Below are positions 1-32,000 of a stretch of DNA of 32,000 nucleotides, in pieces. The notes under the pieces were generated by a model. The model had not been told where the DNA came from. It did not search any database and worked only from the letters and a program-made list of their open reading frames with translations. The stretch spans positions 2,820,001 to 2,852,000 of the forward strand of contig NC_008312.1 in assembly GCF_000014265.1 (NCBI RefSeq). Direction: 5' to 3'. A program made the translations under genes and the position numbers. Positions within the stretch are counted from its first letter, which is position 1; every line of letters starts with the position of its first letter. Source of the stretch: Trichodesmium erythraeum IMS101 (lineage in GTDB: Bacteria > Cyanobacteriota > Cyanobacteriia > Cyanobacteriales > Microcoleaceae).

Positions 1-1
1 A

Positions 2-1120
2 GGTGTTTTGGTACCTGATAAACTAACTAGGGGTTTTTTGCAGTTAGATGACCTTTCCCTTCATTTAACTATTGATTCTCCGTTGCAACGATCAGTACGA
101 GCTATTTTACAAAAACAGTTAGAAAAGTATGACGCCAAGCGGGGTACTGTCATAGTGATGGATGCTACTGATGGTTCTATATTATCTTTGGTCTCGGAAC
201 CTTCTTATAATCCTAATAAATACTATAATTATGATGTGACGTTGTTCAAAAATTGGGCTGTAACGGATGTTTATGAACCTGGTTCTACTTTTAAACCAAT
301 AAATGTGGCTTTGGCTTTGGAGGTAGGAGCAATTGAAGAAGATAGTGTATTTTATGATACAGGAAGGATCAGGTTTGATCGTTGGTCTATATTTAATTCT
401 GGTGGTGGCGGCGGCGCCCGAACTGTGACTCAAATTATTCAACATTCTAGTAATATCGGTATGGTTAAAATTGTTGAAGAAATGCCGCGCGCTGTTTTTT
501 ATGATGGTCTCAAACGTTTGGAACTAGATAGTATTACTGGTACGGATTTACCTTTTGAGGCTGCTAATATTTTGAAGGGTAGAAACCAGTTTTTAATGGT
601 GCCGGTGGAAGCAGCGACTACTGCTTTCGGTCAGGGGTTCTCTCTGACTCCTTTGAAGCTAGCACAGTTACATGCGGCTTTGGCAAATGGGGGAAAGTTG
701 GTGACGCCTCATGTTGTTCGTGGATTATTTGATAGTAAGAAGCAACCATATTGGCAGTTGCCAATGCGGGAACCTAAACAGGTTTTTTCTGTTGATACGA
801 CGAGAAAAGTTTTGGCAATGATGGAAAAGGTGGTTGAGAGTGGTACTGGTAAAAGGGCTAGACTACGTGGATATCGCATTGCTGGCAAAACTGGTACGGC
901 GCAAAAGGCTTCTGATACTGGAGGTTATTCTGATGATGCTCGAATTACTAGTTTTGTGGGTATTTTGCCAATGGAGTCTCCTCGTTATGTGGTTTTGGCT
1001 GTTATTGATGAGCCTATTAAGGGTACTGGGGGAAAGGTTGCTGCTCCTGTTGTTAAGTCGGTGATTAAGTCTTTGATTAATATTGAGCAAATTCCTCCTT
1101 CTTCTATTAGGTCTAAGTGA
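2..1120 (+). CDS. Class B penicillin-binding protein (FtsI/PBP2-type peptidoglycan transpeptidase), C-terminal part; the 5' end lies outside the window
   Basis: Frame is open from the window edge. Transpeptidase motifs occur in canonical order: SxxK (STFK), SxN (SSN), KTG (KTGTA). Confidence 0.85.
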   Translation, partial: GVLVPDKLTRGFLQLDDLSLHLTIDSPLQRSVRAILQKQLEKYDAKRGTVIVMDATDGSILSLVSEPSYNPNKYYNYDVTLFKNWAVTDVYEPGSTFKPINVALALEVGAIEEDSVFYDTGRIRFDRWSIFNSGGGGGARTVTQIIQHSSNIGMVKIVEEMPRAVFYDGLKRLELDSITGTDLPFEAANILKGRNQFLMVPVEAATTAFGQGFSLTPLKLAQLHAALANGGKLVTPHVVRGLFDSKKQPYWQLPMREPKQVFSVDTTRKVLAMMEKVVESGTGKRARLRGYRIAGKTGTAQKASDTGGYSDDARITSFVGILPMESPRYVVLAVIDEPIKGTGGKVAAPVVKSVIKSLINIEQIPPSSIRSK

Positions 1121-1553
1121 GGTTAAGGGTTGAATGTTAAGGTTTTTTAAAGGCTGTAGTAAAACTGCTATGTATTGAGTTATTATGATTACATTGATAT
1201 AAGTAATTCAAAAAACGAACCTAGGAATAGGAAAAAAATCAGTTGTTATTGCTAGCTTTTCTATGGCTTTTAGAATGTCTGCTTAATATGCTCAAGCAGC
1301 TGTTCTAAGTTTTGATTTTAATAGCGGATCAAGTAATTCATCTGGAGGTGACTTGGTTTTTAGGGAAACTAATGGATTTCAAGTGACTTTTTCAGATGAT
1401 CACTCAAATGGATATTCTGGGGGTAATGCTGACTGAGTACATGTTACAAATAGAGGTTATGGCAATGTTAAAGTTGGTCATCCAACGCTGACCTCAACTA
1501 TTTTGGGGGTTAATTTTTTTTGGTTTCATTGCTGTGAGTTGGGGCGGTAATTT

Positions 1554-1579
1554 GTTTGGTTTCGTTCTTCAACCCCAAC
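1554..1579. repeat. Short hairpin repeat of the TTGGGTTTCGTTCCTCAACCCAAC type, copy 1
   Basis: GTTTGGTTTCGTTCTTCAACCCCAAC, immediately 3' of the NACHT gene stop. The arms GTTTGGTT and AACCCCAAC can pair. Confidence 0.5.
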
Positions 1580-1587
1580 AACTTTTA

Positions 1588-4500
1588 CTAACTAAAGGTT
1601 ATTCCTCCTCCTCCTTCTATCTTGTCAATAAAGACTTGATTTTTAACGTCTCCACCAGCGGCATTACCTTGTTGTACTGTTATTGCGTTGCGAATATTCT
1701 CTTGTGCTTCTAGTTGTATTTTTTCCTTTCCCTCTGCGGGTAAACCTTTGCCTCCACGCAATAATGCTACGGGAAAATCTTCTGTTTGGGAAAAGTCGAA
1801 TATGGGGGTTTGTTCTCCCCCTTGTTGTTGAGCGCTTTGGGGAACGGTTTTTCCTACATGGTGCATTAGGTTGGAAAGGGTGACATATTTGTCTCCTGGT
1901 TTGTTGTCTCCACCTTGTAATGCTTCGAGAAGGTGGTATGTGTAGATGCTCATTGTTTGATCTGAGCGGATCCATGATAACTGGTATCCTGTGGATGAGG
2001 TGAATACTGCCCGTCCTGTTCCTTTTTTTAGGTCTTCTATTAGGTTTTTGGGGAGGGCGGTTTGACTGAAGTTTTCGGGTAAGTCTAGTTGGTCTGTTTC
2101 TTTGGCGGTTGCCATTCCTTGGGCGTGACAACTATCTATAATTACTAATAGTTTTTGGGCGGATATTTCCTGGAGGGCGTTGTTAAAGTCTGTTGCTGGT
2201 AATGCTGTTTTTTGTGTTTTTTGTAGTTTTATGGGGCTGGTGTCGTGGGGGATTAAATAATATTTTTCGGTTGATTTATCTAGCCAACCATGACCGGAAT
2301 AATAGACTAATATTGTTGCTTCTGGGTCGTTTTTTGCTTGTTCTTGGAGCCAGTTTATGTTGTTTAAAATGTTTTGTTTTGTTGCTTGTTCGTTGCATAG
2401 TAGGCGGAGATGATTTTCGTCGTCTATGTAACTGCAGAGGTCGGGGTTTGTGAGGAATGATTTGATTGCTTGAACGTCTTTGACTGTGACGGGGAGTGAC
2501 CAGTCGGGGTATTTGTAGTCGCCGACTCCTATTAGTAGGGCGTAGTTGTGAGAAAGTGATTTAGACATGGGTATTTTGGGGGTTGGTTTGTAGTATTGGA
2601 GCCGTTGTTGGATGGTTTGAATAATTTTGATAATTTTATATAAATCTTGTTTTACAAAACTATCATTTTGTAGTTTTTTTGTCAACTTAATAATTGTGTT
2701 TTCTGAACCTATTTTACCCAGAGCTTCTGCTACATGGTCGCGCACCCAATAGTCTGAGTCTTTTAGGAGTGGAATTAATTGTTCAATTGCTTTTTCCGAA
2801 CCTATTTCACCCAGAACATATGCTGCTCTCGAACGCACAAAAGAGTCTGAGTCTTTGAGGAGTGGAATTAATCCCTCAATTGCTTTTTCCGAACCTATTT
2901 CACCCAGAGCATATGCTGCATTGCGACGCACATTAGGGTCTGAGTCTTTGAGGAGTGGAATTAATTGCTCAATTGCTTTTTCCGAACCTATTTTACCCAG
3001 AGCTTCTGCTGCAGTATAACGCACATTAGGGTCTGAGTCTTTGAGGAGTGGAATTAATTGCTCAATTGCTTTTTCCGAACCTATTTTACCCAGAGCTTCT
3101 GCTGCAGTATAACGCACATTAGGGTCTGAGTATTTTAGGAGTGGAATTAATTGCTCAATTACTGTTTCCGAACCTATTTCACCCAGAGCTTCTGCTGCAT
3201 TGCGACGCACATTAGGGTCTGAGTCTTTGAGGAGTGGAATTAATTGCTCAATTGCTTTTTCCGAACCTATTTTACCCAGAGCTTCTGCTGCAGTATAACG
3301 CACAAATTCGTCTGAGTCTTTTAGGAGTGGAATTAATCCCTCAATTGCTTTTTCCGAACCTATTTTACCCAGAGCTTCTGCTGCAGAAAAATTCACAGAA
3401 GAGTTTGAGTCTTTTAGGAGTGGAATTAATTGCTCAATTGCTTTTTCCGAACCTATTTCACCCAGAACATATACTGCACTATAACGCACAAATTCGTCTG
3501 AGTCTTTTAGGAGTGGAATTAATCCCTCAATTGCTTTTTCCGAACCTATTTTACCCAGAACATATACTGCTCTCGAACGCACAGAAGAGTCTGAGTCTTT
3601 GAGGAGTGGAATTAATTGCTCAATTGCTTTTTCCGAACCTATTTTACCCAGAGCCTCTGCTGCAGCATAACGCACATATTCATCTGAGTCTTTTAGGAGT
3701 GGAATTAATTGCTCAATTGCTTTTTCCGAACCTATTTGACTCAGAGCAGATCGTGCAGAAAAATTCACATTAGGGTCTGAGTCTTTTAGGAGTGGAATTA
3801 ATCCCTCAATTGCTTTTTCCGAATCTATTTTACCCAGAGCCTCTGCTGCAGCATAACGCACAAAAGAGTCTGAGTCTTTGAGGAGTGGAATTAATCCCTC
3901 AATTGCTTTTTGCGAACCTATTTTACCCATGGCATTTGCTGCACTCCAACACACAAAAGAGTCTGAGTCTTTGAGGAGTGGAATTAATCCCTCAATTGCA
4001 GTTTCCGAACCTATTTCACCCAGAGCATATGCTGCACTCCAACGCACATATTCATCTGAGTCTTTTAGGAGCGGAATTAATTCCTCAATTGCTTTTTCCG
4101 AAGCTATTTTACCCAGAGCATGTGCTGCACTCCCACGCATATACTTGTCTGAGTGTTCTAGAAATTGAACCAACCTCGGAACAGTAACCTCCGACATCGT
4201 TAACCCAGCCAACACAACCTTCGCCAACCCAGGCAACTCCAACCCATCAACCTCAGCAAACGCCGCTTCCTGAAACTTCTCTTTTACCTCACCCACCAAC
4301 CTCGCCCCCAAAAACCAATCTACCTCCAACGCCAGCCTTACCACCCGCACCGCTAACACCTCATCCTCAACCAACCCCAACATCAACGCCACCACTTCCG
4401 TCCACTTCAAATAATTCAAATAATCCCACTGCAACTCATAGTCACTCAAACCAGACAACTGCGACGACAACCTTTCCGCCGCATAATACTCCTGCAACAA

Positions 4501-5619
4501 CTGATGGCGAAACGAAATCTGACCATCATCTCCCACCTGGATCAAATGATACTCCAACAGATCCTCCAACCAACCCATGGCACAGTCAGTCGGAGCCACC
4601 ACCTGCCCTCGCAAAAAGTCCGCCAATACATCTTCAGCCTTTTTCCGAGGAATAGCAACCATCATCTCAGTTTTCGACCCCCCAGTTGTCATCACCCACG
4701 CCAACTCCTGCAATAACCGATCCCACCAACGCCGAGAACTTTCATCAACCAGAACATCCTGCTTAATACGACCACTATAAGTCTGAGTAAAACCACGAAA
4801 TACCAACCCCAGATGAGCAGGTATGACCTTGTTATAGTCAAACACCGAACACAACATCAACAAAAACATCGGAGTTTCCCCCAACTCCCGCAACCTCCCC
4901 TGTAACTGTCCCCACAAATTTTCACCCTGTTCCGGCAAATAAGCACAGACAAAATCCTGCATTTGAGATTCTGTCAGGGGCTGCATTTCCAGCTTTTTCT
5001 CAATCCGCAAGTCTCCCCCCAGACTCAAATCTCGGGTCGAAAACACCATAGCAGTTTCTGGGTAGTCTTGCCGGAACATTCTCACCTGTTGTCGCGCCTC
5101 CTCCGACGCCATCTCATTAAACCCATCAAATAGCAGCAAAAATTTACCTTGAAGCAGCAAACTTTTCAGAGTCTCTTCATCTATATATGTATTGTGGTTG
5201 TGCTTATCAATAAAAGCTTGAATTCTCGAAAGTACAGAAGATTTACTGTAGCGCAATTCTATGAGAATAGGAATTTGGCCATTTTCCCCAGACCAGACCT
5301 TATGTGCCTCCTCCAACAACAACCTGGCCAAAGCAGTAGATTTTCCCGACCCCGGTCTTCCCACCAATAAAACATGATTAGCCGCATATTTCCGTAAACC
5401 CTCCAAAACCGTCAACCGTTCAATTTTCTCTTGTGGGTCTTTCCCCTGCTTTTCCTCCGACTTAACCCTTTGTACCATCAAACCCAAATCGAAAGAAGGA
5501 AAAATATTTTGCCCTTGCTCATGGGGCTTTTTTCCCGCCACATCCGTCAGAGTATAAACCTCCCACCAACGGTCATACTCTCGGCAAACTGATTCTAGAT
5601 AGGGCCCCCAATTGATCAT
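1588..5619 (-). CDS. Multidomain STAND protein: NACHT NTPase + 16 HEAT repeats + caspase-fold peptidase C14 (orthocaspase) + G/N/Q-rich tail (1343 aa)
   Basis: Uninterrupted 4 kb ORF. NACHT motifs: Walker A GRPGSGKST (aa 87-95), Walker B LLLFDGFNE (D165), STR sensor, ETPMFLLMLC, winged-helix FRHQLLQEYYAA. The 31-aa unit AIExLIPLLKDSDxxVRxxAAxALGxIGSEK occurs 16 times. Caspase dyad: YYSGHG (H1110) and DSCHAQG (C1164). Confidence 0.9.
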   Translation of the reverse strand: MINWGPYLESVCREYDRWWEVYTLTDVAGKKPHEQGQNIFPSFDLGLMVQRVKSEEKQGKDPQEKIERLTVLEGLRKYAANHVLLVGRPGSGKSTALARLLLEEAHKVWSGENGQIPILIELRYSKSSVLSRIQAFIDKHNHNTYIDEETLKSLLLQGKFLLLFDGFNEMASEEARQQVRMFRQDYPETAMVFSTRDLSLGGDLRIEKKLEMQPLTESQMQDFVCAYLPEQGENLWGQLQGRLRELGETPMFLLMLCSVFDYNKVIPAHLGLVFRGFTQTYSGRIKQDVLVDESSRRWWDRLLQELAWVMTTGGSKTEMMVAIPRKKAEDVLADFLRGQVVAPTDCAMGWLEDLLEYHLIQVGDDGQISFRHQLLQEYYAAERLSSQLSGLSDYELQWDYLNYLKWTEVVALMLGLVEDEVLAVRVVRLALEVDWFLGARLVGEVKEKFQEAAFAEVDGLELPGLAKVVLAGLTMSEVTVPRLVQFLEHSDKYMRGSAAHALGKIASEKAIEELIPLLKDSDEYVRWSAAYALGEIGSETAIEGLIPLLKDSDSFVCWSAANAMGKIGSQKAIEGLIPLLKDSDSFVRYAAAEALGKIDSEKAIEGLIPLLKDSDPNVNFSARSALSQIGSEKAIEQLIPLLKDSDEYVRYAAAEALGKIGSEKAIEQLIPLLKDSDSSVRSRAVYVLGKIGSEKAIEGLIPLLKDSDEFVRYSAVYVLGEIGSEKAIEQLIPLLKDSNSSVNFSAAEALGKIGSEKAIEGLIPLLKDSDEFVRYTAAEALGKIGSEKAIEQLIPLLKDSDPNVRRNAAEALGEIGSETVIEQLIPLLKYSDPNVRYTAAEALGKIGSEKAIEQLIPLLKDSDPNVRYTAAEALGKIGSEKAIEQLIPLLKDSDPNVRRNAAYALGEIGSEKAIEGLIPLLKDSDSFVRSRAAYVLGEIGSEKAIEQLIPLLKDSDYWVRDHVAEALGKIGSENTIIKLTKKLQNDSFVKQDLYKIIKIIQTIQQRLQYYKPTPKIPMSKSLSHNYALLIGVGDYKYPDWSLPVTVKDVQAIKSFLTNPDLCSYIDDENHLRLLCNEQATKQNILNNINWLQEQAKNDPEATILVYYSGHGWLDKSTEKYYLIPHDTSPIKLQKTQKTALPATDFNNALQEISAQKLLVIIDSCHAQGMATAKETDQLDLPENFSQTALPKNLIEDLKKGTGRAVFTSSTGYQLSWIRSDQTMSIYTYHLLEALQGGDNKPGDKYVTLSNLMHHVGKTVPQSAQQQGGEQTPIFDFSQTEDFPVALLRGGKGLPAEGKEKIQLEAQENIRNAITVQQGNAAGGDVKNQVFIDKIEGGGGITFS
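1750..2568 (-). other. Caspase-fold peptidase C14 domain (about aa 1018-1290)
   Basis: Begins HNYALLIGVGDYKY. The catalytic His codon is at nt 2290-2292 (YYSGHG) and the catalytic Cys codon at nt 2128-2130 (DSCHAQG). A p10-like segment FTSSTGYQLSW..YTYHLLEALQGG follows. Confidence 0.85.
2698..4182 (-). repeat. In-frame tandem array of 16 x 93 bp encoding PBS-lyase/HEAT-like repeats (aa 480-974)
   Basis: Strict 93-nt periodicity. Nt 2941-3033 and 3034-3126 are identical base for base. The array creates spurious repeat-derived ORFs on the opposite strand (3234-3602, 3878-4168, 3978-4187). Confidence 0.9.
4465..5382 (-). other. NACHT/STAND NTPase module (about aa 80-385) of the 1343-aa protein
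   Basis: Walker A lies at nt 5335-5361. The Walker B Asp codon (D165) is at nt 5125-5127. The winged-helix-like FRHQLLQEYYAA follows. Domain boundaries are approximate. Confidence 0.8.
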
Positions 5620-5620
5620 A

Positions 5621-5655
5621 TTTAGAATTTAGAAGTTAAAAGTTAGAAGTTTAGA
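5621..5655. repeat. Heptameric STRR-like tract (TTTAGAA TTTAGAA GTTAAAA GTTAGAA GTTTAGA)
   Basis: 7-nt periodicity read directly. It lies in the divergent spacer between the NACHT gene and bioD. Confidence 0.7.
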
Positions 5656-5712
5656 CCTTAATTTTAACCTTTCATCCAGACTACTGCCGGAGTTAACCAA
5701 AATCCAATAATA

Positions 5713-6447
5713 TTGAATAATTATCAATCAAATCTTCCGATAAACACCTTGAAAGAACTTTTAATTACTGGAACTGATACTGACGCAGGCAAAACAATAT
5801 TGACCATCGCTCTTGCTGCTTACTGGCAAACTTACTACAAAAACCAGAAGTTAGCCCTGTTTAAACCTATTCAAACTGGTATTGGCGATCGCGAACTCTA
5901 CACCCAACTATTTTCCCTCGAACAATCTCTTGACGAAATCAACCCTTTATGGTATAAGACACCAGTTGCACCACCCGTAGCATCAGAAAAAGAAGGTCGT
6001 CTAATACAATTAGACAAAATATGGTCAACTTTTACAACCTTGCGAGAGCAAAAAGATTTTGTATTAGTTGAAGGTTTAGGAGGGCTGGGTTCCCCTGTAA
6101 CTAAGGAACTCACCGTAGCAGATATAGCTAGAGATTGGGATTTACCCACTATTTTAGTAGTACCAATTAAGTTAGGAGCGATCGCTCAAACTGTAGCAAA
6201 CGTTGCCCTAGCCCGTCAGATGAAAGTTAACCTCCGAGGCATTATCCTCAACTGTATCAAACCCTGCTCAGAACAAGAAATAGCTGACTGGACTCCAGTT
6301 GACTTAATTGAATCCTTAACTCAAATGCAAGTTTGCGGTATTATACCACACTTAAAAGACATTACCGACTTAGATAAATTAGCAAAAGCAGCTTCTAACC
6401 TAGACTTAGAGAAATTTCTGCCAGTAGTGTCAAAAGTTAAAAGTTAA
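5713..6447 (+). CDS. bioD: Dethiobiotin synthetase
   Basis: P-loop ITGTDTDAGKT is typical of BioD, followed by VEGLGGLGSP. The 5713 start is a TTG from the longest ORF. An in-frame TTG at 5749 (giving MKELLITGTDT) would give a more typical N-terminus. Confidence 0.8.
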   Translation: MNNYQSNLPINTLKELLITGTDTDAGKTILTIALAAYWQTYYKNQKLALFKPIQTGIGDRELYTQLFSLEQSLDEINPLWYKTPVAPPVASEKEGRLIQLDKIWSTFTTLREQKDFVLVEGLGGLGSPVTKELTVADIARDWDLPTILVVPIKLGAIAQTVANVALARQMKVNLRGIILNCIKPCSEQEIADWTPVDLIESLTQMQVCGIIPHLKDITDLDKLAKAASNLDLEKFLPVVSKVKS

Positions 6448-6493
6448 AAGTCAAAAGCCAGAAACTAAAAGTTAAAAGTTAAAAGTTAAATTT
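6431..6493. repeat. Heptameric STRR-like tract, 9 units of (T/C)AAAAGT type
   Basis: CAAAAGT TAAAAGT TAAAAGT CAAAAGC CAGAAAC TAAAAGT TAAAAGT TAAAAGT TAAATTT. It overlaps the last codons and the stop of bioD. Confidence 0.8.
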
Positions 6494-6574
6494 TTAATTA
6501 CTAAGAACTGACCCACAACCACCATATCTATTAGGGACATTAGGAATTTGGCCTCTCAAACCCTCAAAAGAAAG

Positions 6575-6609
6575 AAGTTAGAATTTAGAAATCAGGAGTT
6601 AAATTCTTA
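6575..6609. repeat. Heptameric STRR-like tract upstream of the M20 gene
   Basis: AAGTTAG AATTTAG AAATCAG GAGTTAA ATTCTTA. Confidence 0.55.
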
Positions 6610-6621
6610 ATTATCAAAAAC

Positions 6622-7839
6622 ATGGTCTCAACTATTCCCAACTCAAATTCCCTTATCGAGTCTCAACTGCGCCCAGAGATTAGAAAAATGCAACCTCTAT
6701 TAGTTGAGTGGCGACGACATTTGCATCAAAGACCAGAATTAGGTTTCAAAGAACACTTAACAGCAAAATTTATTGCTCAAAAATTACAAGAGTGGGGCAT
6801 CGAACATCAAACAGGAATTGCTAACACAGGAATAGTTGCAACTATTAACAGCAATAAACCAGGACGGGTACTAGCTATTAGAGCCGACCTAGACGCACTA
6901 CCAATACAAGAATTAAACGACGTCCCATATAGATCCATACATAATGGTGTAATGCACGCCTGTGGCCATGATGGACATACAGCGATCGCCCTGGGTACTG
7001 CCCACTATCTCGCTACTCATCCTGAAAATTTTAGTGGCATAGTAAAAATAATCTTCCAACCTGCCGAAGAAGGACCAGGAGGATCCAAACCAATGATCGA
7101 AGCAGGAGTACTAAAAAACCCTGATGTAGATGCCATAATTGGTTTGCACCTATGGAATAATCTCCCCCTAGGCACATTAGGAGTCCGCAGTGGTGCTCTT
7201 ATGGCAGCCAGCGAAAGATTTAATTGCACAATTTTAGGGAAAGGTGGCCATGGAGCCATGCCACATCAAACAATAGATTCTATTGTAGTAGCAGCACAAG
7301 TTATTAATGCATTACAAACAATAGTATCTCGGAATATTAGTCCTATAGACTCAGCAGTTGTAACTATAGGTCAGTTGAACGCAGGTAGAGCATTTAATGT
7401 TATAGCTAATACTGCTAGAATGGCTGGTACAGTGCGCTATTTTAATTTAGATTATCAAAATTATTTTAGTAAACAAATGGAGCAAATAATTTCTGGAATT
7501 TGCGCAAGCTATGGAGCTAATTATGAGTTGAATTATCAACCACTTTATCCCCCATTAATTAACAACCCAAAAGTTACAGATATAGTTAGAAGTGTTGCGG
7601 AATTAATAGTAGAAACTCCTGCCGGTGTCATACCAGAATGTCAAACCATGGGAGCAGAAGATATGTCATTTTTCTTACAAGAAGTACCCGGTTGTTATTT
7701 CTTTTTAGGCTCTGCAAATTCTGAAAAAGGTTTAGCTTATCCTCACCATCATCCTAGATTTGACTTTGATGAAACAGCTTTAGGAATAGGAGTAGAAATG
7801 TTTATCCGTTGTACAGAAAAGTTTAGTATTCAGGAATAA
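6622..7839 (+). CDS. Peptidase M20D family amidohydrolase (N-acyl-amino-acid / hippurate hydrolase-like)
   Basis: 405 aa with an ATG start. Metal-binding motif MHACGHDGH, plus PAEEGPGG and a dimerisation-domain-sized insert. Confidence 0.8.
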   Translation: MVSTIPNSNSLIESQLRPEIRKMQPLLVEWRRHLHQRPELGFKEHLTAKFIAQKLQEWGIEHQTGIANTGIVATINSNKPGRVLAIRADLDALPIQELNDVPYRSIHNGVMHACGHDGHTAIALGTAHYLATHPENFSGIVKIIFQPAEEGPGGSKPMIEAGVLKNPDVDAIIGLHLWNNLPLGTLGVRSGALMAASERFNCTILGKGGHGAMPHQTIDSIVVAAQVINALQTIVSRNISPIDSAVVTIGQLNAGRAFNVIANTARMAGTVRYFNLDYQNYFSKQMEQIISGICASYGANYELNYQPLYPPLINNPKVTDIVRSVAELIVETPAGVIPECQTMGAEDMSFFLQEVPGCYFFLGSANSEKGLAYPHHHPRFDFDETALGIGVEMFIRCTEKFSIQE

Positions 7840-7950
7840 TTTTTTGACTTCTTGAAGAAAATAAAACTGATATTTTAAACTTGTTTTTCCGAAGCATTTA
7901 GCACTTGAATACCAACTGTTTTTTTTTAGGAAAAATTCATCAAAATATTT

Positions 7951-8604
7951 ATGCACAATAATATTCAACAAAATTTAAATTCTTTAAGAGTATTAACAAT
8001 TGCTTTCCTATCTTTCTTAGGAAGCCAAATGCTAAATACTGCCAAGGCAGAGCAATGGACTCCAGGAATTAAAAGCACAAATGAGATATTAATTGCTCAA
8101 CAAAAACAAGTTTGTAAACTGCAGTCTTCACCAGAAGATAACCGTCAGGGTGTAAGTTTCCGAAATCAACCAGTTGGAGGTCAAAGTATTGCTTTTTTTA
8201 ATAATGGTACTTCTGTAACAGTCATCAATAGGACTAATGACGGACAATGGACCCAAGTGATAGCACCAAATAATATTCAAGGTTGGGTATATAGTCTCTA
8301 CCTGCAAAATTGCAATACACTCTCTGCTTCGCAACTACCCAATACAGGGAATACCACAGGTGGAGTACCTATAGGAACAATGTGTCAAGTTACAGGTTGG
8401 CCTAACTCCCCCAATATTCCAGTTCAAGACTTTCCCAATGCTCGAAGTAAACCTATGCCCTACCTTTTTAATAAGGGTACTCAACTACAAGTTTCACAAC
8501 CACCAGCAGGGCAACAGTCTCAAAGAAAGTGGGTTTACGTTAGATCTATGGCTAATTCTCAACAAGTAGGCTGGGTATGGAAGAATTATATTCAATGTAA
8601 TTAG
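7951..8604 (+). CDS. Secreted protein with two SH3b-like modules
   Basis: N-terminal hydrophobic signal-like segment (LRVLTIAFLSFLGSQMLNTAKA). Two modules end in GWVYSLYLQNC and GWVWKNYIQC, each preceded by a Cys. Confidence 0.55.
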   Translation: MHNNIQQNLNSLRVLTIAFLSFLGSQMLNTAKAEQWTPGIKSTNEILIAQQKQVCKLQSSPEDNRQGVSFRNQPVGGQSIAFFNNGTSVTVINRTNDGQWTQVIAPNNIQGWVYSLYLQNCNTLSASQLPNTGNTTGGVPIGTMCQVTGWPNSPNIPVQDFPNARSKPMPYLFNKGTQLQVSQPPAGQQSQRKWVYVRSMANSQQVGWVWKNYIQCN

Positions 8605-8613
8605 ATATTCAAG

Positions 8614-8634
8614 GGAGTCAGGAGTCAGAAGGGA
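8614..8634. repeat. Short heptamer repeat GGAGTCA GGAGTCA GAAGGGA
   Basis: Read directly, just 3' of the SH3 gene. Confidence 0.5.
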
Positions 8635-9171
8635 AAATTAATGAAGGTTTTTTTCATCTTCTATAACTTCTACTGAATCGTTTCATGTTATAATATCGAG
8701 CTAAAAAATTAGCGATGTTTATACTTAACTATTGTTTCCTACTGCAAAGTTTTGCTGTTTATATCCCAGAGAAAAACATAACATAATAACAAATATAACT
8801 TACAATTTTAGCTGAAACAATCAACTACTAGATTGATATAGTTAAAACTGTAAGTTTAATTTTTTCCTATAATTCTTATTACAGCAAAGAGAGAAGTTGA
8901 ACCACTTTTGAATAAATATGCTATTCAAAATAACATTACAAATTAACATTATAGGAATAACAGTCTACTACAATAATCAACCCTCAAATATAGTCCATAC
9001 TGCGAATTTAACCTGAATCTCATTTTGTGCCTTTGACCTTCTAAAAATACTTCCCATTTTCTTTAATTATCAAAAACCTTGCCCCCAGTGCTAAATAAAC
9101 CATAGAATTAAAGATTATTACAAATTTGAGGTTGTGCCATATAGGCCATTTTCTGATGGGAGAACAACATT

Positions 9172-10107
9172 ATGACTCATAGTCCAATAATATTAGGTGT
9201 TGTAGGTGATAGCGCTGCGGGTAAAACTACCTTAACTAGAGGAGTGGCTCAAGTCTTAGGGCCAGAAAACGTTACAGTTATCTGTACAGACGACTACCAT
9301 CGCTATGATCGAAAACAACGAGCTGAAATAGGCATTACTGCCCTCCACCCAGACTGTAACCATCTTGATATAATTCAGCAACATCTAAGCTTGCTGAGTA
9401 CCGGACAACCAATTCTCAAACCTATTTATAATCACTCAACCGGAAAATTTGACCCTCCAGAATATATTAAACCTAAAAAATTCGTTATTGTTGAGGGACT
9501 ATTGGGTTATTCGACTAGGGGGGCAAGAGACTGTTACCACGTGAAAGTCTACTTAGCCCCTCCAGAAAAACTTAGGGCAAAATGGAAAGTAAAACGGGAT
9601 ACGATGAAAAGGGGCTACACTGAGGCAGAAGTCCTGAAACAAATGGAAAAGCGGGAAGCAGACTCAGACGCATTTATCCGTCCTCAACGCAAGTGGGCAG
9701 ATGTAGTTGTTAGCTTCTATCCCTATTCTAGTGATATAAATAGTTCTCAACTTAATGTCCGTTTGTTGCTTAGACCAACTATTCCCCACCCAGATTTTTT
9801 AGAAATTCTCGATCAAGGTAGTCCTAGTTTTCAACCTGCAGTCCGTTTGGGTTTAGACCGAGATATGGGTAAACCAGTAGATGTATTGGAAATTGACAGT
9901 AATGCTACTAAGGCACAGGTAAATGAGTTAGAGATAATTCTCTGCAAGGAAATGCCCCACTTAAAAGATTTCTGCTCCCTGGAAACACATCCAGATATAG
10001 GTAAGCTAGTTGGTACAACTGGGGAGTTGCTTCAGAGTTATCCTCTAGCTTTGACTCAATTACTTATTTCTTATCACATGATCAAGGCAACTAATATTTA
10101 TCTGTAG
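9172..10107 (+). CDS. Phosphoribulokinase/uridine kinase family P-loop kinase (PRK-like paralog)
   Basis: P-loop GVVGDSAAGKTT. The segments VICTDDYHRYDRKQR and KPIYNHSTGKFDPPE match my recollection of cyanobacterial PRK. 311 aa. Confidence 0.7.
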   Translation: MTHSPIILGVVGDSAAGKTTLTRGVAQVLGPENVTVICTDDYHRYDRKQRAEIGITALHPDCNHLDIIQQHLSLLSTGQPILKPIYNHSTGKFDPPEYIKPKKFVIVEGLLGYSTRGARDCYHVKVYLAPPEKLRAKWKVKRDTMKRGYTEAEVLKQMEKREADSDAFIRPQRKWADVVVSFYPYSSDINSSQLNVRLLLRPTIPHPDFLEILDQGSPSFQPAVRLGLDRDMGKPVDVLEIDSNATKAQVNELEIILCKEMPHLKDFCSLETHPDIGKLVGTTGELLQSYPLALTQLLISYHMIKATNIYL

Positions 10108-10240
10108 AATTATTATAGAAGTTTTAAGTACGAAACAGGGGTTAAAATTTCTGGCTTTTGTGAGGGGTAAAACGTCACTAAAACTTAACATATAATAGAT
10201 GGCTAATATCAGTTATTCAGTAAATTTTGAAGTATAAATT

Positions 10241-10828
10241 ATGGTAAATAAAATTTCTGCTGAAGAATTTTTTGATAGTTGGTCTGTCAAGTATGATGAT
10301 CTGTTCAAAGATCCTAAGTATTATGTGCGTTACCTCAATGAAGCAGCTAAAATATTCCATCAATATAATTACTATCAAGGTAGTATTTTGGATATTGGTT
10401 GTGGTACAGGTTTTCTGAGTGAATTATTACAGGGAAATTTTGAATATACAGGAATTGATATTTCTAGTAAAATCCTAGATTATGCAGCTAAAAGAGGATA
10501 CAAAACTATCCACAAATCCATTGAAACAGCTTTGTCTGAAATTGATACTCAATCCTACGATTTTGTTTTTTGTCTGGGAGCATTATTATTTGTTGAAGAT
10601 GCTCAAAAAGCTATAGAGCATATTTATCGAATTGCTCGTAAAGCTATTTTAATAAGTCTTGATGAGACAACCGAGGAATATATCAAAAATTTGGCTGTGC
10701 CAGTTTATGACCATTCAAAAATTACAATTAAAAATGCCATTGAAGATTATTTGATTATAGGTTGGACTTCTCCAACTACGGGAATTCCTATCCGAACTCG
10801 CATGATTTATATTCAGCAAAAAAACTAA
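10241..10828 (+). CDS. Class I SAM-dependent methyltransferase, tandem copy 1
   Basis: Motif I ILDIGCGTGFLS. 195 aa. Paralog of the next gene, offset by 679 nt. Confidence 0.75.
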   Translation: MVNKISAEEFFDSWSVKYDDLFKDPKYYVRYLNEAAKIFHQYNYYQGSILDIGCGTGFLSELLQGNFEYTGIDISSKILDYAAKRGYKTIHKSIETALSEIDTQSYDFVFCLGALLFVEDAQKAIEHIYRIARKAILISLDETTEEYIKNLAVPVYDHSKITIKNAIEDYLIIGWTSPTTGIPIRTRMIYIQQKN

Positions 10829-10919
10829 GATAATGGTTGACTAAGATTTAATATTTAATGTTGCCTATTGATCGTATTACATGGAAGAGTAAACATAAGT
10901 AAATCTTGAACTATAAATT

Positions 10920-11507
10920 ATGGTAAATAAAATTTCTGCTGAAGAATTTTATGATGATTTTGCTCCTAACTATGATGATGTATTAAAAGACCCCAAGTGT
11001 AATGCACAGCACGTCTATGAGGCAGCTAAAATATTTCATCAATATAATTACCATCAAGGTAGTATTTTAGATATAGGTTGTGGAACAGGCTTTCTAAGTG
11101 AATTATTAGAGGGAAATTTTGAATATACAGGTATTGATGTTTCGGCTAATATGCTGGAATATTCAGCTAAAAGAGGTTATCAAACTATCCATAAACCAAT
11201 AGAAACGGCTTTACCTAAAATTGATACTCAATCCTACGATTTTGTTTTTTGTCTGGGAGCATTATTATTTGTTGAAGATGCTCAAAAAGCTATAGAGCAT
11301 ATTTATCGAATTGCTCGTAAAGCTATTTTAATAAGTCTTGATGAGACAACCGAGGAATATATCAAAAATTTTGCTGTGCTAGTTTATGACCATTCAAAAA
11401 TTACAATTAAAAATGCCATTGAAGATTATTTGATTATAGGTTGGACTTCTACAACTACAGGTATTTCTATCCGAACTCGTATGATTTATATTGAACAAAA
11501 AAATTAA
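10920..11507 (+). CDS. Class I SAM-dependent methyltransferase, tandem copy 2
   Basis: Same length and motifs as copy 1. The 3' half is nearly identical at nucleotide level. Confidence 0.75.
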   Translation: MVNKISAEEFYDDFAPNYDDVLKDPKCNAQHVYEAAKIFHQYNYHQGSILDIGCGTGFLSELLEGNFEYTGIDVSANMLEYSAKRGYQTIHKPIETALPKIDTQSYDFVFCLGALLFVEDAQKAIEHIYRIARKAILISLDETTEEYIKNFAVLVYDHSKITIKNAIEDYLIIGWTSTTTGISIRTRMIYIEQKN

Positions 11508-11602
11508 GGTAACTGTAAATTAGTAGTGATGATTTCTAGTTGATATCCTAAGAGTGAGAAAGGTATACTGAAAGCATCACTACTTCTAAAAATTGTCTTT
11601 TG

Positions 11603-11749
11603 TTAAAAAACAAAAGGTAATATTGAAGTCGGGGCGGGTATCATTTCAGGACCCCGCATGTCTAATAGTTGTACAATAATTAGATAGGCGATCGCCAAGG
11701 CAATAGAAATAGCTCCAGTAATAATAGCCACAATTTTTCCACGATCCAT
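11603..11749 (-). CDS. Small (48 aa) single-pass membrane protein; absent from the ORF track because it is under 60 aa
   Basis: ATG at 11749-11747 lies 9 nt downstream of AGGAG (complement of 11759-11763). Translation is MDRGKIVAIITGAISIALAIAYLIIVQLLDMRGPEMIPAPTSILPFVF with one clear TM helix. TAA stop at 11605-11603. Confidence 0.45.
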   Translation of the reverse strand: MDRGKIVAIITGAISIALAIAYLIIVQLLDMRGPEMIPAPTSILPFVF

Positions 11750-11973
11750 TATCTTTTACTCCTAAAATTATATAATAAGCAAAAAAAAAATTAGCTTTTT
11801 GCAGGAGGGTATACCCCCTTAATGAACCTATCCAACTTCAATTGAAACCCTTATATTTAGGTAATATAAAAATCGTGAAATCTCCAAAAATCATCCTTTT
11901 TGGGATAGACTCATCTGTTGGTTTGCACTAGGGCTTAACCTAACTTAAAATATTATAACTTTATTAATTAATA

Positions 11974-12008
11974 TTTTTAACTTTTGATTCTTAATTTTTA
12001 ACTTCTGT
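11974..12008. repeat. Heptameric STRR-like tract 3' of rluD
   Basis: TTTTTAA CTTTTGA TTCTTAA TTTTTAA CTTCTGT. This is the complement of the AAAAGTT type. Confidence 0.55.
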
Positions 12009-12017
12009 CTCAGGCTA

Positions 12018-12968
12018 CTAACTTAACCCAAAACGTTTACGTAAAACCTCCACCAAAGTCAGAAAATCTTCTGGTAAAGGAGCGATCGCTTCTACCAACT
12101 CCCCAGAAACCGGATGTTGTAACTCTAGTCGCCAAGCATGGAGAACTTGACCAGTTAAATTCACCCCCACCGAACGACCCTTACCATAAATAGTATCACC
12201 CACGATAGGATATCCTACTTGAGCACTATGAACCCGAATTTGATGAGTCCGTCCAGTCTCCAAGCGAAACAATATCATGGAAAAATTTCCCAAACGTTCC
12301 TTAACTTCCCAGTGAGTAACAGCAATTTTTCCACCTCTCTCAACTGGTGTCACCGCCATTTTTTTGCGGTCTACCCGATGACGACCGATAGGTAAATTTA
12401 TTATACCACTGTCAGTTTTGGGACTACCATAAACAACTCCTAAATATTCTCGCCTTGCCGTTTTTGCCTGTAACTGAGCCTGCAAATGTTGATAAGCGTG
12501 GTCTGTTTTTGCCACCATTATCGCGCCTGTGGTATCTTTATCCAACCGATGCACAATGCCCGGTCGTTGAACTCCCCCAATACCTGCCAAAGAGTCACAA
12601 TGAGCTAAAAGTGCATTCACTAAAGTACCTTCTGAATGTCCGGGAGCAGGATGTACGACTAAACCTGCTGGTTTGTTGATAATTAATAAAGCATCATCTT
12701 CATAGAGAATATCTAAAGGAATATCATTAGCTTCTATTGCCAAAGGTATTGGTGGTGGAATAACTAAAATAATCTTATCCCCTTGGTGTACTATTGCTTT
12801 TTTAGAAGTGCAGAGTTGGTCATTTACTTTCACATTGCCTTGGGATATTAACTTTTGAATATGCGATCGCGATAACTCTAGCATTTGTTGAGACAGCCAA
12901 ATATCTAAACGTTGAGTTATTTCATACTCACTATTCACTTCTAAAATAATTGGACTTTCATCACTCAT
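12018..12968 (-). CDS. rluD: RluA-family 23S rRNA pseudouridine synthase (RluD-like)
   Basis: N-terminal S4-like domain (RLDIWLSQ..VKVN), catalytic motif HRLDKDTTG, and GRTHQIRVH. Confidence 0.85.
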   Translation of the reverse strand: MSDESPIILEVNSEYEITQRLDIWLSQQMLELSRSHIQKLISQGNVKVNDQLCTSKKAIVHQGDKIILVIPPPIPLAIEANDIPLDILYEDDALLIINKPAGLVVHPAPGHSEGTLVNALLAHCDSLAGIGGVQRPGIVHRLDKDTTGAIMVAKTDHAYQHLQAQLQAKTARREYLGVVYGSPKTDSGIINLPIGRHRVDRKKMAVTPVERGGKIAVTHWEVKERLGNFSMILFRLETGRTHQIRVHSAQVGYPIVGDTIYGKGRSVGVNLTGQVLHAWRLELQHPVSGELVEAIAPLPEDFLTLVEVLRKRFGLS

Positions 12969-13029
12969 AATTTTTGATATTGCTTCTTGAGACTAATATA
13001 AAACGTCATAATAAATAACATTTTCCAGT

Positions 13030-14250
13030 TTACTTCCTGCTTAAACTTAGACTGTGGGCAGCTACTCATCCACAAGCTAAGTCCTCAGCTTTAATGGCAT
13101 ATCTTTAACATGACCACAACTACTTCAAGATGGGTGAAGATGGAAAAATATATCTACTACTACATGATCATAACTACACAACTGAGTCTTATACTGAAGT
13201 TGTTTCCTAAATTTCTAAAATCATTGCTCTGCAGCTGATACTCTTACTGAGGATGGGTTATGCTCAGCTCACATTTAAATCTTCATTGACTTTAGTGCCG
13301 TGGTTTTTGCCTAGGTCAGTTGTCAATTTATGAAGTAGGTTTTTACGAATATTTCCCTGCGCGATATGAAAAGCTATCTTTCTGTGTATCTTGGCAATTT
13401 TAAGTTGTGCTTTTTGCAAATTAGCTGAACCAATAACTTAATTCCATTTTAGAGATTTTAATTTGGAAAGCTTGACTTCAAACTTACGTTATGAGTTCCC
13501 ACTTTCAACAACTTTCCCATTACTTAAAAATTCCTAATTTTTTAATACCTAAGTCTACACCTACAACTTCAGTAGTTTTTTTCTATTGGTATAAAAGTAA
13601 GTTTATAGCTGCAGCTTAAGTACGAATAATTTGCCTGTTTACTAACAGTTATTTTTTGAGTAGTTACCTCAATCTTAGGATTGATCAGTTTTTTCCAAAC
13701 CAATAAAAGGTAATAGATAATTCTAAGTATTAAGTTCTATTGGTTTTTCACAATTATCAATTGTATTTACTCCCTATTTTCCTGGAAAAGAATCCAAGCT
13801 AGCTTTCTTTTTAAACCATTGAGTTTCAATGCATAAATTTATTTAAATAGCAAATTGAATATAATAAATATTAGCAAATTCAACTATTCTAACTCGTTTT
13901 ATTTGGTTGAGTTGATAGTAGTTAAAATCATAAGTTACTTTGAATTTTCAGGTAACTATATTTTTATTTTCTGAAAAAGTAATTGCTTTTCTGTGCTCTG
14001 ATAATTTCCCACCATAAGTTTTAGATTTTATGGCACAACAATGATTTTTAAATTTTTGATTTTACCCTTAACTTTTTGTTGCAGTTATCGTAAATAAAAT
14101 CTAGATATTTTAGACAACACCCTCTTCACAGCAGATTATCCAGACATTAAATTTAGTTTACTAGCAAATTTAAACTCTTTAGCTAATCAATACCATGTTT
14201 CTTAAGATCATATTTACAGACAAAATTATATTATTGTCCATTCAATATCA
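13030..14250 (-). pseudogene. Heavily degraded IS200/IS605-family TnpB (IS1341-type OrfB) relic
   Basis: Minus-strand translation across frames gives LPFIGL, then PKIEVTTQKITVSKQANY, then VGVDLGIKK (nt 13541-13564, RuvC-I). It continues SNGKVVES, then ANLQKAQLKIAKIHRKIAFHIAQGNIRKNLLHKLTTDLGKNHGTKVNEDLNVS (nt 13267-13290, RuvC-II). An FPSSPI.. zinc-finger remnant follows. There are many stops and at least one frameshift. Outer boundaries are approximate. Confidence 0.7.
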
Positions 14251-14593
14251 TAAACACTTGTTGTGAATAAACTTAGATATCTGAATAGCTTTATTTATTG
14301 CTTTATATTGCTGAGATTTAACTTGAACTTTAAACTCGTAAATTATCACCCTGGGTTGACCTATTTTTTTATATTTATTATATATATAATAGCATAATTA
14401 ACTAAGAAAATGTCAAGGGAAAATAAGATATTTTTACAGTAAATCTTTCGCTTTTCATCCAATTTTTTTTTACCTGCTTTTCCAGCTCTCGTTCCCATTC
14501 AATAAAAATTGTTTCTGAAATTATTACCTGATCTAATTCATATTTTAGTATAAGATAACTAAATATAAAATACATTTCTACTGAATTTAGATA

Positions 14594-15112
14594 ATGAAAC
14601 ACACTCTTTCTGTATTAGTTGAAGACGAAGCGGGAGTTTTAACCCGTATTGCTGGTTTATTTGCCCGTCGTGGCTTTAATATTGAAAGCCTAGCAGTTGG
14701 GCCAGCAGAACAAACCGGTGTGTCTCGAATTACAATGGTAGTACCTGGGGATAATGGAATTATTGAACAGTTAACCAAGCAACTATATAAGTTGGTTAAT
14801 GTTTTGAAAGTACACGATATTACAGCTGCTCCCTGTGTAGAACGAGAATTAATGTTACTCAAGATTAATGCTACTACAAGTATGCGCTCAGAAGTGATAG
14901 AGATCGCAACTATTTTTCGGGCGCGAGTAGTAGACGTAGGAGAGGACTCATTAACTATTGAAGTAGTGGGAGACCCAGGAAAAATGGTAGCTATTGTCCA
15001 AATGCTTTCTAAATACGGTATTCGTGAAATTGCGAGAACAGGAAAAATAGCTTTAACTCGTGAGTCTGGTGTTAATACTGAATTTCTTAAACTTCAAACT
15101 TCAGAGGTATAA
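14594..15112 (+). CDS. ilvN: Acetolactate synthase small (regulatory) subunit
   Basis: ACT-domain N-terminus [33 protein letters not shown]. 172 aa. Confidence 0.9.
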
Positions 15113-15147
15113 ATTAGCAAAAAGTTAATTATGTAGAATAAGAAATA

Positions 15148-16260
15148 TAGCAATCCTAAGTAGGTTGCGGCAAAATTTCATACTGAAAAAGTTTTGGGAA
15201 ATTGAATATTTGACCATCCGCAAAAAACTTAAATAGCCACTTAACTACTTTAAAAGAACTGCAAAGATGATAAAAAGTAATACTGAAATTTTTGGTTTGT
15301 AACCAAATATCTTCAACAGGATTTTGCTCCGGAGCATTGGGAGCAAATCTTGTACAATTTATCAACAATTCTTCTTCTGATAAGTATTGATTAATTGTCA
15401 TTAAATATTCTCGAAATTCTTGAGAGTTATGGTAAGTTGCCCCATCCCAAAATATTGCCAATTTGTTGCCCGGTCTTTGCTTCTGCAAATATTTAATAAA
15501 TTCAATAGTATTTTTAGTATTTCCACTCTCATATTCTTGCACAAGAAATTCCTTGGTTTTATAGTCTAAAGCTCCATAATAAGTCTGTCTTTCTTTTTCA
15601 TTTTTAATTGCAATTTCTATTCTTTCATCTGTTTTTCCCCAAGCATAACCTAATATGTCTCCCCATAGAAGATGACATTCATCAATCATAAACACTGTAA
15701 GCTTTCCAGTTTCTATTTCTGGTTGCCATTTAGCTAAAAATTCCTGTATTTCTTTTCTTTTAACTTCTACTAATTAATCATTTTTAGCAGGATTCTTTTT
15801 TTGAGTTTTTTTCCAACTTATGCCCGCTTCTTTAAACAAGTTATAGTAACTTTGATTAGACTCAAAAACCACATCATATTGCTCCTGTAAGTAGTTTTTT
15901 AAATCTGATAACCTAAGATAATCTTGTGCTCTCAACCACTCAATTGTTTTCTCTTTTTCGACCGTTTTTAAGTAACCTTGTCTCCCTTGATACTGAAGCC
16001 TTAAACTTTCTACACCATGAAATAATGCTTGGTTTTTCCATTCACTAATAAAACTGTGAGAAACATTTAATAATTCTTTGACTTCATGGTAGGATTTTCC
16101 TGACAAGGTCATTTTTACGGCCAAGGCCCTTTTAATTTCTTTAGACTCTTTTGTTTGATTAATAAAATCATTTAGTTTATCTATAATATTCATTTTTTGT
16201 CTTTTTCTTAGATCTGTTATTCTTACTATTATATCTGTTGCGACCAATATGGGATTGCTA
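15148..16260 (-). mobile_element. IS630-family insertion sequence (1113 bp) with terminal inverted repeats and flanking TA
   Basis: Left end is TAGCAATCCTAAGTAGGTTGCGGCA. The reverse complement of the right end is TAGCAATCCCATATTGGTCGCAACA. The outer 9 bp are identical and the repeat is imperfect further in. TA dinucleotides sit at 15146-15147 and 16261-16262. Confidence 0.8.
15156..16247 (-). pseudogene. IS630-family DDE transposase interrupted by a single in-frame TAA (15774-15776)
   Basis: The HTH part (15774-16247) and the DDE part (IDECH .. FWDGATYHNS .. NPVEDIW) are in the same frame, since 15774-15156 = 618 = 3 x 206. The junction reads NPAKND*LVEVKRKEIQEFLAKWQPEIETGKLTVFMIDECH. Confidence 0.8.
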
Positions 16261-16539
16261 TAGTAATTTAAACTTTTGTCTAAATTGAAGTCTTACCATT
16301 GTACTTTCTAACAACTTTATTTATTTAAATTGCTAATTATCTAAGTTAAATTTTTAGCTAAGTTATCCTCAGTTAAATTTATTAAATTAGTCAATTACTC
16401 CTTGGTTTAGTATTAGGTAATTAGGAGTATTTTTTGATATTTATCGAAAGATTAAGTTTACCTTGTCCGCCCATCGGGCAACTTTTTATTTGTTTGTTTT
16501 GAATATATATCTTGTCATTTTATTCATTAATTAGTTGTG

Positions 16540-16856
16540 GGGGAACAGCCCAAGACAAAAAACGGACAGACTAGACCAGGGTAACTTACCCTATTCCGCT
16601 TTCGTCCCATTTTGGGAACAGAGTAAAAGGTTCGGAACTTTGGCTCAGTAGAAGTCCCCCCGTACCTAAAACCCAGAGAAGATATTAATTCCCAAATATA
16701 AATTACTACCAAAAAGTCCAAGAAGTAAGTTAAAAACACCCAGGAGTGACAGTTGAATTCTGGGCAACGGATAAACATCCCTTAGGGTTAAAGCCTATAT
16801 CTAGAAGAAGAGTTTGGGCTCAGTTCGGAGAACAAGCGATCGCCTTCAAAAACTAA
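16540..16856 (+). pseudogene. Fragment of a second, different IS630-type transposase
   Basis: Nt 16755-16856 translate to EFWATDKHPLGLKPISRRRVWAQFGEQAIAFKN*. This matches the W.DE.R.GL.P..RR.WA..G motif at the start of IS630 DDE domains. Upstream frames are broken. Confidence 0.5.
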
Positions 16857-16931
16857 TCATAATTGTCTTTATTCCTCTAGTCTATTTCTAATTTTTATAC
16901 ATTTATTTTCATCAAATTCAACTAATAAAGT

Positions 16932-17550
16932 TTAATTGTTTAGAAAAGCTGTATCAGGAAAGTTTTGAAATATCCAGCTATTTAGTGGCTTCTCTAGGAG
17001 AGTTTCTAATAAAGACTTAATTCGCCTCCCCCCAAGCATTAAGTTCCTTTTTTCTTTCATACGAATTGATAAAACATCTAAAATAGAGGGTTGAAATTCA
17101 ATTATTAAATTATATTTTTCTTTCGTTAGTTCAATGTATTGTTGCAAAAAATTCTGTCCAATTGCGATGACAAATTCCAAGGGAAGTAAATCAAAAACAA
17201 CAATATTATCCCCAAGTCTTCCCAGTAATTCTGTTCTGCCTATATAATTACTAAAATACCATCTAACTTCAGTATCAAAATGACGTTATATCTCTGAATA
17301 ATCAGGAATATTACCTTCACTAAATGACTCCATAATACCACTACAAATTGTTTATCCTGTGTGATTATTAGTTAAATCTGATGCTCCAATATTGCTAGTA
17401 AAAATAATTACAGTTTGTTTAGTAATTTATTTAGATATTTAAACTACAATTAGACCTTTGGCTTCAGTCTTGGTTATTATTAAATCGTAGTCAATGTGAG
17501 CAAAAATTGCTCTGTCTATCTTCTGCTTTTGCACCAATTTCTATAATAAA
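16932..17550 (-). pseudogene. 5'-truncated AAA+ (Clp/Hsp100 D2-like) ATPase remnant with four in-frame TAA stops
   Basis: A single frame reads ..KQTVIIFTSNIGASDLTNNHTG*TICSGIMESFSEGNIPDYSEI*RHFDTEVRWYFSNYIGRTELLGRLGDNIVVFDLLPLEFVIAIGQNF..GGRRIKSLLETLLEKPL. No Walker A region is present upstream. Confidence 0.55.
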
Positions 17551-17559
17551 AAAAAACTG

Positions 17560-18113
17560 CCTATACTGTCTCAATAAAATTCTTAGGTCGGTCAAGATGT
17601 TAGTCAGACAAATTTTAGGTTTGACGACTTAGGAAAGAAATAATTTTTAGCGATCGCCTTAGGAAAACCCGTGAATTTATCTTGGCTTACTCCCAGTGAA
17701 TATAAACCATTAATAGAATGTAATAGCCAACGGGAAATTATTTAAATAGTTGGAAAAACAAAATAATTAGCAAGTTTTTGATCAAATAAAATTTCCACTA
17801 TTAAACAAATATATTTTTTATGATTTGGCAAAGCTTTATCTCTGGCGTCGCAAATTACCATAATATCAGGATAGAAGAATGTATTAGTAATTTCTATATG
17901 AGCCTTCATGTCCGACATATAGGTGCGACCACCACTGTGTCCGAGATAATTTATTAACAGTGCAAATAAGTTGCCAGCAATGGTAACATAGCCATCACTA
18001 GCACCTGCCATTGCATATAATTGTCCATCAATATATTTGTGTTTAATAGGGCTAAATTCTTCTTTTAAATATTCTTCAGGAGGAATGTAATTTGTGTTTT
18101 AGTTAGCAATCAT
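17560..18113 (-). pseudogene. Uma2-family (DUF820) putative endonuclease pseudogene
   Basis: ATG at 18113, then MIAN*NTNYIPPEEYLKEEFSPIKHKYIDGQLYAMAGASDGYV.., YPDIMVICD and LIVEILFDQK. The TAA at codon 5 is nt 18099-18101. The C-terminal third is out of frame and decayed. Confidence 0.6.
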
Positions 18114-18324
18114 ATTTTTAAAAATAGAAGTTTTGTATAATTATATCATTAGCAATAATAATAAACCAGAAAATCCCTTTATTAAAATATATTCCTCAAA
18201 AATTTAGCTACTCTAATTTTGTAATAATTCAATAGCTAAATATTTACCTACTTTTTTGGTTTCCTGGTATCTATTATTATTAGTTATAATCCCAAAATAT
18301 TGTTCATTAAAAATATAAATAAAA

Positions 18325-19446
18325 ATGGAACTTTGGAATATTCCTGCTATTGACCAACACGCTCATAATTTGTTACAACCAAAAGCGATCGCTCATTATC
18401 CTTATGCTGCTGCTTTTACCGAAGCCCATCATACCGATATTATTAATTACCATAGCTGTAATACCCTATTTTATCGTCGAAGTTTACGGGATATGGCAGA
18501 CTTATTAAAATGTGAACCGCAAGAATCAGAAATATTAGCAAAACGAGATAATTTAGGGTTAGAAAATCTAACCAAAACTTGTTTTAACGCAGCCAACCTA
18601 GAGACTATTTTATTAGATGATGGTTTTCTCCCAGAAGAAATTTTACCTTGGCAATGGCATCAACAATTTGTAGGTGTAAAAAGATTATTAAGAATCGAAA
18701 ATCTCGCCCAAAATCTAATTCCTCAAGTAAATAGTTTTGGCGAATTTTTGGAAAGATTTAGAGTAGAAATTGACCCCCCGTCCCAAGAAGTAGTGGGTTT
18801 TAAAAGTATTGCAGCCTATCGCACAGGTTTAGAGATTCAACCAGTCAATATAGAATTAGCAAAATCTCAATTTAATACTATTAAAAAAAATTCAGGAGAA
18901 AAATTACCACGTCTCAATCATAAATCTTTAATTGACTTTTTAATAATCCAGACATTGGAAATAGCTGCAAAATATAAAATGCCAATACAATTTCACACAG
19001 GATTTGGCGATCCAGACTTAGATTTACGTCAATCAAATCCTCTACATTTGCGATTTTTATTAGAAGATAATCGCTTTCAAAATACTCCCATTATTTTATT
19101 ACATGCTTCCTATCCTTATAGCCGTGAAGCAGGTTATTTAGCATCAGTTTATCCTAATGTTTATATTAGTTTTGGGTTAGCTATACCTTCCTTAAGTATT
19201 GCTGGAATGAAACATGTAGTCAGACAATTAATGGATGTAGCACCTATTAGTAAATTGATGTATTCTTCAGATGCTCATTTGATTCCTGACCTGTATTATT
19301 TAGGTGCTAAATGGGGGCGAAAAATTTTGGCATACGTGTTAGAGGAATCAGTCAAAGATGGAGATTTAACTATTAATGAAGCTGAGGAAATAGCTGTAGA
19401 TGTTCTTAGAAAAAATGCTACTGATATTTATCAATTAGATATGTAA
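18325..19446 (+). CDS. Amidohydrolase-2 family metal-dependent hydrolase (TIM barrel)
   Basis: N-terminal IDQHAHNL (HxH), then QFHTGFGDPDLD, LLHASYPY and SSDAH. 373 aa. Confidence 0.65.
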   Translation: MELWNIPAIDQHAHNLLQPKAIAHYPYAAAFTEAHHTDIINYHSCNTLFYRRSLRDMADLLKCEPQESEILAKRDNLGLENLTKTCFNAANLETILLDDGFLPEEILPWQWHQQFVGVKRLLRIENLAQNLIPQVNSFGEFLERFRVEIDPPSQEVVGFKSIAAYRTGLEIQPVNIELAKSQFNTIKKNSGEKLPRLNHKSLIDFLIIQTLEIAAKYKMPIQFHTGFGDPDLDLRQSNPLHLRFLLEDNRFQNTPIILLHASYPYSREAGYLASVYPNVYISFGLAIPSLSIAGMKHVVRQLMDVAPISKLMYSSDAHLIPDLYYLGAKWGRKILAYVLEESVKDGDLTINEAEEIAVDVLRKNATDIYQLDM

Positions 19447-19676
19447 TAATATGATGCATCATTTATTCTAATTATTCTTATTTTTGTCACGACAATGTTA
19501 GCGAGAGTCTCTTGCTCCCTTATTGAATTGATAATGGATAGTTACCCCTTTAACAATTGATTGTGGAGAAAACATCCTTAATCATAATTGATGTAACTTG
19601 TTTGTATCAATGTACACTTATTCGCAGTAAAATAGAGGCATTTCTAGTATGGTAAATCAAACCATTTCACTATTTG

Positions 19677-19705
19677 TAGGTTGGGTTGAGATAACAAAAC
19701 CAAAA
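19677..19705. repeat. Same hairpin-repeat family, copy 2, opposite orientation
   Basis: GTAGGTTGGGTTGAGATAACAAAACCAAA. Confidence 0.5.
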
Positions 19706-20021
19706 ATATATAGCACAACCCACTAAAATTGGGATATCCTACTATTAATATTCCAATGTTTTTTCAACCAAAATTTATTATCTTATAGTACTTTTCAAAT
19801 TAATGATCTCACGTCAGAAGCAAAATAGGCGTTGCATAAATAGAGAATAATTTTAGTACTTTTGTCAAATGAGCATCTTGCCTGTTCCTGATATTTTTGG
19901 GCTAGTAGAATGTCTGCTCCAATTATATTCATCCCTAAATTCAGCAACACCGCAAAATATTGTAGGGATGTTCGATGGAATATCCCTACTAGCTAAAAAA
20001 AATACTTTCATATAAGTTTTT

Positions 20022-20053
20022 GTTAGGTTAAGCGACAGCGCAACCAAACCTAC
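20022..20053. repeat. Same hairpin-repeat family, copy 3
   Basis: GTTAGGTTAAGCGACAGCGCAACCAAACCTAC. The arms GTTAGGTT and AACCAAAC pair with one mismatch. Confidence 0.45.
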
Positions 20054-20103
20054 ACCTATTCCTACAACTATTCCCTCCTGCTTCCTTCTTCCTTTCTCCT
20101 CCC
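20049..20103. repeat. Loose heptamer, polypyrimidine tract 3' of the guanylyltransferase gene
   Basis: CCTGCTT CCTTCTT CCTTTCT CCTCCCC and flanking CCTxxxx units. Confidence 0.45.
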
Positions 20104-21153
20104 CTACAATAAATCCTTAAACTTAGGATGATTAGCCAAACTCTTCAAAACCTTCTTAATATCCTGCGATCGCTCCTTTTTAACAATCAAAGTCACATTC
20201 CCATCCCTAACAACAACCACATCCTCCAAACCAATAGTTACAATAGTATCATCATCATCGGTAGCAAAAAAAATCGACCTCTTCGTATCCAACCCCAAAT
20301 GATTAGCCAACTCCACATTCACACTATCCCCCTTAACCAAACGTTCCAAACCATTCCAGTCACCCAAATCATCCCAACCAAAAGCCACAGGTAACACAAA
20401 AGCCTTATCAGTCTTCTCCATCACTGCATAGTCAATACTCTTTTTCTCCAACTGAGAATAACCCCCAGGACCCATCGTCTCCAAAACAGTCATCATTGTT
20501 GGCACATATTTTCGCAACTCCGCCAACATCACCCCCACCCTGAAAACAAAAATACCGCCATTCCAACTAAAACGCCCCGTTGCTAAAAACTCCTCCGCCT
20601 TCTCTCGGTTAGGCTTTTCTGTAAACCGTGCCACCTGATAAACGTCAAACCCGCCAAAATTTCCTGCTTTTTTTCCCTGTTCAATATACCCATAACCAGT
20701 AGAAGGAAAAGAAGGTTTCACACCTAGGGTGACAATAGCCTCCTGGTTAGTGGCCAATTCTGCTGCTGCCTCCAGAGTCTTATGGAATATTTCTGGCTCA
20801 CCGATCCAATGGTCAGCTGGAAAAAATCCAACAACTATATCTTCCCCATAACGATGTGCCGCTTCTATTGTTGTCCAAGCAACAGCAGGAGCAGTATCCC
20901 TTCCTTCCGGTTCTGCCAATATATTTTCCTGTGGTATTTGGGGTAACTGTTGTGCCACACCTGCGGCCAACATTGCCGAAGTCACAACCCATAAACCACC
21001 CCAATCATTAGATAATGGGAGTAGTCTCTGTGCTGTGGTTTGTAACAAACTTTTACCACTACCGTCAAGAGAAAGAAACTGTTTAGGCCGATGCTTACGA
21101 CTCAGGGGCCAAAAACGTTCTCCTTTTCCACCAGCAAGAATAACAGGTATCAT
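20104..21153 (-). CDS. Mannose-1-phosphate guanylyltransferase (nucleotidyltransferase domain only)
   Basis: N-terminus MIPVILAGGKGERFWPLSR, then EPEGRDTAPAV and GYGYIE. 349 aa. Confidence 0.8.
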   Translation of the reverse strand: MIPVILAGGKGERFWPLSRKHRPKQFLSLDGSGKSLLQTTAQRLLPLSNDWGGLWVVTSAMLAAGVAQQLPQIPQENILAEPEGRDTAPAVAWTTIEAAHRYGEDIVVGFFPADHWIGEPEIFHKTLEAAAELATNQEAIVTLGVKPSFPSTGYGYIEQGKKAGNFGGFDVYQVARFTEKPNREKAEEFLATGRFSWNGGIFVFRVGVMLAELRKYVPTMMTVLETMGPGGYSQLEKKSIDYAVMEKTDKAFVLPVAFGWDDLGDWNGLERLVKGDSVNVELANHLGLDTKRSIFFATDDDDTIVTIGLEDVVVVRDGNVTLIVKKERSQDIKKVLKSLANHPKFKDLL

Positions 21154-21314
21154 CAGATTCTAGATTATTTAATAGACTTAAATAATTCCATTTTAAGTTT
21201 TGATTGTCAGTTTCTCCAAAATTATTAAGTAGATTAGTAAACTTTTAAACTGCAAGGTCTTAGTTAGAGCAATAATCTTACTTATAAGTTTATGTTTTTA
21301 TTTTTCAATAATTT

Positions 21315-22685
21315 ATGAATAATAGTTCTTCTAATAACTCCCAGCCTATTTTCTTGAAATTGTGGTTCTGGATACTTATATTACTGTTAAGTGGAACCAT
21401 AACTACTTCTTTGGGAGCAATAACTGCTTTGTTTGCCCCTGTTGAACCAGAATTTATAACTCAGCTACTCCAAGAGTTTATTCCAGATATTATTGTTTGG
21501 CGTAAACGCTTACCTTACCAACTTTCACGACCTATGAATATCCTAGTGATGGGAATTGATGAAGTTCCTGGGGTAACAGAAGATTCTCCTAATGTATTTG
21601 AAGGCCGTAGTGATACTTTACTATTAGTACGAGCTAATCCTAGGAAGAAGACTGTAAGTTTACTTTCTGTACCACGAGATACTAAAGTCCAAATTCCTGG
21701 AATAGGTCTTGCTAAAATTAATGAAGCTAATCTATATGGGGGACCAAAACTGGCAAAAAATATTTTAAAAAATACTCTGAATAATGTTGAGGTTGATCGT
21801 TATGTGCGAGTAAGCAAAAAGGGGTTTCGAGAATTAGTAGAACAATTGGGTGGGGTAGAAGTTTTTATTTCTCAACCTATGTTTTATATTGACAATACTC
21901 AGCAGTTAAAAATAGATTTACAGCCAGGTTGGCAAACTCTCAATGGAGAACAAGCGCAGCAATTTGCTCGTTTCCGAGACGAAGTTTATGGCGATATTGG
22001 GAGGGTGCAAAGACAACAAGTTTTGCTAAAGGCCCTGCGAAGTCGTATTACTAATGTGACAGTTTTACCTCGCCTACCTCAAATTATTCGGGTGATGCAG
22101 AAGTATGTTGATACTAATTTAAGTTTTCCGGAAATGCTGGCTTTGATCAGTTTTAGTCTTGACTTGGAGCGAGATGATTTAAAAATGGTAATGTTGCCAG
22201 GAAGACCTAGTTCTAGAAATGAGTATTTTGCTAGTTATTGGATTATAGATCAGGCGGGTCGCGATCGTGTCCTAGAACAATATTTCGATTTCAAGTTAGA
22301 CAAGTTTAATTATGACAATATATATAAAAAATATAAAAATGAAATTTTGCCACAAGAAAAGAAAATAGCCGTGCAAAATGCCTCTAGTCACCCTCAAGTA
22401 GCAACAAAATTTGCTCAGTATTTGCGTAACGAAGGATTTGACAATGTTTATGTAGTTCCTGACTGGTCTGACAAACAACATTTGACTCAAGTTATTGTTC
22501 AAGGGGGTTATTTAGATTTAGCAGAAGTTTTGCAAAATACTTTGGGTTTTGGTAATATTGAACCAACTTCTACAGGTGAGATAGGTTCTGATTTGACCAT
22601 TAGATTAGGGGAAGATTCTATTAATAAAATTAATCTTTTAGAAAAAAATGAAGTTGAAGCCAAAATTGATTCATCAGACCTTTAA
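21315..22685 (+). CDS. LytR-CpsA-Psr (LCP) family protein with C-terminal LytR_C-like domain
   Basis: N-terminal TM helix. LCP core NILVMGID..GRSDTLLLVR..SLLSVPRDT..INEANLYGGP. C-terminal segment KIAVQNASSHPQVATKFAQYLRNEGF. Confidence 0.8.
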   Translation: MNNSSSNNSQPIFLKLWFWILILLLSGTITTSLGAITALFAPVEPEFITQLLQEFIPDIIVWRKRLPYQLSRPMNILVMGIDEVPGVTEDSPNVFEGRSDTLLLVRANPRKKTVSLLSVPRDTKVQIPGIGLAKINEANLYGGPKLAKNILKNTLNNVEVDRYVRVSKKGFRELVEQLGGVEVFISQPMFYIDNTQQLKIDLQPGWQTLNGEQAQQFARFRDEVYGDIGRVQRQQVLLKALRSRITNVTVLPRLPQIIRVMQKYVDTNLSFPEMLALISFSLDLERDDLKMVMLPGRPSSRNEYFASYWIIDQAGRDRVLEQYFDFKLDKFNYDNIYKKYKNEILPQEKKIAVQNASSHPQVATKFAQYLRNEGFDNVYVVPDWSDKQHLTQVIVQGGYLDLAEVLQNTLGFGNIEPTSTGEIGSDLTIRLGEDSINKINLLEKNEVEAKIDSSDL

Positions 22686-22790
22686 TATAGAGATTAGAGA
22701 ATAGGAAACCAGGAAAAACTTGAAAGAAAAATTTCCCGACTATAATCAAATCTCATTAATTAGCCATGCTCAAAATGATTTGATCACATC

Positions 22791-22825
22791 AATTTCTTCC
22801 AATTCCCAATTTCCAATTTCGTAAT
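22791..22825. repeat. Heptamer tract (TCCAATT-type units)
   Basis: AATTTCT TCCAATT CCCAATT TCCAATT TCGTAAT. Confidence 0.55.
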
Positions 22826-23173
22826 ATTTTCCCACAGTGAGTATTCAAAGAGACATGATATTAGGTAGCACTGCTTGATAAAACCAATATCAAACGTCAA
22901 AATAAGTAACATTTTAATGTTTATTTTCTCCTTCTACTGAGGCCGTTGCCGGCTACTAACTTACAAGCATCAAACCTCAAGGCGACCACAAAATTTACTC
23001 TTTGACTGACTCCAAGATCCCTATTTAGGACAATCATAAATTCTAGGCTTAACAGCATATCTTGAATGTGAATACAGCTACAGCAAGTTGTTGAGGCTGT
23101 AACCCCCAATTTTTCGGTAAATCTTCTTTGGTTGTTTCCTATGCTACTTTCCTTCCTCCCAATTTCCTGCTGT

Positions 23174-23704
23174 CTATCGAAATAACTCTACCCCATCTCT
23201 TCCATCAATAGCTTGCATATAAACCTTCACCTGTTCTTCCTTAGAAGTGGGTAATTTTTTACCTGTAAAATCTGGATGAATAGGCAACTCTCGATGACCC
23301 CTATCCACTAAAACAACTAATCTAATTACCTCTGGGCGACCATACTCAACAACTGCATTCAAAGCAGCTCGAACTGTTCGACCTTTATAAATCACATCAT
23401 CAACTAACACCACAATCTTACCAGTAATATCCACAGGAATTTCTGTTTTTGCCGGGGTTCGCATTCCCACTTGGTCCAAATCATCTCGATAAAAGGTAAT
23501 ATCTAATGCTCCCACAGGTACTTTAACTTGTTCTAGTAATTCAATTTGATTTCCTAAAACTTTTGCTAGTGGCACTCCTCTAGTATGAATACCTAATAAC
23601 AGCAATTGAGATAAATCTCCTGACTTTTCAATTACTTGGGAAGCCAGACGAGTAACACTACGCCGTAACTCTTTTGCCGATAAAATTTCTACTGTCTTGC
23701 TCAT
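23174..23704 (-). CDS. pyrR: Bifunctional pyrimidine regulatory protein / uracil phosphoribosyltransferase
   Basis: 176 aa. PRPP-binding loop [18 protein letters not shown] and a typical PyrR N-terminus. Confidence 0.85.
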
Positions 23705-24744
23705 TTATTCACCAAAAAAAATTGGTCTGAAACGTCCCCCATAAGTGGGCGACTTTGTAAATTTGTTTTTATTCTATGAGTATTTTATCGTATTTTTAGT
23801 TTAAATAAAAATAAGGACAATAGTAAAATTTTCTATCATCATTTATTAATGCCATTAGCCTTTATATTGTATAACAACTGGACATTAATATAGTTTTAAA
23901 GAGTATTTTCTTATTTTTCATAGCATTAATCATCATTTCTTCAATTAGCCTGGTCTTGGCTATTGTCTAATCAGCCTTTCAGTAAAAATTATCAGACATT
24001 CAGCTAATAAACTAGATAGTAAAAGTTCTGGGAATAACTCTTGCGAGCTTTGACTTATAACAATGTTCTCAGTCATAAATTAACTCAACTTGAACTGTAG
24101 GTGCTGTAAGCATTTTCCAGTAATACTTTGATTCTTTATTAGCACAAAGCTACCAGATTTTGGACAAAGTAAAAAATGCTATAGAACTATGAGGTCAGCT
24201 TTTTAGGTTACAGAACTGTTAAAGGAAATCCTTAAATAGTCCGTATTGGAGCTATATTTTGGATCAAACTGATATATTTTTTAGATGATATTTCTCTCGA
24301 ATAATCTCATAAACAACGGTAACTAAATATTTGATAAATCGAACAGTTTAATTCCTATTAGTTTCCTAGATTTTCTTAGAGAGAAATATGCTGAAATAAC
24401 CCTACCCTTCAGAGAGAGTAGGGCAAATGGTTATGATTGACACAAAATACATTGCGTTTATTTTTGCTCTACATCTGCTGAACAGTATATTTTGAGCCAA
24501 GGAGCTATAAATCAAATAATATCCTTCTTCCCTGCAAGTCTTTAGCCTGAGTATTCAGAAAAACTTTGCTCCTACTAACAAAGATTCATTTTACTAAAAC
24601 TTTTTCTGAGTTGGAGTCAGAAATAATAGCAGAGAAAAGCCACAATTCCTTGAGCTGCTTGATTGAATCTACTTATTTTCCCCCCTCAAAAAGAGATGGG
24701 GATTTCTCATGATAAATATGACAATATTTAGTCTTAACTTAAAA

Positions 24745-25167
24745 TCATGTTATTGCCATTTCCTCTTCTAACTCCTCTTCTTCAACATCCACATTCCCAT
24801 CTACTTGACGCAAATGAATATGTTTACGTCCTAAGGAAATTTCAAACTCATCTCCTGGTTGTAAATCCATTTGTTTAGTATAAGCTGCACCAATTAGTAA
24901 ATTACCATTAGATTGTACGCTAATCCTATAACTAGCAGAACGTCCCCCGCGCCCATTACCATTTTGTTTCCCATCTAATTTAATACCTTCAGCATCAATC
25001 AAAGCATTCAAAAATTTCATCATGTTAACTCGTTCAACACCATTTTTTGTAACGGTGTAGTAGCCACATGCCCTAGCTTTATCTTCCTTAGTTTTATTAC
25101 CTAAGTCTTTTACTTTTGTAAGTAAATCTTCCCCTTGTAAGGGATCAGGATTTTTCTTTTTTGACAT
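24745..25167 (-). CDS. Cyanobacterial AbrB-like transcriptional regulator (cyAbrB, C-terminal AbrB/SpoVT domain)
   Basis: C-terminal YRISVQSNGNLLIGAAYTKQMDLQPGDEFEISLGRKHIHLRQ. I place the start at ATG 25167, with AGGAA 7 nt upstream, rather than at the TTG at 25203 used by the ORF track. Confidence 0.75.
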   Translation of the reverse strand: MSKKKNPDPLQGEDLLTKVKDLGNKTKEDKARACGYYTVTKNGVERVNMMKFLNALIDAEGIKLDGKQNGNGRGGRSASYRISVQSNGNLLIGAAYTKQMDLQPGDEFEISLGRKHIHLRQVDGNVDVEEEELEEEMAIT

Positions 25168-25481
25168 GTTTTCATTCCTATATAACTTTACTACATTTAT
25201 CAACTTTTGTCTTGGCTTTTTTTAATTCCAATAAACAATAGCTTGATGTTTGCTTGTAAAACTATATTACACTAATTATCCAAATATTTCATTTATTCAA
25301 TTAAATTTTTAATATAAAAATCTAAGAATAGTGATTGATTAAATTCAGCAATCATCTATATAGTATGTAATATAAGCGTTGAGAGATTAACTATCAACTA
25401 TTAACCTATTTAGTTGAGTGGCCATTTGATATAGTTACAACTATAAATTACTCTAGCTCCTTTGAATTAAGGTAGTATACA

Positions 25482-25925
25482 ATGAAGTTAACTACTCGTG
25501 GACATTATAGTGTTAAGGCACTTTTAGATTTAAGCTTACAACAAAGTAATACACCAGTATCTGTCAAAGAAATAGCAGTACGTCAAAACATACCTGTAGC
25601 CTATCTTGAAAAGTTACTAATAGAGATGCGTCGTGGAGGTTTAGTTGTATCATTTCGTGGGGCTCAAGGTGGATATCAACTAGCTAAATTACCAGCTCAA
25701 ATATCTTTAGGAGAAATACTAGAATCTGTTGGTGAAACAATTGAACCTTTGTTTAAATATACTCCTAATGCTAGCCATGCAGAAGACTGGGTTACTTATT
25801 GTATCTGGCATCGGATCCATAAAAAACTTTCTGAAGCTCTTTACAATATTTCCCTAGAAGATTTATACTACGATGTTCGTAGTTGGCAAACTGTAGTAGG
25901 AGAAGAAACAAATTTTGTGGTTTAG
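25482..25925 (+). CDS. Rrf2 family transcriptional regulator
   Basis: MKLTTRGHYSVKALLDLS, a wHTH, and RGAQGGYQLA. Only one Cys lies in the C-terminal part, so an Fe-S cluster ligand set is not evident. Confidence 0.8.
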   Translation: MKLTTRGHYSVKALLDLSLQQSNTPVSVKEIAVRQNIPVAYLEKLLIEMRRGGLVVSFRGAQGGYQLAKLPAQISLGEILESVGETIEPLFKYTPNASHAEDWVTYCIWHRIHKKLSEALYNISLEDLYYDVRSWQTVVGEETNFVV

Positions 25926-26023
25926 TTTTTGATAGTTTAAGTCTAAAGTTGTAAAAGTTAATCAGTGGTTAAATGATTAGCAAGAATTATTCACTCAAAT
26001 AAATTTACAATTATTGAATTACT

Positions 26024-27016
26024 GTGACTTATAACTATACTTTCATTGTTATTTTTATAGCTGCTTGTCTAGATTATTTGATTGGCGATCCTTGGAGTTG
26101 GCCACATCCTGTAAAAGTTATGGGATGGATAATTACTCATTACACTCAAATGATTTTTCAACTCAGTAAAAATTATAGAGAGAACTTCCCTAGCTTTGTA
26201 CTGAGATTTGCTGGTATTTTACTAACAATCACTCTTGTTTTCGGTAGTGGAGTTATCAGTTGGTTAATTGTTCAAGCTTTACGAATAAATTTTGTCCAAT
26301 TTCCTTTATTAACTGTAATATTAGAAAGCATTCTATTAGCTAGCTGTTTTGCTGGTAAAAGTTTAAATACTGCAGCTAAAGACGTACTTAAACCTGCCCT
26401 AGGTGGTAATTTAATTCAAGCACGCCAAAATTTAAGTTTATATGTAGGTAGAGATACAGAAAATTTATCAATTTCAGAAATATTTCGCGCAGTTTTGGAA
26501 ACAGTCACAGAAAATGCTACAGATGGGGTAATAGCACCATTATTTTATGCTTTAGTAGGAGCAATAATACCTGATGTAGGCAGTATACCTTTGGCCTTTG
26601 CGTACAAAGCTGCCAGTACATTAGACTCAATGGTAGGCTACAAAGAAGCACCTTATACTCATATAGGATGGTTTAGTGCCAAACTAGAAGATATTTTAAC
26701 CTGGTTACCTTGTCGCTTAAATGTATTGACTATAGCGTTCCTCTCTGGCAAACCTCTATATGTTTGCAAAATATGTCAAAGGGATGCAGTCAAAGACCCA
26801 AGTCCTAATGCTGGTTGGAGTGAATGTGCCTATGCTGCAACATTGGGAGTACAAATGGGTGGTGCCAACTCTTACAAGGGGACGGTTAAATATAAACCAC
26901 TATTGGGAGAAGCGACTCATCCAATTACAGCAGAAACTATTGATCGGGCATTACAGTTAACTCGTTACTGTTTTTTAATCTGGTTAGGATTATTTTTTAT
27001 AATACTAGGCATTTAG
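26024..27016 (+). CDS. cbiB: Adenosylcobinamide-phosphate synthase
   Basis: Polytopic membrane protein with GDPWSWPHPVKVMGW near the N-terminus, then ENATDGVIAPLFY and NAGWSE. GTG start. Confidence 0.8.
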   Translation: MTYNYTFIVIFIAACLDYLIGDPWSWPHPVKVMGWIITHYTQMIFQLSKNYRENFPSFVLRFAGILLTITLVFGSGVISWLIVQALRINFVQFPLLTVILESILLASCFAGKSLNTAAKDVLKPALGGNLIQARQNLSLYVGRDTENLSISEIFRAVLETVTENATDGVIAPLFYALVGAIIPDVGSIPLAFAYKAASTLDSMVGYKEAPYTHIGWFSAKLEDILTWLPCRLNVLTIAFLSGKPLYVCKICQRDAVKDPSPNAGWSECAYAATLGVQMGGANSYKGTVKYKPLLGEATHPITAETIDRALQLTRYCFLIWLGLFFIILGI

Positions 27017-27321
27017 GGTATGAACATTGGTAAATTCTGTTTGCCTAGCATTTGAGCACCAAAAACTAAGTAATTTTAGTTATTATCAGTACTGATCCCT
27101 GAAGTCAAGCCTTAAAATACATATCGCGAACATTTTTTTCCTCCTTAAAATAGGCAGGAGACCTAGTTTTTTGCTCACAAATTACTTTTGCAGCAGATGA
27201 GGGAACTACCGGATCTATAGGGTAAATGCTGAAAATGTACCTTACCAGCAACACCAAACTGCTGTAATATAGAATCTGATGGCCTTGCTATATCAAAGTA
27301 TGAAAATCAAAATTGAACAAT

Positions 27322-27349
27322 CTAAACTATTTGTTATTCAATAGTTTAG
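27322..27349. repeat. Inverted repeat CTAAACTATT-N8-AATAGTTTAG
   Basis: Perfect 10-bp arms, read directly. Confidence 0.6.
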
Positions 27350-27386
27350 CAATTACCAAAAATACTAATCATACCCACACTAGAGC

Positions 27387-27425
27387 AACCCTAATCCAAT
27401 TGATTATATAATCAATACAAGGGTT
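27387..27425. repeat. Nested palindrome AACCCT..ATTGATTATATAATCAAT..AGGGTT
   Basis: The central 18-nt perfect palindrome is at 27399-27416, and the flanking 6-bp arms also pair. Confidence 0.6.
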
Positions 27426-27447
27426 ACACATAACTAACATATCTACA

Positions 27448-27488
27448 ATATCTAGTAGGGGGTTTCCCGCCGGAAAACCCCTAGATAT
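27448..27488. repeat. GC-cored imperfect hairpin ATATCTAGTAGGGGGTTTCC cgcc GGAAAACCCCTAGATAT
   Basis: About 17 pairable positions around a 4-nt loop. No U-tract follows on either strand. Confidence 0.6.
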
Positions 27489-27591
27489 AGTCTATGATTT
27501 GATATGCCTAGCTTAGTTATCATAAGTTTATAATTCTATAATTACTTCAACTTTCCCTACTCTCCTACTCCCAATATCCCAAAAATTTCAA

Positions 27592-28500
27592 CTAGGAAAC
27601 TGTGATAGAACCCAGTAACCTTTCCACAACTGTTTTCGTCTGTCTTCCTCCTACGGTTATTAAACGATGGGAAAGTACATAAGGAACAAGAAACTTGACA
27701 TCATCAGGAATAGCATAATTTCTTCCGGATAGAAAACCTAAAGCTTGAGTTGCTTGATGTAAAGTAACTGTTCCACGAGGACTAACACCTAGTGTAATTT
27801 CTTCATCTTCCCTTGTTGCTCTAACCAGTTTGAGAATATACTTTTTCAAAGACTCATCTACTTTGACTAAGCTGCATAAACGACGTAACTCCTGTACTTC
27901 CTCCAAAGTAATGCAAGCTTTTAGTGTCTTAACTCCTGAACCTTCAGAAATTCTTTGTAGCATCTGAAGCTCTTCCGACTCTGTAGGATAGCCTAATGTT
28001 AGAGATAAAGTAAAACGATCCATTTGTGCTTCTGGCAATGGAAATGTTCCCTGATACTCAATTGGGTTCTGAGTTGCAATTACAAAAAATGGGTTAGGAA
28101 CAGAACGCGACACCCCATCTATGGTAACCTGTTTTTCCTCCATTACTTCCAAAAGAGCAGACTGAGTACGAGGTGTTGCACGATTAATTTCATCCGTCAA
28201 TAGGACGTTTGCAAAGACCGGGCCGGGTAGAAATTCAAATTCTCCACTGCGAGGATTCCAAATATTAGTACCAGTAATATCAGTGGGTAGTAAGTCAGGA
28301 GTACATTGAATTCGCTGAAACTTTCCAGCGATCGAATAAGCTAAAGATTTTGCTAGTAAGGTTTTACCTACACCGGGAACATCTTCTAGAAGAACATGAC
28401 CCCCTGAAAGTAGAGCTACTAATACTAACTTGATGCCATCTTCTTTGCCCACAATAGCTTGACTCAGATTTTCTTTTAGCTTTTCAATACTTTCTATCAT
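27592..28500 (-). CDS. MoxR-family AAA+ ATPase (AAA_3)
   Basis: Walker A EDVPGVGKT, TPDLLPTDITG, Walker B LLTDEINRATPRTQSALLEVMEE, and VIATQNP. 302 aa. Confidence 0.85.
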   Translation of the reverse strand: MIESIEKLKENLSQAIVGKEDGIKLVLVALLSGGHVLLEDVPGVGKTLLAKSLAYSIAGKFQRIQCTPDLLPTDITGTNIWNPRSGEFEFLPGPVFANVLLTDEINRATPRTQSALLEVMEEKQVTIDGVSRSVPNPFFVIATQNPIEYQGTFPLPEAQMDRFTLSLTLGYPTESEELQMLQRISEGSGVKTLKACITLEEVQELRRLCSLVKVDESLKKYILKLVRATREDEEITLGVSPRGTVTLHQATQALGFLSGRNYAIPDDVKFLVPYVLSHRLITVGGRQTKTVVERLLGSITVS

Positions 28501-28907
28501 AAAATTATTAATGTAGTCATTTCAAATAAGAATAAAATACTTTTTCACCTAAAACCTTTTCAGAGTAAGAAAGCTTTCTTTCAATCTTAACTGAAATAAC
28601 TATAGTTTCCATGAATCAAGATTAACCATGAAACGTCCCTACTAAATTATAGGAGGAAGCTTTGCGAGCTTCAGTAAAAATGTTTTATAGTACTAACAAA
28701 CTTTGTGCGATCGCTATGCAGAACACAAAAACCATGAATCAAATTGTGATTACCTAAGAATATAAAAGGAATAGGATTAATTCCCATCCCTTAAATTAAA
28801 TCTGATTTTACTTACATAATTTCTCAAAATAATTGGGTATTGCCACTCCACCTTGAATGGCAAAATATTTCTGGAGGGTTGCTCACTCCTATATCATTAC
28901 AAAAACA

Positions 28908-28928
28908 ACTTCTGACTTCTGACTTTGT
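28908..28928. repeat. Heptamer tract ACTTCTG ACTTCTG ACTTTGT
   Basis: Read directly, 3' of the rbp gene. Confidence 0.5.
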
Positions 28929-28948
28929 TATTGGTCACTAGAGAAGCT

Positions 28949-29218
28949 CTATCTTCTACCACCACTACCTCGTTCTTCTCGTGGCCTGGCCTTATTAACT
29001 TTGAGAATACGTCCCATTAATTCAGAACCATCCAGTCCCTCAATTGCTGCTGTCTCTTCATCTTCACTCTCCATTTCTACAAAAGCAAAGCCCCGGGGGC
29101 GACCAGTTTCACGATCATTAGGGACTTGAACTCGCTTAACATTACCATATTTAGCAAAGGCAGTCTTTAGATCCTCATCTGTTGCATCATAGGAAAGGTT
29201 TCCAACGTAAACCGACAT
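28949..29218 (-). CDS. Glycine/arginine-tailed RRM RNA-binding protein (cyanobacterial Rbp type)
   Basis: RNP2 VYVGNL and RNP1 RGFAFVEM. 89 aa. Confidence 0.85.
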
Positions 29219-30010
29219 GATTGACCTCCAAAATAGGAATTTAATATAGAGAGATTTCGGAAGGCCAGTAATGCCAGATGAAATATCATCAAAAAGCTCA
29301 TCACTGAAAGCAAAAACTGCAACCTATACCTATTCTCAAACTAGATTTTATCATAGATAGTTTGGCTTCAAAATTATATAAGTAATAGCAATTCTTATCT
29401 CTGAATGAGATACAAAATTCTTTTGTAGCACGGGAGTAGGGACTAGAATAGAACAAAAACAATCGTACCTCAGTAATTGGAGAAATACTATAAAACTTTC
29501 ATCTAATTGAAAACTAACAATAAAGTTTTTGATATTCTAGTTATATAAAATCTTTACTAAATTTTCAATGACATCTAAAAATTAAAATTAGGAGTGCTAT
29601 ATTTTATATTTTGTAAGTTTGGTATAATTATCAGTATCATGCTATAGAAATAATTAATTTAAAAATAAGTATTAAGGAACTTGTTGAGCAACTAAATATT
29701 ATTATTTGAATAAGGTCAAGTATTGAAATCAGTCTACAGCTAGTGGTTCTTAGTATTCATACTCATAAAGTCATCGTAAAAAATAGGTAATAAATAATTC
29801 TTTTTTCCCCTATTCCCTGCCTTCTTTGTGATATTTCCTGATATATTCAATCTCTTATACCAAAGAGAAAAAAATAATACACAGTCCATGGTGCATCTTA
29901 ATTATAGTTGCTTAAAAAGAGCGTATCTAATTCATAAAAAAGTAGTTATTTTTATCCATATACCCCTTATTTTTCAAGACTTACTTTCCTATTGGGTCTT
30001 TCTTCTGACT

Positions 30011-30036
30011 TAGGGATGTTTTATAAAACATCCCTA
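30011..30036. repeat. Perfect 26-nt palindrome TAGGGATGTTTTA|TAAAACATCCCTA
   Basis: Read directly. It lies 34 nt beyond the ribF stop. Confidence 0.7.
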
Positions 30037-30069
30037 CCTTATGTAATAAAGATTCTAATCTGCTTGGTA

Positions 30070-31176
30070 TTATATAGTTTGATTTTTAAGTATACTTCTA
30101 GCAATTCTACAATCTTCATATATTTGAGCTTTCAGTAAATCTAGAGAAGCGAATTTTTGTTCAGGTCGCAAAAACTCTATCAAATTTACAGTTAAAGTTT
30201 GACCATATAAATCTTGAGACATATCTAATAGGTGAACTTCAACAGTTGGATCTAAACTATTTAATGTAGGGCGGCAACCAACGTTCATTACTCCTAAATA
30301 GGGGCTCTCAGCATGAAGTATTTCTTGAGGTTGTTTTTGTCGAGAAAGATAGACTTCCACAGCATAAACCCCAAAACGAGGCAAGAATTTTTGTGCTGCT
30401 AGCTGAAGATTTGCTGTAGGAAATCCTAAAGTTCTACCTAGTTGTTGTCCATGCACCACTTCACCAATTAAACTGTAAGGACGACCTAATAAACGATTTG
30501 ATTTATCTAGATCTCCTTTTTCTAAAGCTTGACGAATTATAGAACTACTAATACGCTCTCCATTTTCACTATGATATAGAGGTACAGTTGTTACATCTAT
30601 ATCATAGTAACCAGCGATCGCCTGCAAATCTTTGGCCTTTCCTGCTCTTTTTTGTCCAAAACAAAAATCACACCCCACGCTTATTTGATGTACTTGTAAG
30701 CCTTTTACTAAAATTTCTTCTACAAATTTATTAGGAGTTAGATCGGCCAAATTTCGATCAAATGGCAATAATACTACTTGTTCAACTCCGATATGTTTAA
30801 ATATTGCCAATTTTTCTTCTAGTGGAGCTAACAATTTTTTTGGTTTTCCACTAAAAAACTCTTGTGGATGAGGATTAAAAGTAACAACAGTGGAATAAAT
30901 TTTTTGCCTTAGGTAATCATCATTTTTTCCCAATTCATTTTCAAAATGCCATGATGATAATTTTGAATCTTGATGCCATAATTTAAGCTTTGTATCTTCA
31001 TCTACTTCTGTAGTTCTTGTCAATTCTGATGGACAAACAGAAAGTAACTTTGATCTACCCTTTAAGTTTAAAATTGGTTCTATTACTTGCCTATGTCCTT
31101 GATGTAAACCATCAAAGTTTCCTAAGGCAACTGCTGTTGGAGTTAGAGCTGTAGCTAAAGAAGAAGTTATCCACAC
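30070..31176 (-). CDS. ribF: Bifunctional riboflavin kinase / FMN adenylyltransferase
   Basis: GNFDGLHQGH, VVTFNPHP, GCDFCFG, and the kinase part GFPTANL .. VEVHLLD. GTG start. 368 aa with an internal insertion. Confidence 0.85.
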   Translation of the reverse strand: MWITSSLATALTPTAVALGNFDGLHQGHRQVIEPILNLKGRSKLLSVCPSELTRTTEVDEDTKLKLWHQDSKLSSWHFENELGKNDDYLRQKIYSTVVTFNPHPQEFFSGKPKKLLAPLEEKLAIFKHIGVEQVVLLPFDRNLADLTPNKFVEEILVKGLQVHQISVGCDFCFGQKRAGKAKDLQAIAGYYDIDVTTVPLYHSENGERISSSIIRQALEKGDLDKSNRLLGRPYSLIGEVVHGQQLGRTLGFPTANLQLAAQKFLPRFGVYAVEVYLSRQKQPQEILHAESPYLGVMNVGCRPTLNSLDPTVEVHLLDMSQDLYGQTLTVNLIEFLRPEQKFASLDLLKAQIYEDCRIARSILKNQTI

Positions 31177-31265
31177 ACTTTATATTTGTATTAATTTACT
31201 CACCTTTTACCAGATCTAATCTGATTTTTTATAAGTTTTTTGTTAGTTTACTTACAAAATTTCAA

Positions 31266-32000
31266 TTAAGCAGAAATTTTAAGTTCTTTTACAACGGTCT
31301 TTACTTCTAAGTTTTCTTCCTGATCATTATCCGGAGGAATTAATTGAATTGACAGACCTTCCCTTGCCATCAAACTATTAGGAAATTTTTCTGCTACTTT
31401 CTCCCCTACATTATCTAAAAAATCATCATTGTGCAAGGGGTCATGGTGAAAAATAACCAATTTTTTGACTTGAGCTGTTTTAGCAATTTTTATAGCTTCC
31501 TGCCAAGTGGAGTGGCCCCAACCTATTTTACTAGACTTTTTCGAGTAATATTCTTCATCTGTATAGGTTGCATCGTAGATTAAAACATCTGCATGACGAG
31601 CCAAAAATAAAACATTTTCATCCAAGCGATCTGGAAAATGTTCTGTGTCAGAAACATAAGCAGCGGAATAACCTTGCCAATTTACACGATATCCCACGGC
31701 TTCTCCTGGATGATTAAGTAAAGCATTTTCTATAAGTACATCATCAATTTTGATTGACCTACCTGTTTCCAGATCAAAAAATTTTAGTTCAGCACCCATA
31801 ATTTGCAGAGGGACCGGAAAATTAGGGTTAAGCATTTGGTCATTAAGTCTTTGTTGAATAGTAGCTCCATTAGGAGCTACTGGTCCATATATGTGGAAAC
31901 GATTATTTTTAACAAAGGCAGGTGCAAAAAAAGGAAAACCTTGAATATGATCCCAGTGTGTATGAGTAAATAACATATGGGCATCTACTGGCATGTGAGA
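31266..32000 (-). CDS. MBL-fold metallo-hydrolase, N-terminus outside the window
   Basis: HTHWDHIQG (HxHxDH) lies only about 10 aa from the ORF-track Met, and the frame stays open to nt 32000. Confidence 0.7.
   Translation of the reverse strand, partial: SHMPVDAHMLFTHTHWDHIQGFPFFAPAFVKNNRFHIYGPVAPNGATIQQRLNDQMLNPNFPVPLQIMGAELKFFDLETGRSIKIDDVLIENALLNHPGEAVGYRVNWQGYSAAYVSDTEHFPDRLDENVLFLARHADVLIYDATYTDEEYYSKKSSKIGWGHSTWQEAIKIAKTAQVKKLVIFHHDPLHNDDFLDNVGEKVAEKFPNSLMAREGLSIQLIPPDNDQEENLEVKTVVKELKISA

Follow-up and report, generated by a model that had tools for sequence, protein, structure and literature searches.

Tery_1841 belongs to a large modular NACHT-HEAT family that is so far restricted to cyanobacteria. 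Sequence, structural models and analogy with known proteins give somewhat better than even grounds for regarding it as an NLR-related (NACHT-clade STAND) sensor of the conflict or immunity type whose effector, an orthocaspase, sits at the C-terminus of the same chain. With similarly cautious confidence, sequence comparisons suggest that it is one effector variant of this family, to date cyanobacteria-only, with no dedicated adjacent partner, and a self-contained system is plausible from its sequence. By analogy, it would most likely work as a one-gene sensor of the NLR type that serves in conflict or cell death and is switched on by ligand binding and oligomerisation. A first-pass annotation had already read the protein as sensor, switch and protease in one; this NLR-like reading gains support and comes naturally because the NACHT-HEAT chassis of its relatives bears TIR, metallophosphoesterase or CHAT domains.

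Genomic context

The coding sequence occupies positions 1588-5619 of the window (the whole 32,000-nucleotide stretch analysed) on the minus strand, as do all features described below. It begins with ATG, encodes 1343 amino acids plus a stop codon, and its product is identical to ABG51097.1/WP_011611472.1/Q114H7 of Trichodesmium erythraeum IMS101. The reading frame and the key residues named in the first-pass annotation (K93, D165, STR 194-196, H1110 and C1164) were recovered exactly, as were the two flanking genes: a transpeptidase (PBP) gene runs convergently at 8-1120, and a gene of the bioD type lies divergently at 5713-6447. The claim that partner genes are missing also holds, since no neighbour is kept across genera and neighbour conservation is found within genera only. 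In IMS101 the surroundings consist of housekeeping genes (PBP, bioD, M20 peptidase, PRK), with no recognisable defence island, no phycobilisome genes nearby and no EACC1-like or other dedicated co-encoded substrate gene beside Tery_1841. The bioD/M20 genes adjoin the gene in Trichodesmium and in Calothrix NIES-4101 alike. The orthologue in Trichodesmium MAG_R01 adjoins a type I restriction-modification system accompanied by an Abi_C gene, and toxin-antitoxin pairs flank other relatives.

Domain architecture

The protein opens with a pre-NTPase extension typical of the NACHT-HEAT family (aa 1-70; 5410-5619), whose aromatic helix motif (Y7, L8, Y15, W18, Y22, T23, D26) is conserved and leads into a loop modelled with low confidence. 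The NACHT nucleotide-binding domain (aa 83-230; 4930-5373) scores 40.7 bits against Pfam PF05729 (curated cut-off 26.7) and matches NLRC4 in sequence (E 3e-11); NB-ARC, at 23.0 bits, falls under its cut-off of 23.5. Among 41 N-terminal homologues, invariant positions comprise G87, P89, G90, G92, K93, S94 and T95 of Walker A (GRPGSGKST, aa 87-95; 5335-5361), D165, G166, N168 and E169 of Walker B (LLLFDGFNE, aa 161-169, with D165-G166-F167-N168-E169; 5113-5139) and the Arg of the STR sensor (aa 194-196). Helical domain 1, the winged helix and helical domain 2 follow at aa 231-477 (4189-4929), as delimited by alignment, AF2 and Foldseek; the winged-helix segment FRHQLLQEYYAA (aa 370-381; 4477-4512) contains H372, which is invariant in the same 41 sequences. 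An AF2 model of aa 1-480 (pLDDT 83.5, pTM 0.84) found its best Foldseek matches in NLRC4 (4kxf, E 2.7e-12), NOD2 and NLRP3. Thus the complete NACHT NTPase with winged helix that had been proposed from motifs alone is borne out by profile, conservation and fold, including the conservation of K93 and D165. No named antiphage NACHT or Avs model in PADLOC or NCBIfam was above threshold for Tery_1841.

Behind this module lie sixteen 31-residue HEAT-like repeats of the PBS-lyase/alphaRep type (aa 478-973; 2701-4188), supported by profile, sequence and structure matches and equal in number to the earlier count. HEAT families score above their curated Pfam cut-offs (HEAT_2, E 3e-147), and in the DNA itself a 93-bp unit is repeated in tandem 15.5 times (2692-4129, 86% matches). 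Variation is concentrated at positions 15, 16, 19, 20 and 23 of the unit, where a crude pN/pS, confounded by gene conversion among repeats, is 1.7 vs 1.0 at framework positions. The 32 residues that differ between IMS101 and GBRTRLIN201 all fall inside repeats 7-10, and these differences could partly stem from MAG assembly of the tandem array. The repeats are presumed to be the ligand sensor.

A short junction (aa 974-1017, 44 aa; 2569-2700) separates the repeats from the protease, where a 43-aa linker had been described. It is not a plain linker: the family alignment resolves it into a degenerate capping repeat together with a junction motif conserved across the family, which reads IQQRLQYY in Tery_1841 (aa 1003-1010; 2590-2613); of 62 complete family ORFs, 51 contain the pattern I[QE]....[YF][YN]. 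The caspase-fold (C14, orthocaspase/metacaspase-like) domain then spans aa 1018-1292 (1744-2568), on the evidence of Pfam, NCBIfam, alignment, AF2 and Foldseek. Peptidase_C14 (PF00656) matches aa 1025-1282 at 83.3 bits vs a curated cut-off of 21.4, and the catalytic dyad, H1110 (YYSGHG; 2290-2292) and C1164 (DSCHAQG; 2128-2130), is invariant in 42 protease homologues. M1018 matches the start Met of free-standing homologues, the closest of which bear the EAD10 or TCAD2 adaptors of the conflict systems of Kaur et al. A model of aa 1000-1343 (AF2, pLDDT 76.6) was best matched in Foldseek by MALT1, fungal and plant metacaspases, caspase-11 and CED-3; the NCBIfam model "caspase, EACC1-associated type" gave 102.8 bits, under its cut-off of 140. 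A caspase fold with both catalytic residues is therefore well founded, but the label "caspase" has to be narrowed: the motif is the DSCH of metacaspases and orthocaspases, not the QACRG of caspases, and for this reason the P1 preference of the protease is uncertain.

The C-terminal tail (aa 1293-1343; 1591-1743, from alignment and AF2) is present as described, but is about 51 rather than 55 residues long, and its first half is conserved in homologues. A conserved helix is predicted at about aa 1298-1319, followed by a Gly/Asn/Val/Ile-rich terminal motif, GGDVKNQVFIDKIEGGGGITFS, which is kept in all caspase-fused members. No Pfam family matched the tail.

Relatives with exchanged effectors

The family follows a common plan, with a NACHT-HEAT chassis, a conserved junction motif (IQxRCKFYNYEI) and then an interchangeable C-terminal effector, which may be an orthocaspase, a TIR domain, a metallophosphoesterase or else a short motif that is found again on an effector gene downstream. 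Among 52 tails behind the junction motif, TIR and C14 were each found 8 times, Metallophos 5 times and CHAT once. Such effector swapping is typical of conflict systems. The protease-last order, which the first-pass annotation had described as an inversion of the usual effector-NTPase-sensor order, is no peculiarity of this gene but the rule in its family. In the short-tailed relatives, the product of the next gene carries their C-terminal motif (~25 residues) again at its own N-terminus; this product is a CHAT protease at locus L030 and a small helical protein at L035, L039, L051 and L064. Neither a second copy of the tail motif nor a candidate substrate gene was found near Tery_1841 or the 8 other fused orthologues examined.

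The suggestion that this exact domain order was uncharacterised did not survive a reading of the literature. The EZ-HEAT + C14 architecture of the same gene was listed in 2010 (Jiang, PMC2853523), a 2012 paper gave the order as NACHT, HEAT_PBS, metacaspase (Asplund-Samuelsson, PMC3501461) and one from 2020 drew attention to the reversed placement of the p20 domain (PMC7475262), so that novelty cannot be claimed for it. C-terminal effectors on bacterial NACHT proteins had also been noted (Kibby et al., bioRxiv 10.1101/2022.07.19.500537). The three surveys treated the architecture as confined to T. erythraeum and did not set it within a family (PMC2853523, PMC3501461, PMC7475262). Beyond them, we place Tery_1841 in the modular NACHT-HEAT family and extend the architecture to at least six other genera (Okeania, Symploca, Calothrix, Pelatocladus, Brunnivagina and a Nostocaceae MAG), where orthologues of 1103-1839 aa are encoded by one unbroken ORF; at least three more full-architecture clusters are present in the representative library (P0275, P0276, P0279). 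We found no report of biochemistry or genetics of Tery_1841 in the literature.

Proposed mechanism and alternatives

The HEAT-like solenoid presents a variable surface, with variation at five positions per repeat and strain differences inside the repeats only, and this surface may bind a foreign protein (from a cyanophage or other invader) or a guarded host protein. By analogy with NACHT modules of the NLRC4/NOD2 type, the module would at rest be held closed with ADP through winged-helix H372, and ligand binding would allow nucleotide exchange at K93/D165 and oligomerisation. Oligomerisation could then join the C-terminal proteases and activate them by proximity or dimerisation, as suggested by caspase, metacaspase and MALT1 biology and by the Avs12-caspase precedent. 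The active protease might act on cellular proteins or on a single, specific latent effector whose gene lies elsewhere, and the infected or stressed cell in the trichome would be arrested or killed. Published precedents include phage defence by bacterial NACHT proteins, which are hyperactivated by mutation of the winged-helix His, and the STAND-caspase fusion KrAvs12, in which a phage protein is the trigger and the protease kills (PMC12642450).

Counting against a conflict sensor are the housekeeping neighbourhood, the lack of a matching PADLOC or NCBIfam antiphage model and the lack of a dedicated substrate gene beside Tery_1841. The same machine could instead have a physiological trigger (e.g. 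iron or phosphorus starvation, oxidative stress or the state of a host protein) and act as a stress- or nutrient-responsive death or remodelling switch that feeds the metacaspase-associated bloom collapse of Trichodesmium. We take TeMC7 to be Tery_1841. Its neighbourhood, bioD/M20 included, would suit such a role, transcripts of 7 of the 12 T. erythraeum orthocaspase genes, TeMC7 among them, rise in culture collapse (PMC5756287), and reviews place the NACHT domain of Tery_1841 in programmed cell death (PMC7475262). However, the transcript rise is correlative, the neighbours are conserved within genera only, and TIR/phosphoesterase swapping, together with strain diversity restricted to the repeat surface, is characteristic of an arms race over a variable ligand rather than of a sensor for an unchanging metabolic state; we regard a physiological trigger as unlikely, though worth weighing. 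Somewhat more doubtful is a gene that is not self-contained, in which the protease cuts one latent effector elsewhere (a pore-former, a nuclease zymogen or another orthocaspase), or the tail is a homotypic or amyloid-like adaptor and the gene a network node. Known STAND/caspase defence modules do have a dedicated substrate, and the motif shared with the next gene in short-tailed relatives, the terminal motif of all caspase-fused members, the EAD10 or TCAD2 adaptors of free-standing homologues and the NLR-linked amyloid motifs documented in filamentous cyanobacteria all point in this direction. Yet neither the Tery_1841 locus nor the 8 fused orthologues supplied a partner copy or substrate gene, and the tail, in addition to matching no Pfam family, is a divergent form of the motif.

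A housekeeping role in the phycobilisome, in which HEAT_PBS repeats bind phycobiliproteins like the CpcE/F lyases and NblB and an ATP-controlled protease trims or degrades antenna proteins, is very improbable. The repeats score 271 bits against CpcE and 241 against NblB and match the phycocyanobilin lyase structure 5n3u, but these scores lie under the NCBIfam cut-offs (330 and 300 bits) and are the product of summing 16 generic repeats, whose best structural relatives are generic alphaRep scaffolds. Phycobilisome genes do not lie nearby, and TIR and phosphoesterase effectors on the same chassis make no sense for antenna upkeep. It is equally hard to credit that Tery_1841 is a decaying or non-functional fusion relic, perhaps not made as one chain. 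Breakage is common in such long genes with repeats, and many relatives are interrupted: an IS element splits the gene of Calothrix NIES-4101, frameshifts or stops split those of Okeania hirsuta and L008, and the genes of L003 and L013 are split as well; M1018, conserved at the domain boundary, makes an internal start conceivable. Nevertheless, two independent T. erythraeum assemblies both carry an unbroken ORF without differences beyond the repeats, the apparent split in Trichodesmium MAG_R01 consists of 100 N that fill a scaffold gap, every catalytic motif is invariant and at least six genera have whole orthologues.

Relation to characterised systems

Like the bNACHT proteins of Kibby et al. 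(bioRxiv 10.1101/2022.07.19.500537), the conflict sensor proposed here combines a NACHT module, in which the winged-helix His is conserved, with a repeat-type sensor or "antigen receptor"; HEAT repeats appear in that study's list of such sensors, as do peptidase effectors, caspase among them, in its list of effectors. Its architecture is absent from the tested bNACHTs, however, its Walker B signature is DGFNE vs D[GAS]hDE, and it is under threshold for every named antiphage NACHT model; an antiphage role is a prediction. In the BASS systems (Dyrka et al., bioRxiv 10.1101/2020.01.06.895854), whose motifs occur in filamentous cyanobacteria, a short NLR motif likewise recurs on an adjacent effector gene. 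The published motif lies at the NLR N-terminus and the C-terminus of a Bell-domain effector, whereas relatives of Tery_1841 are mirrored (NLR C-terminus, effector N-terminus); no paired copy was found for Tery_1841 itself, and amyloid formation is only putative.

Avs12 (Evans et al. 2025 preprint, PMC12642450) also joins a STAND NTPase covalently to a caspase-like protease and depends for killing on the catalytic Cys of that protease, and the Tery_1841 protease is related, below cut-off, to that of the two-gene EACC1-caspase system (Kaur et al. 2020, PMC7159879). The characterised bacterial caspase-type defence proteases cut a dedicated co-encoded substrate (EACC1, a hydrolase or a gasdermin; PMC12642450). 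In Avs12 the protease is N-terminal and the adjacent EACC1 substrate gene is needed, while in Tery_1841 the protease is C-terminal and no EACC1-like gene adjoins it. Compared with the NLRC4/NAIP inflammasome and the Apaf-1 apoptosome, in which caspases are recruited through CARD/PYD adaptors, Tery_1841 carries its protease in cis, its sensor is HEAT rather than LRR/WD40, its protease is metacaspase-type (DSCH) and NB-ARC is under cut-off. Its NACHT fold is nonetheless closest to NLRC4, NOD2 and NLRP3, and it may share the logic of these machines, in which a repeat sensor leads through NTPase oligomerisation to a proximity-activated protease of the caspase fold.

Results

The gene and its published record

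Tery_1841 occupies window positions 1588..5619 on the minus strand (1343 codons), as the first-pass annotation had it, and every landmark residue named there was found in its place: Walker A GRPGSGKST (aa 87-95, with K93), Walker B LLLFDG (with D165), the STR motif (aa 194-196), FRHQLLQEYYAA (aa 370-381) and the protease motifs YYSGHG (H1110) and DSCHAQG (C1164). The locus name comes from a cluster look-up of the ORF protein; an exact-product look-up in the contig index gave no match. Three more proteins of the window are likewise exact matches to IMS101 proteins. Since the second T. erythraeum assembly, GBRTRLIN201, encodes a counterpart of equal length, the NACHT-HEAT-C14 fusion is not an assembly artefact. 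A consensus scan of window 1000-6000 was uninformative, with 7 promoter-like sites against 8.2 expected and nothing resembling a same-strand terminator where the gene ends.

The order of domains had been put forward as uncharacterised; the gene, its architecture and its general class are in fact already published. Jiang et al. 2010 (PMC2853523) described a T. erythraeum metacaspase with 'EZ-HEAT(15)', Asplund-Samuelsson et al. 2012 (PMC3501461) gave the order as NACHT, HEAT_PBS, metacaspase, a 2020 review (PMC7475262) presented Tery_1841 as the one orthocaspase whose p20 lies C-terminal to the accessory domains and tied its NACHT domain to programmed cell death, and Kibby et al. (bioRxiv 10.1101/2022.07.19.500537) listed caspase peptidases and HEAT repeats for bacterial NACHT proteins, proposing that the solenoid returns a C-terminal effector to the usual position. 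Among the orthocaspases in the surveys consulted, no other from Trichodesmium than Tery_1841 is reported with a NACHT (NLR-type) module. No report of Tery_1841 biochemistry or genetics was found in the literature searched. Tery_1841 is an annotated, repeatedly described gene of known class, and what we add is a family-level picture: a junction motif, effector swapping and, in relatives, paired terminal motifs.

The NACHT module

Pfam NACHT (PF05729) matches aa 83-230 with 40.7 bits against a cut-off of 26.7, while NB-ARC scores lower and falls under its own cut-off. The AlphaFold2 model of aa 1-480 (pLDDT 83.5, pTM 0.84) finds its best PDB matches in NLRC4 (4kxf), NOD2 (5irm) and NLRP3, with E down to 2.7e-12 and TM ~0.6, in agreement with a direct sequence match to NLRC4 (E 3e-11). 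The proposed NACHT fold is thus upheld by a Pfam match above the gathering score and by an NLRC4/NOD2/NLRP3-like NBD-HD1-WHD-HD2 model; as judged from profile and prediction, the NTPase module is a member of the NACHT clade of STAND NTPases, related to bacterial NLRs.

Conservation of the motif residues had been left to a homologue survey, and K93 and D165 proved invariant in the 41 N-terminal homologues aligned, together with G87, P89, G90, G92, S94 and T95 of Walker A, G166, N168 and E169 of Walker B, and T195 and R196. The Walker B of Tery_1841 reads D165-G166-F167-N168-E169 (DGFNE) and so deviates slightly from the NACHT signature D[GAS]hDE of Kibby et al. (bioRxiv 10.1101/2022.07.19.500537): the small residue is there, as is the second of the acidic pair, but the first acidic position is Asn, invariant family-wide. 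Also invariant in the 41 sequences is H372 in FRHQ, a candidate equivalent of the winged-helix His of NLRC4, H443.

The protease domain

The match to Pfam Peptidase_C14 (83.3 bits, cut-off 21.4) spans aa 1025-1282 and takes in all but the first and last of the 233 profile positions (2-232). For aa 1000-1343, the AlphaFold2 model (pLDDT 76.6, pTM 0.78) best matches MALT1 paracaspase, Candida and yeast metacaspases, AtMC9, caspase-11 and CED-3, with E from 2.7e-9 to ~3e-7 for these chains, so that a whole-profile match and a caspase/metacaspase-like predicted model both speak for the caspase fold that had been claimed. H1110, G1111 and C1164 are invariant in 42 aligned protease homologues, which extends the conservation survey to the catalytic dyad. 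K1173, in the disordered loop that follows the catalytic Cys, is invariant too and may be a self-processing site. A PDB-sequence profile search with alignment A2 was uninformative on the protease, HEAT columns from some rows dominating the result.

Since the DSCH of Tery_1841 is of metacaspase type and differs from the caspase motif QACRG, orthocaspase is the more accurate name. Metacaspases and orthocaspases cleave after Arg or Lys, caspases after Asp. In Tery_1841, D1162 lies two residues ahead of the catalytic Cys, as in metacaspases, and D1048 is invariant. Set against metacaspase structures, these sequence hints suggest a basic P1 preference, to which the related KrAvs12 protease, reported to cleave after Asp (PMC12642450), is a counter-hint.

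The closest free-standing protease relatives (55-65% identity, ~330 aa) include some with EAD10 or TCAD2, adaptor domains of conflict systems (Kaur et al., PMC7159879). The first residue of the protease domain, M1018 (codon at window 2566-2568, minus strand), lines up with the initiator Met of the free-standing caspase homologues, and every fused orthologue retains it, which points to an origin by gene fusion; M1018 itself could be a fusion scar or possibly an internal start. A Met at the effector boundary is retained also in several TIR and phosphoesterase variants of the family.

The repeat array

Pfam places HEAT-type repeats between about aa 480 and aa 990 (HEAT_2, E 3e-147), and the expected 16 units, 31 residues each, were recovered at aa 478-973. 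The units are of the PBS-lyase/alphaRep type, and at the DNA level they appear as a tandem array with a 93-bp period, 15.5 copies long and 86% matching. Among the 15 regular repeats, entropy peaks at positions 15, 16, 19, 20 and 23 and scaffold positions are near-identical; a crude pairwise count gives pN/pS of ~1.7 at the variable positions versus ~1.0 elsewhere. Between IMS101 and GBRTRLIN201 the protein shows 32 residue differences, confined to repeats 7-10 (aa 678-772; window 3304-3588, minus strand), with none in the NACHT or protease domains. These differences look like an exchange of whole repeat cassettes and could be either real repeat shuffling or an effect of MAG assembly. Taken together, the repeat variation is as expected for a ligand-binding surface that is under pressure to diversify and whose repeats are shuffled, with gene conversion among repeats and MAG assembly as the caveats.

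A family with interchangeable effectors

Scanning species-representative genomes for the N-terminal module gave 80 loci, all cyanobacterial and none from Trichodesmium. An uninterrupted NACHT-HEAT-C14 ORF is present at 9 of the 80, and 8 of these are complete (1103-1839 aa): three in Okeania and the others in Symploca, Calothrix, Pelatocladus, a Nostocaceae MAG and Brunnivagina. The remaining one, a further copy in Okeania KiyG1, runs into the contig end. Full-architecture clusters of 1324, 1387 and 1181 aa came in addition from an exhaustive search of the representative library. Since fused orthologues occur in other genera, Trichodesmium is not alone in having this architecture. Word-indexed homologue searches had listed NACHT-HEAT proteins (~830 aa at most) and, separately, caspases (~320-570 aa); the idea that the fusion is unique or an artefact, to which the lack of any NACHT+C14 protein in those searches gave rise, is ruled out by the interrupted loci and intact ORFs of the genome collection and representative library. 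Interruption has several causes: a 100-N run inside the repeat array makes the orthologue of Trichodesmium sp. MAG_R01 appear split, an IS element breaks that of Calothrix sp. NIES-4101, and others carry frameshifts or stops.

A conserved junction motif (consensus IQxRCKFYNYEI; IQQRLQYY at aa 1003-1010 in Tery_1841) closes the repeat array in 51 of the 62 family ORFs that are complete; C-terminal of this motif the sequences diverge. Pfam assigned C14 to 8 of 52 family tails, TIR to 8, calcineurin-like phosphoesterase to 5 and CHAT to 1. The shared junction and the varied tails therefore make C-terminal effectors the rule of the family, and interchangeable. At a locus of Calothrix sp. NIES-4071 (L004:6001-8404), a 530-aa NACHT-only relative is directly followed by a gene for a 255-aa Trypsin_2 protease.

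Every caspase-fused member has at its C-terminus a conserved helix and, after it, a Gly/Asn/Val/Ile-rich motif, e.g. SDVGNIISITAERIDVGGISS; in Tery_1841 this tail covers aa 1293-1343 (window 1591-1743, minus strand) and its motif is GGDVKNQVFIDKIEGGGGITFS. Such tails were noted in homologue loci L007, L014, L019, L043 and L071, in full-architecture clusters P0275, P0276 and P0279, and in Tery_1841. Scanned against Pfam with E values up to 1 allowed, ten C-terminal tails gave no credible match, and neither a second copy of the tail motif nor a downstream partner ORF was found near Tery_1841 or eight other caspase-fused loci. In short-tailed relatives, the last ~25 residues of the NLR (e.g. QNFYAPVDTVVGNVEGNLI) are repeated at the extreme N-terminus of the next downstream gene. 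That gene encodes a CHAT protease at L030:10518-12229 (Pfam E 1e-10) and a small helical protein of no Pfam family at L035:10600-11668, L039:11250-12541, L051:10050-11342 and L064:10280-11514. Matching helical domains are fused straight onto the NLR elsewhere (L055, L074, L081; L045, L073, L079; L022, L044, L065). The paired motifs have the arrangement of amyloid-signalling NLR/effector pairs, but with the polarity mirrored.

Genomic surroundings and known defence systems

The flanking genes are as first described, a convergent transpeptidase and a divergent bioD-type gene, beyond which the window holds an M20 peptidase, an SH3 protein, PRK, two methyltransferases and more housekeeping genes. 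No neighbour is conserved across genera, and the Okeania loci have glucokinase and Mur ligase neighbours in common. The IS-split orthologue of Calothrix sp. NIES-4101 (L001:5192-14106, DDE_Tnp_1 transposase) lies between bioD and M20; the Trichodesmium gene lies just outside the same pair (window 1588-7839), in the opposite orientation. These neighbours are absent from all other fused loci, and their sharing could reflect an insertion hot spot or a remnant of synteny. In MAG_R01 (L006:12472-18088) the orthologue is followed by a type I restriction-modification set (HsdM, HsdS, an Abi_C gene, HsdR). Because IMS101 has the PBP gene on the corresponding side, the flank varies between strains. Some relatives adjoin toxin-antitoxin pairs.

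Elsewhere in the window, adjacent 195-aa class I SAM-methyltransferase genes at 10241-10828 and 10920-11507 (plus strand), with near-identical Pfam profiles, are a tandem duplication. A transposase in two ORFs at 15156-16247 (minus strand; HTH part, 157 aa, and DDE_3 part, 179 aa) probably represents an IS630-type element that has undergone a frameshift. At 20104-21153 (minus strand) G+C climbs locally to 0.44 and GC skew is strongly negative, a composition similar to that of the stretch of the Tery_1841 CDS encoding the NACHT module (window 4001-5000). The segment at 20104-21153 codes for an ordinary nucleotidyl transferase of the mannose-1-phosphate guanylyltransferase-like kind and has no connection with Tery_1841.

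Neither PADLOC nor NCBIfam placed the protein in a named STAND defence system above threshold. PADLOC gave repeat-driven matches (HEAT-ARM_XIII and others), its generic 'caspase' model (E 5e-20) and marginal mad8 and STAND_TPR, and the NCBIfam antiphage NACHT models HyoA, EruA and DS8 reached 17-23 bits against cut-offs of 790-1200. The Avs families and named antiphage NACHT equivalogs were rejected, all being below cut-off or without the partner gene. The same holds for the EACC1-caspase two-gene system: NF047832 ('caspase, EACC1-associated type', NCBIfam) scores 102.8 bits against a cut-off of 140, no EACC1 gene lies 5' of the protease gene, where the upstream neighbour is the divergent bioD, and no small conserved neighbour gene was found among the nine fused and six broken loci compared.

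Discussion

We lean, if only moderately, towards Tery_1841 being an NLR-like conflict sensor contained in a single polypeptide. The variable HEAT surface would bind an invader-derived or guarded protein, the NACHT module would then exchange nucleotide and oligomerise, proximity would activate the C-terminal orthocaspase domains, and the resulting proteolysis would arrest or kill the cell. The sensor-switch-protease reading of the first-pass annotation was a reasonable one, and its anatomical part stands, with folds and conservation in its favour. Anatomy, conservation, fold similarity, effector modularity and repeat-restricted variation are direct observations, and we infer each functional step by analogy with NLRC4/NOD2-type NACHT biology, with the hyperactivation of bacterial NACHT proteins by mutation of the winged-helix His (Kibby et al., bioRxiv 10.1101/2022.07.19.500537) and with KrAvs12, a caspase-STAND precedent (PMC12642450).

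Other readings of the same protein carry less weight. A large part of the nitrogen fixed in the oceans is contributed by Trichodesmium blooms. The abrupt collapse of these blooms has for many years been tied to metacaspase-type programmed cell death, for which we know of no sensor or trigger. The metacaspase 'TeMC7' is, we assume, Tery_1841. The TeMC7 transcript is up at bloom collapse (PMC5756287), and the same machine might have an abiotic stress as its trigger, as in bloom-collapse cell death; with the repeat positions varying as a ligand-binding surface would, we regard this as a possibility of minor weight. The protein may also depend on a substrate encoded elsewhere, or on recruitment through the conserved tail; we think this doubtful, and it is compatible with the conflict-sensor reading.

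Two further readings have very little to recommend them. The PBS-lyase type of the repeats brings to mind a phycobilisome-related housekeeping role, and the NCBIfam equivalogs for phycobiliprotein lyases and NblB do register: CpcE at 271 bits (cut-off 330), CpcF at 133 (220), CpeY at 142 (600) and NblB at 241 (300). These scores are repeat-driven and all under their cut-offs, so that this identity of the array was rejected and the role appears highly improbable. That the gene is decaying, as the broken orthologues might hint, is hard to credit for an ORF of equal length in two assemblies with invariant motif and catalytic residues.

The tail deserves separate mention. It is conceivable, though a long shot, that its Gly/Asn/Val/Ile-rich end is a homotypic, possibly amyloid-like signalling motif, which would then resemble the paired motif of the short-tailed relatives. 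If so, this cyanobacteria-only NACHT-HEAT family would represent a mirror-image (C-terminal) form of NLR-amyloid signalling, in which effectors are attached in cis (caspase, TIR, phosphoesterase) or engaged in trans via the motif. Activated Tery_1841 could then seed or recruit tail-bearing proteins, such as free-standing orthocaspases, and an NLR sensor would be tied to the multi-metacaspase death programme of Trichodesmium.

Tery_1841 is useful as an experimental entry point to cell death in Trichodesmium. Because what appears to be a diversifying sensor sits on the same chain as the protease, the gene offers a handle for testing whether protease-dependent death is started by a specific ligand, viral or host-derived. 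Finally, as a compact natural assembly of putative sensor, switch and caspase-fold protease in one polypeptide, it provides a useful comparison for inflammasomes and apoptosomes.

Follow-up and report, generated by a model that had tools for sequence, protein, structure and literature searches.

The combination of near-identical repeat units with variable residues on the binding face has precedents among fungal NLR-like immune receptors and some of those of bacteria. Among the fungal NLRs, repeats of high internal conservation (HiC) are found in the WD40 proteins HET-E, HET-D and HNWD, and also in proteins of the ANK, TPR and HEAT types, such as Pa_6_7270 (Paoletti 2007; Dyrka 2014, PMC4986451). 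The criterion for such repeats is an identity of at least 85% over at least 100 amino acid residues (Dyrka 2014, PMC4986451). In NLR-like proteins of multicellular bacteria, internally conserved WD and TPR repeats have been reported (Dyrka et al. 2020, bioRxiv 10.1101/2020.01.06.895854), and bacterial NACHT proteins with HEAT, TPR or LRR repeats have been described as 'antigen-receptor type' sensors, for which C-terminal effectors and permutations of the module order were noted (Kibby et al., bioRxiv 10.1101/2022.07.19.500537).

Another close counterpart is artificial. The alphaRep libraries (Urvoas 2010; Guellouz 2013, PMC3754942; PDB 3LTJ, 4XL5, 4ZV6, 6FSQ and others) consist of engineered proteins, consensus-based in design and selected by phage display, which have no NACHT or caspase domains and in which the diversity comes from synthetic oligonucleotides and not from recombination.

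The gene analysed here, Tery_1841, belongs to the 12 orthocaspases annotated in Trichodesmium erythraeum IMS101, and its NACHT domain and reversed p20 orientation are on record (TeMC family; PMC7475262, PMC5756287). In these papers, the HEAT region figures only as an accessory 'scaffold' domain, and neither the homogeneity of the repeats nor a hypervariable face is described there.

Domain organisation of Tery_1841

All coordinates below refer to the window, that is, the whole stretch of 32,000 nucleotides that was analysed, and all features are on its minus strand unless stated otherwise. The open reading frame at 1588..5619 encodes a protein of 1343 amino acid residues, which exactly matches Tery_1841 (ABG51097.1 / WP_011611472.1) from Trichodesmium erythraeum IMS101. 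The ORF list and scans with Pfam, NCBIfam and PADLOC indicated a NACHT-HEAT-orthocaspase STAND protein; the detection of NACHT, HEAT array and caspase domains agrees with the earlier note on this DNA, made from the sequence alone, in which the array had been compared with the repeats of fungal NLRs.

The NACHT NTPase domain (4930..5373; aa 83-230; Pfam PF05729, E 2.8e-10, 40.7 bits against a cut-off of 26.7) has the Walker A motif GRPGSGKST (5335-5361; aa 87-95), as expected for the NACHT P-loop, and the Walker B motif LLLFDGFNE (5113-5139; aa 161-169), both located by motif positions. Kibby et al. (bioRxiv 10.1101/2022.07.19.500537) quote D[GAS]hDE as the NACHT Walker B signature, whereas the motif of Tery_1841 reads D-G-F-N-E, with N in place of the signature's D; this DGxNE form is nearly invariant across an alignment of 22 proteins. 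A helical linker without a separate Pfam family (4186..4929; aa 231-478), which has 93% amino acid identity with the Trichodesmium orthologs, connects the NACHT domain to the repeat array. Beyond the array lies a Peptidase C14 (orthocaspase p20) domain (1774..2547; aa 1025-1282; Pfam PF00656, E 2.8e-23, 83.3 bits against a cut-off of 21.4; PADLOC caspase, 5.4e-20) with the His-Cys dyad expected of p20, namely the catalytic residues His1110 (2290-2292, within YYSGHGW) and Cys1164 (2128-2130, within IIDSCHAQG), both of which are invariant in the alignment of 22 sequences. Because the score for NCBIfam caspase_w_EACC1 (102.8) was below the cut-off of 140, that subfamily was left unassigned. The caspase part of the AF2 model has low confidence (pLDDT mostly 40-80).

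Effector, NOD and repeat-sensor modules were all found, in the permuted order NACHT, HEAT, caspase. Tery_1841 differs from the fungal HiC NLRs in being bacterial and in having the caspase effector C-terminal to the repeats, whereas the fungal effector is N-terminal. With the bacterial NLR-like and NACHT sensors (Dyrka 2020; Kibby) it shares the filamentous cyanobacterial host, the NACHT NTPase, a repeat sensor of high identity and a predicted role in death or defence, although the internal-conservation signature was reported there for WD and TPR repeats and is carried here by 31-residue HEAT_PBS repeats. None of the curated cut-offs for anti-phage families in NCBIfam and PADLOC was reached by Tery_1841, and its scores for the NCBIfam NACHT antiphage families were far under the cut-offs (HyoA, 22 bits against 1200; EruA, 17 against 1000). 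No defence island was seen around Tery_1841, the neighbours of which are housekeeping genes.

Extent and units of the repeat array

Tandem Repeats Finder detected the array at 2692-4129 (period 93, 15.5 copies, 86% matches, 0 indels, score 1889), and the gap-free 93-bp array extends over 2698-4185. Sixteen units of 93 bp had been proposed in the earlier note; the period was correct, but the units are not 16 alike. The array consists of 15 near-identical 93-bp (31-aa) HEAT units of the PBS/alphaRep type (2698..4092; aa 510-974), preceded in the protein by one degenerate HEAT unit (4093..4185; aa 479-509, TVPRLVQFLEHSDKYMRGSAAHALGKIASEK), which differs from the nearest core unit at 25 of 93 nucleotides, is helical in the model and resembles an N-cap. 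At the other end, the solenoid is closed by divergent C-terminal capping helices (2590..2697; aa 975-1010, TIIKLTKKLQNDSFVKQDLYKIIKIIQTIQQRLQYY), which correspond to helices 533-543 and 546-566 of the AF2 model.

The scaffold AIExLIPLLKDSDxxVRxxAAxALGxIGSEK, which had been read from the sequence, was reproduced in the protein register. The differences between units, which had been put at a handful of bases, are more numerous: pairs of core units differ at 3-26 of 93 nucleotides (mean 13.6), so that the mean identity is 85% at the nucleotide level, and the amino acid identity among the 15 units averages 75.8% (range 61-94%) over the whole unit and 89.6% across the 24 scaffold positions. The array therefore misses the amino acid threshold of Dyrka 2014 with its 75.8%, although the values for the scaffold residues and the nucleotides are in the spirit of it. 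In the protein register, no pair among the 15 core units is identical. The phase-shifted pair at 2941-3033 and 3034-3126 is indeed 100% identical, and it is included in a perfect 206-nt stretch (2926..3131), which is composed of the longest exact run at lag 93 (113 nt, 2926-3038) and its copy. The ORFs at 3234-3602 and 3878-4168 on the plus strand within the array were rejected as stop-free read-through of the repeat.

Variable positions and predicted fold

As the earlier note described, variation is concentrated at positions 14, 15, 18, 19, 22 and 26 of the unit, which make up 19% of its length and account for 59% of all nucleotide differences between pairs of units. Position 4 (G/Q/E) matches position 26 in variability, and moderate variation is seen at positions 17, 21, 23 and 31.

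The array matched PF03130 (3.8e-102) and PF13646 (3.2e-147) in Pfam, as expected for HEAT_PBS or alphaRep-type repeats. In the AF2 model, each 31 residues of the array form a helix-turn-helix (pLDDT about 90-95), with helix A (positions 30-10), a DSD turn and helix B (positions 14-27). A Foldseek comparison with the crystal structures of alphaRep proteins gave TM 0.81-0.85 and rmsd 3.3-4.0 A at 52-54% identity, and alphaRep chains were the closest solved structures (phmmer E 1e-114 to 1e-25). The predicted structure thus shows the array to be an alphaRep-type alpha-solenoid.

When mapped on this predicted solenoid, the six variable positions fall on one face of helix B without scatter, in an arc of 140 degrees; only 34 of the 3003 six-position sets are as tight. 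They are equivalent to positions 18, 19, 22, 23, 26 and 30 of alphaRep, respectively, which are the randomised positions and form the concave interface between binder and target in a crystal complex (PMC3754942). The array and the alphaRep proteins have in common the 31-residue HEAT-like motif, six variable positions, a concave variegated surface and a variable number of modules on an identical scaffold. Aromatic residues account for 27% of the residues at the six variable positions and for 9% outside the array.

HEAT_PBS repeats are also found in the CpcE/F lyases and NblB, and the array may instead be a passive structural scaffold or spacer, such as a PBS-lyase-like HEAT solenoid, with variable sites that are simply exposed under relaxed constraint and take no part in recognition. 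The NCBIfam matches to CpcE (271 bits against 330) and NblB (241 against 300), both below threshold, and the weakness of the dN/dS statistics (see below) are in line with such a scaffold. However, the charged scaffold residues E3, K10, D11, D13 and E30 are nearly invariant and lie off the variable face of helix B, and together with K31 they show almost no variation even in the DNA; if these residues are solvent-exposed, as is presumed, plain relaxed constraint is unlikely. Moreover, the variation is limited to one helical face, which is aromatic-rich and is the target-binding face in the alphaRep complexes, and the protein joins the array to a NACHT switch and to an effector protease. We consider a purely passive role to be quite unlikely. 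Membership in the CpcE/F or NblB families was rejected on the curated cut-offs, which the match to CpcF (133 bits against 220) likewise did not reach; the matches are of the generic-repeat kind.

Probable recombination among the units

Synonymous variation among the units is nearly nil, and the codons are set by position; for example, Leu is encoded by TTA at position 5, CTC at position 8 and CTG at position 24, and Ser by TCA at position 12 and TCG at position 29. Since codon choice is fixed by position, the units share descent at the DNA level, and codon bias does not explain their similarity. Only the variable codons had a dN/dS above 1 (about 2.1-2.6), the value for the remaining codons being 0.68; these values are indicative only, because they derive from non-independent pairs of 15 short recombining paralogous units with very few synonymous sites.

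Multi-nucleotide cassettes are reused in new combinations among the units, with many four-gamete violations a few codons apart; all four combinations of EY or SF with WS or YA, for instance, are present. In addition, scaffold identity at the nucleotide level reached 0.938 between units of the array, against 0.845 with the ortholog from a sister Trichodesmium lineage, while the flank was 0.968 identical (the ortholog sequences in this contrast are from short-read metagenome assemblies). These values and the four-gamete violations are those of concerted evolution and unit reshuffling. The scaffold is most likely kept near-identical at the DNA level by recombination within the gene, or by gene conversion, among its 93-bp units, while the concave-facing helix-B codons 14, 15, 18, 19, 22 and 26 are kept diverse and re-assorted as multi-nucleotide cassettes.

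The array shares with the fungal HiC NLRs the association of NACHT with superstructure-forming repeats, units near-identical at the DNA level, a few hypervariable binding-face positions per unit with dN/dS above 1 (indicative here), the shuffling of units and a faster evolution than that of the flanks. The earlier note had called the array a rapidly reshuffling recognition surface; the shuffling of cassettes and the turnover exceeding that of the flanks were borne out, while the recognition of a ligand is what we infer.

The homogeneity may also reflect a young tandem amplification alone, which occurred in the T. erythraeum lineage with neither continuing gene conversion or unequal crossing-over nor polymorphism in the population. 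The array of the sister ortholog is internally more diverged (0.81 scaffold identity), and a metagenome-assembled genome (MAG) of the same species has an equal number of units, with 11 of the 15 core units identical and a sole difference that may be an assembly artefact (see below); both would suit a recent amplification. However, the closest units are non-adjacent and out of duplication order (5~13, 9~12, 10~11, 4 and 6~8), and the four-gamete violations lie between multi-nucleotide cassettes separated by only a few codons. The distribution among relatives also bears on this point. Arrays of 93-bp units (2-22 units) were found in 18 of 19 loci with a related NACHT part from Okeania, Dapis, Trichodesmium and other Microcoleaceae, and the presence of such high-identity arrays in numerous genera, among which the number of units differs greatly, fits a sustained process better than a one-off event. 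We therefore regard amplification alone as unlikely.

Across the arrays of the relatives, the positions most variable within proteins are 18, 15, 19, 4, 22 and 14, and in Okeania and Dapis the variable positions are mostly shared with Tery_1841. Short-read metagenomes of other Trichodesmium lineages contain orthologs of 13-14 units and of 3 units. In a scan of genome contigs, IMS101 itself was not among the matches, and the sole Trichodesmium match was a truncated MAG contig that breaks off at NACHT residue 253, before the array is reached. Of five loci that a scan of metagenome contigs for Trichodesmium alleles yielded (identity 64-94%), two were short fragments, and none was clearly an allele of T. 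erythraeum; a homolog search with the array alone returned thousands of generic HEAT proteins and no Trichodesmium fragments.

Comparison with a conspecific assembly

The GBRTRLIN201 MAG (BioSample SAMN18208363), the only conspecific assembly compared, differs from the window only inside the array. The block concerned is units 5-8 (3256..3627), in place of which the MAG carries exact copies of units 9, 10, 9 and 10 (52 nucleotide differences within 3305-3588). The comparison was made without gaps in the unit register, as pairwise alignment with MAFFT slid the repeats and gave meaningless gaps. The MAG is a short-read assembly (PE150 / metaSPAdes), and the IMS101 sequence contains all k-mers of the MAG allele for k of up to 55. 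Ten 77-mers (gene positions 1955-1964, 0-based) are specific to the MAG allele, and 338 55-mers (gene positions 1977-2314) to that of IMS101. We rejected this allele as proof of strain polymorphism, because it is not separable from a mis-walked de Bruijn path (k=55-equivalent to IMS101); the four-unit difference could be a real gene conversion or a metaSPAdes artefact. In Podospora, repeat-number polymorphism was established among strains by PCR, whereas the comparison for Tery_1841 is with this one assembly of equal unit number. The suspicion that short-read assemblies have difficulty at the array proved justified, in that the metagenome fragments of the ortholog run into adapter sequence at the array or ahead of it and the MAG allele is ambiguous. 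As a practical warning, the number and order of units at the Tery_1841 locus should not be trusted when they come from short-read assemblies.

Such repeats are error-prone in assemblies, and the array itself may be an artefact; its variation may otherwise be the product of a diversity-generating retroelement (DGR) or another targeted mutator, as DGRs diversify STAND-associated sensors in multicellular bacteria. However, the IMS101 array recurs in the independent MAG, and homologous arrays are present in most of about 20 other genomes. Pfam detected no reverse transcriptase in the 21 scanned ORFs of the window, each 120 aa or longer, and Tandem Repeats Finder detected no template repeat in the 32 kb. 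In the variable codons, each of the three positions changes and all four bases are involved, and the changes are thus not adenine-specific. On this evidence from the window, a DGR or mutator origin was rejected, and this whole set of explanations seems extremely unlikely.

Proposed function

The array is likely the ligand-sensing arm of the NACHT–HEAT–caspase protein. We give a probability of roughly 0.65 to the reading that this STAND protein is NLR-like and uses the array, an alphaRep-type solenoid with a diversified concave face joined to a NACHT switch and a caspase, as its sensor. By analogy with STAND/NLR proteins and the bacterial NACHT/Avs systems, the variegated concave face would bind a protein ligand, most likely one from a phage or another invader, and this binding would lift the autoinhibition of the NACHT domain. 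NTP-dependent oligomerisation would then gather and activate the C-terminal orthocaspase domains, and proteolysis would be followed by the death of the infected cell within the filament.

Much of the fixed nitrogen in the ocean comes from Trichodesmium, the blooms of which collapse through metacaspase-associated cell death with a debated trigger. Here, one of the Trichodesmium orthocaspases is joined to an NLR-type switch and to a sensor with several hallmarks of an arms-race receptor; this points to an infection-triggered role for the Tery_1841 protease, with general stress being less likely. On the other hand, the sensor may guard or bind an endogenous protein, such as a phycobiliprotein or a phycobilisome component, with the caspase coupled to stress-induced programmed cell death. 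This proposal draws on the sub-threshold similarity to CpcE and NblB, on the housekeeping genes that form the genomic context, and on the upregulation of Trichodesmium metacaspase genes at bloom collapse and under Fe starvation (PMC5756287). However, a conserved self ligand predicts neither hypervariable contact residues nor fast turnover between sister lineages, and the CpcE/NblB similarity stays at the level of the generic repeat motif, below the curated cut-offs. An endogenous ligand is in our opinion improbable.

A more far-reaching and decidedly speculative possibility, to which we attach little probability, is that cyanobacterial NACHT-HEAT-effector proteins are natural 'alphaRep libraries', in which the exchange of cassettes among near-identical units, possibly between the numerous chromosome copies in a polyploid Trichodesmium filament, yields new receptor specificities on ecological timescales. 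The arrays would then differ between cells or filaments of one strain, and there would be a population-level, quasi-somatic immune repertoire tied to caspase-driven death and bloom collapse.

With the array as a sensor, the signature of high internal conservation plus a hypervariable face known from fungal NLRs would reach the HEAT-type sensors of filamentous cyanobacteria. The six residues in each of 15 units offer a concrete, testable surface, and since the engineers of alphaRep picked the same six positions, the crystal structures of alphaRep with its targets can guide work on the natural proteins.

Layout of the array and identity of the protein

The window contains one large tandem array (2692-4129; period 93, 15.5 copies, 86% matches, 0 indels, score 1889 by Tandem Repeats Finder), which lies within a single ORF of 1343 codons on the minus strand (1588-5619). 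The earlier note had described 16 units of exactly 93 bp. The gap-free period of 93 bp was borne out, but the array in the protein register consists of 15 near-identical units of 31 residues (aa 510-974, window 2698-4092) and one degenerate first unit (aa 479-509, window 4093-4185), which differs from its nearest relative at 25 of 93 nt; it is followed by two divergent capping helices (aa 975-1010). The complete identity of the phase-shifted units 2941-3033 and 3034-3126 was reproduced, and the longest exact run at a lag of 93 was 113 nt (2926-3038), while no two of the 15 units are identical in the protein register. The scaffold is near-identical as had been noted, but the differences are not confined to a handful of bases: between any two units 3-26 of 93 nt are different (mean 13.6), corresponding to 85% nucleotide and 76% amino acid identity. 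Two plus-strand ORFs within the array (3234-3602, 122 aa; 3878-4168, 96 aa) were rejected as genes: the repeat is simply free of stop codons in these frames, and no evidence points to coding.

The ORF product matches Tery_1841 (ABG51097.1) of Trichodesmium erythraeum IMS101 at 100% identity. Pfam assigned a NACHT domain (aa 83-230), a continuous HEAT_2/HEAT_PBS block and a Peptidase_C14 domain (aa 1025-1282), with which PADLOC and NCBIfam concurred, and the Walker A (GRPGSGKST), Walker B-like (LLLFDGFNE) and caspase dyad (His1110/Cys1164) motifs are present. No curated anti-phage or lyase family reached the cut-off for this ORF in PADLOC and NCBIfam. Tery_1841 already figures, with its NACHT domain, in a review on cyanobacterial orthocaspases, which describes the unusual placement of its p20 domain C-terminal to the accessory domains (PMC7475262). 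The adjoining genes are housekeeping genes (PBP transpeptidase, BioD-like, M20 peptidase, PRK, methyltransferases and others), and none of the 21 scanned window ORFs of at least 120 aa encodes a reverse transcriptase. The NACHT-encoding part (4186-5619, minus strand) has a GC content of 47.6%, the highest among the window ORFs (window, 35.6%), which may hint at a foreign origin.

Variable codons and selection

Per-codon counts confirmed the near-invariant scaffold AIExLIPLLKDSDxxVRxxAAxALGxIGSEK, with entropy across the 15 units highest at positions 19, 18, 15, 14, 22, 4 and 26, in agreement with the variable positions proposed from inspection (14-15, 18-19, 22 and 26) except that position 4 was also high. 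Codons 14, 15, 18, 19, 22 and 26, which make up 19% of the unit length, account for 59% of all pairwise nucleotide differences. The dN/dS ratio (Nei-Gojobori method, every unit pair) was 1.56 for the whole unit, and 2.1-2.6 for the hypervariable codons versus 0.68 for the other 24 codons, these values being indicative only because the comparisons are non-independent and the units are short, recombining and paralogous. The units show hardly any synonymous variation, and the codon used for a residue depends on its position (Leu: TTA at 5, CTC at 8, CTG at 24; Ser: TCA at 12, TCG at 29; Ile: ATT at 2 and 6, ATA at 27). Codon bias would not give such a pattern, which shows that the units share descent, or have been homogenised, as DNA.

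Predicted structure of the array

The top matches among PDB sequences were artificial alphaRep proteins, which are HEAT-like repeat binders (phmmer, E 1e-114 to 1e-25). An AlphaFold2 model of aa 441-1343 had a pLDDT of about 90-95 across the array, with each period of 31 residues made up of helix A (positions 30-10), a turn (11-13) and helix B (14-27), and was similar to alphaRep crystal structures (Foldseek; TM 0.81-0.85, rmsd 3.3-4.0 A, 52-54% identity). Positions 18, 19, 22, 23, 26 and 30 in alphaRep numbering, picked because the natural family varies there, are randomised in the alphaRep libraries, and in a crystal complex the binder contacts its target via the concave faces bearing them (PMC3754942). 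With an offset of 4, these six are exactly the hypervariable positions of Tery_1841. The commonest residue at alphaRep position 18 is Pro (PMC3754942), and 5 of the 15 units have Pro at position 14. The six positions fall within 140 degrees of a helical wheel, and only 34 of 3003 six-position sets in helix B are as tight; they lie on one face of helix B and coincide with the positions of the alphaRep concave surface. They are 27% aromatic, versus 9% outside the array. Simple relaxed constraint could also leave variable positions, but the charged scaffold positions 3, 10, 11, 13, 30 and 31, which lie off the variable face and which we infer to be solvent-exposed, are nearly invariant; if they are exposed, this explanation is unlikely.

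Shuffling and turnover of units

The hypervariable codons form a limited set of multi-nucleotide cassettes (DEY, DSF, DPN, DSS/NSS, DEF and DYW at codons 13-15; WS, YA, FS, SR, YS, YT, RN and DH at codons 18-19), which are combined differently between units. All four combinations of EY/SF with WS/YA occur (units 0, 1, 2 and 4), and the four-gamete test is violated by many further pairs of blocks. Among the closest unit pairs, which are often not adjacent, are 5/13 (95%), 9/12 (97%) and 10/11 (97%). The metagenomic sister-lineage ortholog L022 (P0002) shares 96.8% nucleotide identity with the window over the unique N-terminal 454 codons, whereas scaffold-only identity between its units and those of the window (mean 0.845, best match 0.906) is below that among the window's own units (mean 0.938, best match 0.974), indicating that positional orthology has been erased while the flanks have barely changed. 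With the surface mapping and the selection signal, these results support the reading of a reshuffling, fast-changing surface in the earlier note, in which strain-level polymorphism and ligand binding are predictions. A syntenic ortholog (L023, P0007), from an 8x short-read assembly, has only 3 units.

The one conspecific sequence compared, the GBRTRLIN201 MAG (PE150 reads, 300-bp inserts, metaSPAdes), is syntenic with the window and has 2 nt differences in 11.6 kb outside the array. Within the array, exact copies of units 9, 10, 9 and 10 replace units 5-8 at the same gene length. All k-mers of this allele up to k=55 are found in the IMS101 allele, so that the two alleles are different paths through one assembly graph, and the replacement may have arisen either by genuine double conversion or by faulty assembly. 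The note's warning about short-read assemblies is in line with two metagenome fragments of the ortholog from ENA (P0123 and P0124), which stop at or just before the array with adapter-like ends. Their predicted proteins end in …LSLIHI and …CLLYTSPSPRDPNRSRMPSSA; P0123 ends in the linker about 85 residues ahead of the array, and the tail of P0124 begins within the second HEAT unit. These tails are adapter sequence left untrimmed in public assemblies and the proteins predicted from them.

Related arrays

Searching one genome per species with the NACHT part yielded 20 loci (Okeania, Dapis, Trichodesmium and other Microcoleaceae). A related NACHT part was found in 19, and 18 of these have 93-bp arrays (2-22 copies, 70-93% match). 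In 14 arrays of 11 or more units, within-protein entropy is highest at positions 18, 15, 19, 4, 22 and 14, and nucleotide identity exceeds amino acid identity in all. The window array (0.83 nucleotide identity) is among the most homogeneous; L012 (Okeania sp. SIO2C9), L004, L010, L015, L016 and L017 have 17-22 HEAT units with a mean of 0.73-0.84. Some units of L010 (Okeania sp. KiyG1, NZ_BLZO01000093.1, ORF aa 751-1122) are up to 93.5% identical in nucleotides to window unit 0, with shared hypervariable residues (RN, Y22), and are nearer to it than any L022 unit despite a NACHT part of only about 84% amino acid identity. Ancestral unit types may have been retained, or units may have been exchanged between genera. 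A homolog search also retrieved related NACHT-HEAT proteins with TIR (Microcystis, Symploca), metallophosphatase or trypsin-like effectors instead of the caspase, which indicates effector swapping on a common sensor chassis.

A putative NLR-type sensor

In fungal NLRs, high internal repeat conservation with positive selection at a few surface positions is established, as is repeat-number polymorphism, and one HEAT-type example is among the repeats (PMC4986451). Bacterial NLR-like proteins likewise have WD and TPR repeats with 80-90% internal identity, for which the same regime was suggested (Dyrka et al., bioRxiv 10.1101/2020.01.06.895854). In the scheme of Kibby et al., a HEAT, TPR or LRR tail on a bacterial NACHT protein counts as a sensor of the antigen-receptor type; the authors also mention C-terminal effectors (bioRxiv 10.1101/2022.07.19.500537). 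By analogy, the variegated concave face of the array would bind a foreign protein, binding would cause NACHT oligomerisation, and oligomerisation would activate the C-terminal caspase. We consider this NLR-type reading of Tery_1841 probable (roughly 0.65); its structural and evolutionary steps come from the data presented here, and the signalling steps are those we infer. Our literature search found no description of this signature for cyanobacterial NACHT HEAT-type arrays or for Tery_1841. What is new is that the signature occurs in a HEAT-type cyanobacterial array, that this array is attached to an orthocaspase already studied in Trichodesmium, and that it matches the alphaRep surface exactly; the alphaRep designers had already recognised these six positions as variable among the natural repeats (PMC3754942).

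Other features in the window

Tandem paralogues of a 195-aa class-I methyltransferase (10241-10828 and 10920-11507, plus strand; about 89-90% nucleotide identity) are kept in the GBRTRLIN201 MAG. The adjacent minus-strand ORFs 15156-15695 and 15774-16247, with DDE_3 transposase and HTH domains, look like a split or frameshifted IS element. A microsatellite (AAAAGTT x 8.4, 6432-6490) overlaps the 3' end of the BioD-like gene (5713-6447). The product of 27592-28500 (minus strand) is a MoxR-type AAA_3 ATPase that matches bpMoxR weakly; MoxR-vWA systems are another class of conflict systems in multicellular bacteria.
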